Origin: an uncultured delta proteobacterium
GTDB taxonomy: Bacteria > Desulfobacterota > Binatia > UBA9968
Direction of reading: 5' to 3'
Assembly: GCA_963804165.1 (NCBI GenBank)
Contig: CAWDPO010000003.1
Location: 160,001 to 224,000, forward strand
Length of the DNA: 64,000 bases
This document shows positions 1-64,000 of this stretch, piece by piece (position 1 is the stretch's first letter; each line of letters opens with the position of its first letter). The notes under the pieces were generated by a model. That model was given only the letters and a program-made list of their open reading frames with translations, was not told where the DNA came from and ran no database searches. Made by a program: the position numbers and the translations under genes.

Positions 1-316
1 ACTTGTAGAAATATTCATTGGGAAAATTATCCGCCGTACGGCCCGGACGATCGATATAATTACTGAACGCCGCGAGAAACTTTCCCGGGCGGGCCAGCGG
101 AGAACGCAGTTGCACGCTATCCAACGGTACGCCGCTCTGTTGTGCCATGATTTTTTCGAAACGGCGCCGATACTTGCGCCAGCCTTCGATGATTTCTTCG
201 ATTACGCGCTGCGGCCCCTTGGCCTTGCGCGCACTCACGCTGTCGCTCACATCGACGACCATGTTATTGTCTTTGACGACGCCGATTCTGTCATCGTTGA
301 ATCGTAGGATTTTCAA
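1..316 (-). CDS. Fumarylacetoacetate hydrolase family protein, N-terminal part (runs off window start)
   Basis: Manual translation from TTG at 316 with SD GAGAGGAG: MKILRFNDDRIGVVKDNNMVVDVS...VQLRSPLARPGKFLAAFSNY...EYFYK, the typical FAH N-domain followed by P-x-x-x-PGK...NY. Not in the ORF track because it is truncated. Confidence 0.7.
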   Translation of the reverse strand, partial: MKILRFNDDRIGVVKDNNMVVDVSDSVSARKAKGPQRVIEEIIEGWRKYRRRFEKIMAQQSGVPLDSVQLRSPLARPGKFLAAFSNYIDRPGRTADNFPNEYFYK

Positions 317-468
317 TGCAATCTCCTCTCGTGGGAATTTTCGGCTTATAATTGCGACAATGACCGGGAGTTGTCAAACCAAAATCCCACGCCATTGTAC
401 CCCCAAGATCGCGGGGCTTGCCTTTTCAAATCGTCGGGTTTGTTGTAATCCAATGCCAGGAGGACGCC

Positions 469-1557
469 ATGCTGCTGATCAACAACCAGGAAGTCGAAAA
501 GCTGTTCACGATGAAAGATTGCCTCGCTGCATTGGAAGACGGATATGACGATTTGCTTAAGGGCGACGCGGTGTATCGGCCGCGCTTAGACTTATGGATG
601 CCCTGTGACCGGCCGGACGGCTATTATCGCTGGGGTACGATGGAAGGCGCGAGCCGGAAGATCGGCGTGTTCGCGATTCGCATGAAATCAGATGTCGTCT
701 ATTGGCCCAACGGCGAGACGGAAGAGAAGTACTGCATGCAGCCGGGCACGTGGTGCGGATTGGTGATGGTCTTCAGCGTGCGTAACGGCGAACCGCTCGC
801 GATTATTAATGATGGACTGATCCAACATATGCGCGTCGGTGGCTGCGCGGGTTTGGGCGCAAAATATTTGTCTCGCGAAGACGCCTGCGATATCGGCATC
901 TTCGGATCCGGCGGCATGGCGCGCAGTTATTTGGAAGCGTTCTATGAGGTGCGCAAGCTCCGCCGCGTCAAAGTCTACAGCCCGACGATAGCAAACCGCG
1001 AGCGGTTTGCCAGAGAGATGACGGGAAAATTAGATATCGAAGTCGTGGCCGTCGACACGCCGGAAAAAGTCGTGCGCGATGCCGATATCGTGGCCACCTG
1101 TACGGACTCGACACAGACGGTCTTCGACGAGCCGGACTGGCTGAAAGAGGGCGCGCACATTACCTCTGTCCGCGCCTGTGAGATCGGCCCGCGCGTGATC
1201 CAGACCTGCGATCTCTCGGTGAAGCTGGGCAAGAATACGATTGAAGCGATGGACGAGGGCATGGTTCGCTTGCACGGCAACGTCGGTTACATCGCTGGCC
1301 AGCCTGAGGAACGCGCGCGCATCCCGAATCCGAAGGTGGATAATTATAAAGGCGACTACTTCAAATATTTCATGGATGTCCGGGCGGGAAAGGTTCCCGG
1401 GAGGACGAATAACAAACAGGTGACTTACTTCATCAACGCAGGCACCCAGGGTCTGCAGTTCGCCGCCTGCGCGGGCAAGGTCGTCGAATTGGCGAAGCAG
1501 AGAAAAGTCGGCCGCGAGCTGCCGACGGAATGGTTTTTACAAGATATCAGGGATTGA
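469..1557 (+). CDS. Ornithine cyclodeaminase / mu-crystallin family protein
   Basis: SD AGGAGG before ATG 469; MLLINNQEV start, RVGGCAGLGAKYL, Rossmann GIFGSGGMA, ADIVATCT, C-terminal GLQFAA. Confidence 0.9.
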   Translation: MLLINNQEVEKLFTMKDCLAALEDGYDDLLKGDAVYRPRLDLWMPCDRPDGYYRWGTMEGASRKIGVFAIRMKSDVVYWPNGETEEKYCMQPGTWCGLVMVFSVRNGEPLAIINDGLIQHMRVGGCAGLGAKYLSREDACDIGIFGSGGMARSYLEAFYEVRKLRRVKVYSPTIANRERFAREMTGKLDIEVVAVDTPEKVVRDADIVATCTDSTQTVFDEPDWLKEGAHITSVRACEIGPRVIQTCDLSVKLGKNTIEAMDEGMVRLHGNVGYIAGQPEERARIPNPKVDNYKGDYFKYFMDVRAGKVPGRTNNKQVTYFINAGTQGLQFAACAGKVVELAKQRKVGRELPTEWFLQDIRD

Positions 1558-1628
1558 ATTCGTTTAAGGTTTCGTGTTTCGGGTTTAGTGTTGTCCGGAA
1601 AGACGCTGAACTCGGAATTCGCAATGGC

Positions 1629-2000
1629 TCAGTATCCCAAATCTTCGATCTCCTCTTCGTCCATACCGAAATAGTGGGCGATTTCGTGCAAAACCGTCAG
1701 GCGGATTTCTTCCTGGAGCTCCTCGGGATCGGGAAAATCTTCGAGCAGCGGTGCAGCGAATATGGTAATCTTGTCCGGCAGGAGCGGCGGATCGAGACTG
1801 GAACGATCGGGTAACGGCACGCCTTGATAGATACCGTAAAGGGTATCGTGGCGCGGATCCAGTCCTTCGGCGCGCAGGAGTTCGCGAGACGGTCGTTGTT
1901 CCACGACAAATTCGACATTGCGCAACTGCTCGCGAAAGTGGCGCGGCAACCGATCGACGACGCGGGCGACTTCTTTCCTGATTGCCTGGTAATCCAACAC
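1629..2000 (-). CDS. Minimal zincin-like metallopeptidase (DUF1025-like)
   Basis: LYGIYQGVPL, PDKITIF, TVLHEIAHYFG (HExxH). Confidence 0.85.
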   Translation of the reverse strand: MLDYQAIRKEVARVVDRLPRHFREQLRNVEFVVEQRPSRELLRAEGLDPRHDTLYGIYQGVPLPDRSSLDPPLLPDKITIFAAPLLEDFPDPEELQEEIRLTVLHEIAHYFGMDEEEIEDLGY

Positions 2001-2017
2001 GCGTAAGTGTCTCGCAA

Positions 2018-3232
2018 ATGTTTTCTCGCTTCAAGCTTTTCAGCCTGTGCGCTCTAGTGCTCACGGCTTCGGTTCTTTCGGGTTGTGTTTCGCCGCTGAC
2101 GCCCGGTGGTAAAAAAGCTCCATCAAAACCGGCCGCCTTCGGCGACGATCTCGATGTCGATTCATTGCGCAACGCCCTTCGACACAGCATCGGTTACTTG
2201 CAAAAGCTACCGCCGGAGCGCGTCGTCGGTGAACAGCCGCGCCGGTTAACCGCCAAGGAGATTTTAGATTCGCTCACGGTTTTCGAGAAGGCGCTCGATC
2301 ATTGGCATTGCGCCGAGTGCTTTGCGCGTGAAATCAACGGGCGTTTCGACGTGGTGCCATCGAGTTCCAACACCGAGCTGTCGCAGGTCTTGTTCACCGG
2401 CTATTATCAGCCGGTCATCGATGGCAGCCCCGTGCGCACAGATAAATTTCGCTATCCGCTTTACGGCAGGCCGCCTGATCTTATGAGCGCCGAAAAGGTG
2501 ACCCTGACGCCGCAAGTGAGCGTCGAAAAGATTGTCGGCCGAGCTCAAGGCGAGCAATTCTTGCCGTATTTTACACGCCGGCAAATCGACGAGGAGGGTG
2601 CGTTGCGCGGGCGCGGCCTCGAGATCGCTTGGGTTGCGGATCCGGTGGAGCTTTTTTTCCTGCATATCCAAGGTTCCGGTATTATCCGTCTGCCGGACGG
2701 CGCTGAATTGAGCGCGGGCTACGCCGCGCAGAACGGCTGGCCCTATCGCAGCATTGGCCGGTTGCTCATCGATAGCGGCAAGCTTGCCAAAGAGGAAATG
2801 TCGATGCAACGCTTGCGCCGCTATCTCAATGACAATCCCGGCGAGCAAAGTGAGATCCTGACATACAACGAAAGCTACGTTTTTTTTCGTGTGAACCCGG
2901 TGGGACCGCTGGGCAGCCTGGAAGTGCCGGTCACGGCGGGGCGGTCGATTGCTACCGACTCGCGGCTGTTTCCCAAAGGGGCGCTCGCCTTGATTCAAAC
3001 GGAAATCCCGATCATTGATAGCGCCGGAGGATTGACCGGCTGGCGTCCGGTAACGCGCTTCGTGCTCAATCAAGATACCGGCGGCGCGATCCGTGGTTTG
3101 CAGCGGGCCGACCTCTTTTTTGGCACCGGGAGCGTCGCGGAAGGATTGGGAGGTTACATGAATCGCGCGGGAAAAATATTCTTTCTGATCTTGAAGCAGG
3201 ACCGGCGGAACTCCGATAAGGATGGCAATTAA
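2018..3232 (+). CDS. mltA: Membrane-bound lytic murein transglycosylase A
   Basis: Lipoprotein signal LSGC; FTGYYQP, FFLHIQGSG, NESYVFF, RSIATD, QDTGGAIRG..RADLFFG (3D domain). Confidence 0.93.
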   Translation: MFSRFKLFSLCALVLTASVLSGCVSPLTPGGKKAPSKPAAFGDDLDVDSLRNALRHSIGYLQKLPPERVVGEQPRRLTAKEILDSLTVFEKALDHWHCAECFAREINGRFDVVPSSSNTELSQVLFTGYYQPVIDGSPVRTDKFRYPLYGRPPDLMSAEKVTLTPQVSVEKIVGRAQGEQFLPYFTRRQIDEEGALRGRGLEIAWVADPVELFFLHIQGSGIIRLPDGAELSAGYAAQNGWPYRSIGRLLIDSGKLAKEEMSMQRLRRYLNDNPGEQSEILTYNESYVFFRVNPVGPLGSLEVPVTAGRSIATDSRLFPKGALALIQTEIPIIDSAGGLTGWRPVTRFVLNQDTGGAIRGLQRADLFFGTGSVAEGLGGYMNRAGKIFFLILKQDRRNSDKDGN

Positions 3233-3367
3233 CGGAGGCGGAAACGGGGCGCGCGGGCCGTCGCATCGGCCGCGGAATGCGCGATGCCCGCCGCTCTGAA
3301 ATTTATTCCGCGGCGCGCTTGAGCGATAATTTTCTGAAGAGTAACCTAGACATCACGCGATAGGGAA

Positions 3368-4240
3368 ATGGAACGCCATACTGAAACGCGACGACTGCAG
3401 TGGGCACTGGCCATCAGCTCCATGTATTTTTTCGCCGAGTTGATCGCCGGCTTTCTCACCAACAGCTTGGCGTTGTTATCGGACGCCGGCCATATGCTGT
3501 CCGATATCGGCGCGTTGACTTTGAGCCTGTTCGCGTTCCGCATGGCGCGGCGGCCGGCGACGATGCATCGGACCTACGGCTATCATCGCATCGAAATCCT
3601 GGCGGCGTTGTTTAACGGTCTCACATTATGGTTGATCGTGGGGATCATTTTTGCCGCGGCTTACGGTCGTTTGTCTCATCCACCGGAGGTCGAAAGCTAT
3701 GGCATGATGATCGTCGCCATCCTTGGCCTGGCCGTGAATTTGACCGCCGCGGCGATCTTGCATGGAGGACATCGTCACAATTTGAATCTGCGCGGGGCTT
3801 TCTTGCACGTTCTGAGCGACGCCTTGGGCTCGGTGGGGGCGATCGTCGCAGGGATCGTGATGTTAACGACGGGCTGGTATCTCGCCGACCCGGTCATCAG
3901 TATTTTTATCGGTGTGTTGATTCTCTTTTCTTCGTGGAGCTTGGTGAAGGACTCTCTCAGCGTGCTGATGCAGACGGTCCCCAAAGGCATCCAACTCGAA
4001 GAAGTCCGCCGCACCATCGAAGCGGTCGATGGCGTCAGCGCCGTTCACGACCTGCACATCTGGGCAGTCACGTCCGATATCTTCACGCTGAGCGCGCATG
4101 CGGTCGTGGTAAACGGCGGGGATTTTCATCTCGTCCTAAACGGCATCGAAGATACGCTTAGAGAGCAATTCAATATCGAGCACACCACGATCCAGCTGGA
4201 GACCGAGAGCCGGGAGGACAAGGAGTTCAAGCCGTTTTAG
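3368..4240 (+). CDS. czcD: Cation diffusion facilitator (Zn/Co/Cd efflux, CzcD/ZitB-like)
   Basis: SLALLSDAGHMLSD, TYGYHRIE, NLRGAFLHVLSDALGS, VHDLHIW, HTTIQLE. Confidence 0.9.
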   Translation: MERHTETRRLQWALAISSMYFFAELIAGFLTNSLALLSDAGHMLSDIGALTLSLFAFRMARRPATMHRTYGYHRIEILAALFNGLTLWLIVGIIFAAAYGRLSHPPEVESYGMMIVAILGLAVNLTAAAILHGGHRHNLNLRGAFLHVLSDALGSVGAIVAGIVMLTTGWYLADPVISIFIGVLILFSSWSLVKDSLSVLMQTVPKGIQLEEVRRTIEAVDGVSAVHDLHIWAVTSDIFTLSAHAVVVNGGDFHLVLNGIEDTLREQFNIEHTTIQLETESREDKEFKPF

Positions 4241-4278
4241 CCGCTTCACGAAACCTTGCGCGCTTTGGAAGCTAGTTG

Positions 4279-5418
4279 ATGAAACGAAGCACGGTCATTA
4301 CCGGGATCCTTGTTGCGGCCTTTGTTCTGGGCACCGGCTATTCACTGTGGAATTACGCCGGCAACAGGGAATCGGTTGTCATTTCGGGCAATATCGAAGC
4401 GGATGACGTTCACGTCGGATCAAAAATCGGCGGACGAGTGATCAAAGTGGTGGCTCGTGAAGGCGAGACGGTCAAGGCCGGAGAAACCCTGTTACTTCTA
4501 GAGCCTAGGGAGCTCGATGCGTCCCTGGCTGAAGCCCAGGCGAACCTGCGGCAAGCGGAAGCCAAATATTCGCTTCTCCGCGCTGGATATCGCAGCGAAG
4601 AGATCGACCAGGCCGAAGCAGCGCTGAAGCAAGCGCAGGCCGAGCTGGCCCATTTAACGTCCGAACCGCGATATTGGCAGATCGAGCAGGCCATGGCGGA
4701 CTGGGTGGAAGCGAAAGCCCAGGCAGAGAACGCGCGCAAGTCCTTGAAGCGCGTGGAAGAGCTCAGCAAACGCGATCTTATTGCCAGGCAAGAGTTGGAC
4801 GACGCTGCCGTGAGAACGGCCGAAGTCGAGCAAAAAGTGAAGGCGACGGGCCAGCGCTATGATTTGCTGGTGGCAGAGACGGGTCAGGAGGACCTGGAAC
4901 GTCCATGGCAGCGCGTGGTCGAAGCAAATGCCAAGCTTCGCCAGCTCCGCGCCGGCTACCGCAAGGAAGAAATCGCTCAGGCAAAATCCGGGCTCGAAGC
5001 GGCGCAAGCGAAGGCACATTGGATCCGCACCCAGTTGGATGAAACCGTAATCAAGTCGCCTGTGGATGCTTTGGTGGAAACCCTGGATCTACAAACCGGC
5101 GATCTCGTGGGCGCGGGCAAACCGGCGGTCACATTGCTGCGCACGGGGAGCCTATGGGTGCGAGCTTACCTCCCGGAGGCGCAATTGCGGTTCGTGCACC
5201 CGGGCGATAAAGCATCGATTCGCGTCGACTCTTTTCCCGACAGAATTTTTGGCGGCGTCGTACGCCGTATTCATCGCCAAGGCGAATTTGCCCCGCGCAA
5301 CGCAAGGACTGATGAAACGCGCGTGTTGCAAGTGTTTGAGACTGAAGTCAGGATCGACGACCCCGATCATGTGTTGAGGCCGGGAATGAGCGCCGCAGTC
5401 GCGATCCTAAAAGGCTAG
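4279..5418 (+). CDS. HlyD-family membrane fusion (efflux adaptor) protein
   Basis: N-terminal TM, SGNIEA..VGSKIGGRV, long coiled coil, LWVRAYLPE, LRPGMSA. Confidence 0.88.
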   Translation: MKRSTVITGILVAAFVLGTGYSLWNYAGNRESVVISGNIEADDVHVGSKIGGRVIKVVAREGETVKAGETLLLLEPRELDASLAEAQANLRQAEAKYSLLRAGYRSEEIDQAEAALKQAQAELAHLTSEPRYWQIEQAMADWVEAKAQAENARKSLKRVEELSKRDLIARQELDDAAVRTAEVEQKVKATGQRYDLLVAETGQEDLERPWQRVVEANAKLRQLRAGYRKEEIAQAKSGLEAAQAKAHWIRTQLDETVIKSPVDALVETLDLQTGDLVGAGKPAVTLLRTGSLWVRAYLPEAQLRFVHPGDKASIRVDSFPDRIFGGVVRRIHRQGEFAPRNARTDETRVLQVFETEVRIDDPDHVLRPGMSAAVAILKG

Positions 5419-5477
5419 TGTCGGCGGCGGGCAACGGATCCCACGGGCAATCGCGCCGCCGTCGCCCGTAGCGCGGT

Positions 5478-6698
5478 TTAAGTCGCGCTTGCGCTCGAAA
5501 CTACGCGCTGCGAGCGCGGCAATAAACAAGCCATTAAAGCGACGCTGACGATCGAAAGAATCCCAAGCATCCAGAAAATCGTCGGCAGCTCGGCGCTGAT
5601 CAGGAGCAAGCCGACGATCGATGTCGACGCGGTCTTGGAGACTTGTTGAATCAATCGGTCGAAGGAAACAATCCCGCCGCGCAACTCCGCCGGAGCGTTT
5701 TGGGTGAGCAGGCTTTTCTGCATGGGTGAGATAACGCCGTTGGCGAGGCCGTAGAAAAAAAGTGCACCGCCGACCAGCCACGCCCCATGGACAAAAGGGA
5801 CGGCGAGCACGGCGGCGCCGCTGACGACGAAAGCGAGGAACAAAATATTGGCCTTGTCGTGGCCGGCAGCGATGCGCCCCGCCTGGCTTGATGTCACCAT
5901 CGCACCGACGGAAAAAAAGATATACAGGAACCCCGCCGTCGCCATTGAGATGCCCTGCGTGCGCACGAGAAAAAGCGGAAAATAAGTAAGAAAGCCGTAG
6001 TCAAGAAAGAAGCGCAAAAAACCCGCGCAAAACGCGATCACCAGCCGCGGATGGCGCGTGAGCCGCAACATGTCGCCGAGATAAGTCAGGGGCTTCTCGC
6101 CGGTCTTGCCTTTGGTTTCGGGCATCCAGAACAATGCGATCAAGCCCACGGGTACCGCGATCACGTAACAGGCGAAAGGCCAAAACCATGCGATGGTGGC
6201 GAGTAAGCCGCCGAGGGGTGGAAATACGAAGTAACCGATGCGGTCGAGAAAGACTTTGAGGCCTTGGCCGCTGATTTCGTTGTCGCCTTCCAAAAGATCA
6301 CCGATCAGGACGATGGTGAGCGGGATGACGGCGCTGAAGCCGATGCCTTGAAGAGCTCTAAAGGCGAGCAGCCAGCCGAAAGTGGGCGCGAACGCCATCG
6401 CCACGCCGAAAATTCCGAAGACGATCAATCCGAAGCCAAGCAACAGGCGCCGCCCGTGTAAGTCAGCGATCACGCCGAAGATCGGCGACAGCACGATCGC
6501 CGGCGCGGTAAATAACGTCATCACCCACGAGAGCTGTGCGTCGGTGACGCCGAACGTTTGGGAAAGCGCCGGTAAGGCCGGCTGGATGAAATTGACGCCC
6601 ATCATCAGGGTGATGCTCGAGGCGTACACGATGCTCAACGCGCGCGCCTTTGCTGGCGCCATCTTGTCCATGCCGAACAATGCTGTGATTGACGTCAT
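5478..6698 (-). CDS. MFS transporter
   Basis: About 12 hydrophobic segments, motif A GVIADLHGRR, FRALQGIG; start may be a few codons downstream. Confidence 0.88.
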   Translation of the reverse strand: MTSITALFGMDKMAPAKARALSIVYASSITLMMGVNFIQPALPALSQTFGVTDAQLSWVMTLFTAPAIVLSPIFGVIADLHGRRLLLGFGLIVFGIFGVAMAFAPTFGWLLAFRALQGIGFSAVIPLTIVLIGDLLEGDNEISGQGLKVFLDRIGYFVFPPLGGLLATIAWFWPFACYVIAVPVGLIALFWMPETKGKTGEKPLTYLGDMLRLTRHPRLVIAFCAGFLRFFLDYGFLTYFPLFLVRTQGISMATAGFLYIFFSVGAMVTSSQAGRIAAGHDKANILFLAFVVSGAAVLAVPFVHGAWLVGGALFFYGLANGVISPMQKSLLTQNAPAELRGGIVSFDRLIQQVSKTASTSIVGLLLISAELPTIFWMLGILSIVSVALMACLLPRSQRVVSSASAT

Positions 6699-6752
6699 GG
6701 ATCGACGGTAAGAGAAGTGGTGGTAGCAGTCAAGCGCGGAAGGGGCGGTGTA

Positions 6753-6820
6753 ATGGAGGAATTGGAGTACTGGAGTATTGGGTTATAAATCCCAACACTC
6801 CAGTACTCCAATACTCCATC
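6753..6820. repeat. Palindromic intergenic repeat, TGGAGTA(T/C)-tandem family
   Basis: TTGGAGTACTGGAGTATTGGG...CCCAACACTCCAGTACTCCAA inverted arms; related copies at 26950-27000 and 44006-44080. Confidence 0.8.
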
Positions 6821-6894
6821 ACCCCAGGTTCCGATTGCGCTTGTGCCGTGATATGCATGTTCGCGACTTATTGTTTGACTCGGAGGAACCGCCC

Positions 6895-8325
6895 ATGCCC
6901 CAAGACATGCGCACGTGGATCACTCAACTGGAAAAAGCCGGTTTGTTGGCGCGCATCAGTAAGCCGGTCGATCCGCGCACGCAAATGGGCGCGCTGCTGT
7001 GGCAGGCGCGCGACCGCGGATTGCTGTTCGAAAATCTTCCCGGCTATCCCGGTTGGCGCTGCTTGGGCCAAGCACCGGGTGACGTGTCGCTGGCGCCGGT
7101 GGCCTTTGGCACGCCTCGTGACGAGATGATTCCGGAGTTCGTGCGTCGAACCGAGAAGCTCGGGACGACCCGTTTGGTCGAAACCGGGCCGGTGCAACAA
7201 AAAGTCGTCGTTGGCGATGACGTCGATATCACCCAGATGCCGATCCATCAGGCGGGCATTCGTGACGGCGGACCGTTTATCGGCTCCGGATTGATGATCA
7301 CAAAAAACCCGGAAACCGGGCGTCGCAACTTGAGCTTTCATCGTCTGCAAATGAAGGGTCCGAAGAAGACTGGCATTCTATTGTATCCGCGCCACGCCTG
7401 GAGCAATTACCAAATGTACGAAGCCCAGGACAAGCCGATGCCGGTGGCGATCATGATCGGCCATCATCCGATGTATTACTTCGCGGCCGCGACGACGACG
7501 CAGTATGGTGTCGACGAGTTGGAGATTGCTTCCGCTCTCCTCCAGGAGGAAGTGGAGCTGGTGAAGTGCCGAACCGTCGATTTGGCAGTGCCGGCGTTCG
7601 CGGAGATCATACTCGAAGGGGAGATCCCGCCAAAAGTGAGAGAGCCAGAAGGCCCGTTCAGCGAGTTTCAAGATTACTATCTCACTGGTTCCGGCATGAA
7701 TCCCATCGTCAATATCAAGGCCATCACGATGCGCGGCGACGCGATTTTTAAAAACGTCCAGAATGGCACCGAAGTCGAGGGCTGCGTGTACCACAAAGTG
7801 CCGATGTCGGCACAGATTCTGCGCCGCGCGCGCACCGTCGGCGGCTCGGCCGATGTCAGAAACGTTTTAGTGATGCCGGGGATTTTCGGTGTGGTCGTGC
7901 AGATGAAGCCACGCTATTACGGCGAAGCGAAAAACGTTTTGATGTCGGTGCTGTCGAGCGAGTATCAGCATCCCAAAATCGCCATTGCCGTCGACGTCGA
8001 CGTCGATATCTTTAACTATGCGGAAGTGCTCTGGTCGATCAACACGCGGGTCAACCCGGCAGAGGACATCACGGTTATTCCGGGGTCAAAAATTCATGCG
8101 ATGGATCCGTCCTGTCCGGAGTTCGGTCATCCCGGAGCGCCAGGGTGGCACCGCATCGGCGGTAAGATGATCATCGACGCAACGAAACCGCCCGAGTGCG
8201 ATGCCAAACGGCGCGAGGAATTCGAACGGTTGCGTCCGATGGGCTGGGAAACGGTAAATTTGGAAGATTATCTGCCGGCCGGGTCCGCGCCGCTGCGCTT
8301 TAAGCCGAAGATCCCGGGAAGCTGA
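6895..8325 (+). CDS. UbiD-family (prFMN-dependent) decarboxylase
   Basis: SD GGAGG; DGGPFI, NLSFHRLQ, AEIILEG, EPEGPFSEF, VDVDVDIF..EVLWSINTRVNP, KMIIDATKP. Confidence 0.92.
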   Translation: MPQDMRTWITQLEKAGLLARISKPVDPRTQMGALLWQARDRGLLFENLPGYPGWRCLGQAPGDVSLAPVAFGTPRDEMIPEFVRRTEKLGTTRLVETGPVQQKVVVGDDVDITQMPIHQAGIRDGGPFIGSGLMITKNPETGRRNLSFHRLQMKGPKKTGILLYPRHAWSNYQMYEAQDKPMPVAIMIGHHPMYYFAAATTTQYGVDELEIASALLQEEVELVKCRTVDLAVPAFAEIILEGEIPPKVREPEGPFSEFQDYYLTGSGMNPIVNIKAITMRGDAIFKNVQNGTEVEGCVYHKVPMSAQILRRARTVGGSADVRNVLVMPGIFGVVVQMKPRYYGEAKNVLMSVLSSEYQHPKIAIAVDVDVDIFNYAEVLWSINTRVNPAEDITVIPGSKIHAMDPSCPEFGHPGAPGWHRIGGKMIIDATKPPECDAKRREEFERLRPMGWETVNLEDYLPAGSAPLRFKPKIPGS

Positions 8326-8332
8326 AAGATTC

Positions 8333-8410
8333 GTTCAAGGTTCAATGGTTAAAGGCGAGGGATAGGCCTGAAAAAAATATCTTGAACTTTTGAACCTTGA
8401 ACGTTTGAAC
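8333..8410. repeat. GTTCAAG/CTTGAAC palindromic repeat between convergent genes (possible bidirectional terminator)
   Basis: GTTCAAGGTTCAA...TTGAACCTTGAAC; half copy at 19668-19696. Confidence 0.6.
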
Positions 8411-8430
8411 GGTCGCGCATCAAGCGCGGG

Positions 8431-8676
8431 TTATTCTTCGGATTCGCCGAAGTAATCTCTTACGATCCTTTCCTTTATGTACTCCAAGGCGCCTAGATCT
8501 TGAATGATATCGCCGCCGGTATCGTAGAAGAAAATGTCGCCCTGGTGATTTCTACCGATGGCGACCAGCCACTCCAATTCATCGCGGTCTTCCAACATGA
8601 AATTAATCGCTTGATTAGCGCCCTTGCTGGCAATGATGGTGACTTTCGGTTTGGCGTTTTTTCTTGCTTCGGTCAT
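8431..8676 (-). CDS. Small hypothetical protein (81 aa)
   Basis: SD AGGAGG upstream of ATG; natural-looking composition. Confidence 0.7.
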   Translation of the reverse strand: MTEARKNAKPKVTIIASKGANQAINFMLEDRDELEWLVAIGRNHQGDIFFYDTGGDIIQDLGALEYIKERIVRDYFGESEE

Positions 8677-8850
8677 GGACGATCCTCCTGAGTGCAGAGT
8701 GAGTCTATATCAGAAGCCCAAACGCTACAACTTGAGGAAAAGCACCTCAGAAATTCCTTGGCTCGTTGCTGTATACGACTGAAGAAAGTTCTATGGTTGC
8801 GCATTGTTTTGGAGAGCCGACGCTGCGTTGCTCGATCGGCCAGAAGATAC

Positions 8851-9037
8851 AATCTAACCACGAAGGTCACGAAGTACGAAGCTTCAAGAGTCTCGATATC
8901 CGATGCCTTGTCGTTCTTTTGTTACTGTCCGTCAAGGTTTTCCCGGCTTGGGCAAATTCGGAATCGGTTTTCCTGACGCTCTTTGCGCGAGATACTCAGA
9001 TTCGGTTGTGCCTCGCTGGACATTTCGTGGTTAGATT
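8851..9037. repeat. 187-bp segment bounded by perfect 14-bp inverted repeats (MITE/REP-like)
   Basis: AATCTAACCACGAA (8851-8864) / TTCGTGGTTAGATT (9024-9037); related CCACGAAGGTC also at about 47215. Confidence 0.6.
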
Positions 9038-9092
9038 CCTTTTTCCGCATCGAGTTTTGGTTTTGCCGCGCGGCGTTCGGCGTCACTGAGAC

Positions 9093-12000
9093 CTATTTCA
9101 TCGTAAAATCGACGCGGTTGGGTTTGCCTTTGAGCTTGGTCCGTTCTTCCCCCGAAAGGGGTTTAGCGGCGACAACGAATAGGCGCTCAGCGGCGACTTG
9201 GCCGTTGGTGAGCAGCGCGTCGCGTACGACTTGCGCGCGCTGGCTGCCGAGTTGACGCAGATCGTCGTCGCTCACCTTGGCATGCTGCATCATCAATTTC
9301 TCCATCTCCGGAACCGGCAAGTCTTGCGCTAAACCGACTAGGTTGCGCGGTTTGGGAAAACTTTCATCACCGTAGGCGTCTTTGAGATAGCGCGCATACT
9401 CGCCCTTATCGACTTGGACATCGTCGACCGATCGCGGTGCCTGGCCTTTGCGGGCGAGATCTTTCAGCTTCTGAGCCTTGGCCTTGCGTTCGATGCCAAC
9501 TCGTTTGAGCCCATCGGCATCGCTGACCGGATCGACGCGTCCGGTGAGCTCCAAATTTAGCGCGGGACGATTGTTCAATGCTTTTGCCAGGGTCGCGATC
9601 TTTTCCCGCTGCGGCGGATCGAGGGTCGCGCGGCCATCGGCAAATTCAATATAGCTCAGCTCGTCGCCGCTGCCACCGCCGCCGAACGCCGAGGCGATGA
9701 GTGAAAACGGCGCGGTGACTGCTTTCGTGATAATGTTGATGATGATCCGTAATACGATCCCGCCGACGCTAAACTGCGGATCGTCAAGGGAACCGCTGAT
9801 CGGCAAATCGACGTCAATGACGCCATTGCGGTCTTTCAACAAGGCGACGGCGAGCAACACGGGCAGCTTTGTCGCCGTCGGGCTTTCAATTTTCTCGCCG
9901 AAGGTCAGCTGGTTAAGAATGATCTTGTTTTCCGCACTGAGCTTGCGGTTTTCCAGTTTGTACTTGACGTTAAATGAGAGCTTTCCCTTCTCGATGCCAT
10001 AGCCGACGTATTTGGCGGAATAGGGCGTCATCGGACTCAGCTCGATTTCCCGCGCGTCGGCGATGATATCGAGAAAAAGATCTTTGGAAAGCGGATTGAT
10101 CTTGCCTTTGATGTCCACCGGCGCTGATTCGTCGAGCTTGGCTTTGAGGTCGATGTCTCCCGCAGTCTCCGGTTTCAGTTCAGAAATTACCCCTTGGACG
10201 CTGGTGAGGTTGGCTGAATAATTCGGCTTGACAAAGAAATCGCTGAAGTTGATGTTGCCGCTCTGAAGATTGATTTTGCCGATGCTGATCGCCTTGGGGC
10301 TCGTCGCACTATCGGGAGGCGGAGGAGCGGGTTTTTCGGCGGGCTGCGCTTGCGCCGCGGGCTCTTCCTTTTTCTCCTCGGGCTGGACCGTCAATTTTTG
10401 TAAGTTCATTTTGCCATCGGCGCCGAGGATCAGCCGGGAATAGAAATCCGCCAGCGTGATCTCGCCGATGCGTAGTTGAAACGGCTCCAAGTCGAACTGA
10501 ATGGCGTCGAGCGCCAGCGACTTCCACTTGAGCAGGTCCTGAGCGCCATCCTTTTCGACGCTGCCAAAGTCGGCGACGCGGACGCTGCCTTGATAATTGA
10601 ACTTCTTCCCGCCATCCGCAACGGTCTCAAGAGCCAGCTCACCCTTGGTGCCGATTTGACCGCCGGTGAGGAGGAAATTTACTTTGTCGGTCATGTAATT
10701 CTGAAAAGGCACCAACTCGATGTCCTGGCCATCGACGGCAAACTTGGCATTAACGGGATTGACGGTCGCTGCGCCGGCAAGACGCAAGACGCCTTTGTTA
10801 TTGATCCGGGTTCTGATCGTCGCTTTGCCGCGCTGGTTTTTCGCCGTAGAAAAATTCTCCGCGCGCAGCGAAATATCGGAGAGAGCTGTTTTTGCGCCCG
10901 TGGGCGTCCCGCGATCGTCGACGTCGATCTTGAAGCGGTCGAGGGCGATTTGTTTGGCGTCGATGCGCCAGTCGCCGTCGGTCCTTTTCGCCGGTTGTGC
11001 GGGCGCAGCACCCGCAGGCTGAGACTTTGCAATGCGGACGAGATTGACGGCGCCGTCTTTATCGCGTTGGATATAGCCGTTGCCGTCTTTCCCTTCGAGC
11101 GCGCCGATGACAATCGTTTTTTTAGCGACATCGACGGCAACGTCCTTCAGCGCGAGCGACGCGATGCGCCAAAGCGGCTCGGGTTGCCCGGCGAGCTCAA
11201 GCCGCAAAGCGCGCAGGTTTGTGCTCAAACTCGTCAAATTGATTTCAGATTGCTCGCCTTTTTCCTCGAACCGGTATTGCGTCGATAGATCGAGAAGACC
11301 TTCTTTGATCTCCGCCGCCAGCGCGTTGTCATAGTAGGGACGAAGCGCGCCGATTTTCAGAGCTTCGAGGTCGAGCTTGCCCTCGGCGAGCAGCGGCGTC
11401 ATTTGCAGCGTGCCGCTGTGGCTGAACTTTTCTTTGCCCTCGGATTCAAACGATAACTCAACGTTGGCTGTTTTTCCTGGCTCGTTCGTGAGACCGGTAA
11501 TTTTGACATTGACGTCGTTCAGGCGGTTCTTGTAGGGCAGCTGCGGTTGCTCGTCATCGATGTGAATCCTGGCCGATTCGAGCGCGATCTCGCCGATCGA
11601 ATAACCGAACGGTTTGCTCTCCTTCTTCGGTTCCGGCGCGGCGGGCTTTGTCGGCGCTTCGACGAGGTTTGCCAAATTCAATTTGCCGTCGCGACCGCGA
11701 TTCAAATGAAGCTCGAGACCTTGGGATTTAATGGATTTTACCGCGATCTTGTTGGCGAATACTTCGAGGGCGTCGATTAGAACTTCAAAGCTGGGCAGTT
11801 TGACCAATGGCGCGCCGCCGGTTTGCTGCATATCAAGATCCGTCAAGCCGAGATTGCCGCCGATCGAAAGCACCGACGGATTATTTTTGGATGCTTTGAA
11901 ATTGGCTGTTATCTTGCCGTGCAGTGGCCGGACGGCACTGTGAAATTCAATGTTACGGGCGAGTATTCGAGATACTTGGCGATTTCCAGTTTATCGATAT

Positions 12001-12701
12001 TGATCGCGAGCGTGCTCTCGCGAGACTCCTTGAACGGTTTGCTATCGCCGCCGAGATGCAAAGGCGCGCCGTTGATCACCGCTGAGAACTCAGGTTTGAC
12101 TGTGATATCGACGTACGACGGCAAGCTCGAAATAAACGGCACGCCGATCCTTACGCGATCGATCAGGTGTTTGGTTTTTTCCGGCCGGTCGTCGAAATCG
12201 ATCTTCCCATCGACGACTTGAATATTGTTTAGTGCGAAACGCGGCGTCGGCCCGGGCGGACCGGAGGTAAATTCATCGACAATATCTTGAAAGTTGTACT
12301 TGAGATCTTCGTTGCGGACCAAGTTGACGTAGGGCTTAACGAGCCGCAGCTCTTTGACTACTGGGGCCAGACGGAACAGCGATTGCAGCTCGAGGTTGAC
12401 GAAAAGCTCGTCGAATGACACGGCGGGCGGTTTGGCTCTCGCGCTCTTTCATCAAAAAGCCGCGAATCGCCAACGTCATCGTGTAAGGGTTGATTCTCAG
12501 TTGTTCGATGGAAACTTGGCGGTGCAGCTTGGCGGACAGCCCGCTGGCGATCTTGCTACGGATCAGCGACGGCGCAACCAATCCTAACAAGACTCCGATC
12601 GCGACAAAGATCGCAACCGCCCAAATCGCAATCTTTCGCGTGCGCGGATGGCGCGCAATGCCTTTCGCTCGATCACGGATCTCGGCGATCTTTGGGGCCA
12701 T
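9093..12701 (-). CDS. DUF748 (AsmA-like) repeat protein with C-terminal OmpA-like domain; split by two frameshifts (~12420, ~11915)
   Basis: ORFs 12336-12701, 11909-12421 and 9093-11873 join into one DUF748 protein; GKLSFNVKY, LPVLLAVALLKDRNGVIDVDLPISGSLDDPQFS, C-terminal NRVDF. Confidence 0.88.
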
Positions 12702-12816
12702 GGGGAAACTGCGAAATTGGATTCATGCGAATCTTAGCGCAGGGATGCGTGTATGTCTATGTTACATCGCTTGCCGGATTGAAATCTTCCGAAAGCGCGT
12801 TTGGAGCGAGCGGTTG

Positions 12817-13272
12817 TTATTGATCGTCGGCGGTTTGAATGGCTTCAAGCGCCGACTGGTGAATGGCGGGAAGATTCCAATGTTTAGCGCCTTCGAGGAT
12901 GAGCCTTTTATATTCGGCACTGGCGGGTGGAACGTTCGTTTCGATTTCGGCGACGTAGACTAAAACCTCCAGCGGATGGGTTCCGTCGCCGAGTGCATAA
13001 ACCGGGATCATTTCGCGACGATAACCATCCTCAAAACCATCAAGTGTTACAAGATCGCTATCACTAACTTCGTAGACGATACCCCAAACCTCTTTCCCGG
13101 CTGCCGGAAAAACATTGGCGGTGCCGCAATCGCGCAGACGTGAATGGCGCGTGATGCCGAACTGGTAATTGCGCAGTCGCGCGACGCAAACGAATCTAGA
13201 CGACACACAGCGGCGCTGCATTTGTTGCCAGTTCATGTTGGAGCCGTACGCGAAATAAAGCACTTCGATCAT
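12817..13272 (-). CDS. Gamma-glutamylcyclotransferase family protein
   Basis: YFAYGSNM, VWGIVYEV, LDGFEDGY. Confidence 0.9.
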   Translation of the reverse strand: MIEVLYFAYGSNMNWQQMQRRCVSSRFVCVARLRNYQFGITRHSRLRDCGTANVFPAAGKEVWGIVYEVSDSDLVTLDGFEDGYRREMIPVYALGDGTHPLEVLVYVAEIETNVPPASAEYKRLILEGAKHWNLPAIHQSALEAIQTADDQ

Positions 13273-13436
13273 TTCTCCGGTTTTTCAGGCATAGTCAAGC
13301 ATTGCAACTATCAGTCACAAGCAACTTCTTGTTGAAGCACCTCCGCAGCCTTCAACCAGGTGAACCCTCTTTCGGTTTGCGTGCGTCTAAAATAACAGTT
13401 AAGACCTTAACGATTATTCTTGAGAGCTGAATCAAA

Positions 13437-14025
13437 ATGAAACATTTCAATAAGTTAGCTGCGGTATTGCTATTTTCTACTTTCCTTTTAGCGCCACCCG
13501 ACTCGTCTGCTGGAGAGGCCACCATGCAGCTCAGCACAACGATCAATGAATTCGTCAAAATCCTGGTCAATACTCCGGTGGCCCAACTGCGCGCGTCCGG
13601 ATTGCCCGAACGGGCGATGGCGCTGATCTATAGTCGATTCGATTTTTCCGAGATGACAAGGCGATCTTGGGTCGCCATTGGCAGGCTCTCGACCAAAGCG
13701 AGCAACGGGAGTTTGTCGAGGCGTACACTCAGCGACTGCTGCGCGCTTATGGCCGCTCGGTACGGGCGTCGGGCGATGAAAAAATTCAATACGAATGTGA
13801 AGTTCTTGACGGTAAGAATGCGAGCGTGGAAACCAAGTCGTCAGCAGCGGCGATGAACTTCCCATCGATTACCAGCTTCACGACATCGATGGCCAATGGA
13901 AAGTCTACGACATGGTCATCGACAAGGTCAGCATTGTTAACAACTATCGAGCCCAGTTCGAAAGGGTGATCGCCAAGTCATCGGTGAAAGAATTGCTGCA
14001 AAAGATGAAGCAGCAGGATTCTTAA
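13437..14025 (+). CDS. MlaC/Ttg2D-family periplasmic lipid-binding protein; frameshifted (~13668, ~13855)
   Basis: Signal peptide, FDFSEMTRRS, W..LDQSEQREFVEAY, then WKVYDMVIDKVSIVNNYRAQF in a third frame ending TAA 14025. Confidence 0.8.
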
Positions 14026-14061
14026 GTTCAGCATTGCCATAAATTGCATTTGGCCGCGCGG

Positions 14062-14999
14062 TTATCGAACGAAACTGAAATCGAAGGCGCTCGCAGGATC
14101 GGGCGCGGTCTCCAGGTTGAACTCAGCACGAATCTCTTCCATCGCGACTTGTAATCCTTCAGCGCTGGGCCTACCTGTTGCGGACCAGCTCGATGTGGCC
14201 ATTGCGTAACTGCCCTCAGCCAATCCCTGATCCATATCCGTCCATTTCATTATCGAGCGGACGCTCTCCTGCCGGTTCGTTTTGGCATATTGAATTCCCC
14301 GCAGCGTTGCCCGCACCAGCCTTTGGATCTCTTCCGGCTGCTTCTGGATCTTTTCCAATCGCGTCCCGAACCCGGCTAATGGCGACGGAATCAAATCGCC
14401 GACGAAGAGAATCTTGCGAAAGCCTTTTCGCTCCAGCATGACGTTGTAGGGCGCTTCGATGAGCGCGGCGTCGATGGCGCCGCTTTCCATCGCCGCGATG
14501 CGATTCATGCCGCCGCCGAGAGCGAGGATTTTACTTCCTGATTCGGCGCGAGCTGGTAGCGGCGCAGCAGCGCCCGCGCGTAGGTATCGGTGCTCGCGCC
14601 GAACGAGGATATGCCCAGCAATTTCCCTCTGAGCTCGCTTACGGAATTGATTCCCGGCCGCGCGATCAACGCGAACAGCGGTTTGTCAGCGATGGTCATG
14701 ACAACCCGCAACGGCGCGTTGCGCAGGGCCGCGCGAATCGTCGAGCCGAGCGCCGTCGTGTAGGCCACGTCGCCGGCAATCAGCGCCTGCATCGCGACCT
14801 GCGGCTTCATGATGACGTAATCGACGTCGAGGCCTTCGCTCCGGTAAAATCCCCTTTCGCGAGCGAGGTGAATGGGAAACCACGAGAGTGACTTGGAGGG
14901 TGCGGAAATATGAATTTTGCCGGACTGCCCGATGGCCATTCGCTGACCGATGAGCGAGATCAAACCCAAAAACACGATTTGGGTAATTAATTTAGTCAT
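14062..14999 (-). CDS. ABC-type substrate-binding protein, NMT1/THI5/SsuA-like; frameshift ~14520
   Basis: ERGFYRSEGLDV, ELRGKLLGISSFGAST, RIAAMESGAIDAA. Confidence 0.85.
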
Positions 15000-15157
15000 A
15001 TCGCGGTCATAGCCAGTTCGGCATTTGCTTACAAGCTGCGTTACTGGTCATCCAGTCGATTGCGAGTCAGATGAGGGGGACCGGCGACTTTGAGCAGCAG
15101 AATTATTTGCCGGATTGGCGGTAGCTTTGTCGCACGGTTTCGAGGCGTTCTGCTCGG

Positions 15158-16464
15158 TCACGCGGACGGTCGTCGCGGCGGAGTCGCCAGCAGGATCAAC
15201 ACCGCCGAAGTAAAAAGCGCGCAAGAAAAAAGCGTAAACGATAAGTTGTAGCTGCCCGTGCGGTCGTGCAGAAAACCGAAAAAGGGCGCGCCGCTGGCGG
15301 CGAACAAGTGCGAGAAGAAGAGCGAAAGACCGCGCACGGTGCCAAGCGATGTTCTGCCAAAGAAGTTGGCCCAGATGACTTCGCGCAACACGAAACTTCC
15401 GGCCAGGCCGTGCCATAGAGAAAGAAACCCAAGTAAGCGATATGGATTTGACCGGTTGAAATCGCCGTTACCAGTCCTATTCCCTGGATCAGAAACTGCA
15501 CGCAGGAAACTTTTCTTATTTCGAATCTATCGGCGAGCATTCCCCATACGAGGGTGGAGCCGAGCTGGGTGAACGCAATCGTGCTCATGAACGACGCGGC
15601 GACGAGCGGCGAGTAGCCGATGTCGGTGACGTAAGAAAAGATGTGCAGATTGAGGCCTGCGATGCCGATGCCGGCGATGCCGAACGTGACGACGAGGAGC
15701 CAGAAGGTCGGAAGGCGCAGCGCCTCCGCTCGGCTCCATACGGTTTCCGCCGGCGGGCCTTCGCGTTGCGCGGTGGACAGTGCCTCGCCGGTCGCGGGTA
15801 GCGTATCAGGTCGTTGAAGTGGCGGATCGCCGTCCGGTCTAAGTCCCATCTCTTCCGGATTCCGGCGTATGAAGATGAGCGCTGGTGCGACGACGAGGAG
15901 CGGCGCGACGATGCCGAAAATCGCCCAGGTGCTACGCCAGCCGACCAGCACGAACAATGATGCGGCGCACAAGGGAATACTCAGCTTGGCAATGCCCGTG
16001 CCTAGGTTGGCGATGCCCATGGCGCGGCCGCGTTTGCGCACGAACCATTGCGCGATGGTGACGTTGATGACTAGGGAGCCGAGCAATGCTTCGCCGGCGA
16101 TCACCAAAGAACAGCGGACCAGGGCAAACTGCCAGAAACTTTGCACCAGGCTTGAGAGCACCAAGCCGGCGCCTTCCATGAGCACGCCGAGGACCAGCAC
16201 GCCGCGCCCGCCGTGGCGATCAATCCATGGGCCGAGGATCGGCACGATCATTGCCGCGACGCCGATCTCGAAGCTGCGAATCAGCGAGAAAGCCCCGCGC
16301 GACACGCCGAGTTCTTCTGTGATCGGTTTGAGGAAAATACTCAGCGTGCTGGAGAAGGCAAAAGTGCCGGCGATATTGACGAGGATGCCGACGGCGACGA
16401 TATACCAGCCGTAGAAAAAACGCGATTCTTTGGTACCAACGCGTAGATGGTTTGATTTGGTCAT
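15158..16464 (-). CDS. MFS transporter (OFA/MCT-like); frameshift ~15405
   Basis: FFYGWYIV, WFVRKRGRAMG, C-terminus in ORF 15158-15391 (GFLHDRTGSY). Confidence 0.85.
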
Positions 16465-16525
16465 GGATCAAATCGCCGACGCGATGCCAGGGTATGCTGA
16501 TTCTGCGTCCGCTAGCGGAATTGAC

Positions 16526-17365
16526 TCAGGAGGGGATGGTGCCGATTTCCCACCAGTTGCCGTTCAAGTCGGCAAGCAGAAATGATGCGCCCTCGTCTGC
16601 ATCGATTACTTCTTCGAGGGCGCGCAGTTGCCCGTTATGCCGGTTCGCCGCAAACGCGCGGTGGGCATCGTGCACCGCGGCCGCGGAATCCAGCGCGACG
16701 GTGAAGCGTTGAAAGCGCGATAGCCGGGGGCGATTGGGATTTTGCGCCTGGATGCAGACGACGTACCAGGGCGTATTCGGATGTTTTACATAGCAGGAGC
16801 TGGGCCAGAGCTTGACCACCTCTAACCCGAGGGCCTCACGGTAAAACTGTTCGGATGTTGCCAAATCATCGTTTTCCAGCGTACCGTGAGTTAGCGCTTG
16901 GGGAATGTAGCCACGCCCGGGAAATTCTCCTTCGGTGATCGCTTTCGTCCAGTGTGGATTGGTGGTCTTGCCCATGCCGTGCTCGACCGCGTGTTCGTAG
17001 GACTCGATCTCCCAATAATTGCCGCCTGGCTCATAAAAGTGAACCGAATAGGCGTTGTGATTCTCGCGAGGGTTGATGACCTTGATGCCGTATTCACCCT
17101 TCTTGCTCTCCAGATATTCAGTGGCCCGATCGACTTCAGCGTTGGTGGCGACGCGCACGCCGTAGTGGTTGCGCATGGACTTGATCGGCGCCTCGGCGCC
17201 GTTCGCATGGACAACCAATTGCCAATCGGTGTTCGGATGCTTGACGATTTTATCTCGGTTGCGCTCCTGGACAACCTCAAGCGCGAGAAACTCTTTTAGG
17301 ATGGGCAGAGATTCTTCGAAAGAGCGGCATTCGTAGTGACCGTTAATCAGGTCCGTCGGTTTCAA
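16526..17365 (-). CDS. Two-domain VOC/glyoxalase family protein
   Basis: Duplicated VOC modules: HYGVRV...EPGGNYWEI and HGTLE...DLNGNWWEI; SD AGGAGG. Confidence 0.82.
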   Translation of the reverse strand: MKPTDLINGHYECRSFEESLPILKEFLALEVVQERNRDKIVKHPNTDWQLVVHANGAEAPIKSMRNHYGVRVATNAEVDRATEYLESKKGEYGIKVINPRENHNAYSVHFYEPGGNYWEIESYEHAVEHGMGKTTNPHWTKAITEGEFPGRGYIPQALTHGTLENDDLATSEQFYREALGLEVVKLWPSSCYVKHPNTPWYVVCIQAQNPNRPRLSRFQRFTVALDSAAAVHDAHRAFAANRHNGQLRALEEVIDADEGASFLLADLNGNWWEIGTIPS

Positions 17366-17385
17366 CTTACGATACCTCCTGCGAG

Positions 17386-18444
17386 TTAGTTGGGCACCTT
17401 ACCGCCCCAAAGCTCCTTTAGAAATCCGGTTTTCTCCAGGCTCTCGGCGAAGCTGTTGTCGACGATCTGGCTGGTATTCTTCACGATCTTGGTTCCGGCG
17501 TCGCGCGCCACGTCAATCGATTCGGTGACGGCGTTGAGCGGCACGACCAGACGCCGGTTCACGTGCTTTTTGGCGTAGGCGTCGTACGATGACTGTAAAA
17601 CATCCTCATCCTGTACTCTCAAAATTTTCGCCACCGCCGCTTTCGCTTTCTCGGGATTGTCTTCGACAAACTTTACAGATTCCGCCAGGGCGGCAACCAT
17701 ACGCTGCACGGTTTGGCGGCGTTCGCGTAATGTTCTGGCATTCGTATGCAGCGAGCTATAGATCGCGGGCAGGCCCAAGTCGTTGAGATGGTAAACGAGG
17801 TTGAAGCCATCTTTCCTGCCGCGAGCGTCCATCGGTGGAGTGAACGGTCCGGAATCAATGACTCCCTGAACGATCGCGTTGTAGCGTTCCGGCTGGCTGC
17901 CGCCCACCGGGCGAATCTGCGTATCCACCAACCCGAACTTTTTCACGAAGACTCGCAACAACCGATACGGTAAACCGCCAACCGATCCAACGCCGATGCT
18001 TTTTCCTCTGAGATCTTGAATGGTCTTGATTTCTTTCCGGGCAATGATCACGTAGGGCAGTCCCACCAAAGGCGACGCGACGAGCATTGCGTCGCTCCCC
18101 GCGGCCATGCCTGGAATCGTTGAGTCGCCGGCGCAGTAGAGAAACTGGATCTCGTCGGTCGCCAGCGCTGTCAGATTGATGTTGGTGCCGGTTCGGATCA
18201 CGACATGTTTGACCAACAGGCCATACTTGGCGAAAAGGTTTTGATCCAGCGCCGTGTACATATGAATGAATCCGCCGCTGGTGGCGCAGGTGGCGACGTA
18301 AACCGTAACCGGCGTTTCTCCCGCCTTCGCGAAATACCCGCCGGTCTGCGAGCGTGCCGGACCGGGCGATGTGAGAAGGATCAGCCAGGTGACAACCGCA
18401 CAAGTCGTGAGTTGCGACGCGTATGGACCAAAAAATCGCTTCAT
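17386..18444 (-). CDS. ABC-type substrate-binding protein, NMT1/THI5-like
   Basis: Signal peptide, LFAKYGL, DLRGKSIGVGSVGG, LEKTGFLKELW; start taken at MKRFF. Confidence 0.85.
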   Translation of the reverse strand: MKRFFGPYASQLTTCAVVTWLILLTSPGPARSQTGGYFAKAGETPVTVYVATCATSGGFIHMYTALDQNLFAKYGLLVKHVVIRTGTNINLTALATDEIQFLYCAGDSTIPGMAAGSDAMLVASPLVGLPYVIIARKEIKTIQDLRGKSIGVGSVGGLPYRLLRVFVKKFGLVDTQIRPVGGSQPERYNAIVQGVIDSGPFTPPMDARGRKDGFNLVYHLNDLGLPAIYSSLHTNARTLRERRQTVQRMVAALAESVKFVEDNPEKAKAAVAKILRVQDEDVLQSSYDAYAKKHVNRRLVVPLNAVTESIDVARDAGTKIVKNTSQIVDNSFAESLEKTGFLKELWGGKVPN

Positions 18445-18586
18445 GGGTTTGACTGGGCCCGATAAAACAATACTTGGTTGTGTTCTGTCAACCGATCTGC
18501 CGTGCAGATTGCCAATGCGCGGCTTGAAAAATCGTCGCGGCGGCACTAACAATCGGTGGCTGCACCCATTGCACAGGAGGTTGGCC

Positions 18587-19663
18587 GTGCTGATTCTCTC
18601 CAATGATGACATCGAGAAAATTTTACCCGTCGGCGCTTGCCTCGACGTGCTCGAAGAGGCTTATCGCGATCTCGGCAACGGCATGGCCGCGACCGTGCCG
18701 CGCTACGATGTTTTCAGCCCGACCAAGCCGAACGAGTTCTACGAGTACAAAACCATGAGCGGTGTATTGCCGAATCGCAACATCGCAGCACTGCGCCTCA
18801 ATTCCAGCGTCGTCAAATGGTACGAGAAAGCCGGCGGCATTCGCAAAGACAAGTTGCCGGTCGCGGGCGGCGACAAATTTGTCGGCTTGGTGATGCTGTT
18901 CAGCACCGAAACCGGCGAGCCGCTGGCGATATTTCCTGACGGTTACGTGCAAAAACTGCGCGTCGCGGGCGCCAGCGCGATCGCGGCGCGCTACCTCGCG
19001 CGCAAAGATTCACGCGTCATGGCGTTGCTCGGCACGGGCTGGCAGGCAAGTGCTCACCTGGTGACGCTGTCGATGATTCGCGATTTAACGCAGGTGAAAG
19101 TTTTCAGTCCGACGCCCGAGTCGCGGCGACGTTTTGTCGAAGAATGGTCGGGAAAGGTCCCGGCACAATTGATCGAGACCGGCAGCGCGGCGGAAGCGAT
19201 CGCCGACGCCGATATGGTGATTTGCACGACCAATTCGATATCGGCCTTGTTTTCCGGCGAAATATTGCAAGCCGGCATGCATGTTTCCTGTGTCAAGCCT
19301 TGCGAGCTCGACGTCACGACTTACAGAAGGTCCGATCCGCTGGTCATTCACTGGCGTGAAGCCAAGCCGTTCCAGATCGCCATCGGCGTCGACCGTCAGA
19401 TGATCCCAGACATCGCGGAAGGTTGGCAACATCCGCTCACGCGCGAAGACTGCGCGATCTGGGATTTTCCGACATTATCTGAATTGGTCAACGGCCAGCA
19501 TCCCGGCCGCGTGAAAGACGATGCGATCAGCTGTTTTTGCAACAACGTCGGTCTCGGCTTACAGTTCGCCGCAGTCGGTAGCGAAGTAGTGGCGCGCGCG
19601 CGGGAAGCGCGAGTGGGGCGGGAAATTCCGACGGATTGGTTTTTGCAGGATGTGCATCCCTAG
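18587..19663 (+). CDS. Ornithine cyclodeaminase / mu-crystallin family protein (second paralog)
   Basis: SD AGGAGG then GTG; LRVAGASAIAARYL, LLGTGWQA, GLGLQFAAVG, GREIPTDWFLQD. Confidence 0.9.
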   Translation: MLILSNDDIEKILPVGACLDVLEEAYRDLGNGMAATVPRYDVFSPTKPNEFYEYKTMSGVLPNRNIAALRLNSSVVKWYEKAGGIRKDKLPVAGGDKFVGLVMLFSTETGEPLAIFPDGYVQKLRVAGASAIAARYLARKDSRVMALLGTGWQASAHLVTLSMIRDLTQVKVFSPTPESRRRFVEEWSGKVPAQLIETGSAAEAIADADMVICTTNSISALFSGEILQAGMHVSCVKPCELDVTTYRRSDPLVIHWREAKPFQIAIGVDRQMIPDIAEGWQHPLTREDCAIWDFPTLSELVNGQHPGRVKDDAISCFCNNVGLGLQFAAVGSEVVARAREARVGREIPTDWFLQDVHP

Positions 19664-19705
19664 GGGCTGTTCAAGGTTCAAAGTTCAAGGTTCAAAGCTA
19701 CAAGA

Positions 19706-20050
19706 ATGAACACATTCTGCATCATCCTTTTGTTTTTGCTCTCTGTGTTCGTTTGATCGATACAGGCGCAGATTGAAGGCAGAGTCACTTATCCGACTAC
19801 CGTCGGTTCGACAAGAATTTCGCCGTAAGTAAGAGTGATCCGCAAATACTCGCGCATCGCGGACCAAGAAGCCCTCGAAGAAATTTACCAGCACTACGCC
19901 GTCAAGATCATGCCTAGAGTTCCCTATCCGAAGGGAATTCAAATGGTGCTCGCCGAAGGCCAAGAGCCTCGCCCTGGTAAGTTTATCGACAGCAGCTATG
20001 TGAAAGAGCTGGAGCAGGCGGGATTTATCAAGAAGCTTTACGGCGAGTAG
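19706..20050 (+). pseudogene. Internally deleted NMT1/THI5-type substrate-binding protein remnant
   Basis: Signal-peptide-like start with in-frame TGA, then a jump directly to the SBP C-terminus (VIRKYSRIAD...PYPKGIQMVL...FIDSSYVKELEQAGFIKKLY). Confidence 0.7.
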
Positions 20051-20201
20051 CCGGTCACATTTTCGCGCGATGGATCTTCGACGATCGATTTTATCCCGCT
20101 CGTCGATGACGATACTCTTCCGGCAATTTTGAATATTCGGTTAGAAAAGTTTTTTTCAGCGAGCGGCAACAAGCGGGATACAAAATTTTCACGGATTTTT
20201 A

Positions 20202-20230
20202 TTGACAGTTTGAAACCACTTTCGTAAACT
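20202..20230 (+). promoter_or_regulatory. Sigma70 promoter
   Basis: TTGACA (20202-20207), 17-bp spacer, TAAACT (20225-20230), AT-rich upstream tract. Confidence 0.8.
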
Positions 20231-20236
20231 GCGTTC

Positions 20237-20395
20237 AGCAGGGAAAGGAGGTGGTCCAGACATGATTGATAAATGTACTGTCTGCGAGGTGGCTGAGACC
20301 TAGGCTCTAGGCGGAATCTTTGACGGGGATTCGGGCCTGGAGCCTGGGAATCCCCCTCAGTCCACCTAGGGGTCCGCTTCGGCGGGATTAGTTTT
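20237..20395 (+). ncRNA. Candidate structured small RNA / sORF transcript with extended 16S-complementary tract
   Basis: Own promoter; GAAAGGAGGTGGTCCAG at 20243-20259; long hairpin 20306-20371; TTCG-capped GC hairpin 20372-20388 followed by a T-rich run; no long ORF downstream on this strand. Confidence 0.6.
20262..20303 (+). CDS. 13-aa small ORF MIDKCTVCEVAET (CxxC)
   Basis: ATG placed 10 nt after GGAGG of an exceptionally strong SD; TAG at 20301-20303. Confidence 0.55.
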   Translation: MIDKCTVCEVAET

Positions 20396-21116
20396 CCGCT
20401 GGAGCGGACCTTCTTTTCTTCAACAACTCGAGAGCCGCGGCGGCGGTTTTTCTGGATTGATCGTCGTTACTTTCGCTGGCGGCGTGCAGAGCGATTAAAA
20501 ACTCGTCCGACGGCGATCCTATATTCGCCAGCACGATCGCCGCAACATTGCGCACCCGCAGATCCGAGTCTTCCACGTAAGCTTTCAATAAGAGTGTCTT
20601 CCCGGTTTCTTTGACATCCGGTCTCGGCTTCAGACAGATCACGGCAGCCACTCTGACGGTTGGATCGGCATCGCTCAGAGCGTTGACCAACGCGGTCAAA
20701 CTCGCGGCGTCGTTTAAAATCAGGTCGCGAATACAGTACAAAGCCATCCTTTTTTGATTGGCCGTTCCGCATGCACTGAGATCGATCAGGCGGCTGACGA
20801 CATTGGGATCTTGCCTAGCGATGCGAATCAGCAGCAACGCCATCGCCCAGCGGATGTCCGGTTCGCGGTGATCGAGCGCGTCGAGCAAAGTTTGCACGAC
20901 AGTACCGGTTGGAAAGGGAAGTTGCCCTAGTAGATAGGCGACCGGCCAATAATTTTTGTGTCCAGATTGAGTCAGCCGTTCGTTCAGCAACGCGCGCAGA
21001 TTGGGAGATCGCTCGGCTAGTGGAATGAGCGCATCGACGGCGGCGCGAATCGTCGGCTTGTCGTGATGATCCAAGTCGGCGATCAGCGCGGCGATCTCGT
21101 TATCGTCCATAGTCAT
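20388..21116 (-). CDS. HEAT-repeat (PBS lyase-like) protein
   Basis: Repeated LxDxDxxVRxxAA units. Confidence 0.85.
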   Translation of the reverse strand: MTMDDNEIAALIADLDHHDKPTIRAAVDALIPLAERSPNLRALLNERLTQSGHKNYWPVAYLLGQLPFPTGTVVQTLLDALDHREPDIRWAMALLLIRIARQDPNVVSRLIDLSACGTANQKRMALYCIRDLILNDAASLTALVNALSDADPTVRVAAVICLKPRPDVKETGKTLLLKAYVEDSDLRVRNVAAIVLANIGSPSDEFLIALHAASESNDDQSRKTAAAALELLKKRRSAPAEN

Positions 21117-21174
21117 GAGCGGTCACTGAGTAAAGCCAGCGCTTTCGTGCCGATCTGCAGATGGACGGGACCGA

Positions 21175-22374
21175 TCAAATTTCGAGAAACTGCGGACAGT
21201 CGGTCAAATTGCGGTTGCCTTTGGCGTTGACAACGACAACGTCCTCCAGACGCACACCCCCGACGCCAAGATAATACAGCCCGGGCTCCACTGTCACGAC
21301 ATGACCGGTGCGCAGAATTGCGTCTACGGGCGCGATGCGCGGCGGTTCATGAATATCCAGACCCAAACCATGGCCCGTGCCATGAAAAAAGCCTTGCATG
21401 CGGCCGTTGATTCTACCGGTTGGGAAACCGCGTGCGGCGAAGAGATTCAAAATATTCTGATGAACCTCTTTGCCGTTAATGCCGTCGCGAATCTGCTCGA
21501 AGCCGATCCGTTGCCCCGCTTGTACCGTGGCGTAGATTTCCTTGAGCTTGTCGGAGGCGCGCCCGCGCACGACCGTCCGGCTCAGATCGCCGAAATAGCC
21601 GTTGCGTTGCGAGCGCGGAAAGATATCGAAGATGATCGAAGTGTTCGCTTTGATCGGTCCGCTGCCTTCGTGGTGCGGATCGACGCATTGATTGCCCGAC
21701 GAAATAATCGTGTGGCTCGGCAACCAACCCTGCGCCATGATCGTGGTGTTGACCGCGGTCTTCAGCATTTCGGACGTTAATCGCGTTCCATTCAAGTAAA
21801 GGTAACCGTCGCGTTTGGATTGAGTTCGCTTGAGCATGCGGATGCCGGCTTCGAGCCCAAGCCGCGCCACGCGCAAAGATTCGGCAATCTGCTGAACCTC
21901 AGCGCGGTTCTTGGCCTCGCGTTCGGCCCAAAACGGATCGCGCTTGATCTGCACGCTATAGCCTTTGGCTCTGAGTTGATCGGCCAGCAAAGCGGAAAAG
22001 TTTGCCGGCACGATCAGGGAGCGAATGCCTCTTTCGCGAAACAATAAATCGAGAATGTCGATCATGCCCGCCGGCGCCTTGCCGAGCTTGCGCAATTTGC
22101 GCTGGTAAGACGAAAGGGACAGAACGCGATCGACATGGGCCTGTTTTTTTGCTCGGTCGATCTCCAAGTCGCTCATCACGACAAACTTGATATTCTTGTG
22201 CTCAAAAAAAATGAACGGATCGGGCACGAAGAAGCCGACAGCGTAGAGCATATTGGCGTCGCCTTCGCTTGCGGTGACCAACAAGCGCGCCTGGTCGGCA
22301 CGCGGCTTCGCGACGCGTTGATCGTTCTTGAAATCAGTTTTTGCTCGGGAGCGTTGGGGTTTTGTTTCGACCAT
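21175..22374 (-). CDS. Xaa-Pro aminopeptidase (M24 family)
   Basis: IIFDIFP, GYFGDLSRT, FFHGTGHGLGLDIHEPP, VTVEPGLY, GVRLEDVVVV; start taken at MVETK. Confidence 0.92.
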   Translation of the reverse strand: MVETKPQRSRAKTDFKNDQRVAKPRADQARLLVTASEGDANMLYAVGFFVPDPFIFFEHKNIKFVVMSDLEIDRAKKQAHVDRVLSLSSYQRKLRKLGKAPAGMIDILDLLFRERGIRSLIVPANFSALLADQLRAKGYSVQIKRDPFWAEREAKNRAEVQQIAESLRVARLGLEAGIRMLKRTQSKRDGYLYLNGTRLTSEMLKTAVNTTIMAQGWLPSHTIISSGNQCVDPHHEGSGPIKANTSIIFDIFPRSQRNGYFGDLSRTVVRGRASDKLKEIYATVQAGQRIGFEQIRDGINGKEVHQNILNLFAARGFPTGRINGRMQGFFHGTGHGLGLDIHEPPRIAPVDAILRTGHVVTVEPGLYYLGVGGVRLEDVVVVNAKGNRNLTDCPQFLEI

Positions 22375-22486
22375 GTTTTGTTTAGCTCGTGAAAATTGAG
22401 CGTCGATTCGCTCGATGGAATAGTAACGCGAGCCCATCGCCAAGCGCAACTTCGCGGTGTTGCGACGCCTCTACGGCGCAATTCTG

Positions 22487-22514
22487 TTGACACACTAAGG
22501 CCGTTTGTTATGAT
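22487..22514 (+). promoter_or_regulatory. Putative sigma70 promoter for the carboxylase operon
   Basis: TTGACA, 16-bp spacer, TATGAT with extended -10 TG. Confidence 0.55.
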
Positions 22515-22567
22515 GCCGCCACTCGCTGGCAGGAAAACTTTGATCTCGCGTCTAAGGATTTGTTTTC

Positions 22568-24118
22568 ATGGTCATGACGAATAACTTCGACAAGCTGCGT
22601 GAGCTTAATCAAAAGGCCGACGCCGGGGGCGGAGAGGAGCGCGCGCGCCGCCAGCATGAACAGGGAAAACTGCTAGCGCGCGAACGACTCGACATCCTGC
22701 TCGATAGCGGCAGCTTCGTGGAGCTCGATCGTTTGCGTCTGCACGACTGCACCGAATTCGGCATGGAAAAACAAAAGTTTTTCGGCGATGCGGTGGTGAC
22801 GGGTTTCGGCGCGATCGATGGCCGCTTAGTTTACGTTTACTCCCAGGACTTCACCGTCTTTGGCGGCAGCCTGAGCCGCGTCGTTGCAGACAAAATATGC
22901 AAAGTGATGGACATGGCGATCAAGAACGGCGCGCCGCTCATCGGCATCAACGATTCCGGCGGCGCGCGTATTCAAGAAGGCGTCGATAGTCTCGCCGGAT
23001 ACGGTGAAATCTTTCAGCGTAACGTCATGGCGTCGGGTGTCGTGCCGCAAATCACGGCGATCATGGGGCCGTGCGCCGGGGGCGCGGTTTATTCGCCGGC
23101 GATCACCGATTTTATTTTCATGTTGAAGACCAACAGTTACATGTTCATCACCGGTCCCGACGTCATCAAAACCGTGACACACGAAGAAGTCACCAAGGAG
23201 GCTCTGGGCGGCGCCGAGACCCACGCGGGCGCGAGCGGTGTGGCGCATTTCACCGCCAACACGGAAAAAGATTGTCTGCTGATGATCCGCGACTTGATCG
23301 GCTTTTTGCCGAGCAATAACCAGGAAGATCCGCCGTTTCGTCCAAACACCGACGATCCGTTGCGGCGCGACCGCCGGCTCAAGGATCTAGTTCCGGATAA
23401 TCCCAACCGTCCTTACGACATGAAGGACCTAATTACGGCCGTCGTCGACGAAGGATATTTCTACGAGGTGCAATCGGAGTTCGCCTGCAACATTCTCATC
23501 GGATTCGCTCGTCTCGGCGGGCGTTCGGTCGGCATCGTCGCCAATCAGCCCGCCCACCTGGCAGGCTGTTTAGACATCAACGCGTCGGTGAAGGCGGCTC
23601 GCTTCATTCGATTTTGCGATTGTTTCAATATTCCCGTGGTGACGTTCGTCGACGTGCCGGGTTTTTTGCCGGGTACGGATCAGGAGTATCACGGTATCAT
23701 CCGCCATGGCGCGAAATTGCTCTATGCCTACGCCGAAGCGACGGTGCCGAAAATTACCATTGTGACGCGCAAGGCTTATGGCGGTGGTTACATCGTGATG
23801 TCGAGCAAACATTTGCGCGGTGATATCAACTTGGCGTATCCGACCGGCGAGATCGCCGTGATGGGGCCAGAAGGCGCGATCAATATCGTTTTTCGCGACG
23901 CCCTGCAGAAGGCTGCCGATCCGGCCAAGGCGCGCGACGAGATGGTCGCCACCTATCGGCAAACTTTCGCCAACCCTTTCAAAGCCGCGGAAGCGGGTTA
24001 TGTCGACGCGGTGATTTATCCCGAAGAAACGCGTCCGACATTGATCCGCGCGCTGGAAATGCTGAAAAATAAACAAGACCACAATCCGCCGAAGAAGCAT
24101 GGGAATATTCCACTCTGA
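22568..24118 (+). CDS. pccB: Acyl-CoA (propionyl-CoA) carboxylase, carboxyltransferase subunit
   Basis: QDFTVFGGSL, DSGGARIQEG, GPCAGGAVYSPA, DVPGFLPG, PPKKHGNIPL. Confidence 0.93.
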   Translation: MVMTNNFDKLRELNQKADAGGGEERARRQHEQGKLLARERLDILLDSGSFVELDRLRLHDCTEFGMEKQKFFGDAVVTGFGAIDGRLVYVYSQDFTVFGGSLSRVVADKICKVMDMAIKNGAPLIGINDSGGARIQEGVDSLAGYGEIFQRNVMASGVVPQITAIMGPCAGGAVYSPAITDFIFMLKTNSYMFITGPDVIKTVTHEEVTKEALGGAETHAGASGVAHFTANTEKDCLLMIRDLIGFLPSNNQEDPPFRPNTDDPLRRDRRLKDLVPDNPNRPYDMKDLITAVVDEGYFYEVQSEFACNILIGFARLGGRSVGIVANQPAHLAGCLDINASVKAARFIRFCDCFNIPVVTFVDVPGFLPGTDQEYHGIIRHGAKLLYAYAEATVPKITIVTRKAYGGGYIVMSSKHLRGDINLAYPTGEIAVMGPEGAINIVFRDALQKAADPAKARDEMVATYRQTFANPFKAAEAGYVDAVIYPEETRPTLIRALEMLKNKQDHNPPKKHGNIPL

Positions 24119-24148
24119 AGAAGAGGCGTTGGGCAACCGTTTATCGTT

Positions 24149-24176
24149 GTAGGGGCGCAGCATGCTGCGTCCCTAC
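24149..24176. repeat. GTAG-type REP palindrome
   Basis: GTAGGGGCGCAGCATGCTGCGTCCCTAC. Confidence 0.75.
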
Positions 24177-24209
24177 GCCTATGGCCTATCGCTTGTCGCC
24201 TCTCCCAGT

Positions 24210-25751
24210 ATGTTTAAGCGCATCCTCATCGCCAACCGCGGCGAGATCGCGGTGCGCATCGCGCGCGCTTGCCGCGAGCTCGATATCGAAACGGTTGCGG
24301 TCTATTCCGCAGCCGACCGCGAATCGCTCCACGTAAAATACGCCGATTACGCCTACCCGATCGGACCGGCGCCGTCGACGCAAAGTTACCTATCGATCGA
24401 CCGCATAATCGAAGTCTGCAAAAAGAGCGGGGCGGAAGCGGTGCACCCGGGTTACGGATTTTTAGCGGAGAACGCGAAGTTTGCTCAGCGGTGCAAGGAC
24501 GAAGGCATCGTGTTCATCGGTCCGTCGCCGCAAGTGATCGATCAGATGGGCGACAAAGTGAAGGCGCGCCAAATCATGAAGGGCGCCGGCGTGCCCGTGG
24601 TCCCCGGGTCGGACGGCATTCTCACCTCCGAAGAAGAGGTCCTGAAGACGATTGAGTCCATCGGTTATCCATGTATGTTAAAAGCGGTCGCCGGCGGTGG
24701 CGGCAAGGGTCTGCGGCTGGTTCGCCAGCGACGCGAAGTGTCATCCGCGTTTCGTGCCGTTGGGTCTGAAGCGGCTTCTTCGTTCGGCGACGCCAGGCTT
24801 TACGTCGAGAAATTCATCGAAAAACCACGTCACGTGGAAATTCAGATCCTCGCCGATAGTTACGGCCACGTGATCCATCTCTATGACCGCGAATGTTCGA
24901 TCCAACGGCGCCATCAGAAGGTCCTCGAGGAGTCGCCGGCCCCTGGGTTAGAAGATCGCACGCGCCGACGCATCGGCAGGATCGCCATCCAGGGCGCGCG
25001 CGCGGTCCGATACGTCGGCGCCGGAACGTTGGAGTTTCTGCTCGACCAGGAGCAAAATTTTTATTTTCTTGAAATGAATACGCGCCTCCAAGTCGAGCAC
25101 GCTGTGACCGAGCGGGTGGTCGGCATCGATTTGGTCAAAGCCCAGATCGAGATCGCGGCGGGCGGCTATTTGCCGTGGCGCCAGCGCCATATCACACAGA
25201 CCGGTCACGCCATCGAATGCCGCATTTACGCCGAGGACCCGGAACGAGATTTCATGCCTTGTCCCGGCAAGATCGAGGGGCTGCGGCTGCCGGAAGGACT
25301 CGGTTTGAGAAATGACTGCGGTGTTTACGAAGGCGCAGAAGTGCCGATCTACTATGATCCGATGATCGCCAAGTTGATTACCTGGGGCGAAAATCGCGTC
25401 GAGGCGATTCTCCGCATGCGCCGCGCACTCCGTGAATACCAGGTGCGCGGCATCAAGACCAACATTTCATTCAATCAATGGATCTTGCGCCACCCGCGGT
25501 TCATGTCCGGAGACGTCAATACCGGTTTCATCGACCAAGAGTATCGGGCATCGAACAGCGAAGAAGTGCTGCCGCACAAGGAAATCGCGCTGGCATCCGC
25601 AGCGATCGCGGCGCTGCACCGCGAACAGGAGCAGACTCTGGGGCTTTTAGCGAGAGGAGCCGCCGAGCCGTCAAAGTGGCGCGAACAAGGAAAGCGTAAT
25701 TCGTTGCGCCGCCACGAAACGTTCCTGGGGCGCGGCTGGCGCCGCTCGTAA
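24210..25751 (+). CDS. accC: Biotin carboxylase subunit
   Basis: MFKRILIANRGEIAVR, HPGYGFLAEN, GGGGKG, RECSIQRRHQK, FLEMNTRLQVEH, YYDPMIAKLI. Confidence 0.93.
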   Translation: MFKRILIANRGEIAVRIARACRELDIETVAVYSAADRESLHVKYADYAYPIGPAPSTQSYLSIDRIIEVCKKSGAEAVHPGYGFLAENAKFAQRCKDEGIVFIGPSPQVIDQMGDKVKARQIMKGAGVPVVPGSDGILTSEEEVLKTIESIGYPCMLKAVAGGGGKGLRLVRQRREVSSAFRAVGSEAASSFGDARLYVEKFIEKPRHVEIQILADSYGHVIHLYDRECSIQRRHQKVLEESPAPGLEDRTRRRIGRIAIQGARAVRYVGAGTLEFLLDQEQNFYFLEMNTRLQVEHAVTERVVGIDLVKAQIEIAAGGYLPWRQRHITQTGHAIECRIYAEDPERDFMPCPGKIEGLRLPEGLGLRNDCGVYEGAEVPIYYDPMIAKLITWGENRVEAILRMRRALREYQVRGIKTNISFNQWILRHPRFMSGDVNTGFIDQEYRASNSEEVLPHKEIALASAAIAALHREQEQTLGLLARGAAEPSKWREQGKRNSLRRHETFLGRGWRRS

Positions 25752-25762
25752 CGGCTGTTGCC

Positions 25763-26266
25763 ATGGCTTTCATCGGCAAACTGGGGGAGCAGAGTTATAC
25801 CGTCGAGATCGAAGAGACGGGCAAGTCCGTCTATCGGGTATCGGTGGATGGCAATGAATTTCTCGTCGACGGAAAAAAGACCGGCCGAACCAATTACTCG
25901 TTGATTGTCGATGACCGGTCGTTTGAAATCGAGGTCGATAATACCGACGATGAGTATCGCGTGCTCGTCGATGGGCGCACTTATCGCATCCAGCTGGTCG
26001 ACGAGCGGCGGATGCGAGTCGGCGGCACGCAATCCGGCGTCGAGTTGGCGGGCCGCCAATTGGTCTCCGTGCCGATGCCCGGCAAGATCATCGCCATTTT
26101 AGTGGCGGAGGGTGACTCCGTCGAGAAAGGGCAGGGCTTGGTTATTGTCGAGGCCATGAAGATGGAAAACGAGGTCCGCAGTCCAATTGCCGGTGAGATC
26201 AAAGAGATCAAAGTAAAACCCGGCGACACTGTAGAGGGCGGCTCGGTGCTCGTTATCGTCGAGTAA
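25763..26266 (+). CDS. Biotin carboxyl carrier protein
   Basis: PMPGKI...EAMKMENE biotinylation motif. Confidence 0.93.
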   Translation: MAFIGKLGEQSYTVEIEETGKSVYRVSVDGNEFLVDGKKTGRTNYSLIVDDRSFEIEVDNTDDEYRVLVDGRTYRIQLVDERRMRVGGTQSGVELAGRQLVSVPMPGKIIAILVAEGDSVEKGQGLVIVEAMKMENEVRSPIAGEIKEIKVKPGDTVEGGSVLVIVE

Positions 26267-26335
26267 CGAGTTTTTAACCAATTTCTTGAGTCTTATTGTT
26301 GTCACTTAGATTCATTCGTGTTATAGCAGCCAAAA

Positions 26336-26887
26336 ATGATTCCCAAAAAATGTTTTTTTACCAAAGGAGTCGGCGTCCACAAGGAAAAGTTGGCATCTTT
26401 TGAGTTGGCGTTGCGCTCGGCCGGCCTGGCCTTCTGCAATCTAGTCTTGGTGTCGAGCATCTACCCGCCGGGTTGCAAACGAATCTCCAAGGAAGAGGGG
26501 ACCAAGCTCCTACGGCCCGGTGAGATCGTCTTTTGTGTATATGACCGCGAGAGCACCAATGAGCCGAATCGTTTAGTCGCTGCGTCAGTCGGCGTCGCCA
26601 TACCCGCGGACCAGGAGCAACATGGCTATCTCTCGGAACACCATTCGTTCGGCGAGACCGAAGAAAAAGCCGGCGAGTACGCCGAAGACTTGGCCGCCAG
26701 CATGTTAGCCACCACCCTCGGCATTGAGTTCGACCCGGATATTGCTTGGGACGAGAGAGAAAATCTGTTCAAAATGTCCGGCAAAATTGTGCGCACGACG
26801 AACATCACCCAGTCCGCGATCGGCAACAAGGACGGGCTCTGGACGACGGTATTTGCCGCGTGTGCCTTCGTCAACGAAGACAGCTAG
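26336..26887 (+). CDS. pdaD: Pyruvoyl-dependent arginine decarboxylase
   Basis: [18 protein letters not shown] (Ser-Ser autocleavage), GYLSEHH, WTTVFAA. Confidence 0.9.
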
Positions 26888-26949
26888 CGACCACAATACC
26901 GCTCCGTGGGTCTTGTCGCCGCCCAAGCATCCCACTTCGGAGTAAAATT

Positions 26950-27000
26950 TGGAGTGATGGAGTATTGGAGTAATGGGTTCAGAAAACCCAATGCCCCACT
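26950..27000. repeat. TGGAGTA(T/C)-tandem repeat copy
   Basis: TGGAGTGATGGAGTATTGGAGTAATGGG, degenerate right arm. Confidence 0.7.
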
Positions 27001-27040
27001 ATAAATCCAGTATCTCGTTCGCCCAACGCTCCCATTCTCC

Positions 27041-27814
27041 TCACTCCGCGGCCCGCTCCAATCGATTCATTCTCCAACGCGCGACATAGGCGGCGGCGAT
27101 GCTGACGCCGTAAAGCAGCATCAGCGGCGCCATCAAGAGCACTTGCGAGATCAAGTCCGGCGGCGTCAACACAGCGGACATTAGAGCCATCGCGATAACC
27201 GCATAGCGGCTGTGGCGAATCAAAAACCGGTGGTCGATCAGCCCGACGCGCGCGAGAAAAAACGCCAGTACCGGCAGCTCGAACATCACGCCGGATACGA
27301 GCACGAGGCGCGAGACCAAGGAGAGATAATCGCCGATCTGCAGCAGGGGTTGAACATCGATGACTTCATAGCGCTGCAGCAGGAAGCTCAACCCTTGGTG
27401 AATGACGATTTCATAACAGAACGCCGCGCCGCCGATGAAGAAAAACGACCCAAAAAAAACGAAGCTCCGGGTGTAGCGTTTTTCGTGTTCGTAGAGGCCC
27501 GGCGCGACGAACTGCCACACCTGCCAGAGCCATACCGGCGACGTGATGATGATCGCCGCGACGAAGGCGACTTTCATTTTGGTAAAAAACGCTTCGGTTA
27601 CCGTCGTCCCGATCAACGCCAGGCCGCGAATTTGCAGGCGCCGCACGGGAGCCGCGAGGATGGCAACTAGGTCATCGACGATTGCGTAACAAGCGGAAAA
27701 ACCAACGGCAATGGCCAATACGCTCTTGACCAGGCGCGAGCGCAGCTCTGCCAGATGAGAGGTAAAGGGCATCTGGACATCGGAGGACTGCCCGCTACCT
27801 TCACTCGTGCTCAC
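27041..27814 (-). CDS. tatC: Twin-arginine translocase TatC
   Basis: [40 protein letters not shown]. Confidence 0.95.
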
Positions 27815-28086
27815 GTTTTTTCTGGAGTGGATTCGGGATTAGCGGCGATCGAATCAGGCGGCTTTTCCGGTACGGGATCGTCGTCTTTGGCGGTGGCGCT
27901 AGCGGATGCGTCTTCGACTTCGCGTTCCATCTGGCGGAACTCGTCTTTCAATTCATCGGTAGCGCGGCGAAACTCGGCTATTCCCTTGCCCAGTGCGCGT
28001 GCCAATTCCGGCAGTTTTTTGGGGCCGAGGACGATCAACGCCAAGCCGAGAATCAAAAGCAATTCTGGCATGCCGATACCGAACAT
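27811..28086 (-). CDS. tatB: Twin-arginine translocase TatA/TatB subunit
   Basis: [27 protein letters not shown]; overlaps the tatC start; A versus B is ambiguous. Confidence 0.85.
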
Positions 28087-28171
28087 GGTTGTAAACTATG
28101 CGATTTCGTCGACGTTGGCAAGAATAGTCCGCTGCTTTGCAGGACGATAACTTAGATGTTAGGTTATTTAG

Positions 28172-29200
28172 ATGGCAAAAACCGCGGTGGTCATCGATCA
28201 AGAATACTTGAAGCACCTGCCGGGCGATTCTCATCCGGAGCGACCCGAGCGGATTCAAGTTCTGCTCGACTTGGCTAACGACCTTGATAAACGGAAATTC
28301 CAGCTCACGCCTCCCAAGGCGGCGACCCGCACCGACATCGAAAAAACTCACGGGGCAGATCATGTACGCCTCGTCGAGTCGACTTCGGCCGTCAATCGAT
28401 ATGCCTTGGATGGCGACACGATCACGTGTCGCGATTCTTTCGGCGTCAGTTTATTAGCGGCGGGCGGCTTTTTAACCTTATTGGATGGGATCGCGGCGAA
28501 GGAAAGCCCGAACGGCTTCGCGTTGGTTCGACCTCCCGGCCATCATGCCTTGCGCAACCGGGCGATGGGGTTTTGCTTATTTAACAGCATGGCGATCGGC
28601 GCTGAATATCTCAAGCGCGCCTTCGGCGCGAAGAAAATTTTGATCATGGATTGGGACGTGCATCACGGTAACGGTACCCAAGATGCGTTCTATGACGATC
28701 CCACCGTAATGTTTATTTCGACGCATCAGTTTCCCTTCTATCCGGGAAGCGGCGCCGTGAATGAGGTGGGCGCCGCAGCCGGTGCGGGCTTCACGATCAA
28801 CGTGCCGCTGCCGGCGGGCTGCGCCGACGCGGAGTATTTGCAAGTCTTCCAGGATATCGTTGTTCCCGCCGCGACAAAATTTCAACCCGAATGGATTTTG
28901 GTTTCCGCGGGTTTCGATCCACACCGCCGTGACCCGCTGGGCGGCATGGGCGTCACGGAGCAGGGGTTCGGCGCGATGGCTCGATCGCTACTCGCACTTG
29001 CCAATCAGTTTGCCGATGGCCGGATCGCCTTCCTGCTCGAAGGCGGTTATGACCTTGCGGGTTTGCGCGACTCCGTGGCGGCGGTGTTAACGGAGATGCA
29101 AGATTCAGAACCGCGTCCGGTCAGTCATTTGCCGTTGGCTGAAAGCAAAATCGCGCCGCTGATTGGCCGCGTACGGCAAGTACAGGAAAACTATCGATAA
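28172..29200 (+). CDS. Histone deacetylase family amidohydrolase
   Basis: HPERPER, RPPGHHA, GFCLFN, DWDVHHGNGTQ, SAGFD, LEGGY. Confidence 0.95.
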   Translation: MAKTAVVIDQEYLKHLPGDSHPERPERIQVLLDLANDLDKRKFQLTPPKAATRTDIEKTHGADHVRLVESTSAVNRYALDGDTITCRDSFGVSLLAAGGFLTLLDGIAAKESPNGFALVRPPGHHALRNRAMGFCLFNSMAIGAEYLKRAFGAKKILIMDWDVHHGNGTQDAFYDDPTVMFISTHQFPFYPGSGAVNEVGAAAGAGFTINVPLPAGCADAEYLQVFQDIVVPAATKFQPEWILVSAGFDPHRRDPLGGMGVTEQGFGAMARSLLALANQFADGRIAFLLEGGYDLAGLRDSVAAVLTEMQDSEPRPVSHLPLAESKIAPLIGRVRQVQENYR

Positions 29201-29276
29201 AGTAAATTCCTATTGACCCTCTTAGCCGACTCATCTATTTTACAGTTTCAAATTTATTACAGATTGGTTACGAAAC

Positions 29277-30527
29277 GTGAATACCACTGAACAACGCAGG
29301 GTTGTCGTGACCGGCCTCGGCGTCGTTTCTCCCTTGGGCACCGGCGTCGAAAAAAATTGGCACGCCTTGATGGAAGGTCGATCGGGCATCCGGCGGATCA
29401 CGCGTTTTGACACCGACGGATTCGCATCGCGCATCGCCGGTGAAGTGCCGGATTTTAAGGTCGAGGACTTTATCGAGCCAAGAGAGATCAAGAAGATGGA
29501 TTTTTTTATCCATTATGCCCTGGGCGCGGCAGCGATGGCGATGGCAGACAGCGGTCTCAAGATCGAGGGTGAGTTCGCCGAATCAGTGGGTGTCATCATC
29601 GGCGTCGGTTTATGCGGTCTCGATACAATTGAAACGACCAAAGAGGCGCTATTGAGCGGCGGCCCGCGGAAAATATCGCCATTTTTTATTCCGAAAGTGA
29701 TTTCGAATCTAGCCCCAGGACATGTTGCGATTCGCTTCGGCGCTAAAGGAGTCAATTGGACGCCGACATCGGCTTGCGCCTCGGGGACCCACGCCATCGG
29801 TGAAGCCTTTCACTTGATCCAGCGCGGGGTGCAGGATGCCGTCATTGCCGGCGGCGCGGAATCCACGATCACGCCCTTGGCCGTGGGCGGCTTTGCCGCG
29901 ATGAAAGCGCTCTCCACACGCAACGATGAGCCGGAAAGAGCAAGCCGGCCATTCGATAAGGAGCGCGACGGATTCGTGGTTGGCGAAGGTTCCGGGATCA
30001 TCATCCTGGAAGAACGCGAACACGCGATCCGGCGCGGCGCGAAGATTTACGCCGAGGTCATCGGTTACGCCGCTACCGGCGACGCGTATCATATGACCGC
30101 GCCCGCGCCCGAGGGCGAGGGCGCGGCGCGCTGCATGCGCCTGGCGCTCAAGGACGCCGGACTCGCGCCAACGGAGGTGGATTACATCAATGCCCACGGA
30201 ACCTCGACGGAGTACAACGACGCCGCCGAAACGACGGCAATCAAAAGCGTCTTCGGCGAACAAGCGGCGAAACTCGCAGTGAGCTCGACAAAGTCGATGA
30301 CGGGCCACTTGCTCGGCGCCGCAGGCGCAGTCGAAGGTGTGTATTCGGTTCTCACGCTTCATAACGGCATGCTGCCACCGACGATCAATTACGAAAATCC
30401 GGACCCCGCGTGCGATCTTGACTATGTGCCTAACAAAGCGCGCAAGGCGGAGGTCCGAGTGGCCTTATCGAACTCTTTTGGATTTGGCGGTACCAACGCC
30501 TGCGTTATTTTTCGGAGAGCGGAATGA
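29277..30527 (+). CDS. fabF: Beta-ketoacyl-ACP synthase II
   Basis: [45 protein letters not shown]. Confidence 0.96.
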
Positions 30528-31516
30528 GCGCGGGGCAACGACGCAGCATCATTCTAGGGACCGGTTCCGAGCTGCCGGCCAAAATTGTCAGCAACCATGA
30601 CCTGGAGAAAATGGTTGAGACCAGCGACGAATGGATCACAGTTCGAACGGGCATCAAAGAGCGCAGAGTGCTCGAGGAGGGAAAAGGAAATGCCGACATG
30701 GCCCTGCGCGCGGCGCAGCGGGCGCTCGCCGATGCCGGCATGGCGGCGAGCGCGCTCGATGCCATCATCATGGGCACGGTGACGCCCGACTACCTATTTC
30801 CCAGCTCCGCCTGCGTCCTCGAAGATCTGCTCGGAGCGCGCAACGTTTTTTCTTTCGACGTCGGCGCGGCGTGTTCCGGCTTTCTCAATGCGCTGGCGGT
30901 CGCGGATTCATTCATCCGCACCGGCCAGATTAACAACGCGCTGGTCGTCGGCTCCGATGCCCTCAGCCGCCTGCTGAACTGGCAAGACCGGGGCACCTGT
31001 ATTCTATTCGGCGACGGCGCCGGCGCGGTGGTGCTCGGCGCCTCGGAGAACGGATCCGGCATTTTGAGCACCAAACTTCGCACCGACGGCTCCTACGTCA
31101 AGCAGCTTTATGTTCCGGCGGGCGGCTCGCTTAAACCGGCGACGCCCGCCACCGTACAGCGGAACGAACACACGATTACGATGAACGGCAAAGAGGTGTT
31201 TAAAATTGCCGTGCGTTCGATGGAGGAAATCAGCCGTCAGGCCTTGACTGAAGCCGGTGTCGCCGTCGAGCAGGTTTCACTCGTGATCCCGCATCAAGCC
31301 AATCGCAGAATTATCGTCGCGCTTGCCGAACGACTCGGTGTGCCGATGGAAAGAGTCATGGTGAATCTCGAAAAATACGGTAATACCTCCGCGGCGTCGA
31401 TTCCCGTTGCCTTGGACGAAGCTAAACGTCAAGGCCGGATCAAACCGGGAGACATAGTATTGCTCAACGCCTTCGGCGCCGGATTTGCCTGGGGGGCTGC
31501 GGTTGTCAAATTCTAG
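30524..31516 (+). CDS. fabH: Beta-ketoacyl-ACP synthase III
   Basis: [34 protein letters not shown]. Confidence 0.96.
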
Positions 31517-31524
31517 CCAGCGCG

Positions 31525-32892
31525 TTACGCCGGTCCCTTGCCGGTCTCGCCGCGCGTGATTTTTTGCGTGGCCGCTTCACTTAGCGCTTTTAGCCGCGCG
31601 CTGAACTCAAGCGGATACGCATTTGGGTTTCGAATTGATTTCACGCGATCGGGAAGCGCCGCGAAATCCGCCGCAAAGACGCTTCGGATCTCTGCCAGGG
31701 ACGGATAGGTCGCCGTCATTACGCCGTCGCGCATGAATTCTTTCAGCAACGGCTCTCCCGGCAATTGATCATCGCGCAAGCCGATGACGTCGCGCGCTGG
31801 TCGGCCACCGTCATCGCTCATTCGAAACACTTGTTTCTTCCCCGGCCACGATACTTTACCGTGGCTGAGCTTCAGTACCGGACGGCCATCGTACTCGACG
31901 AGTTTGTAGGCAATATCGGACCACGGCGCGTCGGCAGACACGCCCATCTTGGTTCCCACGCCATAACTGTCGTACGGAATGTTGTGCTTGGAAAAATGAT
32001 CCAGGTCGAATTCATCAAGCCCGCCGCTGCCGATGATTTTAACACTGCTATGCCCGCCCGCGTCGAGAATTCGCCGCACCTCCACCGCAAGTTTCGCTAA
32101 ATCGCCGCTGTCGATGCGTACACCGATCAGTTGATTACCGCCTTTAGCCATTTCATCGGCGACCCGAACCGCGTTACGTGCTCCCTCGAGCGTATCGTAG
32201 GTGTCGATGAGAAGTATCGCATTATTTGGGAAGCTCGCGACGTAAGCGCGAAACGCATCGATTTCGCGATCGAAGCTTGAGACGAAGGAGTGCGCCATCG
32301 TGCCGACGATGGGGATGTCATATTTCTGCCCCGCCCTCACATTGCTGGTTCCGGGAAATCCGGCGAGATAACTGGCACGAGCGACTTTCATGCCCGCGTC
32401 TGTGCCATGCGTGCGGCGCAACGCAAAGTCGACGACGGCGCGGCCGCCGGCGGCGTGCACGCAACGGGCCGCTTTAGTGGCGATCAAGCTCTGCAAATGA
32501 ACTTGATTAATAATGAAAGTTTCAACGATCTGCGCCTGGATAATCGGCGCGGTCACTTCAATCACCGGTTCATCTTTGAAGAAGACTCGCCCTTCCGGAA
32601 TCGCCCATACGGTGCCGGAGAACCGAAGGTCGGCGAGATAGTGCAAAAAGTCATCTGAGAAGAGTTTTTGAGACGCTAGATAATCGAGCGCCGAAGCATC
32701 GAAGGAAAAACTTTCAAGATAGTCCAAAACGTCCTGCAGTCCCGCCGAAATGAAATAACCGCGATTGGGTGGGTAGGAACGAATAAAGAGGCTGAATGTG
32801 GCCTCGCCCATTCGCTGTTCGCGAAAGTAGCTTTGCGCCATCGTCAGCTGGTAGAGATCGGTCAGGAGAGTGAGGTTCTCACCGGTGGTCAT
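31525..32892 (-). CDS. pncB: Nicotinate phosphoribosyltransferase
   Basis: LLTDLYQLTM, DFALRRTH, GTMAHS, LIDTYDT, GVRIDSGD, YGVGT. Confidence 0.93.
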   Translation of the reverse strand: MTTGENLTLLTDLYQLTMAQSYFREQRMGEATFSLFIRSYPPNRGYFISAGLQDVLDYLESFSFDASALDYLASQKLFSDDFLHYLADLRFSGTVWAIPEGRVFFKDEPVIEVTAPIIQAQIVETFIINQVHLQSLIATKAARCVHAAGGRAVVDFALRRTHGTDAGMKVARASYLAGFPGTSNVRAGQKYDIPIVGTMAHSFVSSFDREIDAFRAYVASFPNNAILLIDTYDTLEGARNAVRVADEMAKGGNQLIGVRIDSGDLAKLAVEVRRILDAGGHSSVKIIGSGGLDEFDLDHFSKHNIPYDSYGVGTKMGVSADAPWSDIAYKLVEYDGRPVLKLSHGKVSWPGKKQVFRMSDDGGRPARDVIGLRDDQLPGEPLLKEFMRDGVMTATYPSLAEIRSVFAADFAALPDRVKSIRNPNAYPLEFSARLKALSEAATQKITRGETGKGPA

Positions 32893-33045
32893 GAAGCATT
32901 TTTTCTCCAACTTCGCGATAGTTTAGTGAAAAGGAGTTGCCGAGTAAAGGAATCGCTTGGCGCGCTTCTCTGTTGATTTATCGGGGTCATTTTGTTAAGG
33001 ATTTGTTAGCAGCTACGCGTAATTAGCCATCCTAGGAGGGCATCG

Positions 33046-33768
33046 ATGTTTACCGAGAAGGTTGATTTGAAGGATTTCGAAAAGCAAGATCCGGAATACC
33101 AGGACTTACTGCGCCGGGTATTGGCCATCCAGGCCGATTGCGAAATCGGCGGCCCGAATCTTTATGTAAAGCACATTCTACCGTCCGCACCGACCAAGTT
33201 GGATCAGCTCATTGTCGCGCGCACCGCGGCGGAAGAAATGGATCATTTCCGAAAAATGGCCCGTTTGGCCGGTGATGTCGGGGTGGATGTTACCTACACA
33301 CTCAGCCGTCCCAATCAGGAACGCTATGTGGAAGCGTTTCGCGGCGAGATCAAGACCTGGGAAGACTATGCCGTGTTCGGATTTCTCGTCGACCGCGTCG
33401 GCCGATTTCAACTCGAGGAGTTCCTCGATTGCACTTACCTGCCGCTTGCCCGCGTCGTCGAAGATCCGGACATCATCCGGGAAGAAGAAGGGCACGTCGA
33501 CTTCGGCACCAACGCTTCCGCTGAATTCGCGGCTAAAGGCGGCGAGTCGAAGGAAAGAATTCAACGGGCGGTGGATTACTGGTACGTCAAGGGCCTCGAC
33601 ATGTTCGGCAATTCGAAGTCGTATCGTTCGGAACGTTACATGTTTTGGGGATTGAAGCGTCGCCCCAACGCGGTGGCGCGCCAGCAATATAAGGATGAGA
33701 TCGACGCACTGATTTTAAAAATGGGTCTCACGCTCCCCGATCCCAACAAGGGACGGCTGTACACGTAA
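33046..33768 (+). CDS. Ferritin-like di-iron protein, PaaA/PaaC/BoxB-related
   Basis: QADCE, AAEEMDH, FLVDRVG..QL, CTYLPLAR, IIREEEGHVDFG, QRAVDYW..GLDMFG. Confidence 0.82.
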   Translation: MFTEKVDLKDFEKQDPEYQDLLRRVLAIQADCEIGGPNLYVKHILPSAPTKLDQLIVARTAAEEMDHFRKMARLAGDVGVDVTYTLSRPNQERYVEAFRGEIKTWEDYAVFGFLVDRVGRFQLEEFLDCTYLPLARVVEDPDIIREEEGHVDFGTNASAEFAAKGGESKERIQRAVDYWYVKGLDMFGNSKSYRSERYMFWGLKRRPNAVARQQYKDEIDALILKMGLTLPDPNKGRLYT

Positions 33769-33782
33769 TATCGAGGAATACC

Positions 33783-33974
33783 ATGCAAACAGCACCTAAC
33801 ACTGACGCGTTGGATCAACAGTTCAAAGAATTCATCCAAGGTATAAAGAAAGCTGTAGGTACGGGCATACCGCATCTTAAGGACGATCCGAAGATCGTCG
33901 ACCAGGCGATCACGGATTGCAAGGAAATTCTCGACGTGGTCATGGAAGGAAACGTCAAGGAGTGGCTCGCGTAA
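33783..33974 (+). CDS. Small hypothetical protein (63 aa)
   Basis: SD GAGG; begins 15 nt after the di-iron gene stop; helical composition. Confidence 0.7.
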   Translation: MQTAPNTDALDQQFKEFIQGIKKAVGTGIPHLKDDPKIVDQAITDCKEILDVVMEGNVKEWLA

Positions 33975-34087
33975 GCTATTGATCATCTCGATCCGACCGG
34001 AATCTTTTATCGTTCGTCAAAGGCGCCTTAAAAAAGTAGGCGCCTTTGTTTATCAGCGGTCGGCGATTTTAAGCCAGGAGAGACACG

Positions 34088-34867
34088 TTGAATATTGTCG
34101 TTTGCGGTAAAGTCATTCCCGCCAGCACCGTGACCATCGAAATCGATCCGAATACGAAACGGATGATACGCAAGGGCGTCCCGCACGAGCTCGACCCGGC
34201 GGCCGCCAGCGCCGTCGAAGAAGGATTGCGCCTCACTGAAAAACATGGTGGCGCAGTGACGCTGATCACCATGGGTACGAGCGATGCGACGATCGGCATT
34301 CGCAATGCATTGGCGATGGGCGCGGCGTCTGCCGTGCACATCTTCGACGATGCCGTGGCGGGTTCCGATACCCTCGGCACCGCGAAGCTCCTGGCCGCCG
34401 CGATCAAAAAGCAAGAATTTGATCTTGTCATCTGCGCCACCGAGAGCAGTGACAGTTATTCCGGCATCGTGCCCGGACAAATCGCTCATTTCCTCGGCGT
34501 GCCGCCGGTCACTTTCGCCAAAGAGATCGACGTCGAAGGCAACAAGATTACAATCAAACGGCAGAGCGAAACCGGCTACGACATTGTCGAGTCGACCTTG
34601 CCGGCGCTGGTCGCTTGCAGCAGCGGCATCAACGAACCGCGTTATCCACAGCTCAAAGGCATCATGGCAGCGAAGAAAAAAGAGATTAAAGTTTACAAAG
34701 CCGCCGATTTGGGTTTATCGCCGGATGAAGTCGGCGAAAAAGGTGCCCGCGAAAAGGTTCTCGCCATCGGCCGCCCGGCCAAGCGGCAAGCCGGCAAAGC
34801 CGTGACCGACGAAGGCGAAGGCGGCAAGCAGATCGCCGACTTTCTGACGGAAATCAAGGTGATCTAA
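34088..34867 (+). CDS. etfB: Electron transfer flavoprotein beta subunit
   Basis: NIVVC.K..P, ALAMGA, DTLGTA, INEPRYP.LKGIMAAKKK. Confidence 0.93.
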   Translation: MNIVVCGKVIPASTVTIEIDPNTKRMIRKGVPHELDPAAASAVEEGLRLTEKHGGAVTLITMGTSDATIGIRNALAMGAASAVHIFDDAVAGSDTLGTAKLLAAAIKKQEFDLVICATESSDSYSGIVPGQIAHFLGVPPVTFAKEIDVEGNKITIKRQSETGYDIVESTLPALVACSSGINEPRYPQLKGIMAAKKKEIKVYKAADLGLSPDEVGEKGAREKVLAIGRPAKRQAGKAVTDEGEGGKQIADFLTEIKVI

Positions 34868-34868
34868 A

Positions 34869-35837
34869 GTGGCGGACACAATCTGGGTATACGCGGAAAT
34901 CAGCGAAGACAAAGTCACCACGACTTCCCTCGAGATGCTGGCGAAAGCCAGCGAGGTCGGAAAAGCTGAAGTGATTTTGCTCGGTCCAGCGACGGACGAC
35001 ACGGTCGCAACCCTCGCCAAGCACGGTGCGAGCAAAATTTATCATTGCGCGGATGCGGTCTATAAAGATTACTTGACCTTGCCCGCCGCCGAAACCGTCG
35101 CCGGATTGATTCAAAAATATAGTCCTGCGGTCATGCTCTTTGCGTCGAGTTATGCCGGCCGTGACCTGGTCGCCAATTTAAGTGCGCGCCTCGATTGCGG
35201 CGCAATCACCGACGTCGGCGATTTTTTATTGAAAGACGGCAGCGTCGAAGCGACGATTCCCGCGCTTGGCGCGAGTTACCAGAACACGAGCACGTTGGTC
35301 AGTCAGGGAACGAAGTTGCTCGTCGTGCGGCCCAAATCTTTCGAACCGAAAATCAACGAACAGCCGCTCGCCGTCGAAGAAGTTCCCGCAGCGACGGATG
35401 AGGGTTTACGCAAAGTTCACATGAAAGAGCGCGTCGTTGTCAAGCGCGAAGGGCCCTCGCTCGAAGGCGCAAAGATCGTCATCTCCGGCGGGCGCGGGCT
35501 CAAGGGTGAAGAGCAATTTTCCATATTGAAAGAACTCGCCGATGTTCTCGGCGCCGCCGTCGGTGCCAGTCGTGCTGCAGTCGATGCCGGCTGGGTTCCC
35601 TACTCGATGCAGATCGGCCAAACCGGCAAGACAGTGAAACCCGACATCTATTTCGCCGTCGGTATTTCCGGTGCCGTGCAGCATCTCTCCGGCATGAAGA
35701 CCTCGAAATACATCATTACCATCAATAAAGATCCGGAAGCGCCGATCTTTCAATACTCCGACTTCGGCGTCGTTGGCGATCTCTTCAAAGTCGTGCCGCA
35801 GTTGATCGAAGAATTAAAGAAGCGCAAGGGCGCGTAG
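34869..35837 (+). CDS. etfA: Electron transfer flavoprotein alpha subunit
   Basis: [45 protein letters not shown]. Confidence 0.95.
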
Positions 35838-35850
35838 CAAAGAGCGCAAT

Positions 35851-35879
35851 GTAGGGGTGGGTTTCAAACCCGCCCCTAC
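35851..35879. repeat. GTAG-type REP palindrome
   Basis: GTAGGGGTGGGTTTCAAACCCGCCCCTAC; identical copy at 56950-56978. Confidence 0.85.
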
Positions 35880-35902
35880 ATGAATTCGTTGTGTGCGATG
35901 AA

Positions 35903-36887
35903 TTACCGCCTCGTCTGCTGAAAGAACCCTTCCCGTTCCAACTCTTGCACGAGCGAGGCATCGACGAAGTTGGCTGGATTGGCGCCGCTAGCTTCGCTGC
36001 CTAAACCTTTGAGCAATCCTTTGACACCTTCGAGATCGACGCCGATGGATTTTTGTAGATGCCTCTGCCCGTAGCTGCGGTAGACTTCGGCCAGTATTTC
36101 CGGATCGTCGAGGCAGACGTATTTGGCGAGGATTTTTAGCGCGGCATGTTTGTCGTTGCGAGTTTCTTGCACGGCTTCGTAATAGGCACGTAGGATACGC
36201 AGCACAGTGTCACGACTGCTTTTGATAAATGACCGCCGCGCGCTCATCGGCGAGTTGACGTAGGGAATGCCATAGTCGGCGGCGTCGACCAGCTCGCGCA
36301 GTCCCATCTTGATGCCGCGCAGGTTATTCGGCGCGGAAATCATGCCGCCGTCGACGAAGCCTTTGGCCACCGCCGCCAGCATTTCCGGCATGCCGCCGCG
36401 AATGCCCAACACCGCAAGATCTTTGTTGCGCTGCAGTCCCCACCGTTCGAGCAACAAACTCAATACTAGATCGGGTGAATCACCGAGGTTGCTCACGCCG
36501 ATCTTTTTGCCTTTGAGATCTTCGATCCGGCGGATTTCGGGTTTGGTCATCAGCGAAAAAACAGCGACATTGATGGTATTCGCAATGATCGCGAGGTCGG
36601 CGCCGCGAATTGTCGAGCGCACCACGGAAGACGGGGAGGCGCGGACAAACTGTATTTCGCCGGCGAGCATCGCCTCGATGGCGACACCACGAATGTAGGT
36701 TAACTCCACCTCGACGCCGTGCTTGTCGAAAAAGTTTCGGTCCTTAGCGACCCAGAGCGGCAGCATGGCGCCGCTGATGGAGCTGTAGGCAATGCGGAGG
36801 GGAGCGGCGTGGGCGTGCCACCGGCAATACCGCAGCGAGTGCGAGTATGGCCGATAGCGTCAACTTTAAAGCTCGATGGGTGGTCAT
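35903..36887 (-). CDS. ABC-type substrate-binding protein, NMT1/THI5-like; frameshift in the signal region ~36815
   Basis: MTTHRALKLTLSAILALAAV signal, then LRIAYSSISGAMLPLWVAKDRNFFDKHG, DLKGKKIGV, LVQELEREGFF. Confidence 0.85.
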
Positions 36888-37144
36888 CGGTTGGCGCGCT
36901 TGGGAATATTATCGGGGTGGATTCGCAAAGAGCACCCATGTCCTATCTTTTCCCCGCCTGGACTGTGTCGCAACTCGCACGATCATATGGGTGTCATGCT
37001 GAGCAACGCGAAGCATCTCGCATGGTGAGCTAATGACGAAGACGAGATTCTTCGCCTGCGGCTCATCTATGAAAGCTTTGTCAAGGTATCTGTTAGTCAC
37101 ATATTGTTTTTTCTTCTCATGGTTTCGAATACACCAGTACTTAT

Positions 37145-37271
37145 CGTCCGTGGCAAAGCGTACCCGATGTTATCGGACTCATCTATTCGCCGTCTAAAGC
37201 GGCAGAGAAAAATGCCACAGGGCTGTCGCAATCAGAATTCGGGTCTCAGTGGACCCATGAGCCGCGCGCGC
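37145..37271 (-). ncRNA. Candidate seekRNA/bridge RNA of the IS1111-type element
   Basis: Guides GCGGCTCA and ATTCTGA flank a hairpin and match the insertion target; ATAGATGA matches the donor end; boundaries approximate. Confidence 0.75.
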
Positions 37272-38312
37272 TTAGCCCTGCGTGGACGACATCGGTTCGC
37301 GATAGCTTTCTCCTTTTTTCAACATCCAGAAACTCGCCTCCGCCAAGTGTCGGGCCACGGCCACAATCGCTTTGCCGTGCCCCCGTCTGGCTTTGACATT
37401 TTCATACAGCCGGGCAACGTGTCGGTACTCGCAGCGCTCGCGGTTGAGCACCGCGCTATTGGCCGCTTCGGTAAAGGCCCACTTCAGATAAAGATTCACA
37501 TCCTTTCTCACCCGCCCGTAGCGCACCTTGCCGCCACTGGAGTTCTCCCGGGGTACCAGCCCCGCGTAACTCGCCAGCTGCTCGGCTCGGCCAAAGCGCT
37601 CGATCGTACCGATCTCAGTCCAGATCACCACCGCCAACATCTCACCCACTCCTGGCTCGCTCTGCAAATAAGTCGTCTCGGCACAGGGAGCAAAGGCTTG
37701 GCGCATTTGGCCTTCAATGGTCTTGAGATTGGCCTGCACATGGTCGAGCTCGTCGAGCATCAATCGCAGCGCTTGTTGGGTGTGCGGTGGCAGCTTGGAG
37801 CAAAGCTCTTCGATGATCTGTCGGCCCCGCTTGCCAAAGGCGTCGCTGACGCCGTCGACCTTGAGCCCGTACTTCTCCAGAGTGGCGTGAATACGGTTCT
37901 TGAACTGGGTTCTCTGCTTGCTGAGCACCATGCGGGTGCGCGGCAGCTCGCGGGCATCACGAACCGCAGACGGCGCAATCCACACCGTCGGCAGGGTTCC
38001 GACTCTCTGCAAACGATTCATTCCCTTCGCATCGAGCTTGTCGCTCTTGTTCACGCTGCCGATCATCAGCTTGGCCAGTCGTGCGTTGACCAGTTGCGGC
38101 GATCCTTTCCCCGCCTCGATCTCATCGACTACCCAGTACCAGTTGCCCACGGTCTCAACCGCCACCGGGGTTCCCGGACTCCACTTGTTGGTGAAGTTCT
38201 TAATCGTTCCTCGACTATGCGCCAGTTTACACTCAAAGAGCTTCTGGCCTTGGTCATTTTCTACCCGCGCCCAGGTGTAATGCTTATGAACATCCAATGC
38301 GACGTATTCCAT
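37272..38312 (-). CDS. IS110-family transposase/recombinase
   Basis: YVALDVHK, VAVETVG, KSDKLDA (DEDD RuvC-like); PGVG, ASYAGLVP..NSSGG (Tnp-domain Ser), KAIVAVAR; SD GGAGGAGG. Confidence 0.95.
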   Translation of the reverse strand: MEYVALDVHKHYTWARVENDQGQKLFECKLAHSRGTIKNFTNKWSPGTPVAVETVGNWYWVVDEIEAGKGSPQLVNARLAKLMIGSVNKSDKLDAKGMNRLQRVGTLPTVWIAPSAVRDARELPRTRMVLSKQRTQFKNRIHATLEKYGLKVDGVSDAFGKRGRQIIEELCSKLPPHTQQALRLMLDELDHVQANLKTIEGQMRQAFAPCAETTYLQSEPGVGEMLAVVIWTEIGTIERFGRAEQLASYAGLVPRENSSGGKVRYGRVRKDVNLYLKWAFTEAANSAVLNRERCEYRHVARLYENVKARRGHGKAIVAVARHLAEASFWMLKKGESYREPMSSTQG

Positions 38313-38461
38313 TTGCGATTTCCTCCTCCAGCCGTCAGTCTATCTACCGACGCTGCGGATTTCATCGCTTTCATATTAATCAGAATGACATTAAGACATA
38401 GTCTCGTGACAAGGAAGGGGTTAAGACGATTTTGCGCAGAGTAGATTAATTGCTCGGGACT

Positions 38462-39208
38462 CTAAGCTGCAGCGCTGCTCGCGTCGTATTTCTGCTCTTG
38501 GACGACATAGGCCATGTAAATGCAGTCGGACATGACCCGGCGCATGTTGTTTTTCATCAGCTGGGCGTTGATGCAGGCTTCTTGCAGCTCTTTGGTGTCG
38601 GCGTATTTTTTCAGGATTTCTTTGCGGATCACGCCGTGCTCGACATCGACGTCGGCGTGCAGCTTGTAGAATGTCAAAGCGTCGTCCGGGAACCCATTTG
38701 TAGTGCTTACGAAAGGTATCGAGGTCGCGCGACATCGCTTTGGCGGTGTCGTCGCCTTCGGACACAGCGACGCCGAGCAGCCATGAAGTTTTAAATGCCG
38801 CGTTGGCGAAACTATCGACGGCGAACTTGACGCCGTAGAGCGGTTCGGAGTTTCTCACGAACTCGCGTTCCATTCCCAGACCGACGCAGACATCGAGCCA
38901 GTATTCGGGATGGGGCCCGTGTGATTTGCCGATCAGATCTTCGCCTTCCTCTTCGATGGCTTTCGGCAGCCACATGCGACGCACGTCGACGTGCGGGCAA
39001 TTATAGAGGATCGAATACTCTTTGATCGGTACTTGCTTGGTGAAGTAGTAGCGTTCCTTGGCCCAGCCTTGCAGCTGTTCTTGGTGCATTTGCCATCGCG
39101 AAAAATTGCTTCCCAAGGATGAGGCGGGCGCTGATGATCTTGGCGGTTTGCATCGAAAAAAGTCTGGATGAATTCATCGGGAGCGAGTTTGTGGTCGAGC
39201 TTGAACAT
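38462..39208 (-). CDS. Heme-oxygenase-like di-iron protein (PqqC/CADD/TenA fold); frameshifts ~39085 and ~38685
   Basis: HPWE...EQLQGWAKERYYF, EEEG, HPEYWLD, SEG, FYKLHADVDVEHG (H-x3-D-x2-H). Confidence 0.8.
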
Positions 39209-39285
39209 AGAACTGATTCCTTTCGAGCTTGAGACGAAATGGAAAGGGCGCGGCACGCCGTGCCCCGTGAGTGACAACGCTGAGG

Positions 39286-40301
39286 TTATGCTTGCGCGTC
39301 TTCGCGATAGTGGCCGATGGCGTCCATCAAGCGGTTTATCGGTCATCACGAAGAAGATTGCCGGATCTTTGGACGTATTCTCGTGGCGGTGGAAATTCCA
39401 GAGCGGCACGACGAACGAGTCGCCCTGTTCCCATTCGTAGCGCTTGTCGCCGACGTAGCTGACGCCGCTGCCGCGCCATACATGATAGATGACCGAACTG
39501 GTATGGCGATGGCTCTTGGTTTTTTCGCCGGCGCGGAGCATGTGAATCTGGCACTCCATGGTCGGCAAGGTCGGTCCTCCGGTCATCGGGTTGGCATAGT
39601 CCAACACGATGCCGTCATAAGGATCGCCCGGCTGCTCGCCGACTTTGTTCAAGGCGCTTTCCGTGTCGGCCCATTTGTAGCAGAAGGCGGGCGGCTGGAT
39701 CGAATTCTGTTTCATCCACGCCGGGCGCAGCGCGCCGACCGTGGCGAGCGTGTAACCTTCTGGCTTGGTCACCGTTTGTTTCTTGCGCGGGTCGGGCTCG
39801 TGAAAATCGGTTTCCAACAATCTGACCAGCGGCGCGTCGAGGCCATCGAGCCACATCATCGGTCTCGCCGTGGTTTTCGTGATCGTGCCAAGTCCAGCTC
39901 GGCGTGGTGACGAAATCGCCTTCGCCGATCTCGAAGGATTCGCCCTCGACGATCAGCCGTGTGCCGTGGCCTTTCAGGATAAAGCGGATCGCGCCGGCCA
40001 TGTGGCGGTGTGACAGAGCGTTTTCGCCGGGCTTGAGCAGTTGCAGATTGAGCACCAGCGTACGCGACGTGCCATTTTTGAGCGCTGGGTTCCAGAGCTG
40101 AATGACGCGGCGAAACGAGACATCCAGGCCGACAACGTCGCCGGCTTTTTCCATGGCGGCAAAAAGGTCTTTGCCTTTCCAAAAGCAAGCGTCGAAAGAC
40201 GGCACCGGCTCGCGATAGACATCGCCCTGCTGGTTCTGCCAATAGCCTTTGAAATTCTTGCTCTGCAGTTCTTCCTCGAAAGCTTTGAGTGCTTCGGACA
40301 T
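39286..40301 (-). CDS. Gentisate 1,2-dioxygenase-like bicupin; frameshifts ~39860 and ~39330
   Basis: LQLLKPGENALSHRH, TPSWTWHDHEN, WLDGLDAPLV, YANPMTGGPTLPTM, SHRHTSS, VPLWNFHRHEN. Confidence 0.85.
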
Positions 40302-40525
40302 GGCTTGTTACCTCTCGCTACGTAACTGTGCTATCTAGCTTGAGTCTAATAGCCGTTGCAAGGCAAGGGGGAAATTGCACTGATGAAGCGATGGTGCATC
40401 GGACTCGTGAGCAGGCCAGCGACCAACACATTCGCGGCGTCACGGCTGTTGGCAACATGGCAATTCGCCATGTGTTGCGCGTTGTTGCTGCGGTCAAAGA
40501 GCGACGAGAGGCACTCGGCTCGCCC

Positions 40526-41934
40526 TTACTCGATCACCTTGACCGTAATCATGTTGGTGGTGCCGGTTTGGTGCAGCGGAAGGCCGGCGGTGATCGCGAC
40601 AAGTCGCCCCGTTTGACTAGCCCGGATTCGAGCGCTTTCTTCTGCAGCACGCGAATCATCTCATCGGTGCTTTTGAATCCGCGTGATCGGTATCGGATAA
40701 ACGCCCCAGACTAAGCAGAGCATCTTGACCGTCTGCGGCTCGGGACTGACGGCGATGATCGGTTGCTGCGGCCGATAGCGAGCAATCAATCGCGCCGTGC
40801 TGCCGGAAGTCGTCGGTATCAAAAACGCTTTGACCCGCAGGTCGCGCGCCAGAGAGATGGCGCCCACACTGATCGCCTCCGGCACGGTCTTTTCGAGGCC
40901 GGAGAAGCGCTGCCGCGGTTCCAGAATCGTTTCGGTTTCTTCGGCGACTTGCGCCATGATTTTGACGGCGTCCAAAGGATAATCGCCTGCGGCGGTTTCC
41001 TCGGAAAGCATCAGCGCGTCGGTGCCGTCCAGAATCGCGTTAGCGATATCCGTCACTTCGGCGCGGGTCGGCCGAGGATTCCAGACCATCGAGCGCAGCA
41101 TCTGGGTCGCCGTGATGACCGGTTTGCCGAGATGATTGGCTTCGCGGATCATCATTTTCTGCATGGCCGGGAATGCGCTCCTGGGCGATTTCCAGGCCCA
41201 GATCGCCGCGCGCGACCATGATGCCGTCGACGTTTTCGAGAATGCTCGTCGATATGGTCCAGCGCTTCGTGTTTTTCGATCTTGGCGATGATGGGAATCG
41301 TCGCGCCGAGCTTTTGCATTTCGCGCCGGGCGTAAAGAATATCCTGGCTGTTGCGCACGAAAGATAGCGCGATCATGTCGACTTTCTCTTCGATGCCGAA
41401 AGCCAGATCTTTTTTGTCGTCGTCGGGTCAGCGCGCGGATGTTGAGACTACTGCTGGGAAAGTGAATGCCTTTGTGCGAGCCAAGAATGCCGCCGACGAC
41501 GATGCGGCACTTGACCTCGTGCTTGCTGACCTGCAGCGCTTCGAGCTCGATTTCGCCGTCGCCGAGCAGGATCGGATCACCTTTTTTGACGCGCGCGGTG
41601 AAGCCCGGCAAAGTTCACCGATACGGCGAGCTCGGTGCCGAGAATCTTTCGAGTGGTGAGCACGAAGGGCCGGCGGGTTTGTAGTCGCACGCGGTCGCCG
41701 GCGATTGCGCCGATGCGGATTTTCGGTCCGGGCAGATCTTGCAGAATCGCCACCGGCTTATCGAGCTTGCGCTCCAGTTGGCGAATTTTTCGAATGACGC
41801 GCCGGTGAAAAGCGTAGTCGCCGTGACTGAAATTGAGCCGCGCAACATTCATACCGGCGCGGATCAAGCCTTCGAGCATTTTGTCCGATCGAACAGGCGG
41901 GTCCGATGGTGCAGACGATTTTGGTTCTGCGCAT
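40526..41934 (-). CDS. pyk: Pyruvate kinase; multiple frameshifts
   Basis: MRRTKIVCTIGP, GMNVARLNFSHG, ILQDLPGPKIR, IIAKIEK, ATQMLRSM..PRPTRAEVTDIANAILDGTDALMLSEETA.GDYP, C-terminal GTTNMITV. Confidence 0.92.
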
Positions 41935-42053
41935 TTTGCATAATGTACACGAGCCGGTTGCAGAATCAACGAACGAGAGAGATGAGGGATTGAGAGTATT
42001 GGCCAATGATGGACTCATGCGTCTTCGAAACCCATCACGTCCAGTTTACTTTG

Positions 42054-42965
42054 TTAAATCCCGACGCTCCGCCATCGCTTAAGCCGCGGATCGAGGAGAT
42101 CGCGCAGGGCGTCGCCGAGAAGATTGATGCCGAGCACGGTGATGAAGATGCACAGTCCGGGAAATAGCGGCAGCCACCAGGCGGTGCTGATGTAGATGCG
42201 CGCGTCGGCGAGCATGGTGCCCCAGGTGGGAATCTCGGGCGGCACGCCGACGCCGAGAAAGCTCAAGCTCGCTTCGGCGATAATCGACGACGCCATGGCG
42301 AATGTGCCGATGACTAGCGAGGTCTGGATCAGGTTAGGAATAATATGGCGCGTGATGATCTGACGGTTGCTTGCACCCAGGCATTGCGCGGCCGTGACGA
42401 AATCCGCGATGGCGCAGCGACAAAGGTTTGCCCGCGCACGACGCGGCAGTAGGGAATCCAGCGCTGCGCCACCAGCGCCAGGATCAGATTGAACAAACCC
42501 TGACCGAAAAACGCCATGATCGTGATGCCGAGCAAGAGCGGCGGAAAGGCCCAGACGACTTCGACGAGTTTTTGAATCGCGAAGTCGACTTTGCCGCCGA
42601 AGTAGCCGGAAATCGCGCCGAGCGTGATGCCAATAAAACCCGAAACGAAAACCACCGCAAAGGCGACCAGCAGCGATACGCGGGAGCCATGAATCACGCG
42701 GCTTAAGATGTCGCGTCCCAGATTGTCGGTGCCGAGCACATGCGGCGCGCCGATGCCCTGCCGGCGCCTTCATCATCGCCGTGAGCTCCTGCTTGTTGGG
42801 ATCGTGGGGCGCCACGGCCGGGCCGATGATGCCCATTAAAATAAAAATCAAAACGATCACGCCGCCGCTAAATGCTTTGACGTGCAAGCGCGGCATCAGC
42901 CGCGGCGGCAGGCGCGCGTCCTTTTCAGTAGCGGATTCGAGGGTCAACGACTGCATAAAGTCCAT
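42054..42965 (-). CDS. Peptide/nickel ABC permease, DppC-like; frameshifted
   Basis: LGTDNLGRDILSRVIHGSRVSL, RHIIPN, AEASLSFLG, PTWGTML, INLLGDALRDLLDPR. Confidence 0.88.
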   Translation of the reverse strand: MDFMQSLTLESATEKDARLPPRLMPRLHVKAFSGGVIVLIFILMGIIGPAVAPHDPNKQELTAMMKAPAGHRRAACARHRQSGTRHLKPRDSWLPRIAAGRLCGGFRFGFYWHHARRDFRLLRRQSRLRDSKTRRSRLGLSAALARHHDHGVFRSGFVQSDPGAGGAALDSLLPRRARANLCRCAIADFVTAAQCLGASNRQIITRHIIPNLIQTSLVIGTFAMASSIIAEASLSFLGVGVPPEIPTWGTMLADARIYISTAWWLPLFPGLCIFITVLGINLLGDALRDLLDPRLKRWRSVGI

Positions 42966-43927
42966 CGATAATCAGATTGATCGCTACGAATGCCAGCGTA
43001 TAGGTCATAACGATACCCGTGACTAGCGGATAGTCACGCGCGTTGAGCGCGGTGATGAGCAAGCTGCCGCTGCCGGGCCACGAAAAAACGGTTTCGACAA
43101 TGATCGAGCCGCTGAGCAGCGTGCCGAGCTCGAGGCCGACGACCGTGATCACCGGAATGAGCGCGTTGCTGGTCACGTGGCGCCACACGACGTTTTTCTC
43201 GCGCAATCCTTTGGCCCGCGCGGTTTGAATATAATCTTCGTTCAGGACTTCTAAAATCGCCGAGCGCGTGACCCGCATCAAAATGCCGAGCATGTTCACG
43301 CCGAGCGCCAGTGCCGGCAGAAAGATATGGGTCAACGCGTCCCAAACCGCCGGCCAGTTTTTCTGCATGATGCTGTCGAAAATATAAAACCCGGTCTGTT
43401 CCGGTCCGGCAATGCCATAAGTGCTGCGGCCCGAAGTCGGCAGCAGATTCAAAACGCCGGCAAGCAAGAGAATCAACATGATCGCCAGCCAGAAACTCGG
43501 CATGCTGATACCGAAGAGCCCGAAGGTGGTGCCGACATTGTCGATCCAGGAATTGGGCCTGGAGCCGGACCACACGCCCAAGCGGGATCGCCAAAAGCGT
43601 CGCGATGAGAATTGCAAAGAACGCCAGCTCGATGGTCGCCGGCAGGCGCGTTTTGATCACGTTGATCACCGGTTCGGCATATTTGAACGACTTGCCGAAA
43701 TCACCGGCAGCCGCGGATTTGAGAAATTTTAAATATTGAACGTAAAGAGGCTGATCCAAACCCCAGCGTTCTTTCGCGCGCGCGACTTCCGCGGCGTTGG
43801 TTTCCTCGCCGAGGAGAAGTAGTGTCGGATCGCCGGGCGCGGCGTGGATCAGCAGAAAAACCAGCAAGCTGATGAGCAAGAGAACCGGCACCGTGCCCAT
43901 GAGACGTTGGGCGAGGTAGCTAGTCAT
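42925..43927 (-). CDS. Peptide/nickel ABC permease, DppB-like; frameshift ~43578
   Basis: APGDP, GLDQPLYVQY, RLPATIEL, SMPSFWL, YIQTARAKGL, IIVETVFSWPG, DPRIRY. Confidence 0.9.
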
Positions 43928-44005
43928 GGGAAAAAACTCGTTGCGCGGCAACGTGATAGGTTCTAATTTTTGCCGTCACGGCGCGCTGCGAGCCGAGATC
44001 GAATC

Positions 44006-44080
44006 GGAGTGTTGGAGAACTGGAGTATTGGGTTTTGTCCATCACTCCATCACTCCACCATTCCATTATTCCAACACCCC
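44006..44080. repeat. TGGAGTA(T/C)-tandem palindromic repeat copy
   Basis: GGAGTGTTGGAGAACTGGAGTATTGGG...CCATCACTCCATCACTCCA. Confidence 0.75.
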
Positions 44081-44087
44081 AATCCGT

Positions 44088-45612
44088 TCAGCGCTTCACC
44101 GCCATGTCGATTGCGTAGATGCGTGCATCCGGCAGCGGCTTGTAATCGACCCGCGCGTTCAGGCCCCAGAGCAGCTTGTGGCGCCACATGAAGCAAGCCG
44201 GCGCGTCCTCCGTCAGAATGCTCATCGCTTGCGATAAATATTGGCGACGCTTTTTCGGATCGAACTCCTGCTGTTCCTTGTCGAGCAGCTCGTCGAGCTT
44301 GGGACTGGAGTAACCGATGCGCGGGGTCTCGCCGCTGTGAAAATATTGGTGCAGCGCAGCGCTCGGATCCTGCACCGAACCGCGACCCATGTAATAAAAA
44401 GGTATCATGCCTTTCTGCACGCTCGCCCAAAGCGTCGCCCACTCCGGCGTGAGCAGCTTGGCGCGGAATCCGGCCGCATTGAGCATGGGAATCATCGCTT
44501 CGGTCAATTGCTTGTCCAGCGTGTAACGCCCGACCGGAGTCTGCAACTCGACGTCAACGCCGTTCGGATAGCCCGCTTGCGCGAGAAGTTTTTTTGATTT
44601 TTCCGGGTCGAAGTTCATCTTCGGCTTCAGATTGGGATCGAAACCGTATTGACCTTGGCCGATGGGGCCGTCGAGGCGGCTAGCGGAGCCTTCGAGAAGC
44701 GTGGCAATAATTTGGTCCCGATTGATCGAGTGGCAGACCGCTTGGCGCACTTCTTTTTTGTCAAAGGGCGGTTTGGGTTGCATCGCCAGAAACATGATTT
44801 CCACCGAGTCGGTCGGCGCGATGCGCAACTTGCTATTTTTCTCGACCCGTTGGCGCATGTGGGGCGGAATGAACTGGGCGATTTGAATCTCGTCATTCAA
44901 TAAAGCCGTGACGCGTTGCTCGGGCTCACGCATGATGCGGTACACGACTTCGTCCGGCGCTCGAGGATTCTTCTTGGCATCAGGATGATCGGGCCGTTTG
45001 AGGAGCACCAAGCGCTGCCCGGGAATCAGCTCTTTCAGTTGGTACGGGCCACCGCCCATCATATGTTCTCTGTCGGCGACGTCGCGGCCGTACTTGTCGA
45101 AAGCGGCTTTGCTCGTCACGATCAGCCGATCGCATAGAAATGACAGAAGTGGCGCCGTGGGTTTGTCGGTGGTGATCCTTGACTGTGAATTTGTCGACGG
45201 CCTCAGCTTTGACGACGGACGGCGCGACGGAAGCTTTCTGTTTGGACTGAGGATCGTTGATCACCCGATTTATGAGCGAATGGACGACATCCTCAGCGGT
45301 CACCGTCGTGCCGTCGTTGAATTTGTAATTCTTACTCAGATAGAAGTTCCAAGTGGTCGGGTTTTCCACTTTCCAGCGCTCGGCAAGACGGCCCTCGAAA
45401 TCACCCTTCGCATAATTGTAGGTACAGAAGGGGCCGGTGACTTCGCTAAAAATTCCATAAAGCAACGATACGCTGTCGCCATAGGGATTGTGCGTCTCGA
45501 TGGTTTCGGTAACGCCGATGGATACGCGCGTTTGTGCGCCTGATTCGACACTGTTGCACAGGAGCAAGGCAAGTGCCGCGAAAATCACCATGTAACCCCT
45601 TGAGCTTCTCAT
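44088..45612 (-). CDS. Peptide/nickel ABC substrate-binding protein (family 5); frameshift ~45180
   Basis: LAERW, FNDGTTVTAEDV, GGGPYQL, PFDKKEVRQA, FDPEKSKKLLAQAGYPNG. Confidence 0.9.
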
Positions 45613-45815
45613 GGTCCGTATCCTCCGCAAAATTCGAGTCGATCCGGGTGATCGATGCGAAATCATTTACAGCACGGGCGCGTGTTGTCAAGACGAGATA
45701 ATGTGTCGAAGCTTGGTTGTATTCGCGGTTGACAGGAGGAAAGCTCTAGGACTAATCGTTACTCAGAGTAAGGGTAAATGCGAACGGTCGCCAATTAACT
45801 AGCGAGGACGAAGTC

Positions 45816-46967
45816 ATGGCCAAGAACGGTTACAGGATTATCGATAGCGACATGCATGTATTCGAACCCCATGATCTGTATACGCAATACATGAATCCCA
45901 AGTGGGGCGATCGAATTCCGCGCGGACAGCCGAGAAAACGGCACGGCCAGATCAAGTTTACTTTCGCGGATGGAAAGCCGATCCGTCCGTCGGGCACGCA
46001 GGTGCTCGCCGCCACCTCGCCCAGGCAGGGTCGCGATGAAAGCTCACCCGGCGAAACTGAAGTCGCGCAGCGCTACGCGAAACCGCTGGCGCGCGCTTAC
46101 GACGCGGTCTCTCAGCTCGAGGCGATGGACGGTGAAGGCGTGGACGTCGCCGTTTTATTTCGGACCTTCCCGCTTCACTGTGATGATAGTTTGGAAGCGG
46201 AATATGCCAACGATTTGTGTCGAGCGTGGAATAGTTGGATGGCGGATTTCTGCAAAGCCGATTCGAAACGGCTGCGGCCGTCCGCATTAATTACCTTGCA
46301 CGACGTCGACCTCGCTGTCGATGAAGCGCGGCGCGCAATTAAAGAACTGGGCGCGATCGGCTTGTGTCTGGTACCGGAGCCGTTGAACGGCCGGCACATT
46401 CATGACCGCTGCTTCGATCCGGTTTGGCGCGAAGCGGAAAGCTTGGGCGTGCCGATTTGCTTCCACCCGGCGGCGAGTCCCAATCAAGACCAAGCCGTGC
46501 ACCGGTTCAAGGGGCATAGTAATGAAGCCGTGCTGATCAACGCTTTTCGTAATCCCGTGGAATTGATGCTTGCCGTCGGAAGTTTTTGCGCCGGCGGTGT
46601 GCTCGAACGATTTCCCAACCTTCGCGTGGCGTTCCTCGAGGGCAATTGCAGTTGGTTGCCTTGGGCCTTGTATCGCCTCGACGAGCGCTGGGAAATGCGC
46701 AAAGGCTACTGCAACGAGCCCATGAGTTTGCGGCCGAGCGATTATTTTCTGCGCCAGTGTTTCATTTCCGTCGACGTCGAAGAAGAGCTGGTTGTCGACG
46801 TGATCCGCCGCATCGGTGACAACAACGTGGTGATCTCGACGGACTATCCGCACGCTGACTCGCACTGGCCCAATGCGGTGAATCACTTCTTGGCCGTGGA
46901 GATACCGAGCGACGCGAGGAAAAAAATTCTATGGGACAACTGCGCGCGCCTGTATGGAGTTGATTGA
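45816..46967 (+). CDS. Amidohydrolase_2 family metal-dependent hydrolase/decarboxylase
   Basis: IIDSDMHVFEP, ICFHP, GGVLERFPNLRVAFLEGNCSW, STDYPHADS, NCARLY. Confidence 0.92.
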   Translation: MAKNGYRIIDSDMHVFEPHDLYTQYMNPKWGDRIPRGQPRKRHGQIKFTFADGKPIRPSGTQVLAATSPRQGRDESSPGETEVAQRYAKPLARAYDAVSQLEAMDGEGVDVAVLFRTFPLHCDDSLEAEYANDLCRAWNSWMADFCKADSKRLRPSALITLHDVDLAVDEARRAIKELGAIGLCLVPEPLNGRHIHDRCFDPVWREAESLGVPICFHPAASPNQDQAVHRFKGHSNEAVLINAFRNPVELMLAVGSFCAGGVLERFPNLRVAFLEGNCSWLPWALYRLDERWEMRKGYCNEPMSLRPSDYFLRQCFISVDVEEELVVDVIRRIGDNNVVISTDYPHADSHWPNAVNHFLAVEIPSDARKKILWDNCARLYGVD

Positions 46968-47013
46968 AAATACACTGCGATGACACGGCCCGCAAAGTAA
47001 GACTGTCTTAGAA

Positions 47014-47115
47014 TGTCATTCTGAGGAGTATGCGACGAAGAATCTGGTTTTCTTTTTTACGAGGGTTAGGAGATGGATCGAGAAAGCAGATCCTTCGCTA
47101 GCGCTCAGGATGACA
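47014..47115. repeat. TGTCA...TGACA palindromic repeat, intact (empty) copy
   Basis: TGTCATTCTGAG..CGAAGAATCTG...CAGATCCTTCGCTAGCGCTCAGGATGACA. Confidence 0.85.
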
Positions 47116-47273
47116 ACTAGAGAGTGCTGGCGGCATCTGTGCCCCCTGCTCAATGTTTCGAATGACCTTTGTAGGGGCAACTTCTTGTGAGTGCCATAGT
47201 CAAATTGGCATGTACCACGAAGGTCGCAAAGGGAACTTGGCGGTTAATTGATCTTTAAAGGAGCAATGACATC

Positions 47274-48212
47274 ATGGCGAATCACTTACCCTGCGGCATT
47301 GAGTTGCCACAGGTGTTTTTCGACGGTCCGGTCGACATGGATCATATCCGCAAGTTCGCGGCGCGGGCGGAGACGCTCGGCTATGACAGTCTTTGGCTGC
47401 AAGAGCGAATCGTCGGCGACTTCACGATGCTGGAGCCGGTGACGTTGCTGAGTTATGTCGCGGCCATCACGACAAAGTTGAAATTGGGCACTTCGGTCAT
47501 TCTATTGCCGCTGCGAAATCCACTGCAATTGGCGAAAGCTTATTCGACGCTCGATGTGATGAGCAACGGACGCGCGATCATGGGCGTCGGTCTCGGCGGC
47601 GGACATCTCGGTTCACATGAAGATCTCTTCGGCTACACGCGTGAAGGGCGGGTGACGCGCTTTACCGAAGCGGTGCAGATCATGAAGCTCCTCTGGACCG
47701 AACCGAAGGCGAGCTTCAAAGGCCGCTACTGGAACTTTAAAGATGTCTCGATGGAACCCAAACCGATGCAGCAGCCGCATCTGCCAATTATCTTCGGCGG
47801 CCATCACGAGAACGCGCTGCGCCGCGCGGTGAAGTATGCCGACGGCTGGATGGGTGCGGGCTCGTCGTCTTCGGGATCGTTTATCCGAGAGTCGGCGCGG
47901 CTTCGCGACATGCTCGCCGACGCCAAGCGTGACCCGGCGACGTTTCACTTCGCCAAACGGGTCTATCTCGCGGTCGATGGCGATAAGGCGCGCGCCGAAC
48001 GGCGCATCCGCGACTGGTTCGGCAAACGCTATAAAAATGCCGACCTCGGTCCAAAGGTTTCGATCTGGGGCGGCGCCGCTGAATGCACGGAGAAGATTCA
48101 AGAGATCGTCAATGCCGGCGCGCAGCAGATCGTTTTTAATCCGTTGTTCGACGAGATGGAACACTTGGAGGTCTGCGCCAAAGAGATCATGGTGGATCTC
48201 CGGGAGATTTGA
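47274..48212 (+). CDS. LLM-class flavin-dependent oxidoreductase
   Basis: AETLGYDSLW, LKLGTSV..LPLRNP, TLDVMSNGR, PKPMQQPHLPI..GG, ADGW. Confidence 0.92.
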   Translation: MANHLPCGIELPQVFFDGPVDMDHIRKFAARAETLGYDSLWLQERIVGDFTMLEPVTLLSYVAAITTKLKLGTSVILLPLRNPLQLAKAYSTLDVMSNGRAIMGVGLGGGHLGSHEDLFGYTREGRVTRFTEAVQIMKLLWTEPKASFKGRYWNFKDVSMEPKPMQQPHLPIIFGGHHENALRRAVKYADGWMGAGSSSSGSFIRESARLRDMLADAKRDPATFHFAKRVYLAVDGDKARAERRIRDWFGKRYKNADLGPKVSIWGGAAECTEKIQEIVNAGAQQIVFNPLFDEMEHLEVCAKEIMVDLREI

Positions 48213-48295
48213 GTTAATCGTAATGTGCCCGACAAACAAAACTTCACTAGAAATTTCCAACGTCAAATCCATGGAGATAGGAAAGGGTAGCTGTA

Positions 48296-49254
48296 ATGAC
48301 AAAATTGTTTCTCGCGTCACTGGTCTATTGTTTTCTCGCCGCGCCCGTCCACGCGGCGGACAAGATCCGGATTGGTTTTCCTGAATTCAACTCTTCGACA
48401 TTTACCCTTCCCTTGGCGCATATTAAAGGCTTCTTTAACGAAGAAGGGCTGCAAGCGGAGCTGATCAGGATTCGCTCCGCTGTGGCTTTGCCGGCGCTGA
48501 CTAGCGGCGAAATCGACTACCACACGGTGGTCGCTCCCGCCGTCAATGCGGCGTTGCGTGGCATCCCGGTCCGGGTCGTTGCTTGTTTTACTCCCGGACT
48601 TACCACTGCGATCATCGCTCGCCCCGAGATCAAGACGGTCCAGGATCTCAAAGGCAAGATCATCGGGCTCAACAGCATCGGCGGCGGACTGGAAAGCACG
48701 GTGCGCATGATGTTGAAGCACTACGGACTCGATCCCGACAAGGATGTAAAGTTTCTCGCGACGGGTGGGAGTCGAGACGCGCTTTGCCGCCCTGAAACAG
48801 GGATTGACAGTGGCGACGGCGGGCTCCACGCCGGCTGACTATCTGGGCAAGAAATTAGGCTACGTCGTGCTGGCGCGGGCTTACGATCTTTTCAGTTATC
48901 CAAACACAGGACTAGTCACCAGCGTGAAAAGTATCAAGGAAAATCCCGATCGGCTCAAGCGCGTGATCAGAGCCGGCATCAAGGCCAATCGTTACATACT
49001 GCAAAATCGCGAGGGAACGATTCAAGTCATGATGCAGTGGATGAGGATCGACAAGGACACGGCGACGGCAACCTACGACGGCTCGGTGAAATCATTCAAT
49101 GACGATGGCAGCAGTGTCCGAAGCCGGTTTGCGCATCGCCATCGACGAATCGAGAAAGCCGCGAATATCAACCCGCGAAGTGGCCTTCAGCGAAGTTGCG
49201 GATTTTTCGGTGCTGCGCGAAGCGCAGCAGGAGATGGGTATTAAAGACGAGTAG
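48296..49254 (+). CDS. ABC-type substrate-binding protein, NMT1/THI5-like; frameshifts ~48770 and ~49115
   Basis: KGFFNEEGL, DLKGKIIG, KRVIRAGIKANRY, ends ADFSVLREAQQEMGIKDE*. Confidence 0.85.
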
Positions 49255-49265
49255 GAGGAGAACTG

Positions 49266-50376
49266 ATGCCGCTGTAGAGCAGATTAAAGCTAAGCGTGCT
49301 GGCGTCGGCCTTCGCGCCTGTGATCGCGACCGTGCGTTTCCCGGCTATACTTTGTTCGCGCCGCAAAGCGGCAGTGGCAAAGTTTACCTGATCGACATTG
49401 ACGGCAACGTGGTCCACACTTGGCAGATGCCGTATCCACCCGGCAACTCCGGCTATCTGACTGAAAGAGGCACTTTGTTTTACAATGGAAAAATCATTGA
49501 ACAGTCGGATCGCTTTATCAGCCGGCAACCCTGGAAAGGCGGCGTTGTGCTCGAAGCAGATTGGAATGGACGAGTCCTCTGGGAGGTGCGCCAACCCGAT
49601 CATCACCACGATGGTATTCGGCTTCGTAATGGCAACATGCTGCTGATTTGCTTAGCGCGGTTGCCACAGCGATCTCGTTTCTCGGGTCAAAGGCGGTCGG
49701 CCCGGCACTGAGCACAATGGCGAGATGTATGCGGACTATCTAGTCGAGATGACGACGGATGGCCGTTTGGTTTGGGACTGGCGCACGTGGGAGCACCTCG
49801 ATCCGGTGACAGACTGCATCACCGCGATGCAAGATCTACGGGAAGCGTGGACGCATGCCAACGGTCTTGCCGAGATGGCGAACGGTGATATCGTTGTGAG
49901 TTTTCGTAACATCTCGACCGTCATCATCATCGATCGGAAGACGAGTGAGATTATCTGGAAGCTCGGCGCGCCGCCGCTCTCCGGCCAGCATGCGCCGATG
50001 CCGCTCCCGAACGGCAACTTGCTGCTGTTCGACAACGGTCCGCACCGGTTAGATCATACAATGACTTTTTCGCGCATTCATCGAAGTCGATTTGGCGACT
50101 AAGCAAATCGTTTGGAAGTATCAGGAGAGGCGGGAATACGAATTTTATAGCCCGCGGATTTCCAACGCTCGGCGCTTGCCGAACGGCAACACGTTGGTCT
50201 GCGAAGGGGACTTTGGCCGCTTCTTCGAGGTCACGTCTGAAGGCGAATTGGTTTGGGAGTACGTCAACCCCTATTTCGGCGAAGGACCAACTGGACTTAA
50301 TAATCGGGTATTCCGTGCCTACCGATACAGCGAAGAGGAAATTGCCAAAGCCAAAGCGACCGCGGAGACGCAGTGA
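49266..50376 (+). CDS. Aryl-sulfate sulfotransferase-like beta-propeller protein; several frameshifts
   Basis: GYTLFAP, YLIDIDGNVVHTW, HHDGIRLRNGN, WTHAN, GQHAP..LPNGNLLLFDNG, RLPNGNTLVCEG, VFRAYRY. Confidence 0.8.
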
Positions 50377-50538
50377 AAAATATTTCGCCATGCGCATTTT
50401 CCGCGGCCGCCGCCGACTATGGCTAAGTTGACCCCTACTTTGTTATCGGATACTTCTATTCGCGATAACAACAGCGGCGAGTTGTCATGCATCGCCGGAT
50501 TCGTTTCCAACAAGAATTGATCGAAGGAGTAACCCAGA

Positions 50539-51309
50539 ATGAGTTCAGATCTCGAAGACGTCAAGCGCGAAGTCGCGACCGCGAATCGCGTTCTCGCCAA
50601 CCTGGGCTTGGCGGCGGGCGTAACCGCCGCTCTCGGGCACGCCAGCATGCGCGTGCCTTCACAGCCCAGTCATTTTTTTGTCAAAGGCCGTGAGTATGAG
50701 TTCGATGCCCTGGCGATCATGGAGCCGGACGACATGGTGCTGTGCGACACCGAGGGATTTCTTATCGGTGGACGACCGGGGCTGACGCAGTGTTCCGAAG
50801 TGAAAATCCATGCCTGTATCTACAAGACGCATCCCAAGATCCAGGCTATCGTGCATGTCCACCCGCGTTACACCATCCTGATGAGCGTGCTGACGGGCTC
50901 GCTCAAAGCAATGCGTCAAGAAGGCGCGCAATTGCTGCGCCGCCCGTTGCCCATTTACCCCCACGTCAAAACCATCCAGACCGAGGCGGAGGGTATGGAG
51001 GTGGCAAATCTGTTAGGCGAAAGCCAAGCGATGCTGCTACGCGGCCACGGCGCCGTAACGACGGGAAAGAACGTCTCAGAGGCGGTGATGGGCATGGCAC
51101 AGCTGGAAGAACAGGCTCAGTTGAACTATCTCGCCTACTGCGCCGAGGGCCAGGACTACACCCATCTGAGCGATGATCTCATCGATGAAATGTCGAATCG
51201 CCCGCCGTTATTCGAACAACCACACTTCAAGGATGTCCTCAAAGGGCGCGAACCGCAGCGCGACGGCACCTGGAACTACCAGAAGCGAGCGGCATCACGG
51301 AACCCGTGA
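50539..51309 (+). CDS. Class II aldolase/adducin family protein
   Basis: GHASMR, SEVKIHACIY, IVHVHP, LLRGHG. Confidence 0.9.
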   Translation: MSSDLEDVKREVATANRVLANLGLAAGVTAALGHASMRVPSQPSHFFVKGREYEFDALAIMEPDDMVLCDTEGFLIGGRPGLTQCSEVKIHACIYKTHPKIQAIVHVHPRYTILMSVLTGSLKAMRQEGAQLLRRPLPIYPHVKTIQTEAEGMEVANLLGESQAMLLRGHGAVTTGKNVSEAVMGMAQLEEQAQLNYLAYCAEGQDYTHLSDDLIDEMSNRPPLFEQPHFKDVLKGREPQRDGTWNYQKRAASRNP

Positions 51310-51446
51310 TGCTCCTGCGGGAGCGAATAGGTTGAAATGTGTCTTTGCTGGATTGGTTGCTGACCGATCGTAGTATTTTCAACTGAGCCAAAGATCAAAA
51401 TCCCTCATTCAAAACTGCAGAGCTCGCGGGACATGGTGAAGCGGAG

Positions 51447-52406
51447 ATGCGCATGAAAAAGATTTTCGGCGCGATAATCGCGCTGTTTTTTCTTGACGCG
51501 CCGGTTCATGCGCTGGACAAGGTCAGAATCTCCATGACCGGATTTGCCGGCCAGTTCATGACTTTCCCGTTGGCGCAAAAGAGAGGTTTTCTCAAAGAAG
51601 AAGGCATCGAGGCGGAGATCATCCGGATCTCCGCTGCGGCGGGCCGAGCGGCATTGGCGAGCGGCGACGTGGATTATTCGACTGGCATCGGCGGCACGGC
51701 CATCGGTGGAGCGTTATCCGGAGTACCGATCAAAGTGGTCGCCTGCTATGTGCCGGCGCCGGTGCTCGCGCTGGTGGCGCGGCCTGAGTTCAAATCGGTC
51801 CAGCAACTCAAAGGCAAAACGGTCGCGGTGCTGATCTTCGGCGGCGTCGCTCATTTCGCCGCGCGCGCGATAGTTAAGCACTTCGGTCTCGATCCGGAAA
51901 AGGATTTGAAATATCTCGCGGTGGGTCCGCCTGACGCGCGCTTTGCCGCGCTCAGTCAAGGCTTGGTTGACGCGGCTGTGCTCGGACCGCCGCTTGATTT
52001 CGAGGCGCGAAAGCAAGGCCACAATATTCTCGCGAGAGCCGATGAAGTCCTCATTTTCCCGGAAACGGGTTTGGTCACCGGCGTGAAGAAAATCCAAGAC
52101 AAGCCGGACGAAATCAAACGCGTTATCAGGGCCGGCATCAAGGCGAACCGTTATATTCGCGGCAATCGCGACGGAACCATTCAGTTCTTGATGGAGTGGT
52201 TGAAACTCAATCGCGAGGGCGCTACGGCGACATACGACGGGGTGGTGAAAGTTTATAACGAAGATCCTAACGTGTGCGAAAAAGGACTGCGGTTTGTCAT
52301 CGATGAGACCAAAAAGACCGTGAAGAGCAATCGTGAAATGGCATTCACCGATATTGCCGATCTCTCGATTTTCCGCGACGCTCAGCGAGAAACCGGGATA
52401 AAATAG
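51447..52406 (+). CDS. ABC-type substrate-binding protein, NMT1/THI5-like
   Basis: Signal peptide, KRGFLKEEGI, QLKGKTVAV, KRVIRAGIKANRY; close paralog of 48296-49254. Confidence 0.88.
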   Translation: MRMKKIFGAIIALFFLDAPVHALDKVRISMTGFAGQFMTFPLAQKRGFLKEEGIEAEIIRISAAAGRAALASGDVDYSTGIGGTAIGGALSGVPIKVVACYVPAPVLALVARPEFKSVQQLKGKTVAVLIFGGVAHFAARAIVKHFGLDPEKDLKYLAVGPPDARFAALSQGLVDAAVLGPPLDFEARKQGHNILARADEVLIFPETGLVTGVKKIQDKPDEIKRVIRAGIKANRYIRGNRDGTIQFLMEWLKLNREGATATYDGVVKVYNEDPNVCEKGLRFVIDETKKTVKSNREMAFTDIADLSIFRDAQRETGIK

Positions 52407-52505
52407 CCCCGCGCACGTCGCGGGAGCTTAGCGTCGGCTATTTCGTTAACCGTAAGCGCGCGAAAGTTAGAGCAGCCTGTGGCTGTGAGCGCTTCTCCCT
52501 GCATT

Positions 52506-52639
52506 TAGCAGGTTGTAAAAAAAGCCTAGGAATGCCTCGACGCGCTCAGCATGAACGGAAAAAACCGATCGTTGCACTCCCTTACCGTTCGCCGTGAGCT
52601 TAGTCGAAGGGTGAACGGAATCTTTTCAACAACCTGTTA
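52506..52639. repeat. Palindromic repeat (CCTTCGAC..GAACGG family) inside AGCAGGTTG/CAACCTGTT arms
   Basis: CCTCGACGCGCTCAGCATGAACGG...CCGTTCGCCGTGAGCTTAGTCGAAGG; related copy at 61213-61300. Confidence 0.7.
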
Positions 52640-52730
52640 GTTCGGAAAGGTAAAGCGTCTGAAATGTTCCTACGTCTCTAATGCGCCCGGCATTGGGCGT
52701 CCCATCTTCACCCGAACTGTTCTGACTCTA

Positions 52731-53156
52731 CTACGCGCTACGCAGTCGCAACTTTCTGCGGCGCGCCCCCGAGCGATATTTTTTCAAACGAAGATTGGGC
52801 GACCGGCTCGACCCGCTTGGATTGCTCCAGCGATTGAGGCCGTTGCGAAGGTACTCGGGATTGAATCCCAGAGTTTCGCAGACGTTGGTGAATGAAAAGA
52901 TCCAATCTTCGGTATCTCTGGTATGGATCCATTCCTGCGCTTCCTCGAAGCATTTCCGTTGTCGGCGGGAGCATCGGCCGGGATCCTTTGCCAGGCAAGA
53001 CACTGCATCCTCGAGCAGGGCGACCATCAAGCGCCGCTCGGGATCGATAAAGTGAGTTCTCCTCAGAGTGGTATAAAACTGCTCGGGTGCCAGCATATCC
53101 GGCTCGAAGAGTTTAACCGTATCCTGGATCGACACCACATTCGTCGCCGTTTTCAT
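52731..53156 (-). CDS. Hypothetical protein, helical with basic C-terminus
   Basis: PERRLMVALLEDAV...EAQEWI...IFSFTNVCETLGFNPEYLR; SD AGGAG before MKTAT. Confidence 0.75.
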   Translation of the reverse strand: MKTATNVVSIQDTVKLFEPDMLAPEQFYTTLRRTHFIDPERRLMVALLEDAVSCLAKDPGRCSRRQRKCFEEAQEWIHTRDTEDWIFSFTNVCETLGFNPEYLRNGLNRWSNPSGSSRSPNLRLKKYRSGARRRKLRLRSA

Positions 53157-53276
53157 GATTTCATCGCTCCTGTCATTGGAAAAGGCTTTATGCAATCAAC
53201 ATAATCACAGAATAATATATTGACAAATTCATAATTTCTTATTGTTAGATAGATAAAACCGAAGTATTATTCGGAA

Positions 53277-54176
53277 ATGGAATGGCTCAACTATCATCAC
53301 TTACTTTACTTCTGGACGGTGGTGCGGCTCGGCAGCGTGTCGCGAGCCGGCGAGGAACTGCACCTGACCCAGGCGACGGTGAGCGCGCAACTCAAGTCGC
53401 TGGAAACAGCGCTCGGCGAAAAACTTTTTCGCAAAGCCGGTCGCCATCTCACGCCTACGGAGACCGGCAAGGTGGTGTTTCGCTACGCCGATGAAATCTT
53501 TTCATTGGGCCGGGAGATGATGGGAACTCTGAAGGGCCGGCCGGAGGGTCGGCTGGCACGGCTGACGGTCGGAGTCGCCGACGTCATGCCGAAGTTAGTC
53601 GCCTATCAACTGATCGAGCCGGCGCTTCTGTTAGCCGACTCCCACCGGATCGTTTGTCGGGAAGGGACGAATAAGGAGTTGTTGTCGGCGTTGGCGGTGC
53701 ACGATATCGATGTGGTTCTCACGGATAGCCAGATCGACCCGGCGATCAACGTCAAGGCATTTTCTCATTTGCTCGGCGAGTGTGGCATGACTCTGTTCGG
53801 GACGCCAAAGCTAGCGGCCTCATGCCGCGGGAAGTTTCCCCGGTGCGTCGACGGCGCACCGTTTTTGCTTCCGACGAATAATACGGCCGTGCGCCGGTCG
53901 TTGGATCAATGGTTCGAGGCGGAAAACATTCGCCCAGTGATCGTTGCCGAGTGCGAGGACAGCGCACTGCTGCAGGTCTTTGGCCAGCGCGGCCTCGGTC
54001 TGTTTTTCGTTCCGTCGGTGATCGGCGCCGAAGTGCAGCGGCAGAGCACGGTCAAGGTGATCGGGCGCGTGAGCACGGTGCGTGAACAATTCTTTGCGAT
54101 TTCACTGGATCGAAAGCTTAAACATCCCGCCGTGCTGGCCATCTCGGAAGCAGCGCGCACGCGCTTGTTTGACTGA
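53277..54176 (+). CDS. nhaR: LysR-family transcriptional activator, NhaR-like
   Basis: MEWLNYHHLLYFWTV..GSV...LHLTQATVSAQLK, VGVADVMPK.VAY, HLLGECG, KHPAV.AI. Confidence 0.88.
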   Translation: MEWLNYHHLLYFWTVVRLGSVSRAGEELHLTQATVSAQLKSLETALGEKLFRKAGRHLTPTETGKVVFRYADEIFSLGREMMGTLKGRPEGRLARLTVGVADVMPKLVAYQLIEPALLLADSHRIVCREGTNKELLSALAVHDIDVVLTDSQIDPAINVKAFSHLLGECGMTLFGTPKLAASCRGKFPRCVDGAPFLLPTNNTAVRRSLDQWFEAENIRPVIVAECEDSALLQVFGQRGLGLFFVPSVIGAEVQRQSTVKVIGRVSTVREQFFAISLDRKLKHPAVLAISEAARTRLFD

Positions 54177-54613
54177 GATAAGTAGAGCTCGTATCGCAGG
54201 ATACGCCAGGCGGCGCAAGGTGCCGTCCGAGTTGTCGGCAACTCGGTGGAGATCATTTCGCGGGGCGCAAAAAATTTAAGACAAGCGGCACGAAATCAAG
54301 AGCGTCATAGGGCAGGCTCAAGCCAATTGCTATATCCGCGCGAATTGGGACGGATGCAGTTCTTGATGCAATGGTTGATGCTGAATGCGAGAAGCCTAAT
54401 CCTGAGGGGAGGCACAGAGAAAATTGTGACGTCAATGCATCTTAGGTTTGGGTTTTTGATGGCGCAATGATTGTGAAATCTGTTAGGGAGTGGTGGGTAG
54501 CAAAGAGGAAGGGCTCGGAATATGCTCGGCGCTGTGTTCATCAACGTAGCCGAGCCGGCTTCGCTTGAGCGATCGTGTTTTGCATTTTCCTTTTGGCCAA
54601 GGAAGGAGGGGCT

Positions 54614-55699
54614 ATGCGGGTTAGGAGTCAAAGTTATTGGGTTGGCCTATTCTTATTCCTGTCGTTGCTCTGTGTCGCCCTCGTCCGCGCTCAGACGGAA
54701 GAAAAGCTCCTCGACGACATCAACAAGCTCTCCGACGCCGAGCGCCAAGCTCGGTTGGTCAACGGTGCGAAAAAGGAAGGCGTGGTGACCTGGTATGTCG
54801 CGATGAACCGCGCCTATGCACAGGATCTGATCAACGCCTTTGAAGCGCAATATCCATTCCTGAAAGTCAATGTCTTAACGGGTGGCGGCGGCGCGCTGCT
54901 CAACAAGGTTCTCACTGAATACCGGGCGCGCTCCTATTTGTACGATGTTTTCAATACCCGCAGCATGACAATCAACACGTTGAAAAAATCCGCCGCGATC
55001 ATGCGTTATAAGACTCCGTACCGGACTCAGTTGCGCGAGAGCTTCTATGACAAAGAGGGTTTTCTCAACGGTATTTTCGCTACGCCTTTGGTTTTCATCT
55101 ATAACTCAAAAATGGTGACCCGCCAGGAAGCCCCGAGTTCGATAGAAGACCTGGCGAACCCGAAGTGGTCCGGCAAGATGGCGGTCGACGATGAATCTTT
55201 CGACTGGTTGGCCGCGATGCTCGATTATTACGGGGAGGCGAAAGGGATCGAGCTCGCGGGAAAAATAGGCCAGCAATCTCTCCAGGTTCGACGCGGGCCT
55301 ACTCTGATCACACAACTGGTCGCCGCTGGCGAGTTCCACCTCGAGATCGACGGCCACCACCAGGAAGCCATCGCTAAAAAGAAGGCCGGAGCGCCGCTCG
55401 ATTATAACTTTCCTCAACCGTATGTGCCGGTGAAATCCTTGGTGCCGATCTACATGGCTGCTCGCCCGCCCCATCCACATGCCGGCGCGCTGCTAGCTGA
55501 CTTTCTGATTTCCAAGAGAGGGCAAGATATCATGTACGGACACGGACGTTGGATGGGACACAAGAGCATTAGCGGTAAAGGGCCCGATGACATCGGCGAT
55601 CGCAAAGTAATGATACCGTCCCCGGAAAAATGGGGCGACCGTTATCAAGAACTGATCAACCTTTACAATAAATTGTTGCTGCGAAAATCAGGCTCCTAG
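54614..55699 (+). CDS. Extracellular solute-binding protein (Fe3+/AfuA-like cluster D)
   Basis: SD AAGGAGG; GAKKEGVVTWY, F...YPFLKV, DL..PKWSGK, PHPHAG.L..DFLIS..GQ. Confidence 0.88.
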   Translation: MRVRSQSYWVGLFLFLSLLCVALVRAQTEEKLLDDINKLSDAERQARLVNGAKKEGVVTWYVAMNRAYAQDLINAFEAQYPFLKVNVLTGGGGALLNKVLTEYRARSYLYDVFNTRSMTINTLKKSAAIMRYKTPYRTQLRESFYDKEGFLNGIFATPLVFIYNSKMVTRQEAPSSIEDLANPKWSGKMAVDDESFDWLAAMLDYYGEAKGIELAGKIGQQSLQVRRGPTLITQLVAAGEFHLEIDGHHQEAIAKKKAGAPLDYNFPQPYVPVKSLVPIYMAARPPHPHAGALLADFLISKRGQDIMYGHGRWMGHKSISGKGPDDIGDRKVMIPSPEKWGDRYQELINLYNKLLLRKSGS

Positions 55700-55883
55700 G
55701 AGAAACAAGCTGTCGGCAAACGGAGGCGCGATGGGCAAAATTGATCTCAAACGCGTATCTCCTATCGATTGTTTCACGAGCGTACGACCAGCCGAAAAAT
55801 CTTGGAAACTCTTCAGCTGTGTTATAAAGTCACTGAACATTTCTTGGATCCAAAGACGGTAAATTGTAATCGAGGAGGAACGC

Positions 55884-56918
55884 ATGGAAGTCAAGTCAGT
55901 GAAAGAGCGACACACCGAGCTGACGATGCACAGCGTAAAGTTCGCCAAAGACGAGCAAGGGCGGCGCAAAGGACAGGAAATCCTTTTCAAGTGGCCGGAT
56001 ATCGAAAAACAACTGGGCGAGCATAAGCATATCTACGTCGTCGACGCGCGCCTGGGCTCGAACAATCACACGCACCGACTGTGGTACGACGTGATCCCGC
56101 CGCACACGGAAGAAGGACAGGACTGGCGCACGCTCGGTCATCGTCACACCGTCGAAGCGATCATCTATTTCTTGAAGGGACATGGCCACAGCATCATTGA
56201 CGGCGAGCGTTACGACTGGGGACCGGGGGATTTGCTGAGCGTGCCGATGTTTTCATGGCACCGCCACATCAACGACGGCGATGAACCCGTGCTGCGCATT
56301 GCATCGACGACGGGGCCGCTGTCCCTGGCATTGGGTCAAGCGGTTTATGAAGATGAGCGTTATCCTGAGTTTTGGATTTACGCTCAGGAAGGCGAGGACG
56401 CGCGCAAAACGTTGATCCCGGGAGGGGGCGGGAAGCTCGATAACGGAAAAACTCCCGGCAATCGCACAGCCGAATTGTACGCGGAGCAGGTGGCCTTTGC
56501 GATGCACGAGGAGCAGCTTCGTCGTAAGAGCAAAGTGCTGGTGAAACAAAAGGACCTCGTGTTCGAGCCGACGGCGATGGGCAAACTCGCGTATGTGGTC
56601 GATCCGCGCATCGGTTTCCACAGCAAGGCCCTCGGCGTGGTCATGGCGGAAATTCCGGCAGGCAAACGCTCCGGCGCGCATCGTCATCTCTACGACGAGA
56701 TCAATCTCATCGTCGGCGGCAAGGGCAAGGTAATCGTCGAAGACAAGGAATTCGATTTCGACACGCTCGACGTGTTGTCCATCCCGGTGTTCCAGTGGCA
56801 TCAATACTTCAATACGGGCAGCGAGCCACTGCGGATTCTCGGAATCAACACGCGGTTAGCCATGGACAATTTGGGTTTATCTCTGACTCACCAGGGCGAG
56901 CACGCGGATTACGTTTGA
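55884..56918 (+). CDS. Bicupin protein (gentisate-dioxygenase-like)
   Basis: GHRHTVEA...PMFSWHRH and GAHRHLYDE...PVFQWHQYFN. Confidence 0.85.
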   Translation: MEVKSVKERHTELTMHSVKFAKDEQGRRKGQEILFKWPDIEKQLGEHKHIYVVDARLGSNNHTHRLWYDVIPPHTEEGQDWRTLGHRHTVEAIIYFLKGHGHSIIDGERYDWGPGDLLSVPMFSWHRHINDGDEPVLRIASTTGPLSLALGQAVYEDERYPEFWIYAQEGEDARKTLIPGGGGKLDNGKTPGNRTAELYAEQVAFAMHEEQLRRKSKVLVKQKDLVFEPTAMGKLAYVVDPRIGFHSKALGVVMAEIPAGKRSGAHRHLYDEINLIVGGKGKVIVEDKEFDFDTLDVLSIPVFQWHQYFNTGSEPLRILGINTRLAMDNLGLSLTHQGEHADYV

Positions 56919-56949
56919 ACATCGGCGTCTGGGCGGGACTAACAAGGAT

Positions 56950-56978
56950 GTAGGGGTGGGTTTCAAACCCGCCCCTAC
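56950..56978. repeat. GTAG-type REP palindrome
   Basis: Identical to 35851-35879. Confidence 0.85.
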
Positions 56979-57014
56979 GCGCACAGACGCTCAGGCGCCA
57001 AGCGAGGAGGCGTC

Positions 57015-58007
57015 ATGACACGAGTCATTTCACTGCTCCTGTGCTCTTTAATCGTTTCGTTGTCTTCCGTCTTTGGTGCAGATCTCGATCAAGCGAAAAA
57101 AGAAGGCGAGGTGGTGCTTTACACAACCATGGTCATTTCCGACTTTCAGGTTTTTCATAAAGCTCTCGTCAAAAAATATCCTTTCTTGAAAGTGAACCAC
57201 GTCCGACTTGGCGCCTCCACGCTGGTGTCGCGCGCCATCGCCGAATTTCGCGCCGGCAAGCATTTGACCGACGTCTACGGCGTCGCCCCGGATTCGCTGA
57301 ACTATATGCGCGAGCAGGGCATCCTGGCGCCGTATACCAGCCCCGAGGCGAAATTCATTCATAAAGGCTTCATGGATCCGAAAGGGTTTTGGTCGGGAAT
57401 TACCACCGATGTGCTCGTTACCGGTGTGAACACGTCGCAGCTCAGCGTCAAAAGGGCGCCGCAGGGTTATGCCGATTATCTAAAGCCGGATTTCAAAGCC
57501 AAGATGGCATTTCACATCGGCACGAATAATCCATTGATCGGCATGAGCGAAATGCAGGGTGAAGAGAAGGCGTTGACTTACATGCGCAGCTTCGCCAAGC
57601 AGGGGCTGATTCAACATAACGGTTACACGAAAATCAGCCAGCTCCTCGCCGCCGGGGAATTTCCGATCGTCGCCTTCATGCAAGTCACCAAGCTCGAGAA
57701 GATTCGCGAGCGCAGCGGGCCGGTGGACTGGATCCCGCTTGATCCTTCTTTCGCGACAGTGTCCTCCGTCGCAGTTTCGAAGCATGCGCCGCACGCTAAC
57801 GCGGCGAGATTGCTCGTCGATTTTTATCTCTCGGAAGAAGGGCAGAAGGCGCTGCGCGAGATCGATAAAATTCCATTACGTCGCGGCGTCGACGCCGACT
57901 CCAAGCGCGTCGCCGAGCTGATCGAGCAAACACCCCATGTGATCAAATACGAAGGCGACCCGGGAAAACAAATCAAGCAGTTCAATGAAATATTCTTAGG
58001 GCGGTAG
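57015..58007 (+). CDS. Extracellular solute-binding protein (Fe3+/AfuA-like)
   Basis: AKKEGEVVLY, KKYPFLKV, LLAAGEF, APHANAARLLVDFYLSEEGQ. Confidence 0.88.
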   Translation: MTRVISLLLCSLIVSLSSVFGADLDQAKKEGEVVLYTTMVISDFQVFHKALVKKYPFLKVNHVRLGASTLVSRAIAEFRAGKHLTDVYGVAPDSLNYMREQGILAPYTSPEAKFIHKGFMDPKGFWSGITTDVLVTGVNTSQLSVKRAPQGYADYLKPDFKAKMAFHIGTNNPLIGMSEMQGEEKALTYMRSFAKQGLIQHNGYTKISQLLAAGEFPIVAFMQVTKLEKIRERSGPVDWIPLDPSFATVSSVAVSKHAPHANAARLLVDFYLSEEGQKALREIDKIPLRRGVDADSKRVAELIEQTPHVIKYEGDPGKQIKQFNEIFLGR

Positions 58008-58021
58008 CACCACTTGCACTC

Positions 58022-58685
58022 ATGAACGTGTTATTCGATCTCGACGGTACTCTGACCGATCCAAAGGAAGGTATCATCGCGTGTTTTCGCTATGCGTTTG
58101 ATTCGCTCGGCGTAAGTCCCCCGCCTGCGACGGAACTCGAGCGATTGATCGGACCACCACTAATGGAAAGCTTCTCCAATCTGCTCGGTCCCGGAGGCAA
58201 AGATCGGGTCGAACAAGCCGTAGCGGCTTTACCGTGAACGGTTCGCGGAAACGGGACTGTTCGAAAACAGCGTCTATCCAGGTATCGTCGACGCTCTGGC
58301 CGAGCTGTGCGACCATGGCGTGCGGCTATTCGTGGCGACGTCGAAGCCGCGTGCGTTTGCCGAGCGTATCGTTGAATATTTTGGGCTGGCCCAATTCTTC
58401 CGAGCCGTGTACGGCAGCGAGTTGAATGGCGTCAACGCGGACAAGAAAGATTTGCTCGCCTATTTGCTCAGGGCGGAATCGTTGTCGCCGGCAATTACCG
58501 TCATGGTCGGTGATAGGGCGCATGACGTATTGGGCGCGCGGGCCAATCGCCTCTTTTCAGTCGGGGTGCTTTGGGGCTATGGATCAACAGAGGAACTTGT
58601 GTCGGCCGGAGCCGATGCGCTATGCGAAGCGCCGAGAGCACTTGGTGACGCGCTCTCTCTTGTCGATCGCGCGACGGTTTGCTAG
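58022..58685 (+). CDS. HAD-family hydrolase (phosphoglycolate phosphatase/5'-nucleotidase-like); frameshift ~58230
   Basis: LFDLDGTLTD, IGPPL, VATSKP, MVGDRAHD, GVLWGYG. Confidence 0.88.
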
Positions 58686-58718
58686 TGGTGGCTGAATCGC
58701 CGCCGTCTTACCGAGTGA

Positions 58719-59876
58719 ATGATGGATATTAAATACGGATTGTTCAGTTGTGATTCTCATGCGCAACTCGACCGCGATGCGTGGACCAAGCGGTTGTCAA
58801 AGGAAAAGTGGGGCGAGCGGATTCCCCAGATCGTCGAAGTAAGCGAGAACGGCCAAACCGTCGACCGCTGGATAGTCAACGGCAAGGTGCGTAGCGAGTG
58901 GGTGTGCAATTGTCCCGCGGCGATGGAAGGCGGCGTCCAGCGCGGCTACTATCCGCGCCGTTGGGACGAAGTGCCGAGAATCGTATTACGATCCGGCCGA
59001 ACGATTGAAAGCTTTGGACGCGGACCGCGTCGACGGCGAAGTGCTTATATCCGAATACGCCGGTTTCAAATTTCGGTTTTTTTCAGGCCGACGCCGAATT
59101 CGAGCTGGCGTGCGTGCAAGCGCACAATGACGCCCTGGCGGAGTGGCGCGAGGCGAGCGACCGTTACGTTCCCATTGCGATCATTCCCTATATGAGCGAG
59201 ATCGACGTTGTCGTCGCTGAAGTGGAACGAAGCCGTAAAGCGCGGCCATCGCGGCGTCGTGATGCTCGCCGAGCCGGCGTTCACCAAAAAGGGCCTCAAG
59301 CGCATGAACGATCCTTTCTGGGAGCCGCTTTGGGCTTGCTGCCAGGACCTAGGGATACCGATGCATTGGCACGGCTCGGCGGGTTTGACCGAGCAACTAT
59401 CATTGCCTAAATGGGATGGATTCAGCAAAAGAGAATATCACACGGTATCGACCGCGCGGCTATGCGCGACACCGGCGCAGCTGATTCCCAATTTGATTTT
59501 CTCCGGCATCCTCGACCGTTATCCGCGGCTCAACTGGGCTTGCGCCGAAACCGGTTTCGGATGGGTGAGCTACGTGCTTGAGGCGTGCGATCACGAGTGG
59601 GAACAGCGGCGGCTGTGGCAGGAAGGTGTTCGCACGAAACCCAGCGAGGTATTCCGCCGCCAGATCTATGTCGACTTCTGGTACGAAAAAGCGGGCATCG
59701 AACTGCGCGAGCTGGTCGGCGTCGACAACATCATGTGGGAGTCGGATTATCCGCACATCGCCGCGACCTATCCGAGATCGTGGAAATTTGTCGAAGAATC
59801 GCTTGTCGGCGTGCCGGAAGAGGAGCGAAAAAAGATGTGTTATGGTAATGCGCTAAGACTTTACGGGTTAGCTTGA
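58719..59876 (+). CDS. Amidohydrolase_2 family protein; several frameshifts
   Basis: FSCDSHAQ, PMHWHG, SGILDRYP.L...AETG.GW, MWESDYPH, NALRLY. Confidence 0.85.
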
Positions 59877-59903
59877 GGCTCCGGCGAGCAAATTTTGATT
59901 GTC

Positions 59904-59971
59904 TGTCACCCTGAACGAAGTGAAGGATCTCGGCCGAGTGCGAGATTCTTAGGCTTTCCCTCAGAATGACA
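59904..59971. repeat. TGTCA...TGACA palindromic repeat, intact (empty) copy
   Basis: TGTCACCCTGAACGAAGTGAAGGATCTC...GAGATTCTT...CTCAGAATGACA. Confidence 0.8.
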
Positions 59972-59993
59972 TCTTGGGGATACCAGAACGAAG

Positions 59994-61132
59994 ATGGCGA
60001 ATATTTTCATCAGCGTCGACGAGCACGTGCAGGAACATCCCGAGCTTTGGACGAAGCGGCTGTCGCGCGCGAGATGGGGAGACAGGATCCCGCATATTGA
60101 GAAAAATCTCCAGCTGGCGCAGAGCAATGGGTCGTTGACGGGCGGCAGATCGCCTTGGATGGCGTTGCGGACTGCGGCGCAGTGATGGCGGACAGGACGA
60201 AGAATCCGCAGGATTGGTCGGAGGTGCCGGCCGCTGTGTATGACCCGAAGAAGCGATTGAAAGCGATGGACAGATGCCGGAGATAGATTATGCCGTGCTT
60301 GTATCCGACTGTTGCCGGATCAGGCGGACAAACCTTTGGGAGAATCGAAGATCCGGAATTGGAGCTTGGCGTGCGTGCAAGCGTACAACGACTGGCTGAT
60401 CGAAGAATGGGTAAGCATGAGCGACCGTTTCATCCCGCAATGCATAACGCCACTGTTTCCGATCGATGCCGCGGTGAAGGAAATTCGACGCGTCGATCGA
60501 AAAACGGCCACGGGGCGTGATCTATCCATCGATGCCGATGGAACTGCGCGACGTGCCGCATATCAACGATTCCGACCTACGATCCGCTTGTGGGCGGCTT
60601 GCCAGGAGTTGGGCGTGCCGATTTGTTTTCACGCCGGGGCCTCTGCGGCAATTCAAATTCCCGCGTACGAAGGATATTCGCCGGCGATTGCCGCCGCGTC
60701 TCCAGGCGATCACCCGGCCCGCGAGCACGGTGTCCGTCTTGGTAAATCTTCTGATTTCAAAAATTCTTATGCGATTTCCAAGTCTCAAAGTCGTGTTGGC
60801 CGAGAGCGGGCTCGGCTGGGGCGCGTATCTTTTGGAATACACGGATTTCCAAGCGACGGGCGATCAATTGCCGCAAAACGGTTACGATCTGATGCCGTCG
60901 GAGATGTTCCGGCGAAACTGTTACTTAGTCGGTTGGTACGACCAGGCGAGCTTACGGGTGAGGAGTTACATCGGCAGCGAAAACATTCTTTGGTCGACAC
61001 AGTTTCCGCTGGCGACATCGACTTGGCCTGAATACCCAAAAGGCTCTTTCCAAGAGCTTCGAAGGTATTGATGAGATCGACCGGAAAAAGATACTTTGGC
61101 AGAACGCGGCGAAGCTGTATAAGATTAGCTAA
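59994..61132 (+). CDS. Amidohydrolase_2 family protein; many frameshifts
   Basis: ISVDEHVQE, QAYNDWL, PICFHAG, RFPSLKVVLAESGLGW, LWSTQFP, NAAKLY. Confidence 0.8.
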
Positions 61133-61212
61133 CCGAGTGAGAGGAGAAATTTTGATCTTCGACATTGTATCAGAGCTCTTCGGGTCAGGGAGTGTGTCAA
61201 ATTTGTCGGGAA

Positions 61213-61300
61213 CCCTTCGACGAGGCCAGGGCGAACGGGTAAGTACTTGGTATCGCAATCGGCCAAAACCGTTCGTGGAGAGGCCCTCGAACCATGAGCG
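61213..61300. repeat. CCTTCGAC..GAACGG palindromic repeat copy
   Basis: CCCTTCGACGAGGCCAGGGCGAACGG...CCGTTCGTGGAGAGGCCCTCGAACC. Confidence 0.6.
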
Positions 61301-61411
61301 CTATTGCGACGATGTCTCTCGAGCTGGGAGGAAAGATAATCGGATCGAGGGATTTCCACTGAAATAATCATTCAGCAGAAACTGTAAAACATCGAAAGGA
61401 AGGTTGGGTCC

Positions 61412-62503
61412 ATGGCTAACACGATCTCGACAGCGGAAGAAGAGGTAAAGGAACGGCTCGGCTACAAGTCGCCGTACGAGCAGTGGAAGGAGTCGGAAGG
61501 GTTGCAGACCTATCGCGGCTTAGCGATCAAGAATTTGTATGACCTTGAACTCAGTCCGTGGAAATCAAGTGGCGACGGCTTAGCGGCGTTTCTGAATTTG
61601 GAAGGCACCGGCGGATTCAATGACTCGTACGTCGCTGAGATCCCGCCGGGCAAGTCGCTCAAGGCACACCGTCACCTGTTCGAAGAGACCATCTATATTC
61701 TCAAAGGTCAGGGCGCTACGTCGGTGTGGATCGATCCGAGCAAAAAGGAAACCTTCGAATGGCAAGAGGGAAGTTATTTTTCGATTCCGATGAATGCGTG
61801 GCACGAACACCACAACGCCTCCGGATTGGATGCCGCGCGCTACATCGCCATGACCAGCGCGCCACGGGTGATCGATACGTTCAACAATTATGAATTTGTC
61901 TTCGAAAATCCGTTCCTCTTTCGCGACCGGTACAATGCCGAGGAGGGCTATTTCAAGCAAAAGGCGCCGGCGCAGCAGTGGTCGACCAACTTCGTCGCCG
62001 ACGTGCGCGTGTGCGAAACCTACTCCGGCGGCTTCGACCGCGGCGGCGGCGCGAAGAGCACGGTCTTTCGCATGGTCAACCAGACCGTCAAGTCGCATGT
62101 CTCGCTATGGGGCGTCGGCGCATACAAAAAAGCGCATCGCCACGGCCCCGGTATTCACGTCTTGATCATCAGAGGGACGGGTTATTCGATCATGTGGCAA
62201 GAAGGCAAGCCGATGGAACGAGTCGAGTGGGGGCCCGGCAGCGTATTTGTGCCGCCGGAAATGTGGTTTCACCAACATTTTAACGGCAGCGCCGAGCCGG
62301 TTTTTTTTCTCGCCATAGGCTGGGGCAGTGACAAGCCCAAGGCGGGCGGGAAAGCGTACGTCTACAAGAGCGTGAAAGAAGGCGGCGACCAGATCGAGTA
62401 CGAGGACGAAGATCCGAAGATTCACGCCGAATTCGAAGTCGCCATGAAAAGGGTCGGCGCGCGGTGCAAGATGGACTATCATCCACACTGTACGATGAAG
62501 TGA
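61412..62503 (+). CDS. Bicupin protein
   Basis: AHRHLFEE...PMNAWHEHHN and KKAHRHGPG...PPEMWFHQHFN. Confidence 0.85.
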   Translation: MANTISTAEEEVKERLGYKSPYEQWKESEGLQTYRGLAIKNLYDLELSPWKSSGDGLAAFLNLEGTGGFNDSYVAEIPPGKSLKAHRHLFEETIYILKGQGATSVWIDPSKKETFEWQEGSYFSIPMNAWHEHHNASGLDAARYIAMTSAPRVIDTFNNYEFVFENPFLFRDRYNAEEGYFKQKAPAQQWSTNFVADVRVCETYSGGFDRGGGAKSTVFRMVNQTVKSHVSLWGVGAYKKAHRHGPGIHVLIIRGTGYSIMWQEGKPMERVEWGPGSVFVPPEMWFHQHFNGSAEPVFFLAIGWGSDKPKAGGKAYVYKSVKEGGDQIEYEDEDPKIHAEFEVAMKRVGARCKMDYHPHCTMK

Positions 62504-62531
62504 TTGTTGGTCGACGAATCGAAGATCGAGG

Positions 62532-63624
62532 ATGAAAATGGCGACTAGAAAATTCCTGACGAGCGCGGTCGCGGTGTTGTATCATTACTTGTGCGATGTT
62601 CTCAACCGCGCCGTGCGCGTCGATCGAAGCGCTCTTACAACGAGATCAACAAGCTGCCGGCGCAGCAGCGCCAGAAGCGGCTCGAAGACGGCGCACGCAA
62701 AGAGGGCGAATTTAAGTTTTATGGCATCTCCGCCGCCACTTTGCTTGAGCGCCTACACGGCCGGATTCATGAAAAAGTATCCGTTCATCAAAGCCGAATT
62801 CTGGCGCGGCAGCGGCAACAAATTGGTGTTTCGCACGCTCACCGAGCATCGCACCGGCCAGTTGGATACGGATGCGGTTTTGGTGGGCACTGAAAACGTC
62901 ATGACGCTCAAGCGCTCGGGCATTTGGACGCGCTATCATTCGCCGGAATCGCAGAATTTCGGGAAAGAATATACCGACAAGGACGGGTACTGGCACGCAG
63001 ACAGTTTGGGCATGTCGACGATCGCGTACAATACCAAGCTGGTAAAGAAGGAGGAGGCGCCCAAGGGATACGACGATCTCTTCGATCCGAAGTGGAAAGG
63101 CAGTCTTTCCATCGATATGGAGCCCGAGCGCGCGTTGATGGGCTGGTTGACCGCTTGGGGGGAACAAAAGACCCGAGCTTTCGTCGGGGGCTTGATCAAA
63201 AATGGGGCTATCGTGCGCCGCGGCCATACTTTACAGGCGCAACTTTTGTGTGCCGGCGAGTTCAAAGTTGGCGTGGAGCTTTATCCCGATGGGATGTTGC
63301 GGATGAAACAGGACGGTTGCCCGGCGGCGATCGTTTTTCCGAACCCGACGCCGGCGCATATCAGCGGCGCCATTGGCATCTACACCAATACGCCGCACCC
63401 CCACGCTGCTGCCCTGTTCCTCGATTTCATGAAATCGGCAGAGGGCGCAAAAATTCTTGCTGCAACCGGGCGGGTCTCCGGACGAAAGGGTGTCAGATCG
63501 GTCTACGACGAGCTGTCCAATCTTGGAGGAACGAGGAATACCGCTCTTTATAGTCGGACCAGACCAATCCGAGCAAATCGCCAAACCGATGGAAAAAATC
63601 ATGAAAGAGATGTTGGTCCCGTAA
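62532..63624 (+). CDS. Extracellular solute-binding protein (Fe3+/AfuA-like); frameshifted
   Basis: EDGARKEGEFKFYG, KKYPFIK, DLFDPKWKG, LLCAGEF, PHPHAAALFLDF. Confidence 0.83.
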
Positions 63625-63745
63625 GCGGCGCTCGCCAATCGCGTCAAGATGCGGAGCGCGACAATCTTGCTGACGATTTCTGTCTGTCAAAATTTTAGTT
63701 GCAGATAGAGTACATCTGCACCAGCTGTAAGGAGGATCGCGCGTA

Positions 63746-64000
63746 ATGTCTCGTCAATACCGGCATTTTTCAGCCGATAGTCACTTCGAATCCCTGCCGG
63801 AAACTTGGACACACCGGGTGCCGGCGAAATATCGCGACCGCGCGCCGCGGCGCATCAAACTTGCTGACGGTCGCGACGCCATCATCGACGAAGGCCAGCC
63901 GCTGGAATATCGCGGCACGAATCTGTTCGCGGGAAAACCCCTCGAAGAGTTTAATCCAGTTCATCTGAATTTCGAAAAATCGGTGGGCGCCGGCTCGCCG
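63746..64000 (+). CDS. Amidohydrolase family protein, N-terminal part (runs off window end; indel in a T-run)
   Basis: SD AAGGAGG; MSRQYRHFSADSHFESLPETWTHRVPAKYRDRAPR. Confidence 0.75.
   Translation, partial: MSRQYRHFSADSHFESLPETWTHRVPAKYRDRAPRRIKLADGRDAIIDEGQPLEYRGTNLFAGKPLEEFNPVHLNFEKSVGAGSP

Follow-up and report, generated by a model that had tools for sequence, protein, structure and literature searches.

A promoter that points at no annotated gene raises the question of what is transcribed from it. Such a promoter was found on the plus strand of the window, that is, the whole 64,000-nt stretch of DNA that was analyzed, from an uncultured bacterium of the class Binatia. It is of the sigma-70 type, with TTGACA (20202-20207) and TAAACT (20225-20230) separated by a 17-nt spacer, matches at 10 of 12 positions, and was the single promoter-like site in 19900-20700. 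The next gene after the element encodes a HEAT-repeat protein (20388-21116, minus strand) and is convergent. In a sequence-only reading of this DNA, a free-standing small RNA that pairs with the 3' end of 16S rRNA had been proposed here; its promoter, complementary tract, 13-codon ORF, hairpins and terminator were all recovered, with shifts of one base at most.

The predicted transcript and its 16S-complementary tract

The predicted transcript is about 185 nt long (20236-20421, plus strand), and its ends follow from the positions of the promoter and of an intrinsic terminator composed of a hairpin and a T-rich tail (20369-20421, plus strand; stem 20369-20412). The stop codon of the HEAT-repeat gene (20388-20390) sits in the terminator loop. 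The 185-nt stretch was folded with an energy of -100.7 kcal/mol (z = -7.15), and none of 200 shuffled sequences folded as well. In the copies of the window's order, the promoter TTGACA-17-TAnnnT was retained at an unchanged distance.

Public sequencing runs were searched with a 301-nt query around the element, and 23 runs, mostly soil libraries filed as RNA, contained part of it, in shares of 0.29-0.46, which correspond to a piece of about 90-140 nt. Among four RNA runs from four studies, three yielded one short contig each (264, 164 and 175 nt), mapping to 20242-20439, 20255-20414 and 20258-20432 and nowhere else within 19950-20700, while the fourth gave no contig on the stretch and was uninformative. 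These soil metatranscriptome contigs were 90-95% alike to the element, with the differences concentrated in the terminator loop, and therefore came from relatives. The contigs carry no strand, ends or level, and RNA libraries may contain DNA, and they were taken as weakly suggesting that relatives in soil make a discrete small RNA. The element itself is probably expressed.

The extended Shine-Dalgarno (SD) tract GAAAGGAGGTGGTCCAG is located at 20243-20259 on the plus strand. Because the host's own 16S gene ends in ...CTGCGGCTGGATCACCTCCTTTCTAAGG (also given as ...CUGCGGCUGGAUCACCUCCUUUCUAAGG), the tract pairs with CUGGAUCACCUCCUUUC over 17 nt with one G-U pair, so that the pairing first proposed with a typical bacterial tail held against the gene of the host itself. 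A second G-U pair at 20242 extends the pairing to 18 nt, and the predicted energy of the duplex between tract and 16S rRNA was -33.7 kcal/mol. In the 7.5-Mb genome, GGAGGTGRTCCA occurred only here and in the rRNA gene, and its reversed control did not occur. When the 10,022 GGAGG sites on both strands of the genome were compared with G-U pairs counted, this was the sole site with 18 contiguous pairs; the rRNA gene itself gave 19 in the same comparison, and the runner-up, upstream of an ordinary 208-codon gene, gave 14. The claim that the tract is unusually long was thereby borne out for pairing with G-U counted; the Watson-Crick-only run of 11 is not unique in the genome.

The complementarity was also conserved beyond GGAGGT, as had been supposed. 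The first 14 nt of the tract, GAAAGGAGGTGGTC, were invariant in all 34 distinct copies of the order (alignment A1), and in the other orders of the class 17-19 nt can pair with G-U counted. The purine-rich tract near the 5' end can thus, as judged from sequence, pair with 14-18 nt of a free 16S tail. The suggested reach into helix 45 stood in part: CAG, the last three paired bases towards this helix, was kept in family f1 and part of family f2, but it was not conserved in family f3 and in some other copies of A1. In the minimum-energy fold, the RNA's own 3' tail CCUUCUUUU, which also codes the end of the convergent gene, pairs with the SD tract.

The short ORF and the conserved fold

A short ORF of 13 codons plus TAG (20262-20303, plus strand; TAG at 20301-20303) begins with ATG at 20262, 2 nt beyond the tract, and encodes the peptide MIDKCTVCEVAET. 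It contains a second SD-like block, GAGGTGG (20286-20292, plus strand), whose first base lies 15 nt before the start of the stop codon. The arrangement was compared in 142 distinct copies, namely the matches listed in the cross-phylum search described below and the copies of the order. In 140 of them, the block was in frame with the first start codon downstream of the tract, the ORFs had 11, 12, 13, 14, 16 or 19 codons, and the stop (TAG in 135 copies, TAA in 6, TGA in 1) stood 18 nt after the codon preceding GAG in 141. An in-frame ORF of 13-15 codons was also present in all 16 copies fetched from other orders of the class. Over the 158 copies examined (142 and 16), the distance from the first base of GAG to the stop was 15 nt in 157. 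GAGGTG was found in all copies, having been fixed by the search pattern in most, and CTG.GAGGTG.CTGAGAC.TAGGCT was invariant among the 34 distinct copies of A1.

The structure model was scored on alignment A2, which holds 31 copies of the f1 type. In this model 93.7% of cells were paired, compared with at most 45.7% when the partners were slid, and 11 pairs had changes on both sides, compared with 4.5 ± 1.3 in shuffles, of which none of 500 reached 11. The outermost helix, P0, is formed by GCAG (20238-20241, plus strand) and CTGC (20282-20285), with the SD tract and the start codon inside it. It was paired in 100% of cells, and one of its pairs varied (GC 20, GU 10, AU 1). By eye, and uncounted, the GCAG/CUGC found here reads CACA/UGUG or CGCA/UGCG in other phyla. 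Inside P0, the minimum-energy fold has a hairpin P1 (20257-20280, plus strand; 20257-20263 with 20273-20280) that contains the ATG; 89.9% of its cells were paired, and no compensatory changes were found in A2. In the conserved model the tract is unpaired save for its last 3 nt. At the level of such modeling, the 5' part of the tract is left unpaired by the conserved fold, and its 3' end and the ATG lie in a weak hairpin.

The 3' domain (20288-20366, plus strand) is closed by helix P2 (20288-20297 with 20356-20366), with 93.2% of cells paired and 2 pairs changed on both sides. Its 3' strand, CUCAGUCCACC (CUCAG.CCACC), resembles the 16S tail, and its 5' strand consists of the last five ORF codons, including GGUGG. 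Two further observations on P2 were made by eye: the N of GGUGNCUG and the base it pairs with change together, both between phyla and among the other orders of the class, and GGUGGUG/CACCACC in some of the other orders is GGUGGCG/CGCCACC in others. Within this domain, helix Pa (20302-20345, plus strand; 20302-20312 with 20335-20345) begins inside the stop codon, with 97% of cells paired and 4 of 11 pairs changed on both sides. A translating ribosome can reach the stop only if P2 and Pa are opened. The strand GGGGATTC (20325-20332) has two alternative partners within 20314-20355 of the plus strand. In the pseudoknot version it pairs with 20348-20355, crossing Pa, and 4 of 8 pairs were changed on both sides; in the nested version it pairs with 20314-20321, and 2 of 8 were. 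Both folds are compatible with the covariation. Family f3 has two plain hairpins in place of the pseudoknot region, and the pseudoknot is therefore not universal.

Distribution and kinship of the element

The conservation of the element in the order was determined by blastn with a 231-nt query against 41 genomes (G000 included). A match, nearly always in single copy, was obtained in 36 of 41 genomes (f1, 19/24; f2, 5/5; f3, 11/11), and the five genomes without a match were 84-94% complete. The 34 distinct copies of A1, like the copies of A2, include one row (L011, from G005) that is flagged unpublished. A pattern free of the SD, TGYGAGGTGNCTGNNNNNTAR, matched 17 of the 18 genomes sampled from the order and also G000, and the five previously unseen copies found with it all had the tract. 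In other orders of the class, this exact pattern was found in 1 of 132 genomes, in a copy without an upstream SD that looks like chance. The low count did not mean absence, because a covariance model built from A1 (R1; strict filters, E ≤ 0.01) found diverged copies in those orders, as single weaker matches of 20-35 bits in 42 of the 132 genomes. Sixteen of the 42 were fetched, and all 16 had the tract, with 17-19 nt paired when G-U was counted and 12-18 nt by Watson-Crick pairs only; in many of them the final G of the tract was the first base of a GTG start. The family is thus class-wide. The view of the element as a free-standing, conserved small transcript agreed with its copies in the order, with the diverged copies across the class, and with the convergent neighbor.

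Beyond the class, the collection of species genomes was searched with a pattern composed of the tract AAGGAGGTGRTC, 12-42 nt, and the ORF block TGNGAGGTGNCTG, and at least 120 stretches were matched. The matches listed included Mycobacterium and relatives, Streptomyces, Kitasatospora, Saccharopolyspora, Actinocorallia, Streptosporangiaceae and Frankiales, and also Terriglobales, Ignavibacteriales, Dehalococcoidia, Leptospira weilii and one 'Gammaproteobacteria' MAG. The Candidatus Binatia, 'Deltaproteobacteria' and 'Syntrophobacter(ales)' MAGs among the matches listed carried the same element as the window's order, with some copies nearly identical to that of the window. Statements on Terriglobales refer to four MAGs, one of which (L054, in G567) is flagged unpublished. 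The conservation of SD and GAGGUG across phyla is partly circular, because the pattern fixed both blocks in most copies, and the sets of copies found independently of the SD are smaller than the pattern-selected set. In Actinomycetes, the exact ORF block searched without the SD was found in 11 of 201 sampled genomes, including the seed genome G566. All 10 newly found copies had 17-18 nt of pairing upstream with G-U counted, and their tracts differed by A/G changes only, at positions facing a U of the 16S tail. No neighbor gene was conserved across phyla in the neighborhood comparison.

At the gathering scores of Rfam, no match was found in the window. In a permissive scan, 20237-20417 was aligned to the full RF02471 Ms_IGR-5 model (positions 1-184 of 184) with 33.8 bits, below the gathering cut-off of 45 (E = 2.6e-6 for the region, 1.5e-5 for the genome); the element was the best match of the genome, and the next scored 13.3 bits. 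The scores of RF02471 were graded from Mycobacterium to the window's order: 184.7 bits in Mycobacterium, 86.5 in Streptomyces, 54.8 and 47.5 in the Dehalococcoidia and Ignavibacteriales copies (both above the cut-off), 40.3 in family f3, 33.8 in the window's element and likewise in L143, and 32.7 in Terriglobales; one copy of family f2 and one of Leptospira gave no match at E ≤ 0.01. The element was also the best match in the genome to RF01867 CC2171, with 21.3 bits compared with a cut-off of 75. Ms_IGR-5 and CC2171 are both filed in Rfam as sRNA genes, and Ms_IGR-5 was reportedly first found in M. smegmatis by Hfq pull-down.

Ms_IGR-5 and the element share a common order of blocks, that is, a purine tract GGAAGGAGGUGGUCC, a short ORF, UGUGAGGUGGCUG, UAG, a structured domain, AAUYCC..CAG.CACC, and a terminator, and the G-U position in GGUGGUC is identical. 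They differ in the 3' domain, which is unlike in size and helices, and the host of the element is not actinobacterial. The consensus of CC2171 opens with GAAAGGAGGUGAUCCAGUG, the same tail-complementary tract, followed by GUG; however, nothing past the tract aligned convincingly, and CC2171 has no GAGGUG block. According to the available parts of the reports, CC2171 was seen on a Northern blot in Methylorubrum (bioRxiv 10.1101/2022.01.24.477521), Ms_IGR-5 was expressed as an sRNA in Streptomyces lividans and S. avermitilis (PMC8079986, PMC8780764), and its homologues had ribosome footprints in M. abscessus and M. smegmatis (PMC4974804). In the accessible text of the papers found, Ms_IGR-5 was listed as an expressed sRNA with no function given.

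The closest design was that of rreB of Bradyrhizobium, an mRNA of 165 nt whose SD spans 17 nt and whose ORF has 14 codons (Hahn et al., RNA Biol 2017, PMC5711450). As described in the part of that paper available, rreB co-sediments with 30S subunits and is weakly translated, its extended SD lowers translation, it is more stable once the start codon is removed or replaced, and its overproduction did not slow growth; rre-type genes are reported there in four alphaproteobacterial orders only. From the same text, rreB and rreR are stand-alone RNAs of about 165 nt with their own RpoD-like promoter and terminator, which in the element are predicted, and carry 16-17 nt complementary to the 16S 3' end just upstream of an ORF of 14-18 codons, compared with 13 codons here. 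In rreB/rreR and the element alike, the tract is single-stranded in its 5' part, and the remainder lies with the start codon in a hairpin. The last tract base of rreB is the G of its GTG start, as in other orders of the class, whereas the element has ATG. Where rre genes are recognized by at least 16 nt complementary to the host's 16S 3' end upstream of a short ORF, the element had 17-18 nt with G-U counted, and a short conserved ORF (13 codons) followed directly after the tract. Its tract is not 'perfect' as in rreB, since no more than 11 contiguous pairs are Watson-Crick; in other orders of the class, 17-18 such pairs are reached. The likeness to rreB/rreR is known from the SD and the design, and the related family CC2171 reached only the 21.3 bits given above.

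The literature was also searched for earlier links. No paper was found, in the main texts covered, that connects Ms_IGR-5 with rreB or reports the family from phyla other than these two, and none for four of the ORF peptide strings; the papers citing the rreB paper dealt with other topics, as judged by titles and abstracts. These comparisons placed the element as a sub-threshold Ms_IGR-5/rre-type small mRNA, a kind already described and not a new kind. The sequence-only reading had recognized no described family and had named such a match as evidence against itself; given the RF02471 match and the rre design, that evidence was in part found, and the claim of an undescribed family was not upheld.

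Proposed docking on the ribosome and the alternatives

Taken together, the element is likely a small mRNA of about 185 nt, transcribed on its own from a strong promoter and of the rreB/Ms_IGR-5 design, on which ribosomes dock. By analogy with rreB in Bradyrhizobium, 30S subunits would dock on the tract, the RNA would be translated at a low rate, and its turnover would depend on ribosomes. A ribosome arriving at the stop would have melted the closing helix P2 and helix Pa. When the stop occupies the A site, 5-6 nt lie between the end of GAGGUG(G) and the P-site codon, as between an SD and a start codon, and therefore the 16S tail of this ribosome could, on geometry, pair with the RNA a second time through the GAGGUG block. 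The freed tail-like strand (CAG..CACC) could in turn pair with the first SD. By the same geometry, a tail-like strand swapping between two SD-like blocks might let ribosomes be held or cycled singly, and the ribosome would then determine the fold and stability of the RNA. The frameshift site of prfB (RF2) likewise has an SD-like block within an ORF and just before its stop, where it acts on the ribosome at the stop, at a spacing of 3 nt and with a +1 shift into a long ORF as the outcome. The element, in contrast, has a spacing of 5-6 nt, and past the ORF stop no conserved reading frame was seen. Of the roles suggested for the element at the outset, the capture of 30S subunits thus became the best-supported mechanism, through the analogy with rreB. 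A general ribosome sponge is doubtful; rreB overproduction had no effect on growth in the available part of that report (PMC5711450), and simple titration of ribosomes is therefore unlikely.

The element might instead be an ordinary micropeptide gene, in which the peptide of 11-19 residues is the product and the long SD just expresses it. The frame, kept in 140 of 142 and in 16 of 16 copies, would suit such a gene, as would the C-terminal half of the peptide, which reads (T)C-E-V-A/T-x-x in many phyla. Against this, only Glu-Val is invariant, and these residues are the GAGGUG codons by which most copies were selected; of the 16 copies from other orders of the class, 4 have another residue in place of the 'Cys' (Ser twice, Gly, Arg), the N-terminal and the last two residues vary between phyla, and the conserved codons coincide with strands of helices P0 and P2. 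As far as sequence comparison goes, it is the frame of the ORF that is under conservation, not the peptide, and a micropeptide gene is considered unlikely. Very strong synthesis of a micropeptide, the other role suggested at the outset, is also unlikely, for the extended SD of rreB lowers translation according to the part of the report available (PMC5711450), and here only the E-V codons are invariant.

It is less likely still that the RNA acts in trans by base pairing, with its purine tract directed at pyrimidine-rich stretches of other RNAs and not at 16S rRNA. An sRNA of this kind would agree with the filing of Ms_IGR-5 and CC2171 as sRNA genes in Rfam and with a tract that is unpaired in the conserved fold. 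However, in distant phyla the tract matches each base of the 16S tail along 14-19 nt, an in-frame start codon always follows it at SD spacing, and relatives show ribosome footprints and co-sedimentation with 30S subunits in the accessible parts of two papers (PMC4974804, PMC5711450). A cis-acting leader or attenuator of a neighboring gene, or a strong SD that arose by chance in an intergenic region, is highly improbable. The succession of a short ORF, alternative helices and a terminator does have the look of an attenuator, but the next gene is convergent, with the terminator overlapping its stop codon, no co-oriented regulated gene lies downstream of the terminator, and the neighbors differ between phyla. 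Chance was ruled out because the element is conserved throughout the order, in the class and in other phyla.

A more far-reaching form of the docking mechanism was also considered, in which the RNA is an ancient checkpoint for the 16S 3' tail, common to at least six bacterial phyla. We regard it as a long shot. Docking on the tract of 14-18 nt would need a subunit with a full-length, free tail, and GAGGUG would re-engage the same tail while the ribosome sits on UAG. If this were true, the fold and lifetime of the RNA would report the number of subunits with intact, unoccupied tails or, alternatively, how well RF1-dependent termination works, and tail maturation, tail damage or hibernation would be coupled to a downstream response.

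For this putative ribosome-docking small mRNA, the new points are the breadth of the family and the nature of what is conserved, which is the frame, the internal SD-like block and its distance to the UAG stop, and not the peptide. RNAs of such design have been seen as 'sRNAs' for more than 10 years in mycobacteria, Streptomyces, Caulobacter and Bradyrhizobium, and a function is not known for any of them. The design is not peculiar to Alphaproteobacteria or Actinobacteria: one recognizable family extends through a whole class and also to Terriglobales, Ignavibacteriales, Dehalococcoidia and Leptospira. Selection would keep in it a tail-complementary tract, a reading frame, a second SD-like block whose distance to UAG is constant, and a helix that is opened by translation. 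This gives a concrete hypothesis, namely an mRNA that may engage the tail of the ribosome at initiation and termination alike.

Tract-like sequences and additional copies

The Shine-Dalgarno (SD) tract of the element (window 20243-20259) is followed in length, among the tracts of the host genome that match the 16S tail, by AAAGGAGGTGATCC, a perfect Watson-Crick match of 14 nt located on the minus strand of contig C6, near position 109415 in reverse-complement numbering. A GTG start directly 3' of this second-ranking tract opens an ordinary 208-codon ORF.

In the 16 copies from other orders of the class (L213-L228), conservation was also found in the 60 nt 5' of the tract, and this stretch had a hairpin-like appearance (GGCCGGUA.CGGCGAUCGGUUCC...). 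The RNA of these copies may start further upstream; alternatively, the conserved 60 nt may be the promoter region. Genome G009 carried a second, partial copy (L040, contig G009:C581) beside L014 (G009:C617), and the partial copy ran off the end of its short contig. This partial copy probably reflects a split in the assembly or variation between strains, and not a genuine additional gene.

Neighbouring genes of the element

In each of the order's three families, a gene for a HEAT_2-repeat protein adjoined the element, being downstream and convergent in f1 and f2, and upstream and co-oriented in f3. It occupied 20388-21116 (-) in the window, and L026:2707-3324 (-) and L032:1838-2458 (+) beside two other copies. 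Comparison of the element's neighbours between phyla revealed none in common; a class IV aminotransferase gene was the neighbour in two Mycobacterium-type copies. In one Terriglobales MAG (L054, G567, a single genome flagged unpublished), a tmRNA gene lay upstream of the element, at a distance of about 3 kb, and a tRNA gene lay downstream, at about 160 nt, the RNA-gene features being at L054:1024-1385 (-) and L054:4832-4903 (+). A tRNA gene likewise adjoins the Bradyrhizobium rreB, as reported in PMC5711450.

Elsewhere in the window, the listed ORFs of an NMT1-like protein (17386-18612, -) and an ornithine cyclodeaminase-like protein (18371-19663, +) overlapped head-to-head by about 240 nt; one of the two probably begins at a more internal start codon than listed.

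Terminator hairpin and its tail

The tail CCUUCUUUU, found 3' of the terminator hairpin, was common among f1 copies, was predicted by the minimum-energy fold to pair with the SD tract, and is also coding sequence on the opposite strand. The stop codon of the convergent HEAT gene lies within the hairpin (window 20369-20421), which therefore probably terminates the transcript of the element as well as that of the HEAT gene.

Follow-up and report, generated by a model that had tools for sequence, protein, structure and literature searches.

An IS1111-group insertion sequence of an uncultured delta proteobacterium with a predicted guide RNA in its 3' end

The insertion sequence, its copies and its landing site

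The stretch of DNA analysed here, hereafter the window (64,000 nucleotides from an uncultured delta proteobacterium, GCA_963804165.1 CAWDPO010000003.1:160001-224000), carries on its minus strand an insertion sequence (IS) of the IS1111 group of the IS110 family, which measures 1317 bp when counted with one TG core. Alignment of ten copies from the same genome, together with a comparison of filled and empty sites, places the whole element including the TG core at both junctions at 37064-38382, and the IS body at 37066-38380. The transposase (recombinase) gene (37272-38312, minus strand) codes for a protein of 346 aa, in which we found both domains of the IS1111 group: the N-terminal DEDD (RuvC-like) domain (PF01548, DEDD_Tnp_IS110; 4.9e-13) and the C-terminal Transposase_20 domain (PF02371; 2.3e-21). 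The protein also matches the NCBIfam model NF033542, which bears the NCBI name 'IS110 family RNA-guided transposase', with 233.6 bits against a cut-off of 140. The segment GLVPRENSSG of its translation agrees with the GL-P----S(t)G motif described for the C-terminal domain of IS1111-group transposases (PMC11187229), and P220, G221 and G260 are invariant in an alignment of 11 transposase sequences.

The gene is flanked by non-coding ends of 206 nt downstream (37066-37271) and 68 nt upstream (38313-38380); this layout, with a long downstream non-coding end, is the one described for the IS1111 group (Siddiquee et al., PMC11187229; Durrant et al., PMC11208160). In transposase orientation the ends read flank-GTCATTC-TG-ATTAATATGAAAGC ... 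GCTTTCATAGA-TG-AGCCGCAGG-flank. They contain subterminal inverted repeats of 9 bp, within the 7-17 bp range of the group, which are kept in relatives. The left repeat, TATGAAAGC (38367-38375, minus strand), lies 5 nt (ATTAA, 38380-38376) inside the core, and the right repeat, GCTTTCATA (37068-37076, minus strand), 2 nt (GA) inside it.

Ten full-length or near-full-length copies were recovered from the source genome, all in the same orientation at GTCAT(T/G)CTGA sites. Six of these (L001-L006) form group A, whose members are 97-100% identical, with L005 ending at the end of its contig. The other four (L007-L010; G000 C36:38381-39732, C41:95439-96765, C17:395899-397250 and C20:85262-86609) form group B, a sibling lineage with ~82% nucleotide and 88% amino acid identity to group A. 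Some copies are in decay: L006 (C30:69025-70351; 97% identical) carries TGA in frame at two places and its P3 hairpin (see below) is disrupted, and L010 is broken, its transposase match being split with a TAA inside. A further decayed copy, detected as L011 and L012 (C22:28900-29698), has an internal deletion that joins query positions 740 and 970.

In transposase orientation the left target flank of the window copy is GTCATTC (38383-38389, minus strand), followed by the core TG at 38382-38381, and the right target flank, placed by the alignment of copies, is AGCCGCAGG (37055-37063, minus strand), preceded by the core TG at 37065-37064. An uninterrupted version of the target site, GTCATTCTGA|GCCGCAGG, is preserved on contig C25, where C25:4942-6926 is 98.6% identical over 1986 bp to the left flank of the copy on C20. 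The likeness stops exactly at the IS boundary (...GTCATTCTGA), and C25 goes on with GCCGCAGGCGAAGAATCTCG, the same right flank as that of the window copy. The empty site has one TGA and the filled sites have one TGA per junction, with no duplication beyond the core. The ~2 kb that C20:88001-89976 and C25:4942-6926 share, one with the IS and the other empty, stem either from a duplicated region or from two strains binned together (genome contamination 5.03%).

The 14-nt word made of left flank, TG and right flank occurs at four uninterrupted sites in the genome, and the 12-bp target read from the window sequence in the initial annotation, ATTCTGA plus GCCGC, was accordingly recovered intact in the same genome. 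The core assumed there, TCA/TGA, has to be narrowed: L018, L019, L093 and L094 sit at TG|G and not at TG|A, so that the strict core is TG. The left part of the target belongs to a repeat family with 251 GTCATNCTGA sites in the genome (N is C in 101, T in 92, G in 49 and A in 9). In the IS flanks these sites often stand head-to-head around a GCGAAG(A/C)ATCTCG...CGAGAT(G)CTTCGC palindrome, the form of the family being GTCATNCTGA(G)... GCGAAG(A/C)ATCTCG, loop, CGAGAT(G)CTTCGC ... TCAG(N)ATGAC; examples in the window lie at 36990-37063 and 38383-38392. The target repeat is a REP-like palindromic intergenic repeat that serves as the landing pad for both the group A and the group B lineage.

A conserved fold downstream of the transposase gene

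To characterize the downstream non-coding end we derived a consensus structure with RNAalifold from 16 diverse relatives, taken from the same taxonomic family and from metagenome MAGs; the MAGs of relatives are labelled Candidatus Binatia, Nitrospirota/Nitrospirales, Chloroflexota, Planctomycetota, Elusimicrobia and others. The consensus has five helices, arranged in two domains on the transposase-sense (minus) strand. The first domain, predicted to bind the target (37216-37282), comprises an outer stem P1, a stem P2, an internal loop that bears the guides and a hairpin P3. P1 has 9 bp (37282-37274 / 37224-37216), of which eight show compensatory changes, and its 5' strand consists of the last 8 nt of the transposase ORF and the first base of the stop codon. 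In view of these compensatory changes the RNA must start upstream of 37271, the limit set in the initial annotation. The CGCG/TGCG stem named there as closing the target domain is present as the invariant P2 (CGCG/UGCG; 37270-37267 / 37230-37227), but P1 closes the domain as well. P3 (37257-37240), between the two target guides, has compensatory changes in four of six pairs, and within the one genome group A has GGGTC/GACCC where group B has GAGCC/GGCTC, a compensatory difference.

The second domain, the putative donor domain (37163-37215), consists of the linker GCAUUUUUCUC (37215-37205), hairpin 1 (37204-37188), a single-stranded guide and hairpin 2 (37177-37163). A compensatory change is seen once in hairpin 2; the pairs of hairpin 1 never vary, so that its covariation is neutral and speaks neither for nor against it. 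The two hairpins read from the single sequence, GGGTC-CACTGA-GACCC (37256-37241) and GCCG..CGGC (37203-37189), were both found where they had been placed. The GTGGCA/TGCCAC stem that was thought to close the second domain is likewise present (37218-37213 / 37155-37150), but as a closing stem it lacks conservation: it is perfect only in group A, is absent in group B and in other relatives, and competes with P1 for GUG. We also discarded a pairing of the conserved UUCUC with GAGAA after hairpin 2, for which the mean helix length in 39 sequences is 4.31 nt against 4.20 nt with shuffled partners; the window copy has no GAGAA partner for its UUCUC.

Across the alignment, standard pairs occupy 97.0% of the cells against 85.5% in column shuffles (0/500 shuffles as high), and pairing falls to 34-42% when partners are slid by 1-3 columns. 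Changes on both sides are seen in 13 of the 29 pairs. Invariant or frequent G-U pairs (columns 23-69, 33-59 and 96-116) fit the transposase-sense strand only. A covariance model built from the consensus alignment (R1) finds a match directly 3' of the transposase gene in all 80 metagenome homologue loci, three of these matches being cut by contig ends or partial. By comparison, the minimum-free-energy fold of the non-coding end as a single sequence is no better than that of shuffles (z = 0.49), and only the comparative fold is informative.

A scan of 36800-38600 against Rfam 15, with E up to 1, returned no match, nor did R1 match IS4321, three other plasmid IS110-family loci, or the loci L025 and L055, whose proteins are 33% and 25% identical. 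As a consequence, kinship to the experimentally studied seekRNAs is argued from architecture and protein family and not from the sequence of the RNA. Among the relatives, a Nitrospira-labelled one (L042:1201-2232) has one stop codon in its transposase frame, with an RNA and ends that look intact. At L056:1462-1520 and L072:893-951 an isolated target domain is found on its own (model positions 8-66), and in L056 the 5' part of the element follows it in inverted form; these look like the products of rearrangements between IS copies.

Signals for expression were sought at the ends and inside the element. The right end has an outward-facing candidate -35 hexamer, TTGACA (37079-37084, minus strand), and the left end contributes a candidate -10 hexamer, TAATAT (38373-38378, minus strand), of a promoter that would arise only when the ends are joined in a circle; the junction computed in silico reads TTGACA-17-TAATAT. 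TTGAC stands at the same place of the right end in most relatives. Inside the integrated element the internal promoter and terminator scan found no promoter-like site on the minus strand, and the P3 hairpin itself was the one terminator-like site on that strand. Four RNA-library runs share words with the element; they are represented by contigs only, with 90-98% likeness, from related transposase genes. The contigs fall on parts of the transposase gene and its flanks, with none on 37134-37697, and are uninformative either way.

Guide words and the DNA they match

The internal loop between P2 and P3 contains two words that match the target. The 5' side of the loop carries CGCGGCUCA (37258-37266, minus strand), complementary to the top strand of the core and right flank, and the 3' side carries AAUUCUGA (37232-37239, minus strand), complementary to the bottom strand of the left flank and core. 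The reverse complement of the 5' guide, TGAGCCGCG, agrees with the flank TGAGCCGCA at eight of nine positions. Both matches had been read from the window sequence at the outset, and they hold: GCGGCTCA (minus strand, 37265-37258) has its copy in the left-hand plus-strand flank and core at 37058-37065, and ATTCTGA (minus strand, 37238-37232) is the reverse complement of TCAGAAT at 38380-38386. The complement of the top strand stands 5' of the complement of the bottom strand, an order also reported for IS1111-type seekRNAs (PMC11187229). In the second domain a third word, the predicted donor 3' guide AAUAGAUGAG (37178-37187, minus strand), has the same sense as the right IS end and core (ATAGA-TG-A); its match had likewise been recognized, ATAGATGA (minus strand, 37186-37179) being the reverse complement of TCATCTAT at 37063-37070.

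When the 64-kb window is shuffled with its dinucleotides preserved, the three guide words turn up 4.55, 0.96 and 8.33 times, both strands counted. The chance of finding each of them in the 206-nt non-coding end in the right orientation is estimated at roughly 0.007, 0.0015 and 0.013. Chance is hence an unlikely explanation of the matches, and the stronger argument comes from covariation in relatives. All six group A copies have the 3' guide ATTCTGA and are inserted at ATTCTGA (flank plus core), and all four group B copies have ATGCTGA and are inserted at ATGCTGA. Among relatives, the 3' guides ATCCTGA, AACCTGA, CCTCTGA and GGGGTGA are each found at their own identical site, and right-flank matches of 9/9 occur on unrelated targets in L018 (TGGATGCCG) and L022 (TGAGCAGGC).

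We quantified this in two sets of loci. In the first, 17 loci were parsed, and the 12 with both flanks and distinct guide pairs were used, leaving out L027, L048 and L049 (flank missing) and L044 and L051 (duplicates). The 5' guide matched its own flank at 62 of 84 positions (32.3 with shuffled flanks) and the 3' guide at 48 of 60 (29.3). The larger set comprised 97 loci, of which 86 were parsed; the 11 that failed the pattern were dropped, and three implausible left-end assignments were discarded. This set provided 27 distinct guide/flank pairs for the 3' guide, with 22 different 4-mers; the 4 nt that precede TG match in full in 19 of the pairs and at three or more positions in 26. For the 5' guide there were 64 distinct pairs with a mean of 4.72 matches out of 7 (2.48 shuffled). 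It is often imperfect: three pairs match at all 7 positions, 19 at 6, 15 at 5, 15 at 4, nine at 3, two at 2 and one at a single position, which leaves 12 of the 64 at three or fewer. In both sets none of 20000 shuffles was as high as the observed value for either target guide, counts that overstate the significance because the relatives are not independent; the many guide words and the contrast between groups A and B are independent of this caveat. The initial annotation had named covariation of guides and targets across homologous copies as the check on its reading, and guides do change with flanks. The clearest exception is L027, a degenerate copy (frameshifted, left end missing) whose 5' guide matches its right flank at 2/7.

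The predicted donor guide behaves in a similar way. In 71 of 72 loci its UG and the right-end TG are preceded by the same 5 nt (ATAGA in 42, AGATA in 16, AGAGA in 13, one mismatch), and two more variants were seen by eye (AGATT in L023, ATACA in L054); as these approximately five variants largely follow clades, few independent events stand behind the covariation. Across relatives, guide and matching DNA thus vary together for the two target guides and for the right-end donor guide alike.

The left IS end is another matter. That a second donor guide was missing had been remarked as an oddity in the initial annotation, and we looked for it at the expected place, the 9 nt just 5' of the U at the opening of hairpin 1, by comparing this segment with the reverse complement of TG plus the left end. 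In the window's clade (loci from MAGs labelled Binatia, Nitrospirota and Chloroflexota) 0-3 of the nine positions match in 18 distinct pairs. Here the segment varies and the left end is nearly constant, and L016 and L017 have the same RNA with the left ends TTAAT and TTATT. Yet in a sister clade, with transposases ~55% identical, the segment matches at 5-9 of nine positions in 19 distinct pairs, with 9/9 in L107 and L108, and ends in AUCA-U-hairpin, parallel to the CA-U-hairpin of the target guide. Its variable part agrees with the left end at 53 of 95 positions against 38.4 shuffled (2/20000 shuffles as high). As these relatives have a second donor guide, it would have been lost or replaced in the window's lineage. 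A tentative reading, to which we give somewhat less than even odds, is that the window's clade gave up the left-end donor RNA guide that the sister clade keeps, donor recognition being divided between RNA at the right end and protein plus subterminal repeat at the left.

Other candidates for a left-end guide were considered. One, an AT-rich 5-mer 2 nt out of register (AUAUU/AUAAU for the RNA, AATAT/ATTAT for the left ends), was rejected as inconsistent, with L016 and L017 combining the same RNA with different ends and L022 showing the opposite pattern. A search of the whole non-coding end for 6-8-mers that could pair with left-end positions 1-30 gave the subterminal repeat and otherwise only scattered, unconserved matches. 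In L016, L017, L018 and L041 the distal non-coding end has extra complementarities of 6-8 nt to left-end positions 16-30 (e.g. CGGAATAC/GTATTCCG in L016); their positions vary, they are absent in the window copy, and either chance or a second inverted repeat could explain them.

In 60 of 69 loci, among them all nine that have G where the left IS end starts with A, the right target flank begins with the same base that follows UG in the donor guide; this evidence is weak because it amounts to essentially one clade-level event. Such agreement with the target right flank suggests that handshake-type pairing may occur in IS1111-type RNAs too; a tendency of the base after the core in the donor-loop guide to match the other DNA partner recalls the handshake guides of IS621 (PMC11208158). 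It would also fit recognition of the integrated right junction during excision, and Siddiquee et al. inferred recognition of the integrated junction from the finding that the donor requires flanking target sequence (PMC11187229).

These data bear on the function of the second domain. According to one alternative the first domain alone (~67-80 nt) guides, as a short seekRNA, and the second serves for scaffolding, processing or regulation; the protein would read the subterminal inverted repeats, and the target guides would read the flanks of the integrated copy. This agrees with published work on ISEc11, in which an 82-nt seekRNA with target matches only sufficed for transposition and the donor needed target flanks (PMC11187229), with the absence of a left-end donor guide in the window's clade, and with the base after UG, which makes the donor strand no worse a fit to the integrated right junction than to the circle junction. 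Nevertheless, it leaves unaccounted for why the 5 nt before UG track the right IS end in all but one of 72 loci, through three variants and the two seen by eye, why the 5' strand of the same loop tracks the left IS end in the sister clade, and why the second domain is present in all full-length R1 matches. We regard it as unlikely, at something like one chance in eight.

The guide sequences in the subterminal regions of IS200/IS605 elements act as single-stranded DNA, and the words described here could conceivably do the same within the element, in place of an RNA. Covariation of guides and targets, taken alone, fits RNA or DNA, and the RNA-library contigs show no transcript over the region. 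On the other hand, the protein is an IS110-family DEDD recombinase and not an HUH transposase, and the G-U pairs in the stems, which are stable in RNA, are kept in 15-16 of 16 sequences. Moreover, RNAs of family members have been described as co-purifying with the protein and as seen in cryo-EM (PMC11187229, PMC11208158), all of which makes guidance by DNA very improbable. Least probable of all is that the matches are functionless, arisen by chance or as carried-in remnants of targets: each word is short, with several occurrences in the window, and the single-sequence fold is unremarkable, but the idea is already contradicted by the covariation (22 different 4-mers in the 3' guide, each found beside its own flank) and by the shuffle results for both guides, besides the compensatory changes in the flanking stems and the conservation of the RNA in 80/80 loci.

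Proposed mechanism and relation to known systems

From the anatomy of the element, the covariation of its RNA structure, that of guides and DNA, and the empty site, all of which are observed, we consider it probable (about 0.85) that this is an IS1111-group IS whose DEDD/serine recombinase is aimed by an RNA from its own 3' end (seekRNA/bridge RNA). The compact 346-aa RNA-guided recombinase of IS110 type proposed in the initial annotation is thereby supported, for its family by the Pfam and NF033542 matches and for its guidance by the covariation of the guides. In the mechanism that we favour, parts of which (action of the RNA bound to the recombinase, circle intermediate, function of the promoter) are carried over from published relatives, the element would excise as a circle whose joined ends form the TTGACA-17-TAATAT promoter. 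From this promoter the transposase gene would be transcribed and, by read-through, also the RNA, which would then be trimmed and bound by the recombinase. In the target domain the 5' strand CGCGGCUCA would pair with the top strand of core and right target flank and the 3' strand AUUCUGA with the bottom strand of left target flank and core, the two guides together specifying ~12 bp, ATTC-TG-AGCCGC, in the repeated palindromic intergenic element. The second domain would expose AUAGAUGA between its two hairpins for pairing with the bottom strand of the right IS end and core, either in the excised circle or at the integrated right junction. For the left-end half of the donor, recognition by the protein via the 9-bp subterminal inverted repeats is most likely, and strand exchange would take place at TG, without duplicating anything outside the core.

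That elements of the IS1111/IS110 type choose their targets by means of an RNA was reported in 2024 (PMC11187229; PMC11208160). The mechanism has been known since then, and the locus is a clear but ordinary further example of it. With the IS1111 elements studied for their seekRNAs (ISEc11, ISPa11, ISKpn4, ISPst6; PMC11187229) it shares, as these are described, a DEDD transposase of ~340 aa with the GL-P----SG motif, a long downstream non-coding region, subterminal inverted repeats and natural retargeting among relatives. The guide order is also the same if the 'top' strand of PMC11187229 is taken as the transposase-sense strand, and ISPa11 too is described as having a repeated palindromic element as its target (PMC11187229). 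It differs from them in that its outer stem overlaps the end of the ORF and in that its clade is known from sequence alone. The plasmid-borne IS110/IS1111 members found have proteins 22-32% identical to that of the window (best 32.5%; IS4321 22.3%).

The IS621 bridge RNA (Durrant et al., PMC11208160; Hiraizumi et al., PMC11208158) likewise has a target domain and a donor domain, each guide reading one strand on one side of a 2-bp core (PMC11208160). In contrast to the description of IS621 (PMC11208160), the RNA of the window's element lies at the right and not the left end, the guide order is reversed, the window's clade shows only one donor guide, on the right-end side, the subterminal repeats are 9 bp and not 2-3 bp long, and the core is TG and not CT. 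A multi-hairpin loop holds the donor guide, an arrangement that Durrant et al. describe for many IS1111 orthologues (PMC11208160). Given the absence of the left-end guide, the element fits an 'IS1111-type seekRNA / long form' better than a strict IS621 bridge RNA.

What is new here is modest: the single-base split of guides between groups A and B in one genome, a well-sampled clade from uncultivated soil bacteria, and the presence of one clade with a left-end donor guide beside one without, a point that the published supplements may already cover. The sibling lineages form a natural experiment, in which a difference of one guide base goes with insertion of one lineage at the T-variant and of the other at the G-variant of the same repeat, and in which an empty site is preserved. 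The clade adds 80 further loci and 22 different 3' guide words at a distance from all experimentally studied members, and it could be a source of compact recombinase/RNA pairs as well as a test case for recognition of the left donor end without an RNA guide. If the loss of that guide is real, the two clades would be a natural before-and-after pair in which RNA-guided and protein-guided recognition of an end replace each other. Finally, the element resembles IS of the ISPpu9/ISPpu10 type from Pseudomonas (PMC12288879), which as described there insert site-specifically into REP and have a small RNA gene downstream of the transposase; the likeness is one of description, the host phyla and the target sequence being different.
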